60,239 nt of DNA, taken from contig JBBQEB010000004.1 of NCBI GenBank assembly GCA_038320275.1, forward strand, positions 1 to 60,239. Direction: 5' to 3'. Below are positions 1 to 60,239 of the stretch, piece after piece; the stretch's first letter is position 1; each line of letters starts with the position of its first letter. Origin of the DNA: Myxococcales bacterium. Lineage in GTDB: Bacteria; Myxococcota; Myxococcia; Myxococcales; Anaeromyxobacteraceae. Below the pieces are notes generated by a model, which searched no databases, was not told where the DNA came from, and worked only from the letters and a program-made list of their open reading frames with translations. The position numbers were made by a program, and so were the translations under genes.

Positions 1-105
1 CGCGCGCCCGGATCGCCGACCCATACGCCGGGCTTCACCGTGGTGACGACCCCCGACCCCGCGCAGCAGCGCGCCATGGATCTCCTGGAGCGACTCGCCC
101 TGTAG
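1..105 (+). CDS. C-terminal fragment of a probable IS1634-family transposase (runs off the window start)
   Basis: Frame 1 reads ...PGFTVVTTPDPAQQRAMDLLERLAL*, resembling the 'T-P-x-x-x-Q-x-R-A-x-x-L-L' C-terminus typical of IS1634-type transposases. Confidence 0.55.
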   Translation, partial: RAPGSPTHTPGFTVVTTPDPAQQRAMDLLERLAL

Positions 106-205
106 CCAGACGAGCCGCACCTCCACCTTGACCAACCGCCCATCATGACAGCCCAATCCTGCATGGCTCCATACGGAACTTCAGACGAACGGAACTTCAG
201 TCTAG
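1..205 (+). mobile_element. Right end of a putative IS1634-family insertion sequence
   Basis: Transposase-like tail followed by ~100 bp non-coding DNA ending GGAACTTCAGTCTAG; ACGGAACTTCAG is directly repeated at 173-184 and 189-200. Confidence 0.5.
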
Positions 206-465
206 GCGGTACGTATCCGTACGACGGCACGCGTGGCTGACGGACGGGGGCGGCGGCTGCTACTTCTTGGCGGAATGGGACGCGTTGGCAGCGAGCTACT
301 GCTGAACGCCTGCGCTCGACAGTCTTCTGCCAGTGGGCTGGGGGCGAGCCCCGGGCCCGCCGCGCCGGCCAGACGCTGTGCGCGACCGTCGTCGACGACG
401 ATGACCGCCGCTGAGAGTTGACCGTCGTCAGCCCGGGCGCCCAATCACGGGCGCCACCCTCTCGT

Positions 466-1254
466 TCAACTGCTCGCCGACGTGTAGTGCCGGATCGATC
501 GCAGCCAGACGACGCGCGCGAAGGCAGCGAAGAGCGCCGTGCCGCCCAGGGCGGCGAAGGCGGTGCCGGCATCGAGCTTTCCGAGCAGCGCCAGCGCCGG
601 GTAGGTGGTCATGAGCGCGAGCGGGACCACGACGGTGAAGACCACCCGCCAGGCGCCGCGGAAAATGGTCGCGGGCCAGCGCCCGGCATCGAAGATGGAC
701 GAGAAGAGGAAGGACAGATTGTCCACCTTCACCACGAAGAAGGCCGCCGAGACCACCAGGATCCAGAGCGAGTAGAGGGTCACCGCGGCGCACCCGAGGA
801 GCGCCAGCGAGGCGAGCACGTGCGCCGCCGCGGGGATCCGGCCCATGCGGTGGAAGGCCACCCCGAAGATGGCGAGGCCGCCCGCGAGATCGACCAGGCG
901 CCAGGGCTCGAACTTGGCGGTGGAGACGAGGAACTGGGCGTCGGCAGGCTTGAGCAGGATGAAGTCGAGCGTTCCCTTCCGGATGTGCTCCACCACGTTC
1001 GTGAGCGAAGGGTTCACCGCGCCCTCCAGCACGCCTTTCATCACCGTGAACCAGCCCATGACCACCAGCGCCTCCTCGAAGCTCCAGCCGGCCACCGCAT
1101 CGCGGTGCCCGTACACGACGAGCAGCGGCACCAGGGACCAGGCCACCCAGAACAGCGCCAGGAGCCCCTGCCCCGCGAACTCCACCCGGTACTGGAGCGC
1201 GAGCGTGGTGGAGGCGCGGAGCTGCACGCCGAGGAGCCGCAGGTAGCGCCCCAC
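466..1254 (-). CDS. ABC-2 family transporter permease (DUF990-like)
   Basis: 3' part of ORF 466..2283; GTG at 1254; multi-TM; G-T-L-D-F-I-L-L-K-P and RWPATIF motifs. Confidence 0.85.
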   Translation of the reverse strand: MGRYLRLLGVQLRASTTLALQYRVEFAGQGLLALFWVAWSLVPLLVVYGHRDAVAGWSFEEALVVMGWFTVMKGVLEGAVNPSLTNVVEHIRKGTLDFILLKPADAQFLVSTAKFEPWRLVDLAGGLAIFGVAFHRMGRIPAAAHVLASLALLGCAAVTLYSLWILVVSAAFFVVKVDNLSFLFSSIFDAGRWPATIFRGAWRVVFTVVVPLALMTTYPALALLGKLDAGTAFAALGGTALFAAFARVVWLRSIRHYTSASS

Positions 1255-1313
1255 TATCGCCTCGACCCAGGCAGGGTGACGTGACGAGAGCGACGAGACC
1301 GAGGCACCAAGCG

Positions 1314-2111
1314 TCAGCCCCCGAACGCTGCGAAGCGCCGCAGCCCGGCCCGCCAGGCCGCCAGGGCCGCGGCGCAGAGACCGGCGATGAAGAGCCACTG
1401 CACGCCCAGGTCGGTGAAGGCCCTGGCGCGGGACTGCATGCCTGTCACGAGCTCCACCGGGAAGGCCAGCATGTAGCGGAACGGGAGGGCGCGGGCGAGC
1501 GCGGCCACCCAGGGCGGGAAGAGCTCCAGGGGCACCAGATAGCCCGAGAATACGCCGAAGAGCCCCATCCAGATCTCGAACAGCGACCCGGAGGACTCGA
1601 TGTAGAAGGCGAGCGAGCCTACCAGCGACATGGCGAGGAAGGTGATGAGCCAGGCGCCCAGCACCGCCACCGGGAAGAGCGCCAGCAGCAAGGGATCGTG
1701 CGTGACGCGCGAGGGCCCCACCGCAAACAGGAGGAGGAGCGCGATCGGCAGGCAGAGCGCGAGCCGCAGGGGCATGGCGGCGAGGTTCTCGCAGGCATAG
1801 GCGAGGAGCGGATGGACGGGCCGGAGCAGCCGGAAGGCCAGCGTGCCGAGCCGGATCTCCTCGTTCACCGCCCAGATGACCCAGGCGCCGGTGAGGAGCC
1901 GCACCACCAGCGCCGCCAGGAAATAGGCGGCGAAATCGCGCTGGCCGAACCTGCCCACCGGCCCGTCGCGCGCCACCGCGCTCCAGAGCGCCAGCATGAC
2001 GAGCGGCATGTTGGTGGAGAGGAGCCAGATGACGAACTCCGCCCGGTAGGCCACGGCCGCCGACAGGCCCACCTTCAGCATGGTGGGGACGGCGCGCAGG
2101 GGTTGGAGCAT
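1314..2111 (-). CDS. ABC-2 family transporter permease
   Basis: Hydrophobic 265 aa; EIRLGTLAFRLLRP and FSGYLVPLELFP motifs. Confidence 0.85.
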   Translation of the reverse strand: MLQPLRAVPTMLKVGLSAAVAYRAEFVIWLLSTNMPLVMLALWSAVARDGPVGRFGQRDFAAYFLAALVVRLLTGAWVIWAVNEEIRLGTLAFRLLRPVHPLLAYACENLAAMPLRLALCLPIALLLLFAVGPSRVTHDPLLLALFPVAVLGAWLITFLAMSLVGSLAFYIESSGSLFEIWMGLFGVFSGYLVPLELFPPWVAALARALPFRYMLAFPVELVTGMQSRARAFTDLGVQWLFIAGLCAAALAAWRAGLRRFAAFGG

Positions 2112-2120
2112 CGGGGGGGG

Positions 2121-3071
2121 TTACCCGTACGCCTCGGTCGTCAAGTGCGCCTCGGGGACGCCGATCTCCTGGAGGGCGGCGAGCGCCGTCTCGAGGAAGC
2201 GCGGCTGAACCTCCTCCCCCTTCTCCTTCGCGGCCGCGCGCTCGAACTTGCCCACCGCGGGGCCGCAGGCGAACACCCGGCACGTCTTCACGTCCGGCAC
2301 CACCTCCTGCAGCAGCGCCGCAGAGATCCGTCCCTTGCGCGCGTCCGGGCCATGGGCCTCGGGATTGTCCTCGCGCGACAGCGCGTGCACCACCCGTAGC
2401 CGGTCGGGGTGGCGCTCCCGCAGTTCGTCGAGCTGCCGCCGGAAGATGACGTCGCGCCAGGTCTTGTTGGCGTAGATGAAGGTGTGGCGGAGCTGCGGCA
2501 CGAAGGCGAGCGCGTGCTTCAGGATGGCGAAATTGGGCACCGAGCCGGAGCCCGCCACCAGGTGCACGAGGTGGTCGGTCTTGAAGGCGATGTCGGCCGG
2601 CATGACGTAGGGCCCCGTGAAGCCCACGATCTTCACCCGCTGCCCACGCGCCATTCCCTTCACCAGCAGCGGCGAGAGGAGCGGCGGGTAGCGGGTGGTG
2701 CCCTTGATGAACGGCTCCTCCTTCACCGTGACGGCCAGGTACTTCTCGGAGGGCGCCGACGACATGGAGTAGGCGCGCGGCGGCTCGCGCCTACCCTTCA
2801 CGTGCTCGAAGTAGGCGAGGAAGCGCTCCAGCTCCTCGAACTGGTGCGCGTCGATGGTGAGGAAGTGGCCCGCCTCGTAGTCGAGCCGCTCGTTGCCCGT
2901 GAAGAGGACCAGCGTCGCCGCGTCGTGAGTCTCCTTCACCACGTCGACGACGATGGCCTCCAGCTCCTTGATGCGCTTGCGCGGCTTCTCCGGAGCGGGC
3001 GCGGGTCCGCTGCGGGTGGGCGCCGCGAGCGGGGTGGCGAGGCTCTCGCCGTCGAGGGTGCTCGTGCTCAT
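2121..3071 (-). CDS. FAD/NAD(P)-binding oxidoreductase, ferredoxin-NADP reductase-like
   Basis: RAYSMSS (FAD), AGSGSVP (NAD) and ACGP motifs; ATG at 3071 overlaps the upstream stop (ATGA). Confidence 0.8.
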   Translation of the reverse strand: MSTSTLDGESLATPLAAPTRSGPAPAPEKPRKRIKELEAIVVDVVKETHDAATLVLFTGNERLDYEAGHFLTIDAHQFEELERFLAYFEHVKGRREPPRAYSMSSAPSEKYLAVTVKEEPFIKGTTRYPPLLSPLLVKGMARGQRVKIVGFTGPYVMPADIAFKTDHLVHLVAGSGSVPNFAILKHALAFVPQLRHTFIYANKTWRDVIFRRQLDELRERHPDRLRVVHALSREDNPEAHGPDARKGRISAALLQEVVPDVKTCRVFACGPAVGKFERAAAKEKGEEVQPRFLETALAALQEIGVPEAHLTTEAYG

Positions 3072-5017
3072 GGTGCCTCCAGCCAGGTGCCGAACGCGTC
3101 GAAGGAGAAGGGCCTGCCGAGGAACGCCTGGACGAGCTCGGCGGCTGGGCGGGAGCCGCCCGGCTCGAGGATGGCCTTGCGATACCGGGCCGCCGGGGCG
3201 GGAGCGAGGAGCCCCTCCCGCCGGAACACCGTGAAGAGATCCTTCGCGATGACGAGCGACCACATGTACGTGTAGTAGAGCGCGGAGTAGCCGTCGAGGT
3301 GGCCGAAGGAGGCGTGGAAGAAGGTGCCCTCGACGTGCCGGAAGGGCGTGTACCGCTCCTGCAGCTCGGCGACCAGCGCGGTGGTGTCGAGCCCCTCCGG
3401 CGGCCGCCGGTGCAGCTCCAGGGAGAGCGCGGCGTAGAACATCTGCTGACCCACCCAGAGCCCCTTCCCGTACGCATCCGCCGCGCGCATCCGCCCGACC
3501 AGCTCCGCCGGGATGGGCTCCCCGGTGTCCACGTGGCGGGCGAAGGTGGCGAGCGCCTCCGCATCCCACACCCACTCCTCCAGCATCTGCGAGGGAGCCT
3601 CCACGAAGTCCCATTCCGTGGCGACGCCGGACTGCGTGGCGTAGCGCACGCCGCCGCCGAGCACGTGGTGCATGAGGTGCCCGAGCTCGTGCAGGAAGGT
3701 TCGCACGTCGCCGTGCTCCAGGAGGGCGGGCTCGGCCCCGGGGCGCGGAAAGTTGCACACCAGCACCCCCTCGGGCAGCCGACGACCCGCCACGCCGGAG
3801 GCCAGCGTGAACTGCGCGTAGTGCTTGTACTTGCCCTCCCGCGGATGCATGTCGAGGTAGATGCGGCCGGCGAGCCGTTCCCCCACCAGCACGTCGTGCG
3901 CCTTCACCTCCGGGTGCCACACCGGCGCGCCGGGCACCGGCCGGAAGGAGACCCCGAAGATGCGGCCGCAGAGCGCGAGCACGCCTGCTTCCACCCTCGC
4001 GTACTCGAAGTAAGGGCGTGCCTCGCGCGCATCCGACCCGTGGTGCTCCGCCTTGATGCGCTCCTGCAGGTAGGAGGAGTCCCAGCCATCGACCCGTTCC
4101 GCGCCGGGGTCGTCCAGCCGCTTGCGTTCCAGGAGCTGTGCCTGGTCTCGCCGCAGGCGCTCCGCCGACGCGGCGGTGACGCGGGCGATGAAGTCGGCGG
4201 CCGCGACTTCACTGCCGATCATCTTGTCCTCGGTGGCGTAGGCGGCCCAGCTCGGATAGCCGAGCAGGTTCGCCAGCTCCGCGCGCCGGGAGAGGAGCCG
4301 GTCCAGCACCTCGAGGTTGCCTGGCGAGCCGCGCTGCCGGTAGGCGCGCCAGAGCGCCTCGCGCGCCCGAGAGCTCCGCGCGTAGGTGATGAACGGAAGG
4401 TAGTCGGTGTTGTCGGTGGTGAGCACCACCGCGCCGTCGGGGCCGGGAGGATGCGCGCGCACGAAGTCGTCCGGCAGTCCCGCCAGCTCCCCCGGCGCGA
4501 GCCGCACCGCGCGCACGTCGTCCCGCACGTTGCGGCCGAACTCCTGCCCGATGCGGAGGAGCTCGTCCCGGAGCGCGCGCACCCGGGCGCGGGTGGGCTC
4601 GTCGCGATCGACGCCGGCCCGGCGGAAGTCCCGGACCGCTTTGGTGGCGAGCTGGCGCGCGTCCGGATCGAGCCCGGAGAGCCCCACGGCGCGGATCGCC
4701 TGGTAGAGGCGGCCGTCCAGGGAGAGCTCGGTGGCCGCGGCGTCGACCTCGGCCTCGCAGCGTTCAGCAGCGTCCCGCAGGGCTGCGTCCGGATGGACGT
4801 TCCGGCAGAGGCTGGCGCGCGCCCCGGCGTCGGAGAGCTCGCCCAGCGCGCCGTCGTACACGGCCAGCACCGCCTCGGGCTCGAGAGGCGGATCGGCGCG
4901 GACGAGGTGCTCGGTGGCGGCGCGGGCTCGAGCGATGGCCTCCCGGCAGCTGTGGACCAGCGACTCGGGAGTGCCCGTGAGCGCGCGCGCGGCCTCGGGC
5001 GCTGCGGAGAGGGGCAT
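3068..5017 (-). CDS. M3 family zinc oligopeptidase (thimet oligopeptidase-like)
   Basis: HELGH zinc motif, DFVEAPSQMLE, FGHL..Y..YYTYMWS. Confidence 0.93.
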   Translation of the reverse strand: MPLSAAPEAARALTGTPESLVHSCREAIARARAATEHLVRADPPLEPEAVLAVYDGALGELSDAGARASLCRNVHPDAALRDAAERCEAEVDAAATELSLDGRLYQAIRAVGLSGLDPDARQLATKAVRDFRRAGVDRDEPTRARVRALRDELLRIGQEFGRNVRDDVRAVRLAPGELAGLPDDFVRAHPPGPDGAVVLTTDNTDYLPFITYARSSRAREALWRAYRQRGSPGNLEVLDRLLSRRAELANLLGYPSWAAYATEDKMIGSEVAAADFIARVTAASAERLRRDQAQLLERKRLDDPGAERVDGWDSSYLQERIKAEHHGSDAREARPYFEYARVEAGVLALCGRIFGVSFRPVPGAPVWHPEVKAHDVLVGERLAGRIYLDMHPREGKYKHYAQFTLASGVAGRRLPEGVLVCNFPRPGAEPALLEHGDVRTFLHELGHLMHHVLGGGVRYATQSGVATEWDFVEAPSQMLEEWVWDAEALATFARHVDTGEPIPAELVGRMRAADAYGKGLWVGQQMFYAALSLELHRRPPEGLDTTALVAELQERYTPFRHVEGTFFHASFGHLDGYSALYYTYMWSLVIAKDLFTVFRREGLLAPAPAARYRKAILEPGGSRPAAELVQAFLGRPFSFDAFGTWLEAP

Positions 5018-5103
5018 CGCTCCGCTTTAACGCGGCGAGGACGCCTGCGCCCTCCGTCTCGGCGGCCAGCGGGCGCGAGGAGGCCCGCCGCGCCCCCCGC
5101 CCG

Positions 5104-6102
5104 CTAGAGCTCGGCCTTCATCTCGCGCGTCATGAGCTCGGTGACGGCGCCACGGGGATCCCGGCCATCGTAGAGCACCCGGTACACCATCTCGCTGATG
5201 GGCATGTCCACGCCGAGCTTCCTCGACATCGCGTGCACGCTCTTCGCATTGAGCACGCCCTCGGCGACCTGGCCCAGCTCGCGCTGGATCTCCTCGAGCT
5301 TCTTGCCCCGTCCCAGCCCGAACCCGACCGTGTGGTTGCGGGAGAGGTCGGAGGAGCAGGTGAGGACGAGGTCGCCCAGGCCGGAGAGGCCGGAGAGCGT
5401 CATGGGGTTCGCGCCCTTCCGGACCGCGAGCCGGCTGATCTCGGTGAGCCCACGCGTGATGAGCGCAGCCCGGGCGTTGGCACCGAAGCCCATTCCGTCG
5501 GAGAGGCCGGCCGCGATGGCGACCACGTTCTTCACGCAGCCGCCGACCTCGATGCCGACGATGTCGGTGGAGGTGTAGGGGCGAAAGGTCTTGGTGTGGA
5601 AGGCGTCCTGCACGACCTTCGAGATCCGCTCCCAGCGCCCGGCGATGGTCACCGCGGTGGGCAGGCCCTTTGCGACCTCCTTCGCGAACGAGGGGCCGGA
5701 GAGGAAGGTGAGATACGGGTGCATGGGCACCGGCAGCACGTCCTCCAGCACCTCGCTCATGGTCATGAGCGTGTCCACCTCGATGCCTTTGGCCACCGAG
5801 CAGAAGGGGATGCCCGCGTGCAGGTGGTGCTTCGCCTCGATGGTCGCCGGCCGCATGGCGTGGGAGGGCACCGCGAAGACGACGAGCTCCGCCCCCTCGA
5901 GCGCTCTGCCGATGTCGGCTGTGGCCCCCAGCGTCGGGGGCAGCTCGACGCCGGGGAGGTAGCGGGCGTTCTGGTGGGTCCGGGCGATCCCCTCCAGGAC
6001 CGGGACGTCCTTGTCCCACAGCGTGACGGGATAGCCCTTCGAGGCGAGGGTGGCTCCGAGCGCGGTTCCCCAGGAACCAGCGCCAAGGACGGTCGAGCGC
6101 AT
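5104..6102 (-). CDS. gpsA: NAD(P)H-dependent glycerol-3-phosphate dehydrogenase
   Basis: [39 protein letters not shown] motifs; ATG at 6102. Confidence 0.96.
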
Positions 6103-6199
6103 GAGTGATCTCCTTTGTCGCGCATCGTAGACCGGCTCCGACCCTGCGCGGTGCGTCAATCGAGCGTGCTTCAGGGGGCGCGCGCGCGTCACCTCGCCA

Positions 6200-7279
6200 T
6201 CAGCTGAGGGCGAGCTGCAGGAGCCCCGCGAAGAGCCGTGGTGAGCGGGCGAGTGACCGGAGGAGGGGCGCGCGCATCGCGGGCCTCCGCGCGAGCCCGA
6301 GCACGAGGCTGGTGGCCGCCGCGTAGCGGGCGAACCGGACCCGCTCGCCGCGGGCCCAGCGGGCGAGGGACGGGGCAGTCGCACCGCGGGAGAGCGCGCG
6401 CGGGAGCTCCTCGGCCAGCGCGAGCGCCCCCTGCAGGGCGAGAGACACGCCCTCTCCCGTGATGGCGTCGAGGTAGCCGGCGGCATCGCCCGCGAGCACG
6501 AGCCGGTGGGCCACCCGAGCGGAGGCGACGCGCGCCAGCGGGCCCATGCCGGCAGGCCTCGACGCGAAGGGCGCGCCACCGAGCCGCTCGCGCAGGGCCG
6601 GGAAGCGCGCCAGGAGCTCGGCGTGCCCCGAGCGCGAGGCCTCCTCGCAGAGGAACGCGACGCCGACGAGCCTCGGCCCCACCGGCGTCACGTACGCCTC
6701 GACTCCCTCCCCGAAGTGCACCTCGACGGCCTCGCTCCAGGGGGCGAGCGCGAAGTGGCGCCGCAGCCCGAACCGCCGCGGGGCCGAGGAGGGCCGGCTC
6801 AGCCCCTCGCGCTCCCGCACCGCGGAGGCGAGCCCGTCGGCGGCCACGAGGAGCTTCGCGCGCTCGGTCCGGCCCTCGAGGTCCACCTGCACCTCCTGGG
6901 CGAGCCGCCGGTGACCGCGGACGGTGGCGGCCTCGCGCACCTCCGCCCCGACCTCCAGGGCGCGGGCGCGCAGCGCCTCGGAGAGGCCGGTCCTCCGCAC
7001 GCCCAGGCCGCCTGCGCCGGGGAGGCGCGCCTCAGCCTGCACCTCTCCATCGATCCACCGGATTGCACGGATGGGGGCGACGCGGTCCGCCGGGAGATGG
7101 GCGCGCGCGCCGAGCGCCTCGAGCGCCCGCGCGCCGGCCGGGAGGATCCCCTCGCCACAGGCCTTGTCGGCTGGCAGGGCGCCGCGCTCCAGCACCAGCA
7201 CCTCGAGGCCCCGCTGCGCGGCGGCGATGGCGACCGCCAGCCCCGCCGGTCCGCCGCCGACGACGACGAGGTCACGCAT
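6200..7279 (-). CDS. FAD-dependent oxidoreductase/monooxygenase
   Basis: GGGPAG Rossmann motif, [25 protein letters not shown]. Confidence 0.85.
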
Positions 7280-7297
7280 CGCGAGCCCTCGCCCGGC

Positions 7298-9082
7298 TCA
7301 TCCGTCGCCCTCCGGGGCGCCCGCCGGGGTGCGCAGCCGCGCCCGCGCGAAGGCCAGCGCCGAGCGGGCCATGCGCGTCGCGACGCCCAGCGCGGTCACC
7401 CTCGCGGGCGGGGCGAGCTCGCGCGCATGCCAGCGCCGCAGCGCCTCGCCCCGGCGCATCTTGCCAGAGGAGGTTCGCGGGAGCGTTCCCGGCGCGAGGA
7501 GCTCGACCGCGTGGGCGCGGACGCCCGTGGCCCGCAGGATGGCCTCGCGCGCAGCCTCGGTCACCGCCGCGTCGGGCGCGCCGCCACCATCGCGCTCGGC
7601 GAGCACCAGGAGCCTCTCGCCCTCGCCGGAGGGATCGAACGGGAGCGCGACGGCGCAGCCGGCCCGGATCCCAGGCACGCCGTCGAGAGGCGCCTCCAGC
7701 TCGTCCGGCGCGTGGTTGGCGCCGCGCAGGACGAGGACGTCCTTCGACCTTCCGTGAACGTAGAGCTCGCCTCCGGCGTGGAAGCCGAGATCGCCCGTGT
7801 CGAGCCAGCCGCCCCGCAGCGCCTCCGCCGTGGCGCGGGGCTGCCCGAGGTAGCCCTGCATGATGGACGGCCCGCGCACGAAGATCCCGCCCAGCCTCCG
7901 CTCCGGGAGCGGTTCGCCGGACGCGCCCCGCACCTCGACCTCCACGCCTGGGATCGGCACGCCCACCGACACCACCTCGCGGCTCCCCTCCTCCACCGCG
8001 CCGCGTGCGGCGAGAGCCACCGGGTCGAGCGCGAGCGACCGCCAGGGCTGGCCCGGGGGCGTGAAGGTCACCGCCAGCGCCGCCTCGGAGAGGCCGTAGA
8101 CGGGGAGCAGCGCCTCCGGCCGGAAGCCGAAGGGGGCGAAGCGGGCGGCGAAGCGGCGCTGCGCGGCGGCCGAGATGGGCTCGGCGCCGTTGAGCGCGAC
8201 TCGCCAGCCCCCGAGGTCGATGCCGGCGAGGTCGACGTCGCGCACGCGCTCCGCGGCGTAGGCGTAGGCGAAGCTGGGCGCGGCGGCGATGGTGCCGCGG
8301 TGGCGACCCAGCGCGCGAAGCCAGAGCGCCGGCCGGGCGAGGAAGTGCTCGGGGGGGATGAGCACCGCCGGCCCCGGACAGCTGGCGGCGCCGAGGAGGC
8401 CTCCGATGAGCCCCATGTCGTGGTAGAGGGGCAGCCAGGAGACGAGCCCGTCGGCGGGCGTGGCGCCCAGCATCTGCAGCACCGAGGCGGTCTGCGCCAC
8501 CACGTTGGCGTGGGTGAGCGCGACCGGCTTCGGATCGACGGTGGAGCCCGACGAGAACTGCACCAGCGCCAGGTCGCCGGGCAGGACCTCGCGCGCGAGC
8601 TCGGACCGCCCCTGCAGCAGCGCCTCCACCTCGAGGCAACCGAGCGCGGGCCGGGCGCGCTCCGCGACCTCGCCCAGGAGCCGGCGCACCGTACCGCCCG
8701 CGACGAGGACGCGCGCCCCGGAGACCTGGACCATGCGCGCGGTGGCCAGGACGTACTCGTCCATGCGCCCGAGGCGCACCGGCGGGTAGAGCGGCACCGG
8801 CACCGCGCCCGCCAGGAGCGCGCCGAAGAAGGCGTCGAGGAAGCCCGGTTCGGTGCGCAGCACGATCGCCACCCGGTCGCCCGGCTCGACGCCGCGGTCG
8901 GCAAGCGAGGCCGCCACCCGCCGGGCGCGCGCGCGCACCTCGCTCCAGGTCAGCCGCTCCTCGGCCTCGCGCAGATCGACGAAGGTGACGCCCGATGGGT
9001 GGGCGGCGGCCTGCGCGAGAAGCCCGTTCACCGTCGGTGATCGGGGGACAGGCTGCGGCGCGCCCTCGAGCCTCGTCCTCAC
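7298..9082 (-). CDS. Fatty acyl-AMP ligase (FAAL)
   Basis: QFSSGSTVDPK, SWLPLYHDMGLIG, YGLSE, DTGDLG, LPRTSSGK; adjacent ACP gene. Confidence 0.9.
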   Translation of the reverse strand: MRTRLEGAPQPVPRSPTVNGLLAQAAAHPSGVTFVDLREAEERLTWSEVRARARRVAASLADRGVEPGDRVAIVLRTEPGFLDAFFGALLAGAVPVPLYPPVRLGRMDEYVLATARMVQVSGARVLVAGGTVRRLLGEVAERARPALGCLEVEALLQGRSELAREVLPGDLALVQFSSGSTVDPKPVALTHANVVAQTASVLQMLGATPADGLVSWLPLYHDMGLIGGLLGAASCPGPAVLIPPEHFLARPALWLRALGRHRGTIAAAPSFAYAYAAERVRDVDLAGIDLGGWRVALNGAEPISAAAQRRFAARFAPFGFRPEALLPVYGLSEAALAVTFTPPGQPWRSLALDPVALAARGAVEEGSREVVSVGVPIPGVEVEVRGASGEPLPERRLGGIFVRGPSIMQGYLGQPRATAEALRGGWLDTGDLGFHAGGELYVHGRSKDVLVLRGANHAPDELEAPLDGVPGIRAGCAVALPFDPSGEGERLLVLAERDGGGAPDAAVTEAAREAILRATGVRAHAVELLAPGTLPRTSSGKMRRGEALRRWHARELAPPARVTALGVATRMARSALAFARARLRTPAGAPEGDG

Positions 9083-9345
9083 CCCGCGCCCTCACCCGAA
9101 GCTCCACCCGCGAGCTTGCCCTGGACGAGCCGGGCCAGGCCGGCGAGGCTCCGGGTCCCCGCGGCGTCGTCCTCGGTGAGCTTCACGCGCCAGCGATCTT
9201 CCACCGCCACCACGAGCGACAGCAGCGCCAGCGAGTCGAGGCGGCTCGCGAGCTCCTCGTCGTCCAGCCCGTTCCACGCGAGCCCCAGCTCGTCTCTCGC
9301 GAGGCGCCGGATCTCGAGCGCGATTGCGGTCTCCTCGGGGGTCAT
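9079..9345 (-). CDS. Acyl carrier protein
   Basis: 88 aa acidic protein with LDSL phosphopantetheinylation motif; coupled to both neighbours by 4-bp overlaps. Confidence 0.85.
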   Translation of the reverse strand: MTPEETAIALEIRRLARDELGLAWNGLDDEELASRLDSLALLSLVVAVEDRWRVKLTEDDAAGTRSLAGLARLVQGKLAGGASGEGAG

Positions 9346-9908
9346 CGGGCGCTCCCCGGCAGGAAGCGGGGCCGGCCCCCGAGCTCGGCCGACCAGGCGT
9401 CTCCCAGCGCCCGCTCCTCGGTCGTCACACGCACCGTGAGCAGGCCGGCGTTGGCGAGGGAAAAGGCGAGCGCGGTGCGCCAGGATCCCCAGGCCAGAGG
9501 AAGGCAGGCGAGCTCCGCGATGACGGCGAGGTAGTTGGGATGGCGCAGCCAGCGGTACGGCCCCCCCACCACCGGGGCGCTCCCCGGCAGCACCACCACC
9601 CGCGTGCTCCAGCGCTCGCCGAGGGTGGAGATGGCCCACCAGCGAAGCCCCTGCGCCGCGACCGCTCCGGCAGCGGCGGCGAGCGCGATGGGCGGCGGCG
9701 GCTCGGGGCGCGCCAGGGCCTCGCCGGCACAGGCGGCGAGGAAGCCCGCGTGCAGCAGGACCATGGCGGGGTAATGGCCGCGCCCGTGCTCGACGCCGCC
9801 GCGGGCGAGCAGCCGGCGCGCATTGCGCGCGGAGAGCGCGAGCTCGATCACGCGCTCTCCGCCCACCAGGGCGAGGAGCCCGAGATAAGCGCGGAGCGGC
9901 GTCACCAT
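9342..9908 (-). CDS. Isoprenylcysteine carboxyl methyltransferase family protein (SrsB/BpsB-like)
   Basis: GPYRWLRHPNY motif, membrane-hydrophobic; directly downstream of the type III PKS. Confidence 0.88.
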   Translation of the reverse strand: MVTPLRAYLGLLALVGGERVIELALSARNARRLLARGGVEHGRGHYPAMVLLHAGFLAACAGEALARPEPPPPIALAAAAGAVAAQGLRWWAISTLGERWSTRVVVLPGSAPVVGGPYRWLRHPNYLAVIAELACLPLAWGSWRTALAFSLANAGLLTVRVTTEERALGDAWSAELGGRPRFLPGSAR

Positions 9909-10969
9909 TCGAGGAGCACGAGCTCGGAGCAGAAGCCCGGCCCCATGGCGATCATGAGGCCCTTGTCCCCAGGCTTCCCCTCGTCCGAGGCGAGGAGCTC
10001 GCTCATGACGAAGAGCACGGAGGCGCTGGAGAGATTGCCCACCTCCCGCAGCGAGCGCCAGGAGCGGGCGAGCGCGTCGGGTGGCAGCGCCAGCGCGCTC
10101 TCGAACGCCTCCAGCACCTTGGGCCCGCCGGTGTGCGCGACCCAGTGGCGGATGTCCCGCCGGGTGAGCCCTTCGTCGGCGAGGAACGCGTCCACGTCCG
10201 CGCCGATGTGCGCCTGCACGATCTGCGGCACGTTGGACGAGAGCACCACCTTGAAGCCGGAGTCGACCACGTCCCAGCCCATGACCCGCTCGGTGTCCCG
10301 GTAGAAGACCGATCGCGAGGCGCGGACGCGCGGCCCGGAGCCGGCGCGCCCGCCGCCGGTGAGCACCATGGCCGCGGCGCCGTCTCCGAACAGGCCCGAG
10401 GCGACGATGTTCGCGACCGACAGGTCCTCGCGCTGGAGCGTGAGCGAGCAGAGCTCCACTGAGAGCAGCACCGCCACCTCGCCCGGGAACGCCCTCAGGT
10501 AGTCGGCGGCACGGGCGGTGCCCGCCGCCCCGGCCACGCAGCCGAGGCCGAACATGGGCGTGCGCTTCATGCGCGAGGGCAGGCCCAGCCGGTTCGCGAG
10601 CCGCGCGTCGATGGAGGGCGTCGCGATGCCGGTGACCGTCACGAAGAACAGGTGATCGACGTCGGAGGGCGCGAGGCCCGCCTTCGAGAGCGCGTCGCGC
10701 ACGGCCGCCTCGCCGAGCTCCTGGGCGGCGACGATCCAGGCATCGTTCCCCTTGGCGAAGGAGTTGATGGCGGGATACGCCTCCAGCGGGAGAGCGAGGT
10801 TGCGCCCGGTCACCTGGACGGCGCGATGCAAGTCGGCCAGGCGATCGACGTTGAAGTGCTTCTCCGCCCAGAGGCCACGCAGGGCTGCGATGAGGGTCTC
10901 CTGGTCGACGTGGTGGGCTGGAAGAGCGCGCCCGACGGCGCTCACGCGGGGTGCTGGTTGGGACGGCAG
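9902..10969 (-). CDS. Type III polyketide synthase (chalcone synthase-like; SrsA/BpsA/FtpA type)
   Basis: Catalytic triad motifs GLGCVAG, AHTGGPK, GNLSSAS and GPGF. Start uncertain: CTG at 10969 lies 6 nt after GGAGG; alternatives are GTG 10945 and the ORF limit 11089. Confidence 0.93.
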   Translation of the reverse strand: MPSQPAPRVSAVGRALPAHHVDQETLIAALRGLWAEKHFNVDRLADLHRAVQVTGRNLALPLEAYPAINSFAKGNDAWIVAAQELGEAAVRDALSKAGLAPSDVDHLFFVTVTGIATPSIDARLANRLGLPSRMKRTPMFGLGCVAGAAGTARAADYLRAFPGEVAVLLSVELCSLTLQREDLSVANIVASGLFGDGAAAMVLTGGGRAGSGPRVRASRSVFYRDTERVMGWDVVDSGFKVVLSSNVPQIVQAHIGADVDAFLADEGLTRRDIRHWVAHTGGPKVLEAFESALALPPDALARSWRSLREVGNLSSASVLFVMSELLASDEGKPGDKGLMIAMGPGFCSELVLLEW

Positions 10970-11164
10970 GTGTCGCCTCCGTGATCGTTCGTGGGGACAA
11001 TGGCCGCCGAGCCAAGCGGTTTCAAGGTCCACTCGGGCCGCGAGCCTGGTGCGGCGCGGCGCCACGCCCTGATCGGACGCACCCGCCAAGGAGGGTTTTC
11101 ATCCCCGCAGCGAGGGTGTCAGCATCCCTGGACCGCTGTACGCCAGAGTGAGGAGACGAGCCCA

Positions 11165-11437
11165 ATGCGGATTGCGTTCGACGAGCTGGTGCCCGAAGGG
11201 GAAGAGGTCACCTGCGTCGGCTTCGCTCAGTCGTTGCACGAAGCCCGCGCCATGAAGTTCCGGCTGGAGGAGGCGCACCTCGACTTCGCGGTGGAGGTGG
11301 AGCCGCACGCCTCGTTCGAGGTGGAGGGGCCGGCCGAAGGCGACGATCGCCCCCTGGCGGCCTTCTTCGTGGCGGCGAGCGACGCGCATCTCGCGCTGGG
11401 CGCGCTGCGGGCGACGCAGCCGCGCGCGCACGCCTGA
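11165..11437 (+). CDS. Small acidic hypothetical protein
   Basis: ATG after GAGGAG; GC3-biased codons; 90 aa. Confidence 0.6.
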   Translation: MRIAFDELVPEGEEVTCVGFAQSLHEARAMKFRLEEAHLDFAVEVEPHASFEVEGPAEGDDRPLAAFFVAASDAHLALGALRATQPRAHA

Positions 11438-11512
11438 CGCGCACGCCGGACGGAGCTCGCTTCCGCTCCGCGGGCCACTTGCCACGGGTCGTTGCGCCCT
11501 TACGTTGGCGCC

Positions 11513-14152
11513 ATGAGACCCGACCGCTTGACCACCAAGGCGCAGGAGGCGCTGCAGGCTGCGTCTGCGCAGGCGCGCCGCCGCGACCACCAGGCCGTCG
11601 CGCCCGAGCACCTCGTGCTGGCGCTGCTCGAGGGCGACGATGGTGTCGCCCGCCCGGTGCTGGAGAAGATCGGCGCAGACCCGGCGCTGGTCGCCTCCCG
11701 GCTGGAGGACGAGCTGCGCGCCTTTCCCAAGGTGCAGGGCGCGGAGCCGTACACGGCCCACGCGCTCCTCAAGCTCCTCGACCGCGCCGAGGACGAGGCC
11801 AAGAAGCTGAAGGACGAGTACGTCTCGACCGAGCACATGCTGCTCGCCGCGAGCGAGGAGAAGGGCGGGACCGGCGAGGCGCTGCGGGCGGCCGGCGCGA
11901 CTCCGGAGCGCGTCCGCGAGGCGGTGAAGGCGATGCGCGGCGGAGCCCGCGTCACCTCGCCGGAGGCCGAGAGCCAGTACCGCTCGCTGGAGAAGTACGC
12001 CAAGGACCTCACCCAGCTCGCCCGCGACGGCAAGCTCGACCCGGTGGTGGGGCGCGACGACGAGATCCGGCGGGTGGTGCAGATCCTCTCCCGCCGCACC
12101 AAGAACAACCCCGTCCTGGTGGGAGATCCCGGCGTCGGCAAGACCGCCATCGCCGAGGGGCTCGCGCGCCGCATCGTGGACGGCGACGTCCCGGAGGGGC
12201 TGAAGAACAAGCGCATCATGGCGCTCGACCTGGGCTCGCTCGTCGCGGGCACCAAGTTCCGCGGCGAGTTCGAGGAGCGGCTCAAGGCGGTGCTGAAGGA
12301 GGTGACCGCCAGCGAGGGGCAGATCATCCTCTTCATCGACGAGATGCACACCATCGTGGGCGCGGGCGCGGCAGAGGGCGCCATGGACGCCGGCAACATG
12401 CTGAAGCCCGCCCTGGCGCGCGGAGAGCTGCACGCCATCGGGGCCACCACGGTGAACGAGTACCGCAAGCACATCGAGAAGGACCCCGCGCTGGAGCGGC
12501 GGTTCCAGCCCGTCTTCGTGGGCGAGCCCTCCGTCGCGGACACCATCTCCATCCTGCGCGGGCTCAAGGAGCGGTACGAGGTGCACCACAAGGTGCGCAT
12601 CCAGGACGCGGCCCTCGTCGAGGCTGCCCGGCTCAGCCATCGCTACATCGCCGACCGCTTCCTCCCCGACAAGGCCATCGACCTCGTGGACGAGGCCGCC
12701 AGCAGACTGCGCATCGAGATCGACTCCATGCCCACCGAGGTGGACGAGGTGCGGCGCCGCGTCGGCCAGCTCGAGATCGAGAAGCAGGGGCTCATGAAGG
12801 AGCGCGACGAGGCCTCGCGCGCGCGGCTCGCGCATGTGGAGAAGGAGCTGGCCAGCCTGGGCGAGGAGTTCACCGCCCTGAAGGCGCGCTGGGAGGGCGA
12901 GAAGAAGGTCATCCAGGACGTGGCCGGCGCCAAGGAGGAGATGGAGAAGCTGCGCAGCGAGCAGGCCGCGGCCGAGCGCAACGCCGACTTCAACCGCGCC
13001 GCCGAGATCAAGTTCGGCCTCCTTCCCGAGCTCACCCGCAGGGCGGCGGAGCAGGAGGCGAAGCTCGCCGAGCTGCAGCGGGCGGGCGCCATGCTGAAGG
13101 AGGAGGTCACCCCGGAGGAGATCGCCGAGGTGGTCTCGAACTGGACGAAGATCCCGGTCACGAAGCTGGTGGAGGGCGAGTCCTCGAAGCTCCTCGCCAT
13201 GGAGGAGAAGCTACACGAGCGCGTGGTGGGACAGGAGGAGGCCCTCACCGCGGTCTCGGCAGCGGTGCGCCGCGCCCGCTCCGGGCTGCAGGACCCCAAC
13301 CGGCCCATCGGCAGCTTCATCTTCCTCGGCCCCACCGGCGTCGGGAAGACCGAGACCGCCCGCGCGCTGGCCGAATTCCTCTTCGACGACGAGGCGGCCA
13401 TGATCCGCCTCGACATGAGCGAGTACATGGAGAAGCACGCGGTGTCGCGGCTGCTGGGCGCGCCTCCGGGATACGTGGGCTACGAGGAGGGCGGGCAGCT
13501 CACCGAGGCGGTGCGCCGACGCCCGTACTCGGTGGTGCTGTTCGACGAGATCGAGAAGGCGCACCGTGACGTCTTCAACGTGCTCCTCCAGATCCTCGAC
13601 GACGGCCGGCTCACCGATGGCCAGGGGCGTACCGTCGACTTCCGCAACACGGTGGTTCTCATGACCTCGAACACCGGTTCGGAGGAGATCCAGCGGCTGG
13701 CCAGCCGCGGGGCTCCGCTTGCCGAGATGCGGACCGCGGCCCTGGACGCCCTGCGCAGCGAGTTCAGGCCGGAGTTCCTCAACCGGGTGGACGACATCGT
13801 GGTCTTCCGGCCGCTCGGGCGCGAGGACCTGGGGCGCATCGTCGAGATCCAGCTCGGGAGGCTTCGCAAGTTGCTCGCCGACCGCAAGCTCACCATCGAG
13901 CTCACCGAAGCTGCGCGCGAGACGGTGGCCGACGCAGGCTACGACCCCGTGTACGGCGCCCGCCCGCTCAAGCGGGCGCTGCAGCGGCTCGTCCAGGACC
14001 CCCTCGCGGGCAAGATCCTGCGCGGCGAGTTCAAGTCCGGCGACCACATCGTGGTGGACGAGGGCAACGGCGAGACGCTCGACTTCGGGAAGGGTGTGGT
14101 GAGCACCGTCCCGGAGGCTCCGCCCCGGAAGAAGCGGACCTCGGCGCGCTGA
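11513..14152 (+). CDS. clpB: ATP-dependent disaggregase ClpB
   Basis: Two AAA+ modules ([16 protein letters not shown]), long coiled-coil middle domain, GYVG pore loop, YGARPLKR. Confidence 0.97.
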
Positions 14153-14263
14153 CCGGACCCCGACCTCGGTCCGCGCGCCGGCTGCCGGCCCTCCCATGCC
14201 CGCGCGCTTGGGGGGTGCGGCGCAGCCGGGCGGTCGGCTATACCGCACGGCGAGGGCTCGACG

Positions 14264-15676
14264 ATGGAATCCACGACGCCGCGGCCGCTCGTCCGCGTGG
14301 GGCTCGCCTTCGCGGCGGTGATGATCGGGTTCGTGGGAGCCGTGGTCTACATCCCGCTCGCGCTGCAGCCGCTCGCGCTGCAGCCGCTCGCGCGCCGCGC
14401 CGAGGAGGTGCAGCAGAACTACGCCCTCTCCATCCGGCAGCTCTCCGAGCTGCGCGGATACCTGCGCGACGCGCGGATGGCGTCCCTGCTCCTGTTCCAG
14501 TCCCGATGGGACCCGACCATCGCTCGTGCGGCGCAGCAGAGCGGGATCGACGCCGCCCTCGCGCGGATGCAGGCGCTCGCGAGCGCCTATTCGCTGCTGT
14601 CGCGGACGCCGGAAGAGGAGTCGGTCTGGGGCCGATGGCGCGAGGCGGAGCTGCCGCGACTGCAGCGCGCCATCGACGCCGTCGTCGAGCTTCGCTCGGC
14701 CGAACGGGACGACCCAGCCTTGCTCCAGAAGCTGATGGAGGCTGGAGTCTCGATCGACGCGGCGACCCAGCAGCTCATCGAGCTGAACGCCACCTTCACG
14801 CGGCTCGAAACGGAGCACATCCACGCTGGGCTCCAGCGGCTCTCGGTGGGCTACGTCGCCCTCGCCCTGGTCGGGTCGGCGGGTGCCGTGCTCCTTCTCT
14901 TCACCACGCTCGGCTCGCTCCGCCGCTCGGCGGCGACGATCGCGCGGCGGATCGCGGAGCTGGAAGCCTTCGCCGGCCAGATCTCGCACGACCTGCGCAG
15001 CCCGCTTCAGGCCATCCAGCTCTCGGTCTCCACGATCGAGTCGAAGTCGGAGGACGACGACATCCGGCGCCTCGCCGCGCGGGCCACGGGAGGGGTCCGC
15101 AGGGTGGACACGATGATCCCGGATCTGCTGCAGTTCGCCCGCAGCGGCGAGGACGTCCGTTCCGGCTCTCGCGCCGAGGTGACGCCGATCCTCGAGAGGA
15201 TCGTCGCGGACTTCCACGCCCAGGCGGAACGGGCCGGCGTGGCGCTGACCGCGCAGAGCGCGCCTGTCGAGGCGGCCATCGTGCCCGTCGCCCTCGAGAC
15301 CATCCTCGCGAACCTGGTCGAGAACGCGATCAAGTACCGCAATCCAGGAGGGGACAACCGCGTGACGCTGTCCGGCTTCGCGGGCCCCGACGGCCAGGTG
15401 AGCCTGACCGTGGAGGATACCGGGATCGGCATCCCAGAGAGCTTGCTCCCGCGCGTGTTCGACCCGTTCTTCAAGGCGAACCAGCGGCCCGACAGCTACG
15501 GCCTGGGGCTCGCCACGGTCAAGCGGCTCATCGACGCGCACCGGGGCTCGATCGCCGTCGAGTCAAAAGAGGGACGAGGGACCACCTTCACGCTCACGCT
15601 TCCGGTGCCCAAGGAGCGGGGCCCAGGGCCATCGCAGGGGCCCGCGGGGGGGCGAGCGCAGCAGTTCACGTCCTGA
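14264..15676 (+). CDS. Membrane sensor histidine kinase
   Basis: Two TM segments with periplasmic helical domain; SHDLRSPL H-box; NAIKY, DTGIGI, GLGL boxes. Confidence 0.92.
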   Translation: MESTTPRPLVRVGLAFAAVMIGFVGAVVYIPLALQPLALQPLARRAEEVQQNYALSIRQLSELRGYLRDARMASLLLFQSRWDPTIARAAQQSGIDAALARMQALASAYSLLSRTPEEESVWGRWREAELPRLQRAIDAVVELRSAERDDPALLQKLMEAGVSIDAATQQLIELNATFTRLETEHIHAGLQRLSVGYVALALVGSAGAVLLLFTTLGSLRRSAATIARRIAELEAFAGQISHDLRSPLQAIQLSVSTIESKSEDDDIRRLAARATGGVRRVDTMIPDLLQFARSGEDVRSGSRAEVTPILERIVADFHAQAERAGVALTAQSAPVEAAIVPVALETILANLVENAIKYRNPGGDNRVTLSGFAGPDGQVSLTVEDTGIGIPESLLPRVFDPFFKANQRPDSYGLGLATVKRLIDAHRGSIAVESKEGRGTTFTLTLPVPKERGPGPSQGPAGGRAQQFTS

Positions 15677-15722
15677 CCGTTCTGGGCACCGGGAGGAGCA
15701 GCCGGATTGCCTAGCGCGATGG

Positions 15723-17561
15723 CTAGACGTCCCGGCCGCGGGCGCCGAGGTACGCGTGCGCGATGGAGGTCTCGTCGACGAACCCCACGATGGCGCCCTC
15801 TGCGTCGGTGACCGGCAGCTCGCGAACGCCCCGCGACAGCATGGCCTCGAACGCGGACCGCACCCCGTCGTCGAGGCTCAAGGTCACGGGAGGTCGCATC
15901 GCGTCGGCCGCGTTGGCGATGCCGTCGAGGTGCGGCTCGCTCGCGAGCCCGATGAGATCCTGAAGCGTGAGCATTCCGATGATCGTTCGGCCATCCACGA
16001 CGGGAAAGACCTCCTGCCGCGTCCGGTCGGACATGACTTTCATGAGCTCGCCGAACCCGGCGCCGCGATCCAGGGTGACGAAGGGCGCCGTGTCGAGCGG
16101 CACCTGGCGCAGGGAGAGCCCCTCCAGCTTGTCCGCCAGTGACTCCTCACGGAGCTGCACGCCATCTTGCTCGAGCAGGGCCTCGTAGATCGGGGTCGGG
16201 CGGTAGTGTCGCGCGATTCCGTAGGCCAGCATGTTCGCGATCATGAGCGGCAGGATGAGCGAGTACCCTCCCGTCATCTCGACGATGATCAAGACCGAGG
16301 TGATCGGCGCGCGGATGATCCCCGCGAAGACCGCCCCCATCCCGACCAGGGCGAATGCTCCCAGCGCGTCGCTGGAATGGTGCAGCAGGGTCATGTCGAG
16401 CGCGCCGACGGCGCCGCCCGCCATCCCGCCGATGAACAGCGCTGGCGCGAAGATCCCCCCCGCGCCCCCGCTGGAGTACGAGAAGACGGTCGCTGCCAGC
16501 TTGAAGAGGCACAGCGGGACGAGCAATCCGAAGGCCACCTTGCCGGCCAGCGCCGCTCCGAGGGTGGCGTAGCCGCCCCCGGTCACGCCCTTTCCGCCGA
16601 GGGCCATGGCCGCGACCGCGAGCATGCCCGTCACGAGCCCGCCGATCGCGGGATGGGCCCAGCGGTGCCGCGCCCGCTTGAAGCGCTTGCGCAGCGCGAG
16701 CAGCGATTCGGTGAACGCGAGCGCGAGAGCTGCCGCCACCAGCCCCAGGATCGCGTACAGGACGAGGGAGGACAGGTGCTCCAGTCCGTAGGGCCGAGCG
16801 ATCTCGAAGATGGGGTGAACGCCGAGGACGCTCCGTTCGACGATGGCCGCAAGCGCAGCGGCGACCACCACCCCGGAGAGGACCGTCTGGTCCAGGTTTC
16901 CAACGACCTCCTCGATGGTGAAGGTGACGGCGGCGATGGGAGCATTGAATGCGGCGGCGATACCCGCTGCCGCCCCGACGGGCAGCAGCCGCCTCACGTT
17001 CTGCGGCGAGACGCCTGCCAGCCGGCCCACCCGCGAGGCGAGCCCTGCGCAGATCTGGACGGTGGGCCCCTCGCGCCCGAGCGAGGACCCTGTGCCGATC
17101 TGCAGCGCCGAGATGAAGAACTTGCCGACCGAGTCGCGCATCCGCAGGTGACCGCCCCTGCCTGCGTACGCGATCTTGACCTGCGGGATTCCGCTACCCC
17201 TCGCGTTCGGCACGACGTATTCGAGGAGCGCTCCGGAAGCGAGGCCGCCCAGCGTTGGGATGAGCAGCGTCAGCGGAATCCATGCGGCTCCGGGAGCCGT
17301 GGCCGCGGAATCGATCGCGAGGTGGGACACCAGGTTGATGAGCAGGTGAAACGCCACCGCTGCCAGGCCGCAGAGGCCGCCGATCACCACGGTCAGCGCG
17401 AGGAGCTTTTGCCGCTCCCCGAGGGCCATTCGAAACCCTCGGGGAACCAGCCGCGCGAGGGAGCTCAGCAGCCGCGCTCCCCTTCCCAGACTCTGCACGA
17501 CGCCACGCCCTGACGGAGCCGTCTTCCGCGTCGCGTCCTCGTTCCTCACGGGCCAAGGCAT
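15723..17561 (-). CDS. ClC-family chloride channel/H+-Cl- antiporter with C-terminal CBS domains
   Basis: GSGIP, GREGP, GIFAP signatures and FTIEE; start uncertain (17429/17561/17585). Confidence 0.92.
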   Translation of the reverse strand: MPWPVRNEDATRKTAPSGRGVVQSLGRGARLLSSLARLVPRGFRMALGERQKLLALTVVIGGLCGLAAVAFHLLINLVSHLAIDSAATAPGAAWIPLTLLIPTLGGLASGALLEYVVPNARGSGIPQVKIAYAGRGGHLRMRDSVGKFFISALQIGTGSSLGREGPTVQICAGLASRVGRLAGVSPQNVRRLLPVGAAAGIAAAFNAPIAAVTFTIEEVVGNLDQTVLSGVVVAAALAAIVERSVLGVHPIFEIARPYGLEHLSSLVLYAILGLVAAALALAFTESLLALRKRFKRARHRWAHPAIGGLVTGMLAVAAMALGGKGVTGGGYATLGAALAGKVAFGLLVPLCLFKLAATVFSYSSGGAGGIFAPALFIGGMAGGAVGALDMTLLHHSSDALGAFALVGMGAVFAGIIRAPITSVLIIVEMTGGYSLILPLMIANMLAYGIARHYRPTPIYEALLEQDGVQLREESLADKLEGLSLRQVPLDTAPFVTLDRGAGFGELMKVMSDRTRQEVFPVVDGRTIIGMLTLQDLIGLASEPHLDGIANAADAMRPPVTLSLDDGVRSAFEAMLSRGVRELPVTDAEGAIVGFVDETSIAHAYLGARGRDV

Positions 17562-17637
17562 AGGAGCGGGCGGCCCGAGAAGCACACGATCGTCCCGCCG
17601 GCGCTTTTCACGGCGTTCCCGGCGCCGATGGTGACGT

Positions 17638-18372
17638 TCAGTAAAACACCTCGTCCAGACAAAGGCCCTGCGGCGGAGCGGTCTTGCCGGCGAGGGCGCG
17701 GTCGCGCGAGGCGAGGAGCTCCGGCATGGAGCCCGCCTGCCGTCGGCCGAGCCCCACCTCCACCAGCGTACCCACGATGTTCCTCACCATGTGACGCACG
17801 AAGGCGGTGGCCTCCACCTCGACCCGGAGCTCCTCCCCGCTCTCGAGGAGGTCGAGCCGGGTGAGGTCGCGCACGGCATGCGCCGCGGCGCAGCCGGCCG
17901 CCTGAAAGCAGGCGAAGTCGTGCCGGCCCACGAGAGGTGCTGCCGCAACGCGCATGGCGCCGAGGTCGAGCGCGCGAGAGAGCTGCCAGGTCTGGAGCCG
18001 CGAGAGTGGTCTGCGCGAGGAAGAGCGCAGGATCCGGTAGACGTACCGCTTGCCGCGGGCGCTCCTCCGCGCGTCGAAGCCCTCCCCCTCGAGCGCCGCC
18101 TCCCTCACCGCGATGTCGGGCGGGAGGAGCGCGTTGAGGCCCTTCGCGTAGGCTGCCAGCGGGAGCGGCGCCGGCTCGGGAAGGCTCGCCACCTGCCCGA
18201 GGGCGTGGACCCCGGCGTCGGTCCTGCCCGCCCCGGTCACGCGGCGCGGTGCGCCGCTGAGGATCGCGAGCGCTCCCTCCAGCTCGCCCTGGATGGAAGG
18301 GCCGTTGGGCTGCACCTGCCACCCGACGTAGCGCGTGCCGTCGTACTCCAGGGTGAGACGCAGGACCGGCAC
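17638..18372 (-). CDS. truA: tRNA pseudouridine(38-40) synthase
   Basis: YDGT.Y.GWQ, GRTDAGVHA, MVRNIVGTL, TAPPQGL. Confidence 0.96.
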   Translation of the reverse strand: MPVLRLTLEYDGTRYVGWQVQPNGPSIQGELEGALAILSGAPRRVTGAGRTDAGVHALGQVASLPEPAPLPLAAYAKGLNALLPPDIAVREAALEGEGFDARRSARGKRYVYRILRSSSRRPLSRLQTWQLSRALDLGAMRVAAAPLVGRHDFACFQAAGCAAAHAVRDLTRLDLLESGEELRVEVEATAFVRHMVRNIVGTLVEVGLGRRQAGSMPELLASRDRALAGKTAPPQGLCLDEVFY

Positions 18373-18505
18373 CGGCCGACGGTATCACTGAGCACCGCGG
18401 GGGAGGCCTTCGGCTCGCGCTCCGACCTGGGGCTGATGAACGGGCGGGTCGGGTCGGAGAGCTCCGCAGGGAAGCTGGTATCTTGCGGGACGTGAGGCGC
18501 TGCGT

Positions 18506-20635
18506 TTACCGGCTCACCGCCGGACAGTACTGCTTGGGCAGGATGACAGCGTTGTTCGTCTTGCCCCCGCACTCGCCCACCACGCCCTGCCCGGTGCCGT
18601 CGTCGTTCAGCGACACCACCAGATCCGTCGGCACGCTCGGCGCCGGAGCGATGTCGAGGCTGACCGTCTCGGCGGCGCCGGGGACGATGGCGCCGGTGGT
18701 GTGCGCGACGCCGAGGAGCGGCCCTCCCACCTGACCGGAGTAGAGCGCCACCGGCACGCCCGCCGTCACCAGCACCGCGCCGCGGTTCCAGACGTCGACG
18801 CTCACGCTGATCTTCGCCGGGCACGAGGACGCGTTCACCCTCGCATCGCCCACCGAGGCCGCCAGGTCCGGCGCGCGGTAGTCGACGTTGCCCATCGAGT
18901 TCATGCGGTAGTTGTTGAGCGGCTGACCGCTCCAGGTCGCGGTCCAGTTGTTGGCCTCCTGCACCGGCACCGACCCGTCGTCGTTGATGTTCGTCACATG
19001 GTAGGCGTGCTGGTTCCAGATCGAGCGCGTGGACACCCAGTGATCGCGCAGGTCCTTGAAGACGGTGATGCCGTGCTTCCCGGAGCCGGTGTGGTTGCCC
19101 CAGGGGCACTGGATGGAGCAGACGCTGTTCGTCGCCACCACCAGCTCGGCGCGCCCGTCCCTGTCCACGTCGGCGATGACGGGGTTCTCGTGCACGGTGC
19201 AGGACGGATTCGGCGCCTCGAAGAGCTTGTCTCCCGAGGGGCCGTCGTACACGCGGGTGTAGCACTCGTCCCCGTACACGACCTGTGCGCGCCCCTCGCG
19301 CTGGAAGTCGAACACCGAGCTCCCGGTGACGCGGCTCTGGTCCTGGGTGGGGTTCGACCAGAGGATGGGGTTCGCCGCGAACGGCTTGAACACCGTGTAG
19401 GTCGAGGCGCCTGCGACGCCGATCTCGAGCTGACCGTCGCCGTCGAAGTCGGCGATGGTGGGGGCGCCGCCGCCCTTCCCATCGGTGATGCCGGGGATGG
19501 TGACCGGGCCCCAGACCACGTGCCCCTGCCAGTCCTGCAGCCGGACCGCGCCGCCGGAGACCACCACGATCTCGGGGTGCGCGTCTCCCGTGAAGTTCGC
19601 CACCGCGACGAGGCCGTCGGGCTGACCGTTGGGCCAGCCGGGCTTCGGGTTGCAGTGGTTGTCGTAGATGGTGTTGCCGGTAACGATGTCCGGGCTGCCG
19701 TCGAGGTCCACGTCGGCGACGGCGGAGATGGGCCCGAGCCAGTTGTCGCCTTGCCCCTCCGTGCCCTGGCACACGATCTTGCCGTGGGCATCGATGACGG
19801 TGGCGCCGATGATGACCTGCGATTCCTTGCCTCCGTAAAGGTTCGCGATGGACGGCGCGCCCCAGTACACCCGCTGGCTGGTAGCGCCGTAGAGCTTCAG
19901 CCCCTTCACCTCCCACAGGAACTTGCCGTCGGCGTCGAAGGCGATGAGCCCGTCGTCGAGCGGGGGGAGCTGCTTCTTCGTGTCCCCCGGCTGGAACTGG
20001 GTGGGGAACCGGCCGGTCACGATCTCGGTGCGCCCGTCGCCGTCGAGGTCGGCCGCGGCGAGGTTGGAGAGCCCGTTCACCGGGTAGGCGGGATCGGTGG
20101 CCCAGATATCGGTGCCGTCTCGGCCCGAGACCGCGCGCACGATGCCGGCCACCTGCGCTCCCGCGCCCTGGTTGCCGAGGATGGTGCTGAACACCACCGC
20201 GGGCGGCGTGAACACGTCCGTGGTCGTGGCGCGCAGCGGGACCACCACGGGCGTCATGAGCACGTCCGCGTACTCGGGGTGGTTCGTCGAGCCGGTCCAC
20301 TGCCAGGCGACGCGGGGCGTGAACGGACCTTTGGGGGGAACGAAGCTGCAGGAGCCGTCGGCGGCGGCGCAGACGCCCTGGACGCAAACGCCGCTGGTGC
20401 ACGCGCCGCCGGTACCGCAGGGGGCGCCCTGGCCCGTGACCGCGACGTCCACGCAGATGTCTCCCTGGTGCGTCTGCCCGGGGGCGCAGGTGATCGAGGA
20501 GCCCGGCGTCCCGCCATCGCCCGTGGAGGTGGTGCCACCGTCCGAGGTGCCCGGCCGCGCGCTGCTGCTGCTCTTGCAACTCGCCACGGCCGCGAGCACT
20601 GCCAGGACCATCACCCACTGCATGGATCGACGCAT
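18506..20635 (-). CDS. FG-GAP/VCBS-repeat lipoprotein with C-terminal CARDB-like Ig domain
   Basis: Signal peptide with lipobox VASC; repeated D-x-D-x-D-G motifs (DLDGDG, DVDLDG, DFDGDG, DVDRDG); WNQHAYHVTNI; PDL...VWNRG...NN tail. Confidence 0.8.
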   Translation of the reverse strand: MRRSMQWVMVLAVLAAVASCKSSSSARPGTSDGGTTSTGDGGTPGSSITCAPGQTHQGDICVDVAVTGQGAPCGTGGACTSGVCVQGVCAAADGSCSFVPPKGPFTPRVAWQWTGSTNHPEYADVLMTPVVVPLRATTTDVFTPPAVVFSTILGNQGAGAQVAGIVRAVSGRDGTDIWATDPAYPVNGLSNLAAADLDGDGRTEIVTGRFPTQFQPGDTKKQLPPLDDGLIAFDADGKFLWEVKGLKLYGATSQRVYWGAPSIANLYGGKESQVIIGATVIDAHGKIVCQGTEGQGDNWLGPISAVADVDLDGSPDIVTGNTIYDNHCNPKPGWPNGQPDGLVAVANFTGDAHPEIVVVSGGAVRLQDWQGHVVWGPVTIPGITDGKGGGAPTIADFDGDGQLEIGVAGASTYTVFKPFAANPILWSNPTQDQSRVTGSSVFDFQREGRAQVVYGDECYTRVYDGPSGDKLFEAPNPSCTVHENPVIADVDRDGRAELVVATNSVCSIQCPWGNHTGSGKHGITVFKDLRDHWVSTRSIWNQHAYHVTNINDDGSVPVQEANNWTATWSGQPLNNYRMNSMGNVDYRAPDLAASVGDARVNASSCPAKISVSVDVWNRGAVLVTAGVPVALYSGQVGGPLLGVAHTTGAIVPGAAETVSLDIAPAPSVPTDLVVSLNDDGTGQGVVGECGGKTNNAVILPKQYCPAVSR

Positions 20636-20885
20636 GGGGAGGCGTATTGCACGTCTCGGACCACTTCGCTCGCTCCCCCGCTCACTCAGCGGGCGCTTAC
20701 GCTTCGTTCGAGCTGCGGGCCCGCGAGGGTCGAGGGTCGCAGGTGCGACCCGCAACGGCGCGGAAAGGATCTTCTCACCCGTGGAAGTTCGCCTGCTCGC
20801 CTTTATTTTCGCCTGCTCGCCGCTATTCACGATACGTGATGAGCCGATCCGCCCGGTGAAGTGCCCCTCGCGTGAGCCGCGCGCG

Positions 20886-20914
20886 TTGACCATCCCGATG
20901 CGCCGGGCTATATG
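20886..20914 (+). promoter_or_regulatory. Putative sigma70 promoter of the polyprenyl synthase gene
   Basis: TTGACC-17 nt-TATATG. Confidence 0.55.
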
Positions 20915-20918
20915 GTCC

Positions 20919-20936
20919 CTTCACTTTTTTTTGAAG
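20919..20936. promoter_or_regulatory. Palindromic operator candidate CTTCA-N8-TGAAG
   Basis: CTTCACTTTTTTTTGAAG directly downstream of the -10 box; same spacing as 23474-23491. Confidence 0.5.
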
Positions 20937-20950
20937 CCGGAGAGCGGAGC

Positions 20951-21997
20951 ATGAGCCGAGAGCAGGCTATCCTGTCGCAGCTCGACGCCAGCGCCGCCCG
21001 AGGCCTCCGGCCCGAGAAGGCGCGCGCGGCCCTGCAGGAGGTTCCCACGCTTTCGGCGGAGCTCTCGCTTCTCGAGCAGGAGCTCACTCGCGCCACGGAC
21101 GACGCGGAGGGGACGCTTCGCGCCGCGGCGCGCCACCTGGTCGGCTCGGGCGGGAAGCGCGTGCGGCCCACCGTGACGCTGCTGGCGTGCGGCGCTTGCG
21201 GCGGGGAGCTGGCGGCGGCGGTTCCCTTTGCCTGCGCTGCGGAGCTCACCCACTCTGCGACCCTGCTCCACGACGACGTGATCGATGACGGCGCGATGCG
21301 GCGCGGCCAGCCTGCCTCGCGCGTCCTCTGGGGCAACGCGGTGTCCGTCCTCTCCGGCGATTGGCTCCTCACGCGGGCGCTGGAGATCGTGGCGGGGGAG
21401 CCCGCCCGCTCGGCAGCGCTGCCCGCGCTCCTCGCCACCATGCGGCGGCTGGTGGAGGGCGAGGTGCTGCAGCTCTCGCTGCGCGGCTCCTTCGCCACCA
21501 CCGAGCGGGACTATTTCGACGTGGTCCGCGGCAAGACGGCCTCGCTCTTCGGCTGGAGCGCAGCAGCAGGGGCTTGGTCGGCTGGCCTGCGCGGCCCTAT
21601 CCCCGAAGCGCTGGCGGAGTTTGGCGAGGGCATCGGAATGGCCTTCCAGATCGTGGACGACGCGCTCGACTACGCGGGCGACCCGGCGCTCCTGGGCAAG
21701 CGCCTGGGACAGGACTTCCTGGAGGGCAAGGCGACGCTGCCGCTCATCCGCGCCTTCGGGCGCGAGGTCGAGCTGCGCGAGAAGCTGCAGCGCCTGGTGG
21801 ACGGAGCGGCCGACCCGGCCGAGGTGGCCGAGGACGTCCTTGCCTCGGTGAAGCGCACCGGCGGCATCGAGGCGGCCCGCACCCTCGCCCGCGGCCACAC
21901 CGCCGCAGCCATGAAGGCGCTCGACAAGGTTCCGGACGGTCCCCACCGGCGCGCCATCGAGGAAGCAGCCAGGTCGCTCATCGAGCGGGAGATGTGA
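20951..21997 (+). CDS. Polyprenyl diphosphate synthase (IspB/HepT-like)
   Basis: GGKRVRP, LHDDVIDD, KTA, FQIVDDALD, GKATLP motifs. Confidence 0.93.
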   Translation: MSREQAILSQLDASAARGLRPEKARAALQEVPTLSAELSLLEQELTRATDDAEGTLRAAARHLVGSGGKRVRPTVTLLACGACGGELAAAVPFACAAELTHSATLLHDDVIDDGAMRRGQPASRVLWGNAVSVLSGDWLLTRALEIVAGEPARSAALPALLATMRRLVEGEVLQLSLRGSFATTERDYFDVVRGKTASLFGWSAAAGAWSAGLRGPIPEALAEFGEGIGMAFQIVDDALDYAGDPALLGKRLGQDFLEGKATLPLIRAFGREVELREKLQRLVDGAADPAEVAEDVLASVKRTGGIEAARTLARGHTAAAMKALDKVPDGPHRRAIEEAARSLIEREM

Positions 21998-22178
21998 ACG
22001 GAGGGGTCCCAGCGCAGCTGGGGAGGGCGCAGCCCTCCAGGGCGGGGCGGACGCGCGCAGCGCGCCGCAGGGACCCGCCGAGCGGGAGGGGGCCCCGGTC
22101 CAGCTTTGCTGGCCGGGGGGAGGGCGCAGCCCTCGTCCGACGCCGCAGCCAGGTCGCTCATCGAGCGGGAGATGTGAA
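21965..22178 (+). repeat. Perfect 34-bp direct repeat (21965-21998 and 22145-22178) flanking a hairpin element
   Basis: GCAGCCAGGTCGCTCATCGAGCGGGAGATGTGAA occurs twice, 180 bp apart; it includes the gene's stop codon. Confidence 0.95.
22000..22135 (+). mobile_element. Non-coding multi-hairpin element, copy A (MITE/REP-like)
   Basis: Five hairpins (CCCAGC-GCA-GCTGGG; GAGGGC-GCA-GCCCTC twice; CGCGC-GCA-GCGCG; CCAGC-TTT-GCTGG); homologous to 35158-35291. Confidence 0.65.
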
Positions 22179-22275
22179 TCGAGCGGAGCGAGGTCCTCCC
22201 ACGGGGCCATTCGCCCACACGCCCCGCCTGGATGATGGTGCCGTTGACCTGGGTCAGCCCTACCGTTGTGAAAGG

Positions 22276-22596
22276 ATGAATCGAACGACCTTCCGCCGCC
22301 GGCCCGACGGCGTCTACCAGATCGTACGTCGCGGGCCGGTGCGACGCCTCCTTCAGCGGCTCGACGCCCTCTTCGTCGGCGCGCTGGTCGGGGTCGCCCT
22401 GGCCCTGACCGTCACCCTGTACCTGCTCATCGGCCTGCCCTGGACGGTGGCCATGGGTGTCGCGGCGCTGTGCCGGTACGCCTGGAAGCGCTCGCGCCAG
22501 GCGCACGCGGCGGCGCGGGAGGCCATGGCGCGCTCCGGCGCGGTCATCGCGCGCTTCCCCGCCAGCACCCGCCGGCTGAGGGACGCCGGCGCGTAG
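22276..22596 (+). CDS. Small hypothetical membrane protein
   Basis: 106 aa, ATG start, two adjacent hydrophobic segments, basic termini. Confidence 0.6.
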   Translation: MNRTTFRRRPDGVYQIVRRGPVRRLLQRLDALFVGALVGVALALTVTLYLLIGLPWTVAMGVAALCRYAWKRSRQAHAAAREAMARSGAVIARFPASTRRLRDAGA

Positions 22597-22616
22597 GGGA
22601 GGACAGACGGGACTCG

Positions 22617-23456
22617 TCAGTCCTGGTACTCGGGCTTCACGCGGGGGATGAGGCCGCGCTCGGCCGATTCTGCCAGGAACAGCGCCACGGCGCGGCGGCC
22701 CTTCTCTCCCAGGCTCCGCGTCCAGTCGTTCACGTACATCCCGACGAAGGTGTCGGCCTTCGCCCGATCGAGGCCGCGCGCGTAGGTCATGGCGTGGTCG
22801 AGCGCTTCCTTCCGGTGATCGAGCCCGTAGGCGATGCTCTCCGCCAGCACGCGCGCCAGGGTCGCGCGCAGCGGGGCAGGCAGATCGCGCTTCACGGCGT
22901 TCATGCCGAGCGGCAGCGGCAGGGCGTGGCGGCGCTTCCACCACACCCCCAGATCCTCCACCACCCGCAGCCCCTCGTCTGCGGCCGTGAGCTGGCCCTC
23001 GTGGATGACGAGGCCCGCATCCACCTCGCCCCGCTTGGCGGCGTCGCCCACCGCCTTGAAGTCCATCAGGACTGGCGTGTGGAGGGGCACCCGGAGCGCG
23101 AGCGCGAGGGCCGCGCTGGTCCACTTTCCCGGGATGGCGATGCGCTTGCCGGTGAGGTCGCCCACCTCGCGGATGGGCGACGCCTCGGGCACCACCAGCG
23201 TCGGCCCGTAGCCGTCGCCGAACGAGGCGCCGGAGTCGAGGAGCAGGTACTTCTCGTGGAGGTAGGCGTACGCGTGCACCGAGAGGGCGGTGATCTCGTA
23301 CCGCCCCTCCACCGCCGCGTGGTTGAGCGTCTCGATGTCGCGCAGCTCGTGGACGAACTCGAGCCCTTCCGACTTCACCGCCCCCGAGGCGAGGCCGAAG
23401 AACATGAAGGCGTCGTCGGAGTCGGGGCTGTGCGCGATGCGGATGGTCTGGGGCAT
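22617..23456 (-). CDS. mqnD: 1,4-dihydroxy-6-naphthoate synthase
   Basis: HSPDSDDAFMF, GDGYGP, IHEGQLT, PLPLG, MYVN motifs; futalosine gene context. Confidence 0.88.
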   Translation of the reverse strand: MPQTIRIAHSPDSDDAFMFFGLASGAVKSEGLEFVHELRDIETLNHAAVEGRYEITALSVHAYAYLHEKYLLLDSGASFGDGYGPTLVVPEASPIREVGDLTGKRIAIPGKWTSAALALALRVPLHTPVLMDFKAVGDAAKRGEVDAGLVIHEGQLTAADEGLRVVEDLGVWWKRRHALPLPLGMNAVKRDLPAPLRATLARVLAESIAYGLDHRKEALDHAMTYARGLDRAKADTFVGMYVNDWTRSLGEKGRRAVALFLAESAERGLIPRVKPEYQD

Positions 23457-23473
23457 GGCAGCGGCTCATATCA

Positions 23474-23491
23474 TTTCAACGTTCATTGAAA
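23474..23491. promoter_or_regulatory. Palindromic operator candidate TTTCAA-N6-TTGAAA in the divergent mqn promoter region
   Basis: TTTCAACGTTCATTGAAA; its right arm doubles as a -35 (TTGAAA-17 nt-TAGAGA). Confidence 0.55.
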
Positions 23492-23524
23492 CAAGGGAAG
23501 AACCGGGCTAGAGATGTGCTCCTC

Positions 23525-25039
23525 ATGCCCTACCGGTCGCTTCGCAGCTTCCTCTCCCGGCTCGAGAGCGCCGGCGAGCTCGTCCGCGTCACGGAGCCGG
23601 TGGACCTCGCGCTCGACATGGCCGCGCTGGCCGATCGGGCGGCCAAGAGCGGCGGTCCGGCGCTCCTCTTCGAGCGGCCCAGCGCGGGCGCCCTGCCGGT
23701 CGCGATGAACCTGTTCGGCACGCGCCGGCGAACGGCCTGGGCGCTCTCCTGCGACGACCTCGAGGAGCCCGCCCACGAGCTTCGGGAGCTGCTTCACATG
23801 GCCCCCCCGGTGAGCTTCTGGGAGAAGCTCAAGCTCCTTCCCAGGCTGGGCAAGCTCGCCACCTACACGCCGAAGCACGTATCCGATGGGCCGGTGCGGG
23901 AGGTCGTGGAGCGGGAGCCCGATCTGGGCAGCATTCCCGTGCTCACGACCTGGCCGCACGATGGCGGGCCGTTCATCACCTTCCCGCAGGTCGTCACCCG
24001 CGACCCGGAGACGGGGCTCCGCAACGTCGGGATGTACCGGCTTCAAGTCCTCGGGCCGCGCCGGCTGGCGATGCACTGGCAACTGCACAAGACGGCCACC
24101 GCGCACTACCGCGCCTACCGCAAGCGAGGCGAGCGCATGCCGGTCGCCATCGCGCTCGGCGGCGATCCGGCGCTCACCTACTGCGCGTCCGCCCCGCTGC
24201 CTCCTGGCATCGACGAGTACCTCTTCGCCGGTTTTCTTCGGAAGGAAGGCGTGCCTCTCGTGAAGTGCCTCACGAGTGACCTCGAGGTGCCCGCCGAGGC
24301 CGACCTCGTGATCGAGGGCTTCGTGGACGTCTCCGCACCGCTCGTGCGCGAAGGCCCCTTCGGCGATCACACCGGTTACTACTCGCTCGCGGACGACTAC
24401 CCCGCGCTCGACGTCACCTGCATCACGCGCCGGCGCGACGCGATCTACCCGGCCACGGTGGTGGGCCCGCCGCCCATGGAGGACCTGTGGCTGGGCAAGG
24501 CCACCGAGCGGCTCTTCCTGCCGCTCCTCCAGACCATCTTCCCCGAGGTGGTGGACATGTCGTTCCCGGCGGAGGGCGTGTTCCACAACCTCTGCTTCAT
24601 CTCCATCCGCAAGGACTACCCGGGGCACGCCAAGAAGCTCATGCACGGGCTGTGGGGGTCCGGACAGATGGCCAACACCAAGACGCTGGTGGTGTTCGAC
24701 GAGGACGTGGACGTGCAGGATCACGCTCAGTGCGCGTGGCGCGCCTTCGCCAACGTCGACGCCCGGCGCGACCTGGTGGTGCTCGAGGGGCCGGTGGACG
24801 TGCTCGACCACGCCGCGCCGGCCTTCGGGCTGGGCGCCAAGATCGGCGTCGACGGGACCAAGAAGTGGGCCGAGGAGGGCGGGCGCGAGTGGCCGGAGCC
24901 CTGCATCCACCCGCCGGAGGTCCTGGCGCGCATGGACGCGGTCTACGCGCGGCTCGTCCCGTCAGCCCCGCCTCCGCGGCGGCCCAACATTCCCGCCCCC
25001 CCGGCGGCGAGCTGGATCCCTCGCAAGGGAGCCGCCTGA
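23525..25039 (+). CDS. UbiD-family (prFMN) decarboxylase of menaquinone biosynthesis (MqnL-like)
   Basis: RNVGMYRLQ, EGPFGDHTGYY, GPVDVLDHA, GAKIGVDGTKK. Confidence 0.92.
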   Translation: MPYRSLRSFLSRLESAGELVRVTEPVDLALDMAALADRAAKSGGPALLFERPSAGALPVAMNLFGTRRRTAWALSCDDLEEPAHELRELLHMAPPVSFWEKLKLLPRLGKLATYTPKHVSDGPVREVVEREPDLGSIPVLTTWPHDGGPFITFPQVVTRDPETGLRNVGMYRLQVLGPRRLAMHWQLHKTATAHYRAYRKRGERMPVAIALGGDPALTYCASAPLPPGIDEYLFAGFLRKEGVPLVKCLTSDLEVPAEADLVIEGFVDVSAPLVREGPFGDHTGYYSLADDYPALDVTCITRRRDAIYPATVVGPPPMEDLWLGKATERLFLPLLQTIFPEVVDMSFPAEGVFHNLCFISIRKDYPGHAKKLMHGLWGSGQMANTKTLVVFDEDVDVQDHAQCAWRAFANVDARRDLVVLEGPVDVLDHAAPAFGLGAKIGVDGTKKWAEEGGREWPEPCIHPPEVLARMDAVYARLVPSAPPPRRPNIPAPPAASWIPRKGAA

Positions 25040-25756
25040 ATGTCGTCGTCGGTTCCCCTTCCCGGCGAGTCGAACCGCGGCGGCGCGGTGCGCGCGATGT
25101 TCGACCGCATCGCGCCCTCGTACGACCTGCTCAACCGCGTCATGACGCTGTCGGTGGACGTTCGCTGGCGGCGCAGGCTGGTGCGCGCGCTCGACCTCCG
25201 GCCGGGCGAGGCGCTCCTCGACGTCTGCGCCGGGACCATGGACGTCGCGGCCGAGGCCCGCCGCCGGGTGCCCGCCGCCCGCGTCACCGCGGTGGACTTC
25301 TCGCTGGAGATGCTGACCCGCGGCGCGGCCAAGACCGGGCTCCCCGCCGCGCAGGCGGACGCGCTGGCCCTGCCGTTCCCCGGAGCGCGCTTCGACGCCG
25401 CTTCGGTGGCGTTTGGCGTGCGAAACCTGGAGTCGCTGGAGGGCGGCCTCTCCGAGCTGGCTCGGGTGCTGCGCCCTGGCGGAAGGCTGGGCGTCCTGGA
25501 GTTCTTCCGCCCCGAATCGTCCGGCTCTCGCTTCGTGCACGGCGCCTACAACCGCCTGGCGCTCCCCGTGCTCGGCCGCGCCCTGTCGCCCGACCCCGAG
25601 GCGTACCAGTACCTCGTCGCCTCCATGGAGCGCTTCGTCTCCAGGCCCGAGTTCGAGGTCGCCTGCTCCCGGGCGGGCTTCCAGGAAGTCCGCGGCGAGG
25701 CGCTCTTTCCCGGGGTGTGCGGCCTCGTTACGGCGGTGAGAGGCAGCGCGGCGTGA
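25040..25756 (+). CDS. menG: Demethylmenaquinone methyltransferase (UbiE/MenG family)
   Basis: MFDRIAPSYDLLNRVM, DVCAGT, FGVRN, RVLRPGG, AYQYL. Confidence 0.88.
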   Translation: MSSSVPLPGESNRGGAVRAMFDRIAPSYDLLNRVMTLSVDVRWRRRLVRALDLRPGEALLDVCAGTMDVAAEARRRVPAARVTAVDFSLEMLTRGAAKTGLPAAQADALALPFPGARFDAASVAFGVRNLESLEGGLSELARVLRPGGRLGVLEFFRPESSGSRFVHGAYNRLALPVLGRALSPDPEAYQYLVASMERFVSRPEFEVACSRAGFQEVRGEALFPGVCGLVTAVRGSAA

Positions 25757-26355
25757 AGCTGGTGGTCGCGATCAGCGGCGCCTCGGGCGCCCCCTACGCG
25801 AGGCGTCTCCTCGACTTCCTCGCGGCCGAGGGGCCCGCGCACGACATCCACGTCGACCTGGTCTTCACCGAGACCGGGAGGCAGGTCTGGACGCAGGAGA
25901 TCGGCGCCGCTCCGGCCTACCCCTTTCGCACCTGGAAGAACCGCGACTTCACGGCGCCCTTCGCCTCCGGTAGCTCGCGCTACGACGCGATGGCGGTGGT
26001 GCCCTGCTCGGCGGGCGCGATGGCGCGCATCGCCAGCGGCGTCTCGATGGACCTCGTCGGGCGCGCCGCCGACGTGATGCTGAAGGAGCGCCGGCGGCTG
26101 GTGCTGTGCCTGCGCGAGACACCCATCTCGCTGGTCCACGCGCGGGCGATGGCTCAGGTCATCGAGGCCGGCGCCTACGTCATGCCCGCCTGCCCCAGCT
26201 TCTACTCGCACCCCAAGGACATCGGCGAGCTGGTGGACACGGTCGTGTCCCGCCTCCTCGATCGCCTCGACATTCCCAACGAGCTCATGCGGCGCTGGGA
26301 GGGCCTCTCGCCCCGATCGCGCGCCGCCGTCTCCGAACCCTCCGTGGAGGACTGA
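25753..26355 (+). CDS. ubiX: Flavin prenyltransferase
   Basis: ISGASG, ASGS, VPCS, RAADVMLKERR, RETP, PSFY; GTG overlaps the upstream stop. Confidence 0.92.
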   Translation: MKLVVAISGASGAPYARRLLDFLAAEGPAHDIHVDLVFTETGRQVWTQEIGAAPAYPFRTWKNRDFTAPFASGSSRYDAMAVVPCSAGAMARIASGVSMDLVGRAADVMLKERRRLVLCLRETPISLVHARAMAQVIEAGAYVMPACPSFYSHPKDIGELVDTVVSRLLDRLDIPNELMRRWEGLSPRSRAAVSEPSVED

Positions 26356-26358
26356 ACC

Positions 26359-27555
26359 ATGCCGCTCTCCCACCTGGCGCAGCGCGCCCTCGAGCGCTCC
26401 GGGCTCGGGCCCATCCGCGACAAGGTGCTCGCGGGCGAGCGCCTCGCCGAGGAGGACGCCGTGCGGCTCCTCGAGACGAGGGACCTCGCCGCGGTGGGGG
26501 CGCTCGCGAACCACGTGCGCGAGGCGCGGCACGGCGACGTCACCTTCTACAACCGGAACGCGCACCTCAACTTCACCAACGTGTGCGTGGCGGCCTGCAA
26601 GTTCTGCTCGTTCGCGCGGCCGGACGACCGCGCAGCCAGCGAGGGCTACACCATGTCCCTCGACGAGGCGGTGGGGAGCGTCCTCGCGAAGCGCACCCTC
26701 GGCATCACCGAGGTGCACATCGTGAACGGGCTTCACCCCGACCTCCCGTGGGACTACTACCTGGAGGTCCCGCGCCGCATCCACGCCGGCTGGCCCGAGC
26801 TGCAGATCAAGGGCTACACCGCGGTAGAGATCCACTTCTTCGCGGAGAAGTTCGGCAAGACCTACGAGGAGGTGCTGCGCGAGCTCATGGCGGCCGGCGT
26901 GCAGACCATGCCGGGCGGCGGCGCCGAGATCTTCGCCCCTCGCGTGCGGCGGAAGATGTGCGACGACAAGGCGACCGCCGAGCAGTGGCTCGAGGTGCAC
27001 CGCGTCGCGCACCGCCTGGGCATGAAGACCAATGCCACCATGCTGTACGGCACCATCGAGACGCTCGCCGAGCGCGTCGACCACATGGCCCGGCTGCGCG
27101 CGCTGCAGGACGAGACCGGCGGGTTCCAGGTGTTCATCCCGCTCGCCTTCCATCCCGAGGGCAACATGATGGGCCGGGCCTTCCCCAAGCCCACCGGCTA
27201 CGACGGCCTGCGCACCTACGCAGCCGCGCGCCTCTTCCTCGACAACTTCGACAACGTGAAGGCGTACTGGATCATGCTGGGGGAGCGGCTGGCGCAGGCC
27301 GCGCTCTCCTTCGGCGTGAATGACCTCGACGGCACCGTGCTCGAGGAGCGCATCTACCACATGGCCGGCGCCACCACGCCCCAGGCGCTGTCCGAGAGGC
27401 AGCTCCACCGGCTCATCCGCGCCGCGGGGCGAGTGCCCGTCGAGCGGGACAGCTTCTACCGCACGCTCCGCGTGCACGCCCTGCCGGCGGCGCAGGAACC
27501 CGGCGCCCCTGCCTCCGTTCGCCCCGACGCCAGGGCGGTCGAAGCACGACCGTAG
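26359..27555 (+). CDS. mqnE: Aminofutalosine synthase (radical SAM)
   Basis: CVAACKFC, EVHIVNGLHP, PGGGAEIF, FIPLAFHP, KAYWIM, EERIYHMAG. Confidence 0.9.
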   Translation: MPLSHLAQRALERSGLGPIRDKVLAGERLAEEDAVRLLETRDLAAVGALANHVREARHGDVTFYNRNAHLNFTNVCVAACKFCSFARPDDRAASEGYTMSLDEAVGSVLAKRTLGITEVHIVNGLHPDLPWDYYLEVPRRIHAGWPELQIKGYTAVEIHFFAEKFGKTYEEVLRELMAAGVQTMPGGGAEIFAPRVRRKMCDDKATAEQWLEVHRVAHRLGMKTNATMLYGTIETLAERVDHMARLRALQDETGGFQVFIPLAFHPEGNMMGRAFPKPTGYDGLRTYAAARLFLDNFDNVKAYWIMLGERLAQAALSFGVNDLDGTVLEERIYHMAGATTPQALSERQLHRLIRAAGRVPVERDSFYRTLRVHALPAAQEPGAPASVRPDARAVEARP

Positions 27556-27575
27556 CCAAAAGGCCGAGGATCATC

Positions 27576-29453
27576 ATGCCCAAGCTTCGCGCCGCCGCCG
27601 TCTCGTTCCTCAACGCCCGCCCGCTCACCGTCGCGCTGGAGCGCTCCTCCCGCATCGAGCTCGTGCTGGCGGAGCCCTCCGCCTGCGCCGCCATGCTGGA
27701 GCGCGGAGAGGTGGAGGTGGCGCTCCTCCCGGTGGGCGGCCTGGTGGGCAAGGACTACGAGATCGTCCCGGGGGTCGCCATCGGATCGGACGGGCCCGTG
27801 AGCACCGTGCTGCTCGCCGGTGAGCAATCGCCGGCGGTCTGGGACGAGGTCTTCCTCGACACCGCCTCCCGCACCTCGCAGCTCCTCGCCAAGATCGTCC
27901 TCGATGCGCGCGGCGTTCACCCCAGGTTCACGCAGATGCCGGCCGCAGACGGGCTCGCGCTGGCGCGCGGCACCAAGGGCGCGCTCGTCATCGGCGACCG
28001 CGGGTTCGGCGTCTCCGCGAATCAGATCCTCGACCTCGGGCGCGAGTGGACGCAGCTCACCAAGCTCCCCATGGTCTATGCGCTCTGGGCCGCCCGCCCG
28101 GGGGTGATGGCGCCGGAGGACGTGGCGGAGCTCGTCCGCGGGGCGCGCGAGGGCCTCGGGATGCGCACCGAGCTCGCCCAGGCCTTCGCGAGGGAGCGGG
28201 GCGGGGACCCGGAGCGCTACCGCCGCTACCTGACCCACCGCATCCGCTACGGTCTCGGGCCGCACGAGCTCTCCGGGCTGGAGGCTTTCGTGGCAAAGGT
28301 GGCCTCCCTCGGCTTCGGCCCGGAGACGACGCTCAGGTTCGCCGACGACCACGTCCGCCGCTCTCACGTGCGCCGCGCGGTCTCGCTCGACACCGCGCTG
28401 CAGAAGGGCGCGGACGGCGAGCGGCTCGACGCGGACGAGGCGGAGCTCCTGGAGGAGCAGGCGCCGCTGCTCGAGCTGGGGCTCGCCGCCGACGCGCGCA
28501 GGCGGGCGCTCCACCCGGAGGGCGTCGTCACCTACATCGTGTCGCGCAACATGAACTACACCAACGTGTGCACCACCGCGTGCCACTTCTGCGCCTTCTA
28601 CAGGCCGCGCGGGCACGGCGAGGCGTACCTGCTCACCCGCGAGGAGATGGCGAAGAAGATCGAGGACACCATCGCGGTGGGCGGCATCGAGGTGCTGCTG
28701 CAGGGCGGGCTCCATCCCGATCTGGGCATCGAGTGGTACGAGGACCTCTTCCGCTGGGTGAAGTCGAGCTACCCCACCATCAACCTGCACGCCCTCTCGC
28801 CGGAGGAGATCTGGCACATCGCGCGCACCAGCCAGCTCCCGCTCGACACCGCGCTCGACCGGCTCATCGCCTCCGGGCTCGACTCCATCCCGGGCGGCGG
28901 GGCCGAGATCCTCGACGACGACGTCCGCAGGCGGATCGCACCGCTCAAGTGCTCCACCGACGAGTGGCTCGCGGTCATGCGCGCGGCGCACCTGAAGGGC
29001 CTCCGCTCCACTGCCACGCTCATGTTCGGGGTGGGCGAGGAGGGCCACCACCGCGTCGGCCACCTCCTGCGCCTCCGCGAGCTCCAGGACGAGACGAAGG
29101 GATTCACCGCCTTCATCTGCTGGACCTTCCAGCCGGAGAACACCCGCCTCGCCCCGGGCGACAACTCCGCGCACGCTTATCTGCGGGTGAACGCCCTCTC
29201 GCGGCTGGTGCTCGACAACGTCCCCAATTTGCAGGCCTCCTGGGTCACCATGGGCGGCGGCGTCGCGCAGGCGGCGCTGCACATGGGCTGCAACGACTTC
29301 GGCTCGGTCATGCTGGAGGAGAACGTCGTCTCCGCGGCGGGGACCACCTTCCAGATGGACTCGGAGGAGGTGGAGCGGCACATCCGCGACGCCGGGTTCG
29401 TGCCCGCGCGGCGCAACATGCGCTACCAGCTCGTGGCGGGGAAGGCGGCCTGA
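27576..29453 (+). CDS. mqnC: Fused chorismate dehydratase (MqnA) / cyclic dehypoxanthinyl futalosine synthase (MqnC)
   Basis: N-terminal ~255 aa: VSFLNARPL, GPVSTV, SRTS, IGD, DLGREW...LPMVYALW (MqnA). C-terminal part: NYTNVCTTACHFCAF, LQGGLHP, LQASWVT, GCNDFGS.MLEENVV (MqnC). Confidence 0.88.
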   Translation: MPKLRAAAVSFLNARPLTVALERSSRIELVLAEPSACAAMLERGEVEVALLPVGGLVGKDYEIVPGVAIGSDGPVSTVLLAGEQSPAVWDEVFLDTASRTSQLLAKIVLDARGVHPRFTQMPAADGLALARGTKGALVIGDRGFGVSANQILDLGREWTQLTKLPMVYALWAARPGVMAPEDVAELVRGAREGLGMRTELAQAFARERGGDPERYRRYLTHRIRYGLGPHELSGLEAFVAKVASLGFGPETTLRFADDHVRRSHVRRAVSLDTALQKGADGERLDADEAELLEEQAPLLELGLAADARRRALHPEGVVTYIVSRNMNYTNVCTTACHFCAFYRPRGHGEAYLLTREEMAKKIEDTIAVGGIEVLLQGGLHPDLGIEWYEDLFRWVKSSYPTINLHALSPEEIWHIARTSQLPLDTALDRLIASGLDSIPGGGAEILDDDVRRRIAPLKCSTDEWLAVMRAAHLKGLRSTATLMFGVGEEGHHRVGHLLRLRELQDETKGFTAFICWTFQPENTRLAPGDNSAHAYLRVNALSRLVLDNVPNLQASWVTMGGGVAQAALHMGCNDFGSVMLEENVVSAAGTTFQMDSEEVERHIRDAGFVPARRNMRYQLVAGKAA

Positions 29454-29456
29454 CGG

Positions 29457-30659
29457 ATGGCGGTGCGGGTACTGGCTGCGCCTTACCTCTTCACCGGCGA
29501 GGGGGACGCCCTGCGCGACGGCGCAGTCGCGCTCGACGGCGACACCGTGGTGGCGGTGGGCCCGCGCGGCGCGATCGAGGCGCGCTTCGGCCCCGCCGAG
29601 GGGCTCGACGCGATCATCTTGCCGGCGCTGGTGAACGCGCACACCCACCTCGAGCTCTCGCACCTGCGCGGCCGGGTGAGTGGCGGGGAGGGGTTGGCGC
29701 CCTGGGTGCAGCGCCTCGTCGCGGTGCGCCTGGCGCATCCGGCCTGCGACCTGGCGGCGCTCGACGAAGCCCTGCGGGAGCTCTCCGAGGCCGGGGTCGC
29801 CGCGGTGGGCGACGTGACGAACACGCTCGCGCCGCTTCAGCCGCTCGCGCGGGCAGGCCTGGCGGGGACGCTGTACCACGAGGTCTTCGGCTTCTCGTCG
29901 GCGCGCATCGAGGCGGCGCTCGCGGCCGCTCGCGAGCTGCGTACTGCGGCCGGCGAGCCCGGCCCCGGGCTCACCGTCGCGCCGAGCCCGCACGCCGTCT
30001 ACTCGACCCATCCCGAGGCGCGGGCACGGCTCCTGCGCGACGGGCCTGCCTCCATCCACCTGGCGGAAGATCCCGCCGAGCGGGCCTTCTGCGCCGAGGG
30101 CCGGGGCCCGTTCGCCTCCATGAACCGCGCCCTGGGAGCGGGGCCGCTGCGCCCCCTGGGCCGGAGCGCGGTGTCGGTGGTGGCGCCCGACCTCGGGCCG
30201 CGCTCCCTCGCGGTGCACGTCGTCGATCTGGACGAGGAGGACCTGTCGGCGCTCGCGGCCTCCGGCGCCACGGCGGTCCTCTGCCCGCGCTCCAACCTGC
30301 ACATCGGCGGGCGCCTGGCCGATCTGCCCCGGCTCCTTGCCGCGGGCGTGCCACTCGCGGTCGGAACCGACTCGCTGGCGTCGTCCCCTTCGCTCTCCCC
30401 GCTGGCGGAGCTCGCCGCGCTGGGGGGCGCGTTCCCGTCGGTTCCGGCCTCGCGGCTGCTGCCGCTCGCCTGGAACGGGGCTGCGGTGGGCGCGCCGGCC
30501 GTCGGGCGACTCGCACCGGGGAGCACGCCTGGCGTGATCGCGGCTCCCCTCGCCGGCGCCCGACCCGAAGACCCTGCCGCCTGGCTGCTGGAGCGCCACG
30601 GCGCGGGCGGCCGTCCGCTGAGGTGGCTCGCGCGCCATCGCCCGGGGGACTCCTCGTGA
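29457..30659 (+). CDS. Amidohydrolase, probable aminodeoxyfutalosine deaminase
   Basis: NAHTHLE, PHAVYS, IHLAE, CPRSN, GTDS; lies inside the mqn operon. Confidence 0.75.
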   Translation: MAVRVLAAPYLFTGEGDALRDGAVALDGDTVVAVGPRGAIEARFGPAEGLDAIILPALVNAHTHLELSHLRGRVSGGEGLAPWVQRLVAVRLAHPACDLAALDEALRELSEAGVAAVGDVTNTLAPLQPLARAGLAGTLYHEVFGFSSARIEAALAAARELRTAAGEPGPGLTVAPSPHAVYSTHPEARARLLRDGPASIHLAEDPAERAFCAEGRGPFASMNRALGAGPLRPLGRSAVSVVAPDLGPRSLAVHVVDLDEEDLSALAASGATAVLCPRSNLHIGGRLADLPRLLAAGVPLAVGTDSLASSPSLSPLAELAALGGAFPSVPASRLLPLAWNGAAVGAPAVGRLAPGSTPGVIAAPLAGARPEDPAAWLLERHGAGGRPLRWLARHRPGDSS

Positions 30660-31525
30660 GCGCCATCGCCTTGTCACGATTAGTGAAACTGGAGCACTCG
30701 CTCTTCGCGCTTCCGTTCGCGGCCAGCGCGGCGGTGCTGGTGGCAGGCGAGGCGCGGCTCGACCCCTTGCGGCTCGCCTTCGTCGCCCTGGCGGTGGTGC
30801 TGGCGCGCACCGCGGCCATGGCCATGAACCGCATCGCCGACCGCGCCTTCGATGCTCGGAATCCACGGACGAAGGCGCGCGAGCTCGTGACCGGCGCCGT
30901 CTCGCTCCGCGCTGCCTGGGCGCTCCTCGGTGGCAGCGCGCTCGGTTTCGTGGCGGTGGCCTTCGCCATCGCGCCGGTCTGCGGGCTCCTCGCCCTGCCG
31001 GTGCTCTGCATCCTGCTGGGCTACTCCTACGCGAAGCGATTCACCTGGGCGGTGCACTTGTGGCTGGGCGTGGCGCAGGCGCTCGCGCCGGTGGGCGTCG
31101 CCATCGCCCTCACCGGGAGGGCGCCGCTCTCCACCATCGTGCTCGGGCTCGGCGTGGGCGCCTGGGTGGCGGGGTTCGACATCCTGTATTCGCTCCAGGA
31201 CGAGGCCTTCGACCGGGGCGAGAGGCTGCACTCCATCCCGGCGCGCTTCGGGGTGAGGGGCTCCTTGCTCTGGTCGCGCGGGCTGCACGTCCTCGCCGGC
31301 GTCTCCATCGCCGCGGCAGGCGTGCTGGGGCAGCGCGGGGCGGGGTGGCTGGTGGGTTCCGTCATGCTGGTCGTCCTTCTCGTCGCGGAGCACCTGTACG
31401 CGGCGCCGGGCGGCGACCTGCGCCGCGAGCGGATCGGCGCCGCCTTCTTCAGCTTCAACGCCTTCGCCTCGGTGGCCTTCGCTGCCTGCGCGCTGGCGGA
31501 CCTCGCCCTGCGGAGGGCAGCATGA
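30656..31525 (+). CDS. UbiA-like polyprenyltransferase (MqnP-like)
   Basis: KLEHSLFALPF, NRIADRAFDARNPRT, YSYAKRFT, GFDILYSLQD, HSIPARFG. Confidence 0.9.
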   Translation: MSAIALSRLVKLEHSLFALPFAASAAVLVAGEARLDPLRLAFVALAVVLARTAAMAMNRIADRAFDARNPRTKARELVTGAVSLRAAWALLGGSALGFVAVAFAIAPVCGLLALPVLCILLGYSYAKRFTWAVHLWLGVAQALAPVGVAIALTGRAPLSTIVLGLGVGAWVAGFDILYSLQDEAFDRGERLHSIPARFGVRGSLLWSRGLHVLAGVSIAAAGVLGQRGAGWLVGSVMLVVLLVAEHLYAAPGGDLRRERIGAAFFSFNAFASVAFAACALADLALRRAA

Positions 31526-32106
31526 CGCCCGAGAGCCAGCCGGCGCCCCGCGCCGCATCCTTCGCGCTGCAGCGGGCGGAGCTCGCCGTCGCGGACGCGG
31601 TGGGCGAGCTGATGGAGCTGTGGGGCTTTCGCCGCCAGCTGGGCCGGATCTGGGCGGTGCTCTTCCTCTCCGAGCGGCCGCTGGCGGCGCCCGATCTGTG
31701 CGAGCGCCTGCAGATCTCCACCGGACTGCTCTCGATGAGCCTCACCGAGCTGCGGGGCTGGGGCGTGGTGCGCAGCGTGGCGGTCCCGGGGGACCGCAAG
31801 GAGCACTTCGAGGCGGAGACCAACATCTGGTCCCTCGTGCGGCGCGTGCTGGCGGAGCGCGAGCGCCTGGCCATCGCGGCTGCGCTCACCACGGTGGAGG
31901 ACGCGCTGCGGATCGTGAGGGGCGCCCTCGCCGACGTCGACCCGGCGGTGAAGGCGGCGGCCCGCTTCCGCATCGGCCGCCTGGAACAGCTCGCCTCACT
32001 CTGCCGCGTGGGCCAGAACCTGCTCGACCTGCTGCTCGAGACCGCGCGCGTGGACGTGGGCCCGCTGAAGCTCCTCTCGGAAGCCTGGGCGCGGCGGCGC
32101 GCGTGA
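31522..32106 (+). CDS. GbsR/MarR-type winged-helix transcriptional regulator
   Basis: WGFRRQLGRIWAVLFLS, SMSLTELRGWGVV, GDRKEHFEAETNIW; ATG overlaps the upstream stop. Confidence 0.82.
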   Translation: MTPESQPAPRAASFALQRAELAVADAVGELMELWGFRRQLGRIWAVLFLSERPLAAPDLCERLQISTGLLSMSLTELRGWGVVRSVAVPGDRKEHFEAETNIWSLVRRVLAERERLAIAAALTTVEDALRIVRGALADVDPAVKAAARFRIGRLEQLASLCRVGQNLLDLLLETARVDVGPLKLLSEAWARRRA

Positions 32107-32203
32107 GGGGCTCGCGTCGACGGTAGGTCGAAAGGCGGACCTGGTGAGCCCGGCGCTCCGTGGCCCGTTTTGGCCCCCGGCTCCTCCGTGGGAGAATGTG
32201 CGC

Positions 32204-32833
32204 ATGAAGATCGCCATCGTAGGAGCTTCGGCTGGGGTCGGCCTCGCCACCACGAATTGGGCGCTCGAGCGCGGCCACGAGGTCGCGACGCTCTCGCGTC
32301 GCATCGAGACCCTGCCGGACAGTCCGCGTCTCCGAAGAGTTCGGGGGAGCTCCACCAACCCCGCGGACGTGGCCACCGTCGTGCGCGACGCGGAGGCCGT
32401 GATCGTGACCCTCGGGACCGGCACGAGCGCCAAGGCGACGACGCTCTACTCGGAGTCTGGACGCGTGCTCCTGGGGGCGCTCGCCGCCTCCAGGCTCTCG
32501 CCCACGTTGATCGTGCTCACCGGGTTCGGCGCAGGGGAGAGCTGGGACTTCCTCGCCTTCCCCATGACCCTCATCTTCCGCTTCATGCTGAAGACGGTTT
32601 ACGCCGACAAGAGCGTCCTGGAACGGGTCGTCACGGGAGGCTATCCGCGCTGGGAGATCGTGCGGCCGGGCCGGCTCACCAACGGCCCCGCCACCGGCCG
32701 CTACCGGGTCCTCGTCGAGCTCACGAAAGGCATGAAGGTCGGCTCGATCTCGCGGGCGGACGTCGCGCAGTTCCTCGTGACGCAGGCCGAGTCTCCGACC
32801 TACCTGGGGAAGTACCCAGCGCTCGGGGCCTGA
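32204..32833 (+). CDS. NAD(P)-binding flavin reductase/BLVRB-like protein
   Basis: [23 protein letters not shown]. Confidence 0.82.
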
Positions 32834-32864
32834 CCCCTCGCCTCGCGCGGGCCTTGCTGGGCCA

Positions 32865-32890
32865 CTATCACGATGATATCATCGTGATAG
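32865..32890. promoter_or_regulatory. Perfect 26-bp palindrome, likely operator
   Basis: CTATCACGATGAT|ATCATCGTGATAG, AT-rich, 51 bp upstream of the SPFH gene. Confidence 0.7.
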
Positions 32891-32941
32891 CGAGCACGCC
32901 GCGACCGACCCCACGTTGCGGCTGCTCGAGGAGGCGCGCCC

Positions 32942-33814
32942 ATGCTGATCCGCGAGGTCGTTCGCACACCCATCCCCGGCCTGCCCGTGCTCGTCGGAAT
33001 CGTGGTCGGGGAGCTCGCCATGGTCGCGGCGCTGGCGGGCGGAATCGTGCTCGGAAACCCGCTCCTCATCGCCGGGGCCGCGCTCGGGTTTTCGTTGGGC
33101 TTCCTTGTCGCGAAGGGGCTCTTCGTCGTAAACCCCAACGAGGCTCGCGTGCTCCAGCTCTTCGGCGCCTACGTGGGCTCGGCGAGGGAGCCGGGCTTCC
33201 GCTTCGCGAACCCCTTCTACACGCGCAAGAAGGTCTCGCTCCGCGTCGTCTCCTTCGAGTCGGGCAAGCTCAAGGTGAACGACCTCGACGGCAACCCCAT
33301 CGAGATCGCGACCATCATCGTGTTTCGCGTCGTCGACTCGGCGCAGGCGGTCTTCGAGGTGAGCGACTACGCCGCGTTCGTGCGCGTCCAGAGCGAGGCC
33401 GCGCTCCGCAACCTGGCGAGCCGCTACCCCTACGACGCGCACGACGAGGAGCAGGTCTCGCTGCGCGGTCAGACCAAGATGGTGGCCGACCATCTCAAGA
33501 TCGAGATCGAGGAGCGGGTAGCGCTGGCCGGGGTGGAGATCCTGGAGGCGCGCATCAGTCATCTCGCCTACGCGCCGGAGATCGCGCAGGCCATGCTGCA
33601 GCGCCAGCAGGCGGGCGCCATCATCGCGGCGCGGGCCCGCATCGTCGACGGCGCGGTGGGTATGGTGGAGATGGCCCTCGAGCGGCTCAGCCGGAACAAC
33701 GTCGTCGCCCTCGACGAGGACCGCAAGGCGGCCATGGTGTCGAACCTCCTGGTCGTGCTCTGCGGCGAGCGGGCGACCCAGCCCATCGTCAACGCCGGGA
33801 CCATCTACCAGTAG
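32942..33814 (+). CDS. SPFH (band 7) domain membrane protein
   Basis: N-terminal TMs; [32 protein letters not shown]. Confidence 0.9.
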
Positions 33815-33820
33815 GCGCGG

Positions 33821-34024
33821 ATGGCCGACCGGAAGGCCTTCCTCCTGCGGGTCGACCCGCGCCTCCTCGAGGCGGTGCAGCGCTGGGCCGACGACGACCT
33901 GCGCAGCCTGAACGCGCAGATCGAGTTCCTCCTGCGCCGGGCGCTGCGCGAGGCGGGCCGCGCCGCGCCGGAGGTGACCCGCGGGGCCGGAGGATCCTTG
34001 CCGCCCAAGGGACGGAGCGGTTAA
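33821..34024 (+). CDS. Arc-like ribbon-helix-helix DNA-binding protein
   Basis: KAFLLRVDP...[17 protein letters not shown] pattern. Confidence 0.8.
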
Positions 34025-34035
34025 GAAGCGCACCC

Positions 34036-35142
34036 ATGCTCTCGCCCGAAGTGCTGAGAAAGCTCGACGCCATCGAGGCGCGCTTCGAGGAGCTCACCGC
34101 ACAGCTCTCCGATCCGGCCGTGGTGTCGAACGGCGACCGCTTCCGCAGGGCAGCCAAGGAGCGGGCCGGGATCGAGCGGACGGTGGAGGCGCTGCGAGCC
34201 TGGCGCAGGCTCTCCCGGGACGTCGCCGAGAACGAGGCGATGCTCGAGGACGCGGAGATGCGCGAGCTCGCGAAGGATGAGCTGGCGGCGCTGCGCCCGC
34301 GGCTCGCCCCGGCCGAGGACGACCTGAAGCTCCTGCTCGTGCCGCGCGATCCCAACGACGAGAAGGACATCATCCTGGAGGTCCGGGCCGGGGCAGGGGG
34401 CGACGAGGCCGGCCTCTTCGCCGCGGAGGTGCTGCGGCTGTACCTTCGCTACGCCGAGCGGAGGGGATGGAAGTTCGAGATCGCCGACACCTCCCCGGGC
34501 GCGCTGGGCGGGGTGAAGGACGTGACTGTCACCATCTCCGGCGAGGCGGTCTACTCCTCGCTCAAGTACGAGTCGGGCGTCCACCGCGTGCAGCGCGTGC
34601 CGGCCACCGAGGCGCAGGGGCGCATCCACACCTCCACCGTCACCGTGGCGGTGATGCCGGAGGCGGAGGACATCGACGTCCAGATCAACCCGGCCGATCT
34701 GGAGATGGACGTCTTTCGCTCCACCGGCTCGGGCGGACAGTCCGTGAACACCACCGACTCGGCGGTGCGGCTCACCCACAAGCCGACCGGCGTCATCGTG
34801 AAGTGCCAGCAGGAGAAGAGTCAGCTCAAGAACCGCAACATGGCGATGAAGATGCTGCGGGCAAAGCTCTTCGAGATGGAGCTGGAGAAGCAGCAGAGCG
34901 CGCGCGACGCCGCGCGGAAGAGCCAGGTCGGCTCGGGGGATCGCTCGGAAAAGATCCGGACCTACAACTTTCCGCAGGACCGGCTCACCGATCACCGCAT
35001 CAACTACACGCGCCACAACCTTCCCGCGGTGATGGACGGGGACATCCAGGACCTCGTCGACGCCTGCCGCACCCACTACGCCGCCGAGGCGCTCCGCGAG
35101 GCCTCCCGCGACGAGGGCGGCCGGGTCGAGAGGCGCCCGTGA
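34036..35142 (+). CDS. prfA: Peptide chain release factor 1
   Basis: [15 protein letters not shown] (PxT), [15 protein letters not shown]. Confidence 0.97.
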
Positions 35143-35157
35143 GCAGGCCACAGGCCA

Positions 35158-35378
35158 GGAGGGGTCCCAGCGAGGCTGGGGAGGGCGGAGCCCTCCCGGC
35201 AGGGACAGCGAACGCAGTGAGCGTGGGCCCCTGCGAGCAGGAGTGGGGCCCCGGTCCAGCTCTGCTGGCCGGGGCGAGGGCGCAGCCCTCGCCTGAAGCC
35301 GAGACGCCCCTGAGCAGCCCACGAGCCAGGTGGGGTCCCGGTCTAGCTTTGCTGGCCGGGGCGAGGGCGCAGCCCGCG
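35158..35378 (+). mobile_element. Non-coding multi-hairpin element, copy B (35158-35291) plus an extra right module (35332-35378)
   Basis: Left module is 36/39 identical to 22000-22038; the 47-bp right module occurs at 35245-35291 and 35332-35378 and matches 22089-22135. Confidence 0.65.
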
Positions 35379-35398
35379 TATGAAACAGAGAAGCGGGC

Positions 35399-36271
35399 GT
35401 GAGCCAGGCGGACGAGGGGGGGGCGTCTCCGCCCTGGACGCCGCTCAAGCTCATCGCCTGGACGCAAGGCTACCTCGCCCGCGCCGGGGTCGACGCCCCG
35501 CGCCTCACCGCCGAGCTGCTCCTCGCCCAGGCCCTGGGCGTCGATCGCGTGCGGCTCTACCTCGACTTCGACAAGCCCATCGGGCCAGAGGAGCTGTCGA
35601 GGTTCCGCGCCCTGGTGAAGCGGCGCGGTGAGGGCGAACCCACCGCCTACCTCGTCGGCGCGCGGGAGTTCTACGGCCGCCGCTTCCGCTGCGACGCCCG
35701 GGCGCTCGTGCCGCGTCCGGAGACGGAGCTCCTGGTGGAGGTGGCGCTGGCGCTCCTCCCGCCAGGCGGCACCGCGCTCGACCTCTGCACCGGCACCGGC
35801 TGCGTCGGCATCACGCTCGCGCTGGAGCGACCCGGCGCGCGCGTCGTCGCCACCGACCTCTCGCCCGAGGCGCTGTCGCTGGCGGCCGAGAACGCCGCCG
35901 CGCTGGGCGCCGCGCTCACGCTGCGGGAAGGAGATCTCTTCGCCCCGCTGCCCGCCGGCTCCCTCTTCGACGTCATCGCTGCGAACCCCCCTTACGTGCC
36001 CTCGGGCGAGCTGTCCGGCCTCTCCCGGGAGGTGCGCCGCGAGCCGCGCCTGGCGCTCGACGGTGGCCCGGACGGCCTCGGCCTCGCCCGCCGCATCGCG
36101 GCCGAAGCCTCGCGCTGGCTCGTCCCGGGCGGCGCGCTCCTCCTCGAGATGCACGAGAGCCACCTCACCTCGCTCCCGGCCTTGCTCGCCGGCTCCGGCT
36201 TCACCGGGGTGGAGGTGCGGCGCGATCTCGCTGGCCTTCCCCGCCTCGCCCTGGCCCGCGCGAAACCGTAG
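35399..36271 (+). CDS. prmC: Release factor glutamine methyltransferase
   Basis: LVPRPETE, DLCTGTG, NPPY, EPRLALDGG. Confidence 0.95.
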   Translation: MSQADEGGASPPWTPLKLIAWTQGYLARAGVDAPRLTAELLLAQALGVDRVRLYLDFDKPIGPEELSRFRALVKRRGEGEPTAYLVGAREFYGRRFRCDARALVPRPETELLVEVALALLPPGGTALDLCTGTGCVGITLALERPGARVVATDLSPEALSLAAENAAALGAALTLREGDLFAPLPAGSLFDVIAANPPYVPSGELSGLSREVRREPRLALDGGPDGLGLARRIAAEASRWLVPGGALLLEMHESHLTSLPALLAGSGFTGVEVRRDLAGLPRLALARAKP

Positions 36272-36316
36272 AGGCGCGGCCGGGGAGCGGGTACACTCCG
36301 CCGCCCGGAACGGCCC

Positions 36317-37588
36317 ATGGACAAGCTCGTCATCGAAGGCGGCGTACCGCTGCGCGGAGAGGTGCGGATCTCCGGCGCCAAGAACGCTGCCCTGCCCGCG
36401 CTCGCCGCGGCGCTCCTCGCCGAGGGCGATCACGCGGTCGCCAACGTCCCCGACCTCGCCGACGTGCGGACCATGGGCCGGCTCCTCGCGTACATGGGCT
36501 GCGAGGTGAGCCACGCCCTCACCGAGAGCGGGCGCGCGACGTCGGTGCGCGTGCCGCGCGAGGTGCGGGCTGAGGCGCCCTACGAGCTCGTGAAGACCAT
36601 GCGCGCGAGCGTGCTCGTGCTGGGGCCCCTCCTCGCTCGCTGGGGCCGGGCCCGCGTGTCGCTCCCCGGCGGCTGCGCCATCGGCGCGCGCCCCATCGAC
36701 CAGCACCTGGCCGGCCTTGCGGCGCTGGGGGCCAAGGTGGAGCTCGCCCACGGCTACGTGGAGGCCACCGCGCCCGCGGGCGGGCTGCGGGGCTCGAGCT
36801 TCGTCTTCGACGTGCCCACCGTCACCGGCACCGAGAACGTGATGATGGCGGCCGCGCTCGCGGAGGGCCGCACGGTCCTGGGCAACTGCGCGCGCGAGCC
36901 GGAGGTGGTGGACCTCGCGGACGCGCTCCGCGGGATGGGCGCCCACGTCACGGGCGACGGCACCGACGAGATCCACGTCGAGGGGGTGCGCGCGCTGCGC
37001 CCGCTCGCGCATGCGGTCATCCCGGACCGCATCGAGGCGGGGACGCTCCTCGTGGCGGGCGCTCTCCCCGGCGGCGACGTGACGGCCACGGGCTGCGTCC
37101 CAGAGCACCTGGAAGCGTTGCTGGAGAAGCTCCGCGCGTCCGGCGCCGAGGTGCTGGCCCGCGCGGGCGCGGTGCGCGTGCGGGGCGGCGGAAGGCCGCG
37201 CCCGATCGACTTCCGTACCGCCCCCTTCCCGGGCTTCCCCACCGACATGCAGGCGCAGCTCAGCGTCCTGCTCTCCATCGCGGAGGGCTCCTCGGTGGTC
37301 ACCGAGACGGTGTTCGAGAACCGCTTCATGCACGTGCAGGAGCTGCGGCGGCTGGGGGCCGACATCGCGATCGACGGCAAGCTGGCGGTGGTGAAGGGCG
37401 TCGCCGGGCTGTCCGGCGCGCCGGTGATGGCGAGCGATCTCCGCGCTTCGGCGGCGCTGGTGCTGGCGGGGCTCCTCGCGAGCGGCTCCACCGAAGTGCT
37501 GCGCGTCTATCACCTCGACCGCGGGTACGAGCGGCTGGAGGACAGGCTCCTGCCGCTCGGCGCCCGCATCCGGAGGGTGAAGGCGTGA
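36317..37588 (+). CDS. murA: UDP-N-acetylglucosamine 1-carboxyvinyltransferase
   Basis: [42 protein letters not shown]. Confidence 0.97.
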
Positions 37589-38265
37589 AGCGGGCCCGCG
37601 CCGCCCTCCCCCAGCCTCTCATCACGGTCGCCATCCCCAAGGGGCGGCTGCTCGCGGAGGCCTCCACGCTCTTCGAGGAGGCGCTCGGCGTCTCTCCGCG
37701 CGCGCTCCTCGAGGGCACGCGCAAGCTCGCCGCGGACGCTCCCGAGGCCGGGCTGCGCTTCATCTCCATCCGCGCGGCCGACGTGGCGAGCTACGTCGAG
37801 CACGGGGCCGCCGAGGTGGGGGTGGCGGGCCTCGACGTCCTCCGGGAGGAGCCGCGCGACCTCTACGAGCCGCTCGACCTGGGGATCGGCCGCTGCAAGG
37901 TCATCGTGGCCCGGCCCGCCGGGGCCCGCCCGCTGGGCAAGGGCGTGGCCCCGCGGGTGGCGACGAAGTACGTCGCGCTCGCCACGGCGCACTTCGCTGC
38001 GAAATCGTTGCCCGCCGAGATCATCGCGCTGCACGGGTCCATCGAGGTGGCCCCGTCGCTCGGCCTCGCCGACCTCATCGTCGACATCACCGAGACCGGC
38101 GAAACGCTGCGCGCCAACGGGCTTGTCATCGAGGAGACGGTGCTCGACGTCTCGGCCCGGCTGGTGGTCAACCGAGTGGCCCTGAAGCTCCATGGCGAGC
38201 GTCTGCGGCGTCTCATCGCCGCCCTGCGGGCCCGAACCGCGGCGCGCGCGGGCGGAACAGGTTGA
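37585..38265 (+). CDS. hisG: ATP phosphoribosyltransferase, short form
   Basis: [38 protein letters not shown]; no C-terminal regulatory domain. Confidence 0.93.
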
Positions 38266-38358
38266 TCCACGGGCGACGATCCGCCTATCCTCGCGATTCG
38301 ACCCCTCGTCTCACCCAGCGCACGTCCCGACCCACCCTCGAAGGAGACCGCACCTCGT

Positions 38359-38739
38359 ATGGATTGCCCTCGTTGCAGCGTCGAAGTGACGGAGATCGTT
38401 GACGAGGACAGGAACCTGCACCGCTGCGGCACGTGCGGCGGGCTCTGGGTCGATGTCGCCGAGCTGAACCGCCTCCTGCTGCACGCGAACCTACCCGCGC
38501 TCTCGGCGCTGGGCGGTTACGTGAACCCCGACGAGATCGCGGGCATGTGTCCGGCGTGCAACGTCGACCTGGTGGCGGTGGAGGGCGGCGACAAGCGATC
38601 CTTGCACTACGACACCTGTGAGTCGTGCGGAGGCATCTGGGTCGAAGGGCCCGACGCGGACGAGATCCCCGAGACCCTCGGCCACGCGGCCGCGGTGAAG
38701 GAGATCGTCGAGTTCTACCGGAAGTTCAGGAAGAAGTAG
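38359..38739 (+). CDS. Double zinc-ribbon (zf-TFIIB-like) protein
   Basis: CPRC...CGTCGGLW and CPAC...CESCGGIW. Confidence 0.8.
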   Translation: MDCPRCSVEVTEIVDEDRNLHRCGTCGGLWVDVAELNRLLLHANLPALSALGGYVNPDEIAGMCPACNVDLVAVEGGDKRSLHYDTCESCGGIWVEGPDADEIPETLGHAAAVKEIVEFYRKFRKK

Positions 38740-38764
38740 GGCCGCGGCTCGGGCCCGCGGCCCC

Positions 38765-39460
38765 TCACCAGCTCCGATCGTCACGCCAGGGATGGCCGGT
38801 GTTGGAGTACCCCCGGATTTCCCAGTACCCGCGCCGGTCGTGCGTCATGAGCTGGAGCCGCGAGAGCCACTTGGCGCCCTTCCAGGCGTAGAGCTGAGGT
38901 ACGACCAGCCGGACGGGGCCACCGTGCTCCACCGGCAGGGGCTCCCCCTCGAGCTCGTAGGCCACCAGGACGTCGTCCTTGAGCGCCTCCTCCAGCGGTA
39001 GGTTCGTCTCGTACCGATCGCGGCCGTGCGCCATGAGATGCGTGGCCGTTTCCTGCGGCCGCGCCAGGGCGAGCACCGCGTCGAGCTGGACGCCGCGCCA
39101 GGCGACATCGAGGGTCGACCAGCCGGTGACGCAGTGGAAGTCTGACGTGAGCTCGACCTGCGGCAGGGCGAGGAGGTCCTCCCAGCGGAGCACCACCGGC
39201 GTTTCCACCGCGCCGTCCACGGTGAGGCTCCACCGGTCGAGCGGAGTCACCGGCTGATCGCCCAGGTCGAGCACGAGCAGGTCGCGCTGGGCGCGCTGGT
39301 GGGGCGGCAGGACCGGCATGCCGTGCCGGTTGCGCTCGCCCTTCCCGAGCGGCTCGGGGTCGGAGAGGCTGGGGGTCGCGCGCATGCGATCCGCGAAGCG
39401 GGCCCGCAACCGCGCGCGCTCCTCCTCCAGTCGTTGCGGCGAGGACGTCACCCTGCGCAT
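38765..39460 (-). CDS. Molybdopterin-dependent oxidoreductase (sulfite oxidase-like, YuiH type)
   Basis: DFHCVTGWS (Mo-ligand Cys), HGGPVRLVVP, YAWKGAKW, GYWE.RGY. Confidence 0.88.
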   Translation of the reverse strand: MRRVTSSPQRLEEERARLRARFADRMRATPSLSDPEPLGKGERNRHGMPVLPPHQRAQRDLLVLDLGDQPVTPLDRWSLTVDGAVETPVVLRWEDLLALPQVELTSDFHCVTGWSTLDVAWRGVQLDAVLALARPQETATHLMAHGRDRYETNLPLEEALKDDVLVAYELEGEPLPVEHGGPVRLVVPQLYAWKGAKWLSRLQLMTHDRRGYWEIRGYSNTGHPWRDDRSW

Positions 39461-39518
39461 CGTAGCGGGGGCGCTCCCCCGCGCAAGGGCGGGCACGCCG
39501 GGCCGCCGTCGAAACGCC

Positions 39519-40625
39519 ATGCACAAGCCTCTCGCGCTCACCACCACCGCGCTGCTGGCCGCCCTCGCGGCGGGCCCAGCCACCGCGCGGGCGGATCGTG
39601 CTGCCCGGAGCAGCCTCGCCGACGAGCTCGGGTTCGCGGCGGGCCCGGCCACCGCCTCGGGCGCGCGGGCCGGGCAGCTCTTCGACACCCTCGACGCGGA
39701 GCTCGGGCTGACCGACAGCTGGACTCTCACGCTGGGAGCTTCCGCGACGCTGCTCGCGCCGACCGCCCCGGACCGCCCGCGCGCGTTCGGGGACAGCGGC
39801 GGCTCGGTCTTCCTCTTCTCTGGGGGCGTGGATTGGGACCCCGGCACGCACGTGCACGCGAGCGCCCAGCTCTCTGCGTCGCCCTCATCGACCCTGCTCG
39901 CCGACGCCGGGGTCCCCTTCCAGCGCTCCGCCACGGGCAAGCTCGTGCGCGCCGACACGCTCGTTGCCTCCACCACGAGCTCCCTCGGCGGCACGCTCTC
40001 GGTGGCGTATGACACCGCCTCTGGAGGTCGCTTCGACACCCTCGTCCTGGGGGAGGTGGCCGCCACCGGCTTCGGAGTCTCGCAGCGCGTGGACGAGCTC
40101 CACGCCACGGACGGCTCCGTGCTCACCTCGGCCGAGCTCCGGACGTACTGCGCGGCCCACGCGTGCGCGAAGCAGCTTCGCAGCCTGCTCGGCACGCAGA
40201 GCCAGAGCCTCGAGCAGACCGTGCTCACGGTAGAGGCGGTGGAGACCTTCGGCCGGGACACCGACCTCGGCCTTTCGGCCAGTGCCTACCTCTACGACCA
40301 CGACCCCACCAACGCCGGCTTCTTCAGCCTGATCGTCGCCGGCCGCCGATCGACCTCGGGCGGCTCGCCCATCGCGCCCAGCCTGTGGAGCCTGCGCCCG
40401 AGCGTGGCCCAGCGGCTCGGTCCCGTCCGGCTGCGCGCGTGGTTCGAGCGCGACGCGTACGTCGCTGGCGAAGGACACTCCAACATCGTGGGGCTGCGGG
40501 CCGAGCTGCGCGTGGCGCACCGCTTTCGCGTCTGGCTCTCCCTCGTCGGGGAGCGCGACGTCGATGGCCAGGGCAACACCTCGCCCTTCGCCTCCACAAG
40601 CCTCGGGGCGCGCTACGAGCTGTAG
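39519..40625 (+). CDS. Exported protein, probable outer-membrane beta-barrel
   Basis: Signal peptide ending ARA; alternating beta-strand patterns; C-terminal LGARYEL. Confidence 0.6.
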   Translation: MHKPLALTTTALLAALAAGPATARADRAARSSLADELGFAAGPATASGARAGQLFDTLDAELGLTDSWTLTLGASATLLAPTAPDRPRAFGDSGGSVFLFSGGVDWDPGTHVHASAQLSASPSSTLLADAGVPFQRSATGKLVRADTLVASTTSSLGGTLSVAYDTASGGRFDTLVLGEVAATGFGVSQRVDELHATDGSVLTSAELRTYCAAHACAKQLRSLLGTQSQSLEQTVLTVEAVETFGRDTDLGLSASAYLYDHDPTNAGFFSLIVAGRRSTSGGSPIAPSLWSLRPSVAQRLGPVRLRAWFERDAYVAGEGHSNIVGLRAELRVAHRFRVWLSLVGERDVDGQGNTSPFASTSLGARYEL

Positions 40626-40678
40626 CCGCCGGATCGCTTGACGCGGGCCCGGCTTCGCGGCACAAAGCGGGAGGTTTC

Positions 40679-40754
40679 GCGGGAATAGCTCAGTTGGTAG
40701 AGCATCAGCTTCCCAAGCTGAGGGTCGCCGGTTCGAATCCGGTTTCCCGCTCCA
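40679..40754 (+). tRNA. tRNA-Gly (CCC)
   Basis: 76-nt cloverleaf GCGGGAA...TTCCCGCTCCA; anticodon arm TCAGC-TTCCCAA-GCTGA; GTTCGAATC T-loop; encoded CCA. Confidence 0.97.
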
Positions 40755-40765
40755 GATTCCGAAGT

Positions 40766-40808
40766 GACGACGAGGGCTTCCAGGGTGACCTGGGGGTCCT
40801 GCGTCGTG
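40766..40808. terminator. Hairpin downstream of tRNA-Gly, between convergent genes
   Basis: ACGACG..CCAGG-GTGA-CCTGG..CGTCGT imperfect stem; no U-tract. Confidence 0.4.
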
Positions 40809-40831
40809 GGTTCGGTCCGGAAAAGGGACGT

Positions 40832-42085
40832 TTACCGACGAGGGTTCCCCGCCGCGGTTCCTTCACGGAGACGCGGTTCCTTCATGGAGACAAGGATGGG
40901 TAACTGCCTCGCAGGCGCCACGGGCCACGCCTCGACTCGGCTGGAGACACCTGCCGGCTCGGCGGCCAGCCTCGCCTCGAACAGGTCGAAGATGTCCTGC
41001 ACGGAGGGAAGGACCTGCGCTGACACTTCTCGAATGCGCGTCACGCTCTGGCCCGTGTAGAAAAGACCGTTCTCCACGTCGCCCTTGATGGCAGCGGCAA
41101 GGAGCGCATCGGTGATGCAGAAGCTCTCCTGGTAGTTGCTCGCGCGGCAGAGGCAGACGTTCGCCGCCAGGCACTCGACGCACGCCTTCCTGCGGCCGAA
41201 GAAGCCCTCTTGGCCGAAGAACCAGGCTTTCGAGCGGGGAGGGAACACTTTCCCTGCCGCAAGCGCGTCCGTGAACGGGTTGCGCACCGCGCGCGCGTTC
41301 ATTCCCTTCACGCAGCTCTTGATGAGCGTGACGTCGCCCTCGCTCTTGCCGAGGTGCACCTGCTTGAAGTTGGGGTGCACGTCGCCGTCGGAGCAGGCGA
41401 GGAACCGCGTCGCGAGCTGCGCGCCCGCGGCGCCCGCGGCGAAGAGCGCGGGCAGGTCCTCCATGTCGATGCCACCCGCGGCGACGACGGGGAGCGTCGT
41501 ATGTGCCAGCACGTCCCGCAGCAACTCGGGAAGCGGGTGGTCGATGTCACCGATGTGGCCGCCGGCTTCGGCACCTTCTGCGACCAGGAGCTCTGCGCCC
41601 CACTTCTCGTACATGCTCGCCAGCCGGCCCGACGAGACGATGCCGGCGAAGGGGACGTCCGCCTCACGGCACTGCTTCACCACGTCGCGCGAAATGCCCG
41701 CGCCCTGCACGATGAAGGAGACGCCCTCGTCGAAGGAGATGCGAAGGAGCTCGTTGAAATCGAGGTGATTGATGGCCGCCATCAGGTTCAGGCCGATGAA
41801 CCCGCCGGGCGCCTCCGTTCGGGCGCGCCGGATCTCGGCGCGCAGCAGCTTCTCGCTCTTCAGCACGCCGGAGATGGTCCCGACGCCGACGAGGCGAGGC
41901 CCGCTCATGGCCGCCACCTTGCCGGCCAGACCATCCGAAGCGTGAATCCCCATCGCACCCTGCACGAGCAGGCGCCTTCCCGATCGCACGATGCGCTCGA
42001 TGGCCGCACGGTCGAGCTTGGGCGCGCGCCCAGGCATCGCTTCCAGCGACGTGACGTTCGATTCACTGCTCGCGGCGTGGTTCAT
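40832..42085 (-). CDS. Nitronate monooxygenase-family FMN enzyme with Cys-rich insert (FabK/FabX-like)
   Basis: VQGAMG, EGAEAGGHIG, VAAGGI, QLATRF; CVECLAANVCLC...FCI. Confidence 0.8.
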   Translation of the reverse strand: MNHAASSESNVTSLEAMPGRAPKLDRAAIERIVRSGRRLLVQGAMGIHASDGLAGKVAAMSGPRLVGVGTISGVLKSEKLLRAEIRRARTEAPGGFIGLNLMAAINHLDFNELLRISFDEGVSFIVQGAGISRDVVKQCREADVPFAGIVSSGRLASMYEKWGAELLVAEGAEAGGHIGDIDHPLPELLRDVLAHTTLPVVAAGGIDMEDLPALFAAGAAGAQLATRFLACSDGDVHPNFKQVHLGKSEGDVTLIKSCVKGMNARAVRNPFTDALAAGKVFPPRSKAWFFGQEGFFGRRKACVECLAANVCLCRASNYQESFCITDALLAAAIKGDVENGLFYTGQSVTRIREVSAQVLPSVQDIFDLFEARLAAEPAGVSSRVEAWPVAPARQLPILVSMKEPRLREGTAAGNPRR

Positions 42086-42661
42086 GTCTTCTCCAGCTTG
42101 ATCCGGACGGGCCGGACAGCGGGGGGCCGCAGCCGGTCACTGCGCAGTCACGGGGGGGGGCGAGCGCACGAAGCCTTGTCCGCTCCGTAACCAGTCCGGC
42201 GTGGGTGAATGGGATCGAGGTGGCGCAGGCGCGAGAAGGATGACTCCAACGGATCCCAAGCGGCTCCCCTCTCGCGCGGGCGGAGGTCTCTCCGGTCCGA
42301 GATCAACCTACGGAGCCTCGAGCACATCGGCCGAGGGCAGGAAGGGGTGCGGTCGGTTGTCGCGGGCACACGGACCACGATGGTCGCCGCTCGTTCGCCT
42401 GCTCTCCACCGAGCGCGCGGCGGCACGTCGCCTCGACACGTTCGACGACGTTCGCGAAGTGCGGCTCCGTGAGCCCGCGGACAGCGCAGGCGACGTTTTG
42501 GAGTGTTCGGGGCCGCGCCCACTCGCAGGCGGCGAGCGCGCGGGGACACGTGATGCCCTCGTGCGGTACGATCACCGAACGATGCCGTGGATCCTCGGCG
42601 CGGCGCTGCTGATGCCCGGAATCGAGATCGCTCCGACCGGCCTGCCGCCGTCGAGCGATCC

Positions 42662-43372
42662 ATGAGCCACCAGGTCCTCGCGGCGCTCGCCGCCACGGTG
42701 GCGTTCGGGGCCCTCGTGCAGGGAAGCGCCGGCCTGGGCTTCGCGCTCATCACCGCCCCGGTCGCAGCGCTGATGTTCCCCGAGCTCCTCCCGGCGGGCC
42801 TCCTCCTCCTCATGCTCCCCCTGAACGCGTACGTCGCCTGGCGGGAGCGCGCCTCGCTCGACCGCCACGGCGCCGCCTGGATCACCGGAGGACGCGCCGC
42901 CGGGACGGCGGGCGGGCTGGGCCTGCTCGCCGCGTTGCCGGCGGGACGGCTCGCGGCAACCGTGGCCATCACCACCATCGCCGCCGTACTGGCGACGGTC
43001 GCCGCGCCGTCCTTCCGGCCGGGGCGGAAGGCGTTCGCGATCGCGGGCCTGGTGACGGGCGTCCTGGAGACGGCGACGGGCGTCGGGGGCCCCCCGCTCG
43101 CGCTCGTGTACCAGCACCACCCCGGCCCGACGCTCCGCTCCACCCTCGCGGTCTGCTTCCTCGTGGGCGAGGTGATGTCCCTCGCCCTCCTCTCGGCCAC
43201 CGGCCGGGTGAGCGCGGAGGCGGTGCGCGCAGCCTTCCTCCTCGCCCCCGCGCTCGCCGCGGGCGCGGCGCTGAGCCGCGGCCTTCACCAGCGGCTCGAC
43301 GGACGGCTGCTGCGCGCTGCGGTGCTCCTCCTGGCGCTCGCGTCGGCGGCGGCGGTGCTCCTGCGGCGGTGA
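42662..43372 (+). CDS. TauE/SafE family (TSUP) membrane exporter
   Basis: QGSAGLGFAL, TGVGGPPL; very hydrophobic. Confidence 0.82.
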   Translation: MSHQVLAALAATVAFGALVQGSAGLGFALITAPVAALMFPELLPAGLLLLMLPLNAYVAWRERASLDRHGAAWITGGRAAGTAGGLGLLAALPAGRLAATVAITTIAAVLATVAAPSFRPGRKAFAIAGLVTGVLETATGVGGPPLALVYQHHPGPTLRSTLAVCFLVGEVMSLALLSATGRVSAEAVRAAFLLAPALAAGAALSRGLHQRLDGRLLRAAVLLLALASAAAVLLRR

Positions 43373-43400
43373 GCCCGGGCCGCGCCCCGAAGCGCGGGGC

Positions 43401-44234
43401 TCAGCCCGCCAGGAACTCCAGCAGCGCCTTGTTGACCTCCGCCGCGTGCGACACGTTGAAACCGTGTGGCCCGCCCTTCACCACGTGGAGCCGGCTGCCC
43501 GGCACCGCCTCGTGCGTGCGCGCGCCGCTCACCTCCAGCGGGACGATGGCGTCCGCGTCGCCGTGCATCACGAGCGTGGGCAGCTTCAGCTTGGCCAGGT
43601 CGGCGCGGAAGTCGGTGCGGGAGAACGCGCCGATGCAGTCGAGCGTCCCCTTGGGCGAGGCGAACGCCGCGAGGTCACGCGCGTACCGGCGCTGGGCTTC
43701 GCTCACCATGAGCTTGCCGCCAGCGCTGAAGAAGTTGGTGGTGAACCCTTCCAGGAAGGCCGGGCGGTCGGACCTGACGCCCTCCTCCAGGCCCGCGATG
43801 GCCGCGTCGTCGATGCCGCCTCCGGGGTTGCCGGCGGTCTTGTAGAGCCAGGGGGTGACCGCTCCCGCGAACACCACCCGGGCCACGCGCTCCGTGCCGT
43901 ACCTGCCGACGTAGCGCGCCACCTCGCCCCCACCCATTGAGAAGCCCACCAGCGTGGCGGCCTTCAGGTCGAGCTGGGTCATGAGGCCGTGCAGGTCGGC
44001 CGCCAAGGTGTCGTAGTCGTAGCCCGACCACGGCTGCGACGAGAGTCCGAAGCCCCGGCGGTCGTAGGTCACCACGCGGTGGCCGGCGGAGACCAGCGCG
44101 GGCACCTGGGCCTCCCAGGCGCGCCCGCTGAGCGGCCATCCATGGATCAGCACCACCGGCTTGCCGCTCCCGTATTCCTCGTAGTGGATCTTCACCGGAC
44201 CGCGCGAATCGCTGGCGACGTCGAGCATCGGCAT
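43401..44234 (-). CDS. Alpha/beta hydrolase (non-heme haloperoxidase/arylesterase family)
   Basis: HGWPLS, YDRRGFG, GFSMGG, HGDAD, GPHG. Confidence 0.9.
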   Translation of the reverse strand: MPMLDVASDSRGPVKIHYEEYGSGKPVVLIHGWPLSGRAWEAQVPALVSAGHRVVTYDRRGFGLSSQPWSGYDYDTLAADLHGLMTQLDLKAATLVGFSMGGGEVARYVGRYGTERVARVVFAGAVTPWLYKTAGNPGGGIDDAAIAGLEEGVRSDRPAFLEGFTTNFFSAGGKLMVSEAQRRYARDLAAFASPKGTLDCIGAFSRTDFRADLAKLKLPTLVMHGDADAIVPLEVSGARTHEAVPGSRLHVVKGGPHGFNVSHAAEVNKALLEFLAG

Positions 44235-44437
44235 GTGGACCTCCCGTGTGACAGGTGTGGGTCCTCGATCTCATGCGGAACTTCGTCCGGGGCAACGGGC
44301 GAGGACACAGGGAGATCGACTTGCGCGACCTCGGCGTTTCCGTGAAGGCCTGCTCACCCGGCCGTATGGACCGCGGCGAAGCCGGATGGAGCGCTAGCGC
44401 GCGGTCGCGGCGTGGACTTCGTTCCCTGGAGAACAGG

Positions 44438-45178
44438 ATGATCGACGCCGAGGAACTGGACATCCCGACCACGGACGGGACCGCACATGCGTTCGTGTAC
44501 GGGGGCGGATTGGGCAAGCGGCCCGGCGTGCTCCTCTACACCGACGCGTTCGGGGTGCGCCCGGCGGTGCAGGAGATGGCGAGCCGCCTGGCCGGGCTCG
44601 GCTACCTCGTGCTCCTGCCCGACATCTTCTACCGAGCCGGTGCGTACGCCCCGTTCGACGCGAGGACCGTGTGGAGCACGCCCCCCGAGCGCGACCGGCT
44701 CATGGCGCTCATCCACTCCGTCACCCCGGAGCGCGCCGCGATCGACGGCGGTGCCTACCTCGCTGCCCTGGCCTCGCGCTCCGACGTCCTCCCCGATCGC
44801 ATCGCCGCCCTGGGCTACTGCATGGGCGGGCGCCTGGCCTTCCTCGCCGCGGGCCAGCATCCGGGCCAGGTCCGCGCGGCTGCCCTCTTCCACGCCGGCG
44901 GGCTCGTTTCGGACGGACCGGCGAGCCCGCACCTTCTCGCGAGCCGGGTGGAGGCCGCGCTCTACCTCGGCGTGGCGGACGCCGACGCGAGTTGTACCCC
45001 GGCGCACCAGGGCACCCTCGCCGAGGCTCTCGGCGCGGCGCACCTCGATTACCGCCTGGAGCTCTACCCCGGAAAGAAGCACGGGTTCGCAGTGCTGGAC
45101 AGCCCGGTCCACGATGGCGACGCCTCCGAGCGGCACTGGCGGCGGGTCGAGGTCTTCTTCCGGGAGGCGCTCGCATAG
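44438..45178 (+). CDS. Dienelactone hydrolase family protein
   Basis: DAFGVRP, GYCMGG nucleophile motif, HGF. Confidence 0.9.
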   Translation: MIDAEELDIPTTDGTAHAFVYGGGLGKRPGVLLYTDAFGVRPAVQEMASRLAGLGYLVLLPDIFYRAGAYAPFDARTVWSTPPERDRLMALIHSVTPERAAIDGGAYLAALASRSDVLPDRIAALGYCMGGRLAFLAAGQHPGQVRAAALFHAGGLVSDGPASPHLLASRVEAALYLGVADADASCTPAHQGTLAEALGAAHLDYRLELYPGKKHGFAVLDSPVHDGDASERHWRRVEVFFREALA

Positions 45179-45250
45179 GCTGGGGCGCCCCTCCCTCGGG
45201 GCGGCCGGTCCCCGCCATCGTGTCGAAACGTGTCGCCGGCCCTCTCGCGC

Positions 45251-45304
45251 TTGACGGGCGGCTGGCGCTGGCGTACTTGCGGGGGCAACGGTTGCCCATG
45301 CAAG
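45251..45304 (+). promoter_or_regulatory. Promoter (TTGACG-17 nt-TACTTG) with overlapping palindromic MarR operator
   Basis: CTTGCggGGGCAAC-G-GTTGCCCatGCAAG (45276-45304) overlaps the -10 box and the marR ATG. Confidence 0.65.
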
Positions 45305-45747
45305 AATACCTCGGTCTCCTCATCGCCGTCGCCCGGCGGCGCATCAAGCAGGCGGTGATGTCGGAGGCGGCTCCGCACGGCCTCGCTCCACAGCAATTCT
45401 GGACGCTGGTGGCGCTCCACGAACGGCCCGGACTCTCGCAGGCGGAGCTGGTGGAGCTCGTGCGCGCCGACGCGCCCACCATGTCCCGCGCCATCGCAGC
45501 GCTGAAGAGCCGCAAGCTCCTGCGCCTGGAGCCCGATCCCACCGACCGCCGGCGGTCGCGCGTGTTCCTCACGGCGGGCGGCGAGCGGCTCGCGCGAGAG
45601 GTGGTGCCCGTCGCGACGGGCATCCGCGAGGCGGTGGTCTCCGGCATGAGCGCAGCGGAGGTGGCGGCGATGCGCCGCGGGCTCCTGCGCGTGATCGCGA
45701 GCCTCGATGCCTACGGCGAGCGGCCGCGAAGGGGAGTGCGCGCGTGA
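45298..45747 (+). CDS. MarR family transcriptional regulator
   Basis: wHTH with DPTDRRRSRVFLT wing motif. Confidence 0.9.
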   Translation: MQEYLGLLIAVARRRIKQAVMSEAAPHGLAPQQFWTLVALHERPGLSQAELVELVRADAPTMSRAIAALKSRKLLRLEPDPTDRRRSRVFLTAGGERLAREVVPVATGIREAVVSGMSAAEVAAMRRGLLRVIASLDAYGERPRRGVRA

Positions 45748-47165
45748 CCACGAGACGTCCCATTCTGCTCTCCGCCTCGCCGGTCGCCCTGGTGGTGCTC
45801 CTCGCCGCCGGAGCGGTCGCGGCCGAGCCCCCGGCGCCGCAGCCATCGTCGCCACCGCCGGCGCAGCCTAGCGCGACGGCGGGCTCGGTCCCTGCCGCCG
45901 CGCGGCCCGCCCGCGTGATCGCGCTGGCCGAGTTCCTGCGCGCTGCCCGCGAGCGCCAGCCGCAGTTCATGCAGGCGCGCGCGGTCGCCGAGGCCGCCGG
46001 CGCCCGCGCCGACGAGGCACGCGCCCCGCTCCTGCCTCAGCTCTACGCCTCGGCGTCGTACCAGCGCGGCACCGAGAACTTCGTGGCGCGGCCAGGCGCC
46101 CTGCCCAGCACCACGCGCGTCGCCACCGGGACGAGTTGGGCCTCGGCCAACTACTGGACGTCGGGGGTGACCCTTTCCCAGCTCCTGTGGGATTTCGGCC
46201 AGACCTCCGGGCGCTGGGCAGCGGCCCGCGCCACGGCGCAGTCGCAGCGCTCGTCGGAGCGCGCCACCCTCGCGCAGATCCTCCAGAACGTGCGGACCGG
46301 CTACTTCGCGGCGCGGGCCGGCAGGGACCTCGTCGGCGTCTCGCGCGAGAACCTCGCCAACCAGGAGGCGCACCTCCGGCAGATCGAGGGCTTCGTCCGG
46401 ATCGGCACGAGGCCCGAGGTGGACCTCGCGCAGGCGCGCACCGATCACGCCAACGCCGAGGTGCAGCTCATCCAGCAGGAGAACACCTACGAGACCGCCA
46501 AGGCCCAGCTCAACCTGGCCTCGGGAATCGAAGGGTCCACCGACTACGAGGTGTCGGACGAGGTGCTGGCGCCCATCGACGTGGAGGACCGGCTCATCGA
46601 GCCGCTCCTCGCCGAGGCCACCCGGAACCGTCCCGACCTCGCCGCGCTGGAGGAGGCCCGCAGGGCCCAGGAGCTGCTGGTGCGCTCGGTGCGAGGGGCA
46701 TACGGCCCCTCCTTCGGCGTGTCCTTGGGCGTCACCGACGCGGGGCCGGCCTTCGACTCCACGGTGTGGAACTGGAGCGCGACCGCCACGGTGAGCTGGA
46801 ACATCTTCCAGGGAGGCCTCACCCGCGCCCAGGAGCGTGAAGCCCGCGCGAACCTCGCTTCCGCGGAGGCGCAGCGCCTCTCCCTCTCGCAGCAGATCAG
46901 GCTCGACCTCGAGCAGGCGCGGCTCTCGGTGCGCGCGTCCAAGGCTTCGCTGGGGGCAGCGGCCGAAGCGCTGGTGAACGGCCGCGAGCGGCTGCGCCTC
47001 GCCGAGGGGCGCTACCAGGCGGGCGTGGGCAGCGCCATCGAGCTGGGCGATGCCCAGGTAGCGCTGACGGCCGCGGCCGCCCAGCGGGTGCAGGCCGAAT
47101 ACAACCTGTCCACCTCGCGCGCGCAGCTCCTGCGCGCGCTCGGTCGGGACCTCCCGGAGAGCTAG
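45744..47165 (+). CDS. TolC-family outer membrane efflux protein
   Basis: Signal peptide; two OEP repeats; RYQAGVGSAIEL. Confidence 0.9.
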   Translation: MTTRRPILLSASPVALVVLLAAGAVAAEPPAPQPSSPPPAQPSATAGSVPAAARPARVIALAEFLRAARERQPQFMQARAVAEAAGARADEARAPLLPQLYASASYQRGTENFVARPGALPSTTRVATGTSWASANYWTSGVTLSQLLWDFGQTSGRWAAARATAQSQRSSERATLAQILQNVRTGYFAARAGRDLVGVSRENLANQEAHLRQIEGFVRIGTRPEVDLAQARTDHANAEVQLIQQENTYETAKAQLNLASGIEGSTDYEVSDEVLAPIDVEDRLIEPLLAEATRNRPDLAALEEARRAQELLVRSVRGAYGPSFGVSLGVTDAGPAFDSTVWNWSATATVSWNIFQGGLTRAQEREARANLASAEAQRLSLSQQIRLDLEQARLSVRASKASLGAAAEALVNGRERLRLAEGRYQAGVGSAIELGDAQVALTAAAAQRVQAEYNLSTSRAQLLRALGRDLPES

Positions 47166-47171
47166 AGAGCG

Positions 47172-48497
47172 ATGCGTCGACGCAACGGATTGTGGCTGGC
47201 TCTCCTGGGCCTGGCCTTGCTGGTGGCGTTCTTCGTCTACCGCTCCCGCTCCGCCAAGGGAGACGCGGCGGCGGCTGCCAAGGCTGCCGACCCCCAGGCG
47301 CGCGTGGTGCCGGTCCTGGCCATCCCGGCGGCGCGGCGGGACGTGCCCATCACGCTGGAGGGGCTGGGCACCGCGACCGCCTTCCAGACCGTCACCGTGA
47401 AGACCCAGGTGGACGGCCGCCTCGATGCCCTGCTCTTCCGGGAGGGACAGGCCGTGAAGAAGGGCGACGTGTTGGCCCAGATCGACCCTCGCCCCTACCT
47501 CATCCAGCTCCATCAGGCCGAGGGCGCGCTGGCCCGCGACGAGGCCCAGCTCCGGAACGCCAACCTCAACCTGAAGCGCTTCCGGGACCTCGGGGCGCAG
47601 AAGCTCGTGGCCCAGCAGCAGGTGGACGATGCCATGGCCGCGGCCGCCCAGCTCGAGGCCACTGCGCGGGTCGACCGGGCCGCCATCGAGAGCGCGAAGC
47701 TCAACCTCGAGTATGCGCGCATCCGCGCCCCGGTGGACGGGGTCACCGGGATCCGCAACGTGGACGTGGGCAACCTCGTCCGGCAGTCGGATGCGAACGG
47801 CATCGTGGTGCTGACGCAGCTCGACCCCATCGCCGTGATCTTCACCCTGCCTCAGGACGAGCTGCAGGCCGTGGCGCGCGCGCGCGCGCGCGGACCGCTC
47901 GGGGTGGAGGTCACCAGCCGGAGCGGCGAGCCGCTGGGCAAGGGTGAGCTCCTGGTGGTGGACAACCAGATCAACCAGGCCACCGCCACCATGCGCCTCA
48001 AGGCGATGGTCCCGAACCCGCAGAGCCTCCTCTGGCCAAACCAGTTCGTGAACGTGCGGCTCCGGCTCGACACGCGGAAGGGCGCGCTGGCGCTCCCCGC
48101 CACCGCGATCCAGCGCGGCCCGAGCGGAACCTTCGTGTACGTGGTCGGGAGCGACATGACCGCGGCCATCCGCCCGGTGGAGATCGAACTCACCCAGGGT
48201 GACGTGGTGGTCCTCTCGAAGGGCGTGGCCGAGGGAGAGCGCGTGGTGGTCGACGGGCAGAACCAGCTCCGGCCGGGCGCCAAGGTGTCCCTGCGCGAGC
48301 CGCGCGGGCCGGGGGCGGGTCAGGCGCCGGGGCCAGGTCAGGCGCAGGGCTCGTCTCGCACGCAGGGTCCGGGCCCGGCGCCGGGCCAAGGTCAGCCCCA
48401 GGGCGGCCGGCCCGGAGCGCCGGGCGAGGCGCAGGGCCAGCCCCCTGGGAGGCCGGGAGGGGCCGCCGGTCCCCCGGCGGGCGCGAGAGCTCCGTGA
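47172..48497 (+). CDS. mdtA: RND periplasmic adaptor subunit, MdtA-like
   Basis: VDGRL..L.FREGQ.VKKG, IDPRPY, VDNQI, LWPNQFVN; P/G/Q-rich tail. Confidence 0.85.
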   Translation: MRRRNGLWLALLGLALLVAFFVYRSRSAKGDAAAAAKAADPQARVVPVLAIPAARRDVPITLEGLGTATAFQTVTVKTQVDGRLDALLFREGQAVKKGDVLAQIDPRPYLIQLHQAEGALARDEAQLRNANLNLKRFRDLGAQKLVAQQQVDDAMAAAAQLEATARVDRAAIESAKLNLEYARIRAPVDGVTGIRNVDVGNLVRQSDANGIVVLTQLDPIAVIFTLPQDELQAVARARARGPLGVEVTSRSGEPLGKGELLVVDNQINQATATMRLKAMVPNPQSLLWPNQFVNVRLRLDTRKGALALPATAIQRGPSGTFVYVVGSDMTAAIRPVEIELTQGDVVVLSKGVAEGERVVVDGQNQLRPGAKVSLREPRGPGAGQAPGPGQAQGSSRTQGPGPAPGQGQPQGGRPGAPGEAQGQPPGRPGGAAGPPAGARAP

Positions 48498-51400
48498 GCG
48501 TCTCCGAGCCGTTCATCCGCCGGCCCGTCGCGACGGCCCTCCTCACGGTCGGGCTGCTCCTCGCCGGGCTCGCCGGCTACCGGCAGCTCCCCATCGCGGC
48601 GCTCCCGCAGGTGGACTACCCCACCATCGTCGTCTCGGCCACCCTGCCCGGCGCGAGCGCCGAGACCATGACCTCGGCGGTGACGACGCCGCTGGAGCGG
48701 CAGTTCGGCCAGATGCCGGGCCTCGACCAGATGACCTCGGTGTCGAGCTTCGGCACTTCGCAGGTGACGCTCCAGTTCAACCTCGACCGCAGCATCGACG
48801 CCGCCGAGCAGGACGTGCAGTCCGCGATCAACGCGGCCTCGAACCTCCTGCCGCGCGGCATGCCTTCCCCGCCCACGTACTCCAAGTCGAACCCGGCCGA
48901 CACGCCCATCCTGACGCTGGCGGTGTCCTCGTCCACGCTCCCGCTCGACCAGGTGCACGACTACACAGACTCGATCCTGGCACAGAAGATCTCGCAGGTG
49001 ACGGGCGTCGGGCTCGTCACCATCAACGGCGGGCAGAAGCCGGCGGTCCGCGTCCAGGTGGACCCCACGGCGCTGGCCGGCACCGGGCTCGGTCTGGAGG
49101 ACGTGAGGCTGGCGCTGGTCGCCGCCAACGTGAACGCGCCCAAGGGGAACATCGACGGTCCGCGCCAGGACTTCGCCATCGATACGAACGACCAGCTCGG
49201 CAAGGCGAAGAGCTTCCGGCCCATCATCCTCGCCTACCGGAACGGTGCGCCGGTGCGGCTCGACGAGGTGGCCGACGCGGTGGACGGGGTGGAGAACGCT
49301 CAGCTCGCCGGCTGGGCCGGACGGGACCGCGCCATCATCCTCAACGTCCAGCGGCAGCCGGGCGCGAACGTCATCGGGGTCGCGGAGCGGGTGAAGGCGC
49401 TCCTGCCGCGGCTCGCGTCGGCGCTGCCGCAGGGGCTCGAGGTGCGGACGCTCTCCGACCGGACCGAGACGGTGCGCGCCTCCGTGAACGACGTGCAGTT
49501 CACGCTCCTGCTCTCGGTGCTGCTGGTGGTGGGCGTGATCTACGTCTTCCTGCGGAGCTGGCGCGCCACCATCATCCCCGGCATCGCGGTGCCGCTCTCG
49601 CTGGTGGGCACCTTCGGCGTCATGTACCTGTGCGGCTACTCGCTCAACAACCTCTCGCTCATGGCGCTCACCATCTCGACCGGCTTCGTGGTCGACGATG
49701 CCATCGTCATGATCGAGAACATCGCCCGCTACATCGAGGGCGGGGAGAGGCCCTTCGAGGCGGCGCTGAAGGGCGCGAAGCAGATCGGCTTCACCATCGT
49801 CTCGCTCACGGTGTCGCTGGTGGCGGTGCTCATCCCACTGCTCTTCATGGGCGGCATCATCGGCCGCCTCTTCCGCGAGTTCGCGGTGACCCTCGCCATC
49901 GCCATCGGCGTCTCGGCGGTGCTCTCGCTCACCCTCACCGCCATGATGTGCGCGTACCTCCTGCGCCGGCACGAGGAGCCCGGCCCCCTCGCCCGCACCT
50001 TCGAGCGCTCCTTCGATCGGACGCTGGAGGGTTACGACCGTTCGTTGCGCTGGGTACTCGCTCACCAACCCCTCACGCTGGCGGTGACCATCGCCACCCT
50101 TGCGCTCACCCTGGCGCTCGCGTGGTTCATTCCCAAGGGCTTCTTCCCGGTGCAGGACACCGGGCTCCTCATCGGCATCACCGAGGCGCCGCCGGAGGTG
50201 TCGTTCGAGAGCATGGGCCGCCGCCAGCAGGCGCTCGCCGAGGTGGTGATGGCCGACCCGGCGGTCGCGAGCGTTGCCTCGTTCATCGGTGCCGACGGGA
50301 CGAACGCCACCGGGAACAGCGGCCGGCTCTCCATCACGCTGAAGGAGCGCTCCGCGCGCGCGAGCCTCGACGACATCCTCGGGCGCCTGGCCAAGGCGTC
50401 CGCCGGCGTGGAGGGCATCCAGCTCTTCCTACAACCGGTGCAGGACCTCCAGGTCGAGACGCGCATCAGCCGCACGCAGTACCAGTACACGCTGGAGGAT
50501 CCCGACCTGGGCGAGCTCTCCACCTGGGCCCCCAAGGTGGTGGAGAAGCTGCGGTCGCTCCCGGAGCTGCGGGGCGTGGCGAGCGATCAGCAGACGGCCG
50601 GGCTCCAGCTCAAGCTCGACATCGACCGCGACACCGCCTCGCGGCTCGGGGTCCAGCTCCAGGCGGTCGATGACACCCTCTACGACGCCTTCGGCCAGCG
50701 GCAGGTCTCCACCGTCTTCACCCAGCTCAACCAGTACCGGGTGATCCTCGAGGTGAAGCCAGAGCTCTCGAAGAGCCCGGAGGCCCTGAACGGCCTGTAC
50801 GTGAAGTCGTCGAGCGGCGACCAGGTCCCGCTCGCGGCCTTCACCCGCATGACGCGCACCACCGCGCCGCTCGCCATCGCCCACCAGGGACAGTTCCCTG
50901 CCGTGACGGTGTCGTTCGACACCGCGCCGGGCGTGGCGCTGGGTGACGCGGTCGATGCCATCCACCGCGCCACGGCCGAGATCGACCTCCCGCCCAGCGT
51001 CCGGGCTGGCTTCGCCGGCTCGGCGCAGGCGTTCCGGGAGTCGCTCGCGAGCGAGCCCATCCTCGTCCTGGCCGCGCTCATCACCGTCTACATCGTGCTG
51101 GGCGTGCTCTACGAGAGCTACATCCACCCGGTGACGATCCTCTCCACGCTGCCGTCCGCCGGCGTGGGCGCGCTGCTCGCCCTGATCCTGTTCAGGGTGG
51201 AGTTCAGCGTGATCGCGCTCATCGGGATCATCCTCCTCATCGGCATCGTGAAGAAGAACGCCATCATGATGATCGACTTCGCCCTGGAGGCGGAGCGCGA
51301 GAAGGGCATGACGACCCGCGACGCCATCTACCAGGCCTGCCTGCTCCGGTTCCGGCCCATCATGATGACCACCATGGCGGCGCTGCTGGGCGGGCTCCCG

Positions 51401-51595
51401 CTGGCGCTCGGCTCCGGCACCGGCTCCGAGCTGCGCCGCCCGCTCGGCATCAGCATCGTGGGCGGGCTGCTCATCTCGCAGCTCCTCACGCTCTACACGA
51501 CGCCCGTCATCTACCTCTACATGGCCCGGCTGGCGGCCCGCTTCGGCCGCGGCAGGGCGGCGGAGCCCGAACCCGCGGCGGCGCCCGGCGCGTGA
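48494..51595 (+). CDS. mdtB: RND permease, MdtB-like
   Basis: FIRRPVAT, LERQFGQMPGL, GFVVDDAIV, GIVKKNAIMMIDFAL. Confidence 0.88.
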   Translation: MSVSEPFIRRPVATALLTVGLLLAGLAGYRQLPIAALPQVDYPTIVVSATLPGASAETMTSAVTTPLERQFGQMPGLDQMTSVSSFGTSQVTLQFNLDRSIDAAEQDVQSAINAASNLLPRGMPSPPTYSKSNPADTPILTLAVSSSTLPLDQVHDYTDSILAQKISQVTGVGLVTINGGQKPAVRVQVDPTALAGTGLGLEDVRLALVAANVNAPKGNIDGPRQDFAIDTNDQLGKAKSFRPIILAYRNGAPVRLDEVADAVDGVENAQLAGWAGRDRAIILNVQRQPGANVIGVAERVKALLPRLASALPQGLEVRTLSDRTETVRASVNDVQFTLLLSVLLVVGVIYVFLRSWRATIIPGIAVPLSLVGTFGVMYLCGYSLNNLSLMALTISTGFVVDDAIVMIENIARYIEGGERPFEAALKGAKQIGFTIVSLTVSLVAVLIPLLFMGGIIGRLFREFAVTLAIAIGVSAVLSLTLTAMMCAYLLRRHEEPGPLARTFERSFDRTLEGYDRSLRWVLAHQPLTLAVTIATLALTLALAWFIPKGFFPVQDTGLLIGITEAPPEVSFESMGRRQQALAEVVMADPAVASVASFIGADGTNATGNSGRLSITLKERSARASLDDILGRLAKASAGVEGIQLFLQPVQDLQVETRISRTQYQYTLEDPDLGELSTWAPKVVEKLRSLPELRGVASDQQTAGLQLKLDIDRDTASRLGVQLQAVDDTLYDAFGQRQVSTVFTQLNQYRVILEVKPELSKSPEALNGLYVKSSSGDQVPLAAFTRMTRTTAPLAIAHQGQFPAVTVSFDTAPGVALGDAVDAIHRATAEIDLPPSVRAGFAGSAQAFRESLASEPILVLAALITVYIVLGVLYESYIHPVTILSTLPSAGVGALLALILFRVEFSVIALIGIILLIGIVKKNAIMMIDFALEAEREKGMTTRDAIYQACLLRFRPIMMTTMAALLGGLPLALGSGTGSELRRPLGISIVGGLLISQLLTLYTTPVIYLYMARLAARFGRGRAAEPEPAAAPGA

Positions 51596-54500
51596 GCATC
51601 TCCGAGCCCTTCATCCGGCGCCCGGTCGCCACCTCGCTGCTGGCGGCGGCGCTCCTCCTGGCGGGCGGGGCCGCCTACACGCAGCTCCCAGTGGCGCCCT
51701 TGCCGCGCGTCGACTTCCCCACCATCAGCGTCAGCACCGGGCTTCCCGGCGCGAGCCCCGAGACGATGGCCTCCGCCGTCGCGACCCCGCTCGAGCGAAG
51801 GCTCGGGCGCATCGCTGGGCTCTCCGAGATCACCTCGGTGAGCTCGCTCGGCTCCACCAGCCTCACGCTGCAGTTCGATCTCGATCGCGACGTGGACGCG
51901 GCCGGGCGCGACGTGCAGGCGGCCATCAACGCCTCCATGGGCGACCTGCCGGCGAACCTCCCCAGCCGGCCCAACTACCGCAAGGTGAACCCGGCCGACG
52001 CGCCCATCCTCATCCTGTGGCTCCGCTCCGGGACGCTGCCGCTCTCGCGCGTGTACGACGCCGCCAACACCGTCCTGGCGCAGAAGATCGCGCAGGTGCC
52101 GGGGGTGGGCCAGGTGTTCGTGGGGGGCGGGCAGCAGCCCGCGGTGCGCGTGCAGGTGGATCCGCAGGCGCTGGCCGGGGTGGGGCTCGGACTGGAGGAC
52201 GTGCGGAGCGCCCTCGCGCGCGCCACGGTGGACGCGCCCAAGGGCTCCGTGGACGGGCCGGACGCCACCCACGCCATCGCTGCCAACGACCAGCTCGGGG
52301 GCGCCGCCACCTTCGCGCCCCTCATCCTATCCTGGAAGGGCGGCGCACCCGTCCGCCTGGGAGACGTGGCGCGACTCCGCGATGGCGTCGAGAACGAGCG
52401 CGCCGCCGGCTGGGCCGACGGCAAGCGTTCGGTGGTGATGATCATCCGGCGGCAGCCCGGCGCGAACATCATCGACGTCATCGAGCGCGTGAAGGCGCTC
52501 CTGCCGTCCCTGGCGAGCTCCATCTCGCCCGCCATCGAGGTCGGGGTGGTGCTCGACCGGAGCAAGACCATCCGCGCGTCGGTGCGCGACGTCGAGACGA
52601 CGCTCGTCATCTCGGTGCTGCTGGTGGTGGCGGTGGTGTTCGTCTTCCTGCGCAGCGCGCGGGCCACCCTCATCCCGTCCGTCGCCGTGCCGCTGTCGCT
52701 GGTCGCGACCTTCGGCGGCATGTACCTCCTCGGCTACAGCATCAACAACCTGTCCCTCATGGCGCTCACCATCTCCACCGGCTTCGTGGTGGACGACGCC
52801 ATCGTGGTGACGGAGAACGTCACCCGCTTCCTGGAGAAGGGGATGCGTCCGCTGGAGGCGGCGCTGGAGGGCGCCCGCCAGATCGGCTTCACCATCGTGT
52901 CCATCACGGTGTCGCTGCTGGCGGTCTTCATCCCCATCCTGCTCATGGGTGGCATCGTGGGGCGGCTCTTCCGCGAGTTCGCGGTGACGCTCAGCATGGC
53001 CATCTTCGTCTCGGCGGTGATCTCGCTCACGCTCACGCCCATGATGGCTTCCCGCCTCCTGCGGGCGAAGGGGGAGGAGCGGCAGGGCAAGCTCTTCACC
53101 CTCTCCGAACGCTTCTTCGAGGCCCTGCTTCGCGGCTACGCCCGCGGCCTGCGCTGGACCCTGGCGCACCACCGCTTCATGCTCCTCGTCACCTTCGCGG
53201 CGGCAGCGATCACCGTCTGGCTGTACGTGATCGTGCCGAAGGGGCTCTTCCCGCAACAGGACACCGGGCAGCTCTCGGGCATCTCCGACGCGCCGCAGGA
53301 CATCTCCTTTCCGGCCATGCGCGATCGCCAGGACGCGCTCAACCAGGTTCTCGTGGCGCACCCGGCGGTGGCCCACATGGTGTCCTTCATCGGCGGCGGC
53401 AACTCGCAGAACACCGGCTTCGTCTTCGTCGAGCTGAAGACGGGAAAGGGGCGCAAGACCGCCGACGAGGTCATCGGCTCGCTGCGACCCCAGCTCGCCC
53501 GCGTCCCGGGCATCGCGCTCTTCCTGCAGTCGGTGCAGGACGTGCGCATCGGCGGCCGCGCCAGCCGCACGCAGTACCAGTACACGCTGCAGGACGCGAA
53601 CCTCGACGAGCTCAACACCTGGGCGCCGCGCATGCTCGAGAAGCTGAAGGCCGTCCCCCAGCTCCGCGACGTCGCCTCCGACCAGCAGACGAACGCGCTC
53701 AAGCTCGCGGTGGAGATCGACCGCGACACCGCGGCGCGGCTGGGCGTCTCGGTCCAGGCGATCAACGACACGCTCTACGACGCCTTCGGCCAGCGGCAGG
53801 TCGCGACCCTCTACACGCAGCTCAACCAGTACCGGGTGGTGCTGGAGGTGAAGCCGGAGCTGCAGCAGGACGTGGACGCGCTGAAGCGTCTGCGGGTGCC
53901 CGGCCGCGATGGCGCACAGGTTCCGCTGGAGGCGCTCGCCAGCTGGAAGCTCGTGCCCACCTCGCTGTCGGTGAACCACCAGGGCCAGTTTCCCGCGGTC
54001 ACCCTCTCCTTCAACCTCGCCCCCAACGTCTCGCTCTCGCAGGCGCTCGACGCGGTGCGCGCGGCGGGCCGGCAGATCGGCATGCCGGCGAGCGTCAACG
54101 CCGCCTTCCAGGGGACCGCCCAGGCCTTCATCGAGTCGCTCCGGAGCGAGCCCTGGCTCGTCCTGGGCGCCTTGCTCGCCGTCTACATCGTGCTGGGCGT
54201 GCTCTACGAGAGCTACGTCCACCCCATCACGATCCTCTCCACCCTGCCCTCCGCCGGCGCCGGGGCGCTGCTCGCCCTGCTCGTCTTCGGCAGCGAGTTC
54301 AGCATCATCGCCCTCATCGGCGTCATCCTCCTCATCGGCATCGTGAAGAAGAACGCCATCATGATGATCGACTTCGCCATCGAGGCGGAGCGCGACCGCG
54401 GGCTCTCCACCCGCGACGCCATCTACGAGGCCTGCCTCCTGCGCTTCCGCCCCATCATGATGACCACCATGGCCGCGCTCCTGGGCGGGCTCCCGCTCGC

Positions 54501-54696
54501 GCTCGGCAACGGCATCGGCGCGGAGCTCCGCCGCCCGCTCGGCATGACCATCGTGGGCGGGCTGCTCCTCTCGCAGATGCTGACGCTCTTCACGACGCCG
54601 GTGGTGTACCTCGCGCTCGACCGCTTCACGCGCCGTGAGCGCCGCTCGGCGGCAGGCCTTCCCGCGCACACGCCCGCGGAGCGAGCGCATCGCTGA
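51592..54696 (+). CDS. mdtC: RND permease, MdtC-like
   Basis: LPRVDFPTI, LERRLGRIAG, GFVVDDAIV; second permease of the heteromeric pair. Confidence 0.88.
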   Translation: MSISEPFIRRPVATSLLAAALLLAGGAAYTQLPVAPLPRVDFPTISVSTGLPGASPETMASAVATPLERRLGRIAGLSEITSVSSLGSTSLTLQFDLDRDVDAAGRDVQAAINASMGDLPANLPSRPNYRKVNPADAPILILWLRSGTLPLSRVYDAANTVLAQKIAQVPGVGQVFVGGGQQPAVRVQVDPQALAGVGLGLEDVRSALARATVDAPKGSVDGPDATHAIAANDQLGGAATFAPLILSWKGGAPVRLGDVARLRDGVENERAAGWADGKRSVVMIIRRQPGANIIDVIERVKALLPSLASSISPAIEVGVVLDRSKTIRASVRDVETTLVISVLLVVAVVFVFLRSARATLIPSVAVPLSLVATFGGMYLLGYSINNLSLMALTISTGFVVDDAIVVTENVTRFLEKGMRPLEAALEGARQIGFTIVSITVSLLAVFIPILLMGGIVGRLFREFAVTLSMAIFVSAVISLTLTPMMASRLLRAKGEERQGKLFTLSERFFEALLRGYARGLRWTLAHHRFMLLVTFAAAAITVWLYVIVPKGLFPQQDTGQLSGISDAPQDISFPAMRDRQDALNQVLVAHPAVAHMVSFIGGGNSQNTGFVFVELKTGKGRKTADEVIGSLRPQLARVPGIALFLQSVQDVRIGGRASRTQYQYTLQDANLDELNTWAPRMLEKLKAVPQLRDVASDQQTNALKLAVEIDRDTAARLGVSVQAINDTLYDAFGQRQVATLYTQLNQYRVVLEVKPELQQDVDALKRLRVPGRDGAQVPLEALASWKLVPTSLSVNHQGQFPAVTLSFNLAPNVSLSQALDAVRAAGRQIGMPASVNAAFQGTAQAFIESLRSEPWLVLGALLAVYIVLGVLYESYVHPITILSTLPSAGAGALLALLVFGSEFSIIALIGVILLIGIVKKNAIMMIDFAIEAERDRGLSTRDAIYEACLLRFRPIMMTTMAALLGGLPLALGNGIGAELRRPLGMTIVGGLLLSQMLTLFTTPVVYLALDRFTRRERRSAAGLPAHTPAERAHR

Positions 54697-54714
54697 AGGG
54701 CGATGCAGATCCCT

Positions 54715-56295
54715 TCATCCCTGGCCCGGCGCCACGGGGTCCGCCACCGGCGGAAAGACGACGCGCATGGTGGTGCCCTTCCCCTGCTCGGTCTCGACCT
54801 GGATCTCGCCGCCCAGTCCGCTCACGATGCCATGGCACACCGCGAGGCCCAGCCCCGTGCCGGTGCCCACCGGCTTCGTGGTGAAGAACGGGTCGAAGAT
54901 GCGCGCGACGTGCTCCGGAGCGATGCCGGAGCCGGTGTCCCGCACCTCGACCACTGCGCGGCCGTCCTCCCCGGTCCGGGTGACCACGCGGACCAGGTTG
55001 TGGTTCGCTTGACCCGGCTCCATCGCCTGGGCCGCGTTGATGAGCAGGTTGAGGAGCACCTGCCCGAGGCGGTGGGCGCTGCCGCGGACGAGCGGCACGG
55101 GGCCGAGCTCCAGCGCGACGCGCGCCCGGTGGCGGATCTCGTTGTTGGCGAGGTTGAGGGCGCTTCGGACCACCGGGCGTAGGTCGACCGGCTCCGCGGG
55201 AGGGTCGTCCTGGCGCGAGAAGGTCTTGAGGTCGCGCACGATCTCGCGCACCCGGTCGGCACCTTCGCGCGTCTCGTCGAGCGCGACGAGGAGACCCTGC
55301 GGCGGCGGCGACAGCCTCGCCAGCTCGTCCCGCACGTACTCGAGGTTGGAGAGGATGAAGGCGAGGGGGTTGTTGATCTCGTGGGCCACGCCTGCCGCCA
55401 GCGTGCCCATCGACGTCATGCGGTCGGCGAAGAGGAGCTGCGCCTCCAGGGCTCGCTTCTCGGTGATGTCCTCCACGAGGCCCACCGAGTAGAGGAACGT
55501 GCCCGCGTCGTCGCGCACCACCGTGGAGCGAAGGAGCCCCTGCATGCAGCGGCCATCCTTGCGCAGGTAACGCCGCTCGCCCACGATGAGGTCGCGCCGG
55601 TTGGCCAGTACCTCCACGAAGTCGGCCCTCGAGGCGGCGCGGTCGTCGGGGTGGATGACGTCCCGGATGACCATCCGCCCAAGCTCTTCCGCGGACCAGC
55701 CCAGCATGTCGATGAAGGCACGGTTGTACTCGAGGAAGTGCCCCGCGCCGTCGAGGAGGCAGATGCCCAGGCTGGCGCCCTGGAAGGCGGCCCGGAACTT
55801 GGCTTCGCTCTCCCGGAGCGCTTCCTGAGCGCGAACGAACGCGGTGACGTCGCGGATGCTTCCCTGATGGTACCGCTTCCCTCCTGCCTTAAAGACGCGA
55901 ACGCTCACCTCGCCGTCGAAGAAGGTGCCGTCCTTGCGTCGGAACCGGGTGTCGAAGACGGCCTGCCCTTTCTTCCGCTGCTCCTCCAGGCGCGCCTCGA
56001 CGTCTCCCACCGTCGCGGGATCGCGAAGCTCGCGGATGCGCATGCGCAGGAGCTCCTCCCTGGAGTAGCCCAGGAGCGACACCGCGCGGTCGTTCACCTC
56101 GAGGATCCGGTCCTCGTCGTCGGTGACGAGGGTCACGTCGTTGGAGAAGCGGGTGAGGTCGCGCAGCAGGCTCGCCAGCGCCCGGCCTGCGCCAGCGTCG
56201 TGCCGCTTTCTCCGCGTGGACGCCCCTCCGGTGGCGAACCGGGACGCGGCGGCGCCAGCCAGGGCGGCCATGACCAGCGCTCGGACGCGGCTCAC
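54715..56295 (-). CDS. PAS-PAS sensor histidine kinase (NtrB-like)
   Basis: Two PAS/PAC domains; AHEINNPL; FDPFFTTKP.GTGTGLGL; start uncertain (56295/56319). Confidence 0.9.
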   Translation of the reverse strand: MSRVRALVMAALAGAAASRFATGGASTRRKRHDAGAGRALASLLRDLTRFSNDVTLVTDDEDRILEVNDRAVSLLGYSREELLRMRIRELRDPATVGDVEARLEEQRKKGQAVFDTRFRRKDGTFFDGEVSVRVFKAGGKRYHQGSIRDVTAFVRAQEALRESEAKFRAAFQGASLGICLLDGAGHFLEYNRAFIDMLGWSAEELGRMVIRDVIHPDDRAASRADFVEVLANRRDLIVGERRYLRKDGRCMQGLLRSTVVRDDAGTFLYSVGLVEDITEKRALEAQLLFADRMTSMGTLAAGVAHEINNPLAFILSNLEYVRDELARLSPPPQGLLVALDETREGADRVREIVRDLKTFSRQDDPPAEPVDLRPVVRSALNLANNEIRHRARVALELGPVPLVRGSAHRLGQVLLNLLINAAQAMEPGQANHNLVRVVTRTGEDGRAVVEVRDTGSGIAPEHVARIFDPFFTTKPVGTGTGLGLAVCHGIVSGLGGEIQVETEQGKGTTMRVVFPPVADPVAPGQG

Positions 56296-56356
56296 CCCTC
56301 CGTTGTAACGCGGTCGCACCGCCGCGCCGACCGGTGGGCTGGCCCAAACGCCCCAT

Positions 56357-57052
56357 TCAACGCGCCCTGCGCCGCTCCCGTTCTCCGCCCTTCGCCGCCA
56401 GGAAGAGGACGTGCTTCACGCCGCGCCCGCCACCGCCGCGGGCGGGCACCACCCGCGCGGAGGCGTCGAACCCAGCGGCCGCCAGGCGCTCCAGATAGCG
56501 CTCGTCGGGCCCTGCCGACCAGACGGCCAGCACGCCGCCCGAGGTGAGCGCCTCGTGGCAGGCGCGCACGCCCGCCTTGCCGTAGAGCCGGTCGTTACCC
56601 TCCTGCACCAGCGACGACGGGCTGTTGTCGACGTCGAGCAGGATGGCGTCGAAGGCCCGCCGCGCCTCGGCGATGCGACCGGCCACGTCGCCGAGCTGCA
56701 GCCGCACGCGCGGGTCCTCCAGCGGCCGGCCGGCGAGGTGCGCTACCGGGCCGCGGTTCCAGGCGGCGACCTCGGGGACCAGCTCGGCCACGATCACCCT
56801 CGCGTCGGGCCCGACCTTGTCGAGCGCGGCGCGCACCGTGTAGCCCAGCCCCAGCCCGCCCACGAGCACGGTCCGGGCCTCCTGAACGCGATCGAGCGCC
56901 ATGGTGGCGAGGGCGTCCTCCGAGCCGTGCGTGCGGCTCGTCATGAGCACCCGGCCGGCGACGCGCACCACCCACTCCTCGCCCCGGCGGGCGAGGGTGA
57001 GCTCTGCGCCGTCCGGCGCCACCGCGCGCGCGACCGTCTCCCAGGGAAGCAT
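56357..57052 (-). CDS. Spermidine synthase-like SAM-dependent transferase
   Basis: VLVGGLGLGYT, FDAILLDVDNSP, GGVLAVWS. Confidence 0.75.
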   Translation of the reverse strand: MLPWETVARAVAPDGAELTLARRGEEWVVRVAGRVLMTSRTHGSEDALATMALDRVQEARTVLVGGLGLGYTVRAALDKVGPDARVIVAELVPEVAAWNRGPVAHLAGRPLEDPRVRLQLGDVAGRIAEARRAFDAILLDVDNSPSSLVQEGNDRLYGKAGVRACHEALTSGGVLAVWSAGPDERYLERLAAAGFDASARVVPARGGGGRGVKHVLFLAAKGGERERRRAR

Positions 57053-57100
57053 CGAGCGTGAGCACTACCGCATCCGCGCGGAGCGCGCGAGGACGGCGGC

Positions 57101-58240
57101 TCAGCGCAGCAGGTGCGGCACGAAGCGGCTCGCATCGTCGGTGATGCGCCCGTCCGACTCGCGAATCCCGATCCCGGCCGCCTCGCCCTGCACCACCCAG
57201 CTCCCCACCACCGGCCAGCGGCCGTCGAACGGGCGCGCAGGAGCGAGCGCCTGATAGACGAAGCCCTCCGCGCCGTAGCCCGCGTCGGCGCCCTCCGCCA
57301 CCGTGCGCCCCGCCTCCACCAGCGTGACGTTGGCGCCCTCGCGGCCATAGCGCGGCTTCTTGGCCCAGCTCTCGAGCCGCCCAGGGGCGTCGTACGCAGG
57401 GAGCAGGTTGGGATGGTCGGGAAAGAGCTCCCACAGGATGGGCAGGATGCCCTTGCACGAGAGCAGCACCTTCCAGGGCGGCTCGACCCAGGTGGTGACG
57501 GCCGCGGGCAGGTGCTCCCCGAAGGACTCCCGGAACATCCACTCCCAGGGATACAGCTTGAAGATGGACGAGACGCGGCGGTCCTGGAGGTCCACGAAGG
57601 CGCGGTCGGCGGCGCGGTAGCCGAGGTCCCCGATCGCAAGCCAGCGCGTCTCGAGGCCGGCCTGCGCGGCGGTGTCCTGCAGGTAGCTCGCGGTGAGGAC
57701 GTCCTCGGGGACGTCGAGGGAGGCCACGTGGAGCGGCGGCGGGAGGAACGGCTTCAGATCCTTCCAGCCGGCCACCAGCCGCTCGTGGATGGAGTTGAGC
57801 TGATCGGCGTCCGGCGCCACCTCCTCGCGCCATCGCCACTGCACCACGGCCGCCTCGAGGAGCGCGGTGGGGGTGTCGGCGTTGTACTCCAGGAGCTTGG
57901 GAGGGCCGGAGCCGTCGTAGGCGAGGTCCATCCGGCCGTAGATGGAGGGATCGCCCGCGCCGGCGAGCGCGCTCCAGGACCGCTCGACGAGCGGCACCGC
58001 GAACGCGGGCACCCCCAGCCTCTCGTACAGCCCGCGGTGGATCACGTGCTCCACCGCGTCGAGGCAGCGGGCGTGGAGCTCCCCGGTGGCCTGCTCCAGC
58101 TCCGTCGCGTCGGCCGCGGAGAGCTCGTAGAAGGCGCTCTCGTCCCAGTAGGTTCGACCGCCCGGCGTGTGGAGCGGGAAGCCCGCCTCCTCGACCTTGG
58201 CCGGCCAGCCCTCGCGCGGCGAGGTCGCGACACGGCGCAC
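57101..58240 (-). CDS. Glutathionylspermidine synthase-family ATP-grasp ligase (YgiC-like)
   Basis: YWDESAFY, GRMDLAY, KLLEYNADTPT, FKLYPWEW, EPPWK, GREGAN, RFVPH; GTG at 58240. Confidence 0.92.
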   Translation of the reverse strand: MRRVATSPREGWPAKVEEAGFPLHTPGGRTYWDESAFYELSAADATELEQATGELHARCLDAVEHVIHRGLYERLGVPAFAVPLVERSWSALAGAGDPSIYGRMDLAYDGSGPPKLLEYNADTPTALLEAAVVQWRWREEVAPDADQLNSIHERLVAGWKDLKPFLPPPLHVASLDVPEDVLTASYLQDTAAQAGLETRWLAIGDLGYRAADRAFVDLQDRRVSSIFKLYPWEWMFRESFGEHLPAAVTTWVEPPWKVLLSCKGILPILWELFPDHPNLLPAYDAPGRLESWAKKPRYGREGANVTLVEAGRTVAEGADAGYGAEGFVYQALAPARPFDGRWPVVGSWVVQGEAAGIGIRESDGRITDDASRFVPHLLR

Positions 58241-58242
58241 CC

Positions 58243-58662
58243 CTACGCCCCCGCGCCGGAGGCGTGCCCGCCGGATCCGCCGGCGCCCGCCGCGTGCGCG
58301 GCGCCGGTCGCTCCGAAGCCGCCGCGCGACACCCCTTCGCTCGCGGCTCCAGGATGTCCCGAGGGAGCGAGCCCGTTCGCGGCCGGCGAGCCCCGCCCGA
58401 ACCACCCGCCGCCTCCGAACCAGCCGGCGCGCGGGAGGAAGATGTAGTGGAAGCCCCCGTACCCTGCGTGCCCCGCGCGGCCTCCGCCGTCCGCGTCCCA
58501 GGTGGCGGTGGCGCCCTCCTTCTCGCAGAGCGCGTCCGCTGCGGCCCCGCCGTCGGCGTCCACGCAGCGCCTTACCTGCGCACCGGGAGAGCGGCTGCAG
58601 CCCAGCGCCGCCGCCACCGCCAGGAGGAGCGTCAGCTTTGGAGGTGAACCGCGGCGGGGCAC
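58243..58662 (-). CDS. YgiB/DUF1190-like lipoprotein
   Basis: Lipobox ALGC, a further Cys pair, Gly-rich C-terminus with SRGGFG; immediately upstream of the ygiC-like gene. Confidence 0.7.
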   Translation of the reverse strand: MPRRGSPPKLTLLLAVAAALGCSRSPGAQVRRCVDADGGAAADALCEKEGATATWDADGGGRAGHAGYGGFHYIFLPRAGWFGGGGWFGRGSPAANGLAPSGHPGAASEGVSRGGFGATGAAHAAGAGGSGGHASGAGA

Positions 58663-58773
58663 GGGGGCGATCGTAACCGGACGGCCGGGCGCGGGCCGTT
58701 GCGGCCTGGGTTCCGGGGCTCCCGGCGCCCATTCCGCCGTGACGTTCCGCGGGGCGCCGGATACACCGGCGCC

Positions 58774-60093
58774 ATGCCCAGCACCTCGCTCGCTTTCGCC
58801 GGTCCCGCCGAGCACCGGGCCTGGCTTCGCACGCAGGCGGCGCTGCCCGCCGGCTTCCGCGTGGGCACGGCCCGGCTCGCCTTCACCCCCCTGGAGGCGG
58901 CGAAACCGTCGCACATGAACGTGGTGCTGCTGGCGCTGGAGCAGCCCACGAACGCCTTCGCGCTGCAGCTCACCACCAACGCGTTCCCGGGCGCACCGGT
59001 GGTGATCGGGCGATCCCGGCGCGAGGAGCCGAAGCTCGGCGCGGTGGTGGTGAACAACAAGGTTTCGAACGTCTGCGCGCCGGGCGGCATCGAGGCCGCC
59101 GAGCGCATCTGCGCCGCCTCCGCCCGCTCCCTGGGGATGTCTCCGGCGGAGGTGCTGCCGGCGTCCACCGGCGTCATCGGCTGGCGGCTGCCGGTGGAAG
59201 CGATGGTGGAGGCGGTGCCTCGCGCGGCCGCTGCGCTGCAGGGGGAGTCGGTGCTCCCGGCGGCGGAGGCCATCATGACGACCGACCTCTATCCCAAGGT
59301 GCGCCGCGCCGAGGTGGGCGGCGGGGTGGTGGTGGGCATCGCCAAGGGGGCGGGCATGATCGAGCCGAACCTCGCCACCCTGCTCGTGTTCCTGCTCACC
59401 GACCTCGACGTGCCGCGCGAGGAGCTGCGCGCGGCGCTCGACGAGGCCGTGGAGGGGAGCTTCCACGCGATCTCGGTGGACTCGGACACCAGCACCTCCG
59501 ACATGGTGGCGCTCCTCGCCTCGGGTCAAAGGGCCGCTCCACCGCGCGACGCCTTTCGCCAGGCGCTCGCGCGCGTGTGCCGCGACCTCGCCGAGGACGT
59601 GGTGCGGAACGGCGAAGGCGTGCACCACGTGATCCGCGTGCAGGTGAGCGGCGCGCCGGACGCGGCCACCGCGCGCGGGGTGGGCAAGGCCATCGTCAAT
59701 TCGCCCCTGTTCCAGTGCGCGGTCAACGGGAACGACCCCAACGTCGGCCGGCTGCTCTGCGCCGTGGGCAAGTACCTGGGAGCCCACGGACCGGCGCTCG
59801 ACAGCTCGCGCATGCGCATCGCCATGGGCGGCGAGCTCCTGCTGGAAGGAGGGCTGATGCAGCTCGCCCCCGACCGCGAGGAGCGGCTCGTGGCCCACCT
59901 GCGCAACGCCGAGCTCTACGCCTCCCGCCCGCCACCAGACGGGCTCACCTTCAAGCCGCCCATCGCGCATCCTCCCCACGAGCGCAGCGTGGAGATCGAG
60001 GTGGATCTCGGCGCCGGCAAAGCCGGCGCCGAGGTGCTGGGGGCGGATCGGAGCCACGAGTACATCACGGAGAACGCGGATTACCGGAGCTGA
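58774..60093 (+). CDS. argJ: Ornithine acetyltransferase / N-acetylglutamate synthase
   Basis: STGVIG, IMTTD, KGAGMIEPNLAT autoprocessing site, DTSTSD, NGEG, YITENADYRS. Confidence 0.93.
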   Translation: MPSTSLAFAGPAEHRAWLRTQAALPAGFRVGTARLAFTPLEAAKPSHMNVVLLALEQPTNAFALQLTTNAFPGAPVVIGRSRREEPKLGAVVVNNKVSNVCAPGGIEAAERICAASARSLGMSPAEVLPASTGVIGWRLPVEAMVEAVPRAAAALQGESVLPAAEAIMTTDLYPKVRRAEVGGGVVVGIAKGAGMIEPNLATLLVFLLTDLDVPREELRAALDEAVEGSFHAISVDSDTSTSDMVALLASGQRAAPPRDAFRQALARVCRDLAEDVVRNGEGVHHVIRVQVSGAPDAATARGVGKAIVNSPLFQCAVNGNDPNVGRLLCAVGKYLGAHGPALDSSRMRIAMGGELLLEGGLMQLAPDREERLVAHLRNAELYASRPPPDGLTFKPPIAHPPHERSVEIEVDLGAGKAGAEVLGADRSHEYITENADYRS

Positions 60094-60127
60094 AGGGCGG
60101 GCGGGAGAAGGGCGGGTCGGGGGCGGG

Positions 60128-60210
60128 AGGTCGCGGGTCGGGGTCGAGGGTCGGGGGTCGAGGGTCGGGGGTCGGGGTCGAGGGTCGGGGTCGAGGGTCG
60201 GGGTCGGGGG
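60128..60210 (+). repeat. Imperfect (G3-5-TC[GA])n tandem repeat
   Basis: About 12 consecutive GGGTC-cored units downstream of argJ. Confidence 0.85.
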
Positions 60211-60239
60211 AGGGGTCCCGATCACGCTCGAAGACGAGC

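Follow-up and report, generated by a model that had tools for sequence, protein, structure and literature searches.

An intergenic mobile repeat of the Anaeromyxobacteraceae with two mirror-repeat modules predicted to form purine-motif DNA triplexes

Two copies of an elaborate hairpin-forming sequence lie between genes on one contig (C4) of a 4.1-Mb, 72% GC, 91% complete Myxococcales assembly, and they raise the questions of what kind of element this is, whether its structure is selected as DNA or as RNA, and how it moves. The stretch analysed, called the window here, is the 60,239-nucleotide contig JBBQEB010000004.1. Our analysis of these copies, A and B, confirms the detail of the original prediction. 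The left modules (22000-22038 and 35158-35196) differ at three of 39 positions, each within a hairpin loop; the right module is present at 22089 and 35245 and, in a more degenerate version, at 35332; and the outer stem of the central arm is maintained between A and B through compensatory change, with a tandem G.A pair in the arm of copy B. That description was correct but incomplete, in that it missed an exact 34-bp direct repeat flanking copy A, which sits 3' of the stop codon of a polyprenyl synthetase gene, and a layer of mirror repeats superimposed on the hairpins. This mirror-repeat (putative triplex) layer is the element's most distinctive feature. The features of the two copies, all on the forward strand, are as follows:

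21965-21998 (+): target repeat 1, last codons and stop of the polyprenyl synthetase gene (PF00348); exact 34-bp repeat
22000-22136 (+): copy A, full element, 137 bases; covariance model match of 94.5 bits
21999-22038 (+): copy A 5' module, read from the sequence; putative G-rich third strand (21999-22006) and hairpins P1 and P2
22041-22079 (+): copy A central arm P3, variable in length and branching across the family
22084-22136 (+): copy A 3' module; putative third strand (22084-22092), P4 (T-Y-Y loop), purine tract (22115-22124), P5 (GCA loop) and G-T foot
22137-22144 (+): copy A tail, between the element and the duplicated target
22145-22178 (+): target repeat 2, exact 34-bp duplicate of 21965-21998
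35158-35292 (+): copy B, full element, 135 bases, between the release factor 1 gene and prmC; 128.1 bits
35240-35292 (+): copy B 3' module, a mirror repeat in the A*A-T state
35301-35330 (+): imperfect second copy, recognized by eye, of about 30 bases upstream of copy B (35128-35159, with the release factor stop)
35329-35379 (+): third, decayed copy, 3' module only

The duplicate at 35301-35330, being a by-eye reading, is outside the flank-repeat test given below. Neither terminator-like nor promoter-like sites were found at copy A or copy B. Among the matches listed from the contigs of one DNA sample, possibly the source, no joint skips copy A or copy B and no piece spans copy A. The original prediction recognized no named family, and Rfam agrees: its only hit in the window was a tRNA (the gene is at 40679-40751), with no match to the element, and seven further loci had no match at E values up to 1.

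Copies A and B are members of a family of intergenic repeats of about 135 bp. The element had been described as present twice, and a search for more copies in the genome and in other Myxococcota had been proposed; with an iterated profile, 34 matches are found at 32 loci of this genome, 5'-truncated copies among them, and none when the genome is reversed. Covariance model matches are present in 54 of 92 Anaeromyxobacteraceae genomes, where per-genome copy numbers are lower bounds (36 candidates were scored per genome), and three genera are nearly without the element (0 of 14, 0 of 3 and 2 of 13 genomes matching). Outside the family, four of 140 genomes in a sample of the phylum match, weakly, often in tandem and sharing the 3' module only; the distant Myxococcota loci L233-L236, L246 and L247, tandem arrays in which the 3' module is joined to a different upstream part, are probably sister families. 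The 3' module is the part kept in every subfamily, and in metagenomes (at least 81 copies) it is likewise kept while the part upstream varies freely. A scan of a genome collection gave seven loci, from two Anaeromyxobacteraceae bins, and plasmid and phage records gave one and four weak partial matches, respectively. With genes called by a purpose-built codon model, three of 85 copies overlap a called gene and the others are intergenic, and the genes that flank them are unrelated housekeeping genes. The repeat is undescribed in the papers found (subscription papers and ISfinder were outside the search), and Anaeromyxobacter is absent from the main texts of PMC2267715 and PMC4666352; the supplementary genome tables of the latter may list these motifs.

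The proposed covariance test shows that the hairpins covary. When the alignment is made without fitting it to the structure, both partners vary in 19 of 42 pairs (shuffles give 10.8); with a structure-fitted alignment, which leans towards the model, the figure is 35 of 41. Single copies are more stable than chance (z of -2.7 to -4.1 folded as DNA and -2.0 to -3.2 as RNA), and their minimum-energy folds differ from the five-hairpin drawing. The five-hairpin element had been described as having GNA-triloop stems. Four of the hairpins have loops of the G-N-A type, and the fourth has instead a T-Y-Y loop (79 of 85 non-redundant copies); among the same 85 the P5 loop is GCA in 82, and a G-N-A loop caps P1 in 68 and P2 in 48. 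Stem cells are 95% Watson-Crick, and among 3380 cells G.A (58) outnumbers G.T (42). (Thirteen or 14 near-identical copies in genome G043 were omitted from the loop and stem counts, as from the gene-end, triple, 5'-module and tail counts below.) G-N-A triloops and tandem G.A pairs are DNA features. The original prediction had allowed for selection on either single-stranded DNA or RNA structure; loops, pair types and the mirror symmetry support the DNA half of that statement and not the RNA half.

Both end modules are mirror repeats as well as sets of hairpin pairs. The 3' module has, ahead of P4, a G-rich strand of nine bases whose reversed sequence matches a purine tract that crosses from the 3' arm of P4 to the 5' arm of P5; in copy B the strand at 35240-35248 mirrors the tract at 35271-35279 at eight of nine positions, in the A*A-T state, and in the 5' module of copy A the tract at 22020-22027 mirrors the third strand at seven of eight. 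One position of the 3' module changes in concert in all three strands: the third strand, the purine strand and the partner of the latter. Among the 148 of 191 modules that were parsed for triples (the remaining modules were dropped), 22 have A in both the third strand and the purine strand, two have A in the third strand alone, one in the purine strand alone, and 123 in neither. Taken separately and in the same order, the counts are 12, 1, 1 and 67 in genomes and 10, 1, 0 and 56 in metagenomes. Such linkage between A*A-T and G*G-C is what a purine-motif DNA triplex needs. Two further 3'-module positions show a linked switch in two of three cases each, and canonical purine-motif triples make up 95% in register as compared to 73-79% when the strands are slid. 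The interior of P4, which lies between the linked sites, varies independently of the A state (p = 0.82 and 0.32). In the 5' module the G tract is interrupted by an A*A in 86 of 108 copies and by a T*A in 20, and its G runs are of equal length in 92 of 108, lengths which are partly tied by the stem. The mirror layout is seen by eye in five of six distant copies. On a tree of the central arm, which has few informative columns, the A*A state is dispersed, with 20 changes of which at least 13 are forced, and this may reflect swapping of modules from one or a few origins rather than many independent changes of a whole triple.

From these patterns we infer that in each module the G-rich strand follows the purine face of two stacked hairpins, giving a purine-motif DNA triplex. 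H-DNA in supercoiled duplex fits the mirror covariation equally well. A G-quadruplex reading is disfavoured because the linked A substitutions interrupt the G runs. According to parts of Holder et al. (PMC4666352), RNA does not form purine-motif triplexes, such triplexes can arrest polymerases, and the motif studied there folded as a triplex in vitro and was not detected in vivo. Taken together, the element is real and mobile and is probably a folded single-stranded DNA element with two triplex modules, and the family gives evidence from natural sequence for selection on a purine-motif triple helix in a bacterial chromosome.

Our verdict, based on sequence comparison, is that the element is a new and more complex relative of the BoxC/PIT triplex repeats, with a predicted fold. 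Like BoxC, PIT and TM_ECO as portrayed in sections of Holder et al. (2015, PMC4666352), it is short, GC-rich, intergenic, multicopy and patchy among relatives, with mirror G tracts interrupted by A, a purine-motif triplex (predicted here), unstable flanks and no known mobilising enzyme. TM_ECO is, in the same sections, one class II triplex of about 36 bases on a single hairpin, and its pattern (class II order) matches none of the 34 copies and nothing else in the genome. In the present element, on the other hand, the third strand is 5' (class I order), the predicted duplex is split over two stacked hairpins, and two triplex modules surround a variable arm, with three-way covariation and evidence from filled and empty sites. 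This two-module layout, with the duplex split over stacked hairpins, is new.

Other known repeats are less similar. REP, BIME and REPIN sequences and their TnpA(REP) enzymes, as outlined in portions of PMC8266576, share with the element hairpins near stop codons, intergenic location, tandem arrays and a single-strand substrate; unlike them it has no GTAG foot, is four times longer and has no cognate gene flanked by copies. GTAG or CTAC occurs anywhere in only three of 34 copies, and the true GTAG REP-RAYT loci of the relatives use other repeats: at L064 (genome G006) and L066 (G020) canonical RAYT genes are flanked by GTAG-type REP arrays unrelated to the element. Non-autonomous elements of the IS91/Helitron type resemble it in having one fixed and one variable end, flank capture and tandem copies, but no Y2 partner was found, two IS91 target words occur in only four and three of 85 tails, and the element deletes or duplicates its target. 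The MITEs ERIC, RUP and Correia are like it in size, gene-end location and bursts, whereas its core lacks both a terminal inverted repeat (in 20 full copies 3-8 of the 12 end bases match as an inverted repeat) and a short target duplication. Finally, the DGR target hairpin (parts of PMC3240598) and the non-coding hairpins of single-stranded DNA phages are also GC-rich DNA stems just behind a stop, with a loop that begins with G and ends with A; these differ in being single hairpins that serve a virus or retroelement in cis, and the DGR loop has the four-base form GRNA.

Does the element move? It had been predicted to be small, non-autonomous and mobile, and comparison of related genomes upholds this. 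The sites orthologous to copies A and B are empty in five of five and eight of eight congeners, respectively; the release factor 1-prmC spacers of congeners, element-empty, hold other hairpin or G/C-tract repeats (L261, L263, L264). Between genomes G017 and G041 seven of eight alignable loci differ and one is shared, with flank identity of 86-99% (11 loci were tried, two of which fell outside the windows and one did not align). Empty alleles could be deletions rather than pre-insertion sites, and one of the seven differing loci, which retains both element ends in its otherwise empty allele, is probably a deletion. In the others the 3' junction is at, in or a few codons from the stop codon of the facing gene, and on the 5' side 10-60 bases of native spacer have been replaced. 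At two loci the facing stop is altered (TAG to TGA or TAA); filled and empty alleles have different stop codons, and in this way the element rewrites gene ends.

Of the two ends, the 3' one is fixed, and joining at the 5' one deletes or duplicates target DNA. A stop or start codon is found no more than 10 bases from the 3' end in 48 of 84 copies and from the 5' end in nine of 84. In the tails of 155 copies T is found at +1 in 84%, A at +5 in 69% and A or T at +6 in 83%, where intergenic DNA is 28% A+T. Because the same consensus holds in 57 copies far from gene ends, the sequence preference is primary, and stop codons are sites that satisfy it. A local duplication beginning no more than 45 bases past the 3' end accompanies 15 of 124 copies, some of which belong to the same arrays, as compared to three of 1000 control sites; exact duplications of 34 bp and 78 bp surround copy A and a copy on contig C49. 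Most copies have no duplication, and a short target duplication (at least five bases) was seen in none of 20 copies (control 10.5%).

At some sites the same position is filled by copies with different central arms, beside a DUF2795 gene (L124, L157, L439), where they form tandem arrays, and behind an ompA-like gene (L025, L126, L133, L243), which we read as either recurrent insertion or in-place replacement. Genome G043 has undergone a burst of near-identical copies, and these are embedded in a longer unit with inverted ends of about 26 bases and an extra terminal hairpin. This composite of about 240 bp consists of the end motif, the core and a terminal hairpin of about 60 bases whose 3' arm is the inverted end motif. 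It is seen in G043 (L112, L140-L154, L183-L190), in G020 and G091 and at L078-L084, and inverted ends of this kind are found only in the composite; L187, L189 and L190 are shorter forms without the core. The G043 composite junctions mostly read as a TA duplication at CTAG, which is typical of IS630-type MITEs.

The folding strand serves as lagging-strand template in 70 of 101 copies from five closed genomes (107 matches minus six tandem neighbours; related genomes share copies), a figure that is uncorrected for gene orientation and takes the terminus to be opposite dnaA, a search for dif having found nothing. One of the five is without the bias (12 of 20). The folding strand is also co-oriented with the upstream gene in 61 of 84 copies.

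How, then, does the repeat spread? The explanation we favour, while putting it at somewhat short of an even chance, is that the element is a selfish mobile DNA repeat without genes that operates as a folded single strand, copied from its 3' module on the exposed lagging-strand template and joined by host enzymes. When the G-rich strand is exposed as lagging-strand template, the modules would fold into purine-motif intrastrand triplexes and hairpins capped by G-N-A loops. The 3' module would mark the point at which copying begins or is stalled, namely the G-T foot of its final hairpin, and a copy would be made from there towards the 5' end. The 3' end of this copy would be joined first, to another A/T-rich spot, which in a genome of 72% GC is mostly a stop or start codon, and the other end would be repaired imprecisely by host replication or end-joining enzymes, leaving short target deletions, duplications of 30-90 bp or tandem copies. 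No dedicated transposase would be needed, and Ku-dependent end joining is a candidate helper. The strongly conserved, complex fold speaks against this explanation, as a specific protein that recognises the fold would account for it more readily. An alternative is an HUH enzyme (Y1, Y2 or Rep-like) acting in trans on an origin in the 3' module nicked near the tail, with rolling-circle or peel-and-paste transfer giving the fixed 3' end, variable 5' end and tandem copies. IS91/IS200-type chemistry would yield just such a fixed end (here with a tail consensus), tandem arrays, lagging-template bias and DNA-type hairpins, and Y1-like genes are present in 26 of 41 relatives. We nevertheless consider an HUH partner rather unlikely. 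HUH enzymes, as far as we know, do not normally delete or duplicate the target. Mobilisation by HUH or RAYT enzymes, which had been suggested, is so far unsupported: PF01797 and NF047646 have no match in the 91% complete source assembly, and neither a GTAG foot nor a RAYT gene was found at the copies examined. One Y1-like family is found in 20 of 54 genomes with the element and in 19 of 38 without, and is missing from copy-rich G043 and closed G045; Y2 (PF04986) is in two of 24 family genomes, neither of them copy-rich; and none of 32 Y1/Y2 loci (Y1 alone, 0 of 20) carries the element. No transposase adjoins the copies examined, and 674 nearby proteins, when clustered (the 45 largest clusters being assessed by eye), gave only generic families and shared loci and no recurring enzyme.

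A SINE-like retroelement would insert a transcript, or a copy resembling msDNA, through target-primed reverse transcription, and this would account for 5' truncation as well as for the long, variable target duplications (34 and 78 bp). The source genome has two reverse transcriptase matches, and a myxobacterial precedent is cited in PMC6868368. This is nonetheless highly doubtful, since RVT_1 is absent from the many-copy genomes G017, G024 (closed), G004 and G016 (99-100% complete), none of 25 reverse transcriptase loci carries the element (copies flanking such genes had been among the things to look for), and loops, pair types and the purine-motif mirror all indicate DNA. A domesticated gene-end signal or small RNA (a terminator, mRNA stabiliser or protein binding site) kept by host selection would fit the almost always intergenic position near stop codons and the site behind one ompA-like gene that is filled in G000, G017, G041 and G046; the unrelated housekeeping neighbours, the empty sites in close relatives, and the absence of a terminator- or promoter-like site at the window copies and of an Rfam match make it quite improbable. 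The covariation itself might be a by-product of template switching between hairpin arms plus slippage in G runs, without structural selection, and the high Watson-Crick fraction with few wobble intermediates is what arm-to-arm copying would give. Such copying yields inverted and not mirror symmetry, however, and leaves the fixed loops and the linked third-strand change across an independently varying hairpin unexplained, so this seems very improbable. A more specific possibility, distinctly unlikely in our estimation, is a transposase-free parasite of lagging-strand synthesis, in which the 3' module would be an initiation signal like those of single-stranded DNA viruses, host primase would act at the G-T foot, and a self-primed copy would be inserted by Ku/LigD end joining. 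Two filled/empty pairs show an inserted strand whose start lies exactly opposite the G-T foot. If this host-only reading were true, a mobile element would spread with host priming and repair enzymes alone, and the mechanism could hold for the whole BoxC/PIT class.

Ku was tested because the joins look like microhomology repair. Of the 54 genomes with the element 46 have it, and of the 38 that lack the element 16 do; the eight element-bearing genomes without a Ku match are all less than 90% complete, and among genomes at least 90% complete and no more than 5% contaminated the figures are 30 of 30 with the element and seven of 24 without. In genus g6 Ku is found in three of three genomes and the element in none. 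This co-occurrence depends mainly on two genera that lack both, and was examined after the idea arose, so it is a lead only.

Several other candidate partners were tried. IntI (TIGR02249, E of 1e-40) was found in none of 92 genomes, and the control genomes were equally silent. An IS630-type DDE_3 partner was rejected, being above the cut-off in one of five genomes, which was not G043. The same is true of a DUF222-like HNH protein, whose family is present in 83 of 92 genomes, including 33 of the 38 without the repeat, and of whose loci 0 of 30 carry the repeat; the source genome has four copies of this HNH element, on other contigs. In G043 (L152, L180, L181, L182) an element of about 2 kb, with short inverted ends and encoding a 392-amino-acid protein with a weak DUF222 and HNH match, has inserted into the repeat beside hairpin loops, once with an inversion; this protein family has up to 38 matches in one genome, and the 2-kb element looks like an unclassified insertion sequence. 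Where copies form inverted pairs in the source genome, they flank a ribose-phosphate pyrophosphokinase gene and a peptidoglycan-binding protein gene, and not a transposase; the product encoded at L012:671-1537, between two partial copies, is a peptidoglycan-binding protein with three histidine-rich tandem repeats.

We know of no function or way of spreading for the BoxC/PIT triplex repeats in the 30 years since they became known. In the present family, which includes closed genomes, the putative triplex goes together with documented gain and loss of copies, an insertion end that is fixed and a bias in replication strand, and what moves such repeats thereby becomes testable.

There are also some viral resemblances. 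In one microvirus contig the non-coding DNA includes a near copy of the 3' module (L301:265-386), and the best viral match of the model (E of 2.7e-4) is on an anellovirus-type contig (L345), with hairpins in the order of the 5' half. Scans of viral sequences with four element patterns gave 0, 0, 1 and 51 matches, the 51 being mostly poly-G. Microvirus, inovirus and DGR-type contigs (L302-L327) repeatedly contain a simpler motif of tract plus hairpin; it hit 26 viral contigs, and of the 19 checked seven have single-stranded-phage markers and three have DGR-type genes. These resemblances, like the co-occurrence of Ku, are hints towards the host-only reading, and none of them establishes homology. 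Elsewhere in the window, a single reading frame at 27576-29453, inside a futalosine-pathway cluster, joins a PF02621 menaquinone biosynthesis domain to a radical SAM CofH/MqnC domain.
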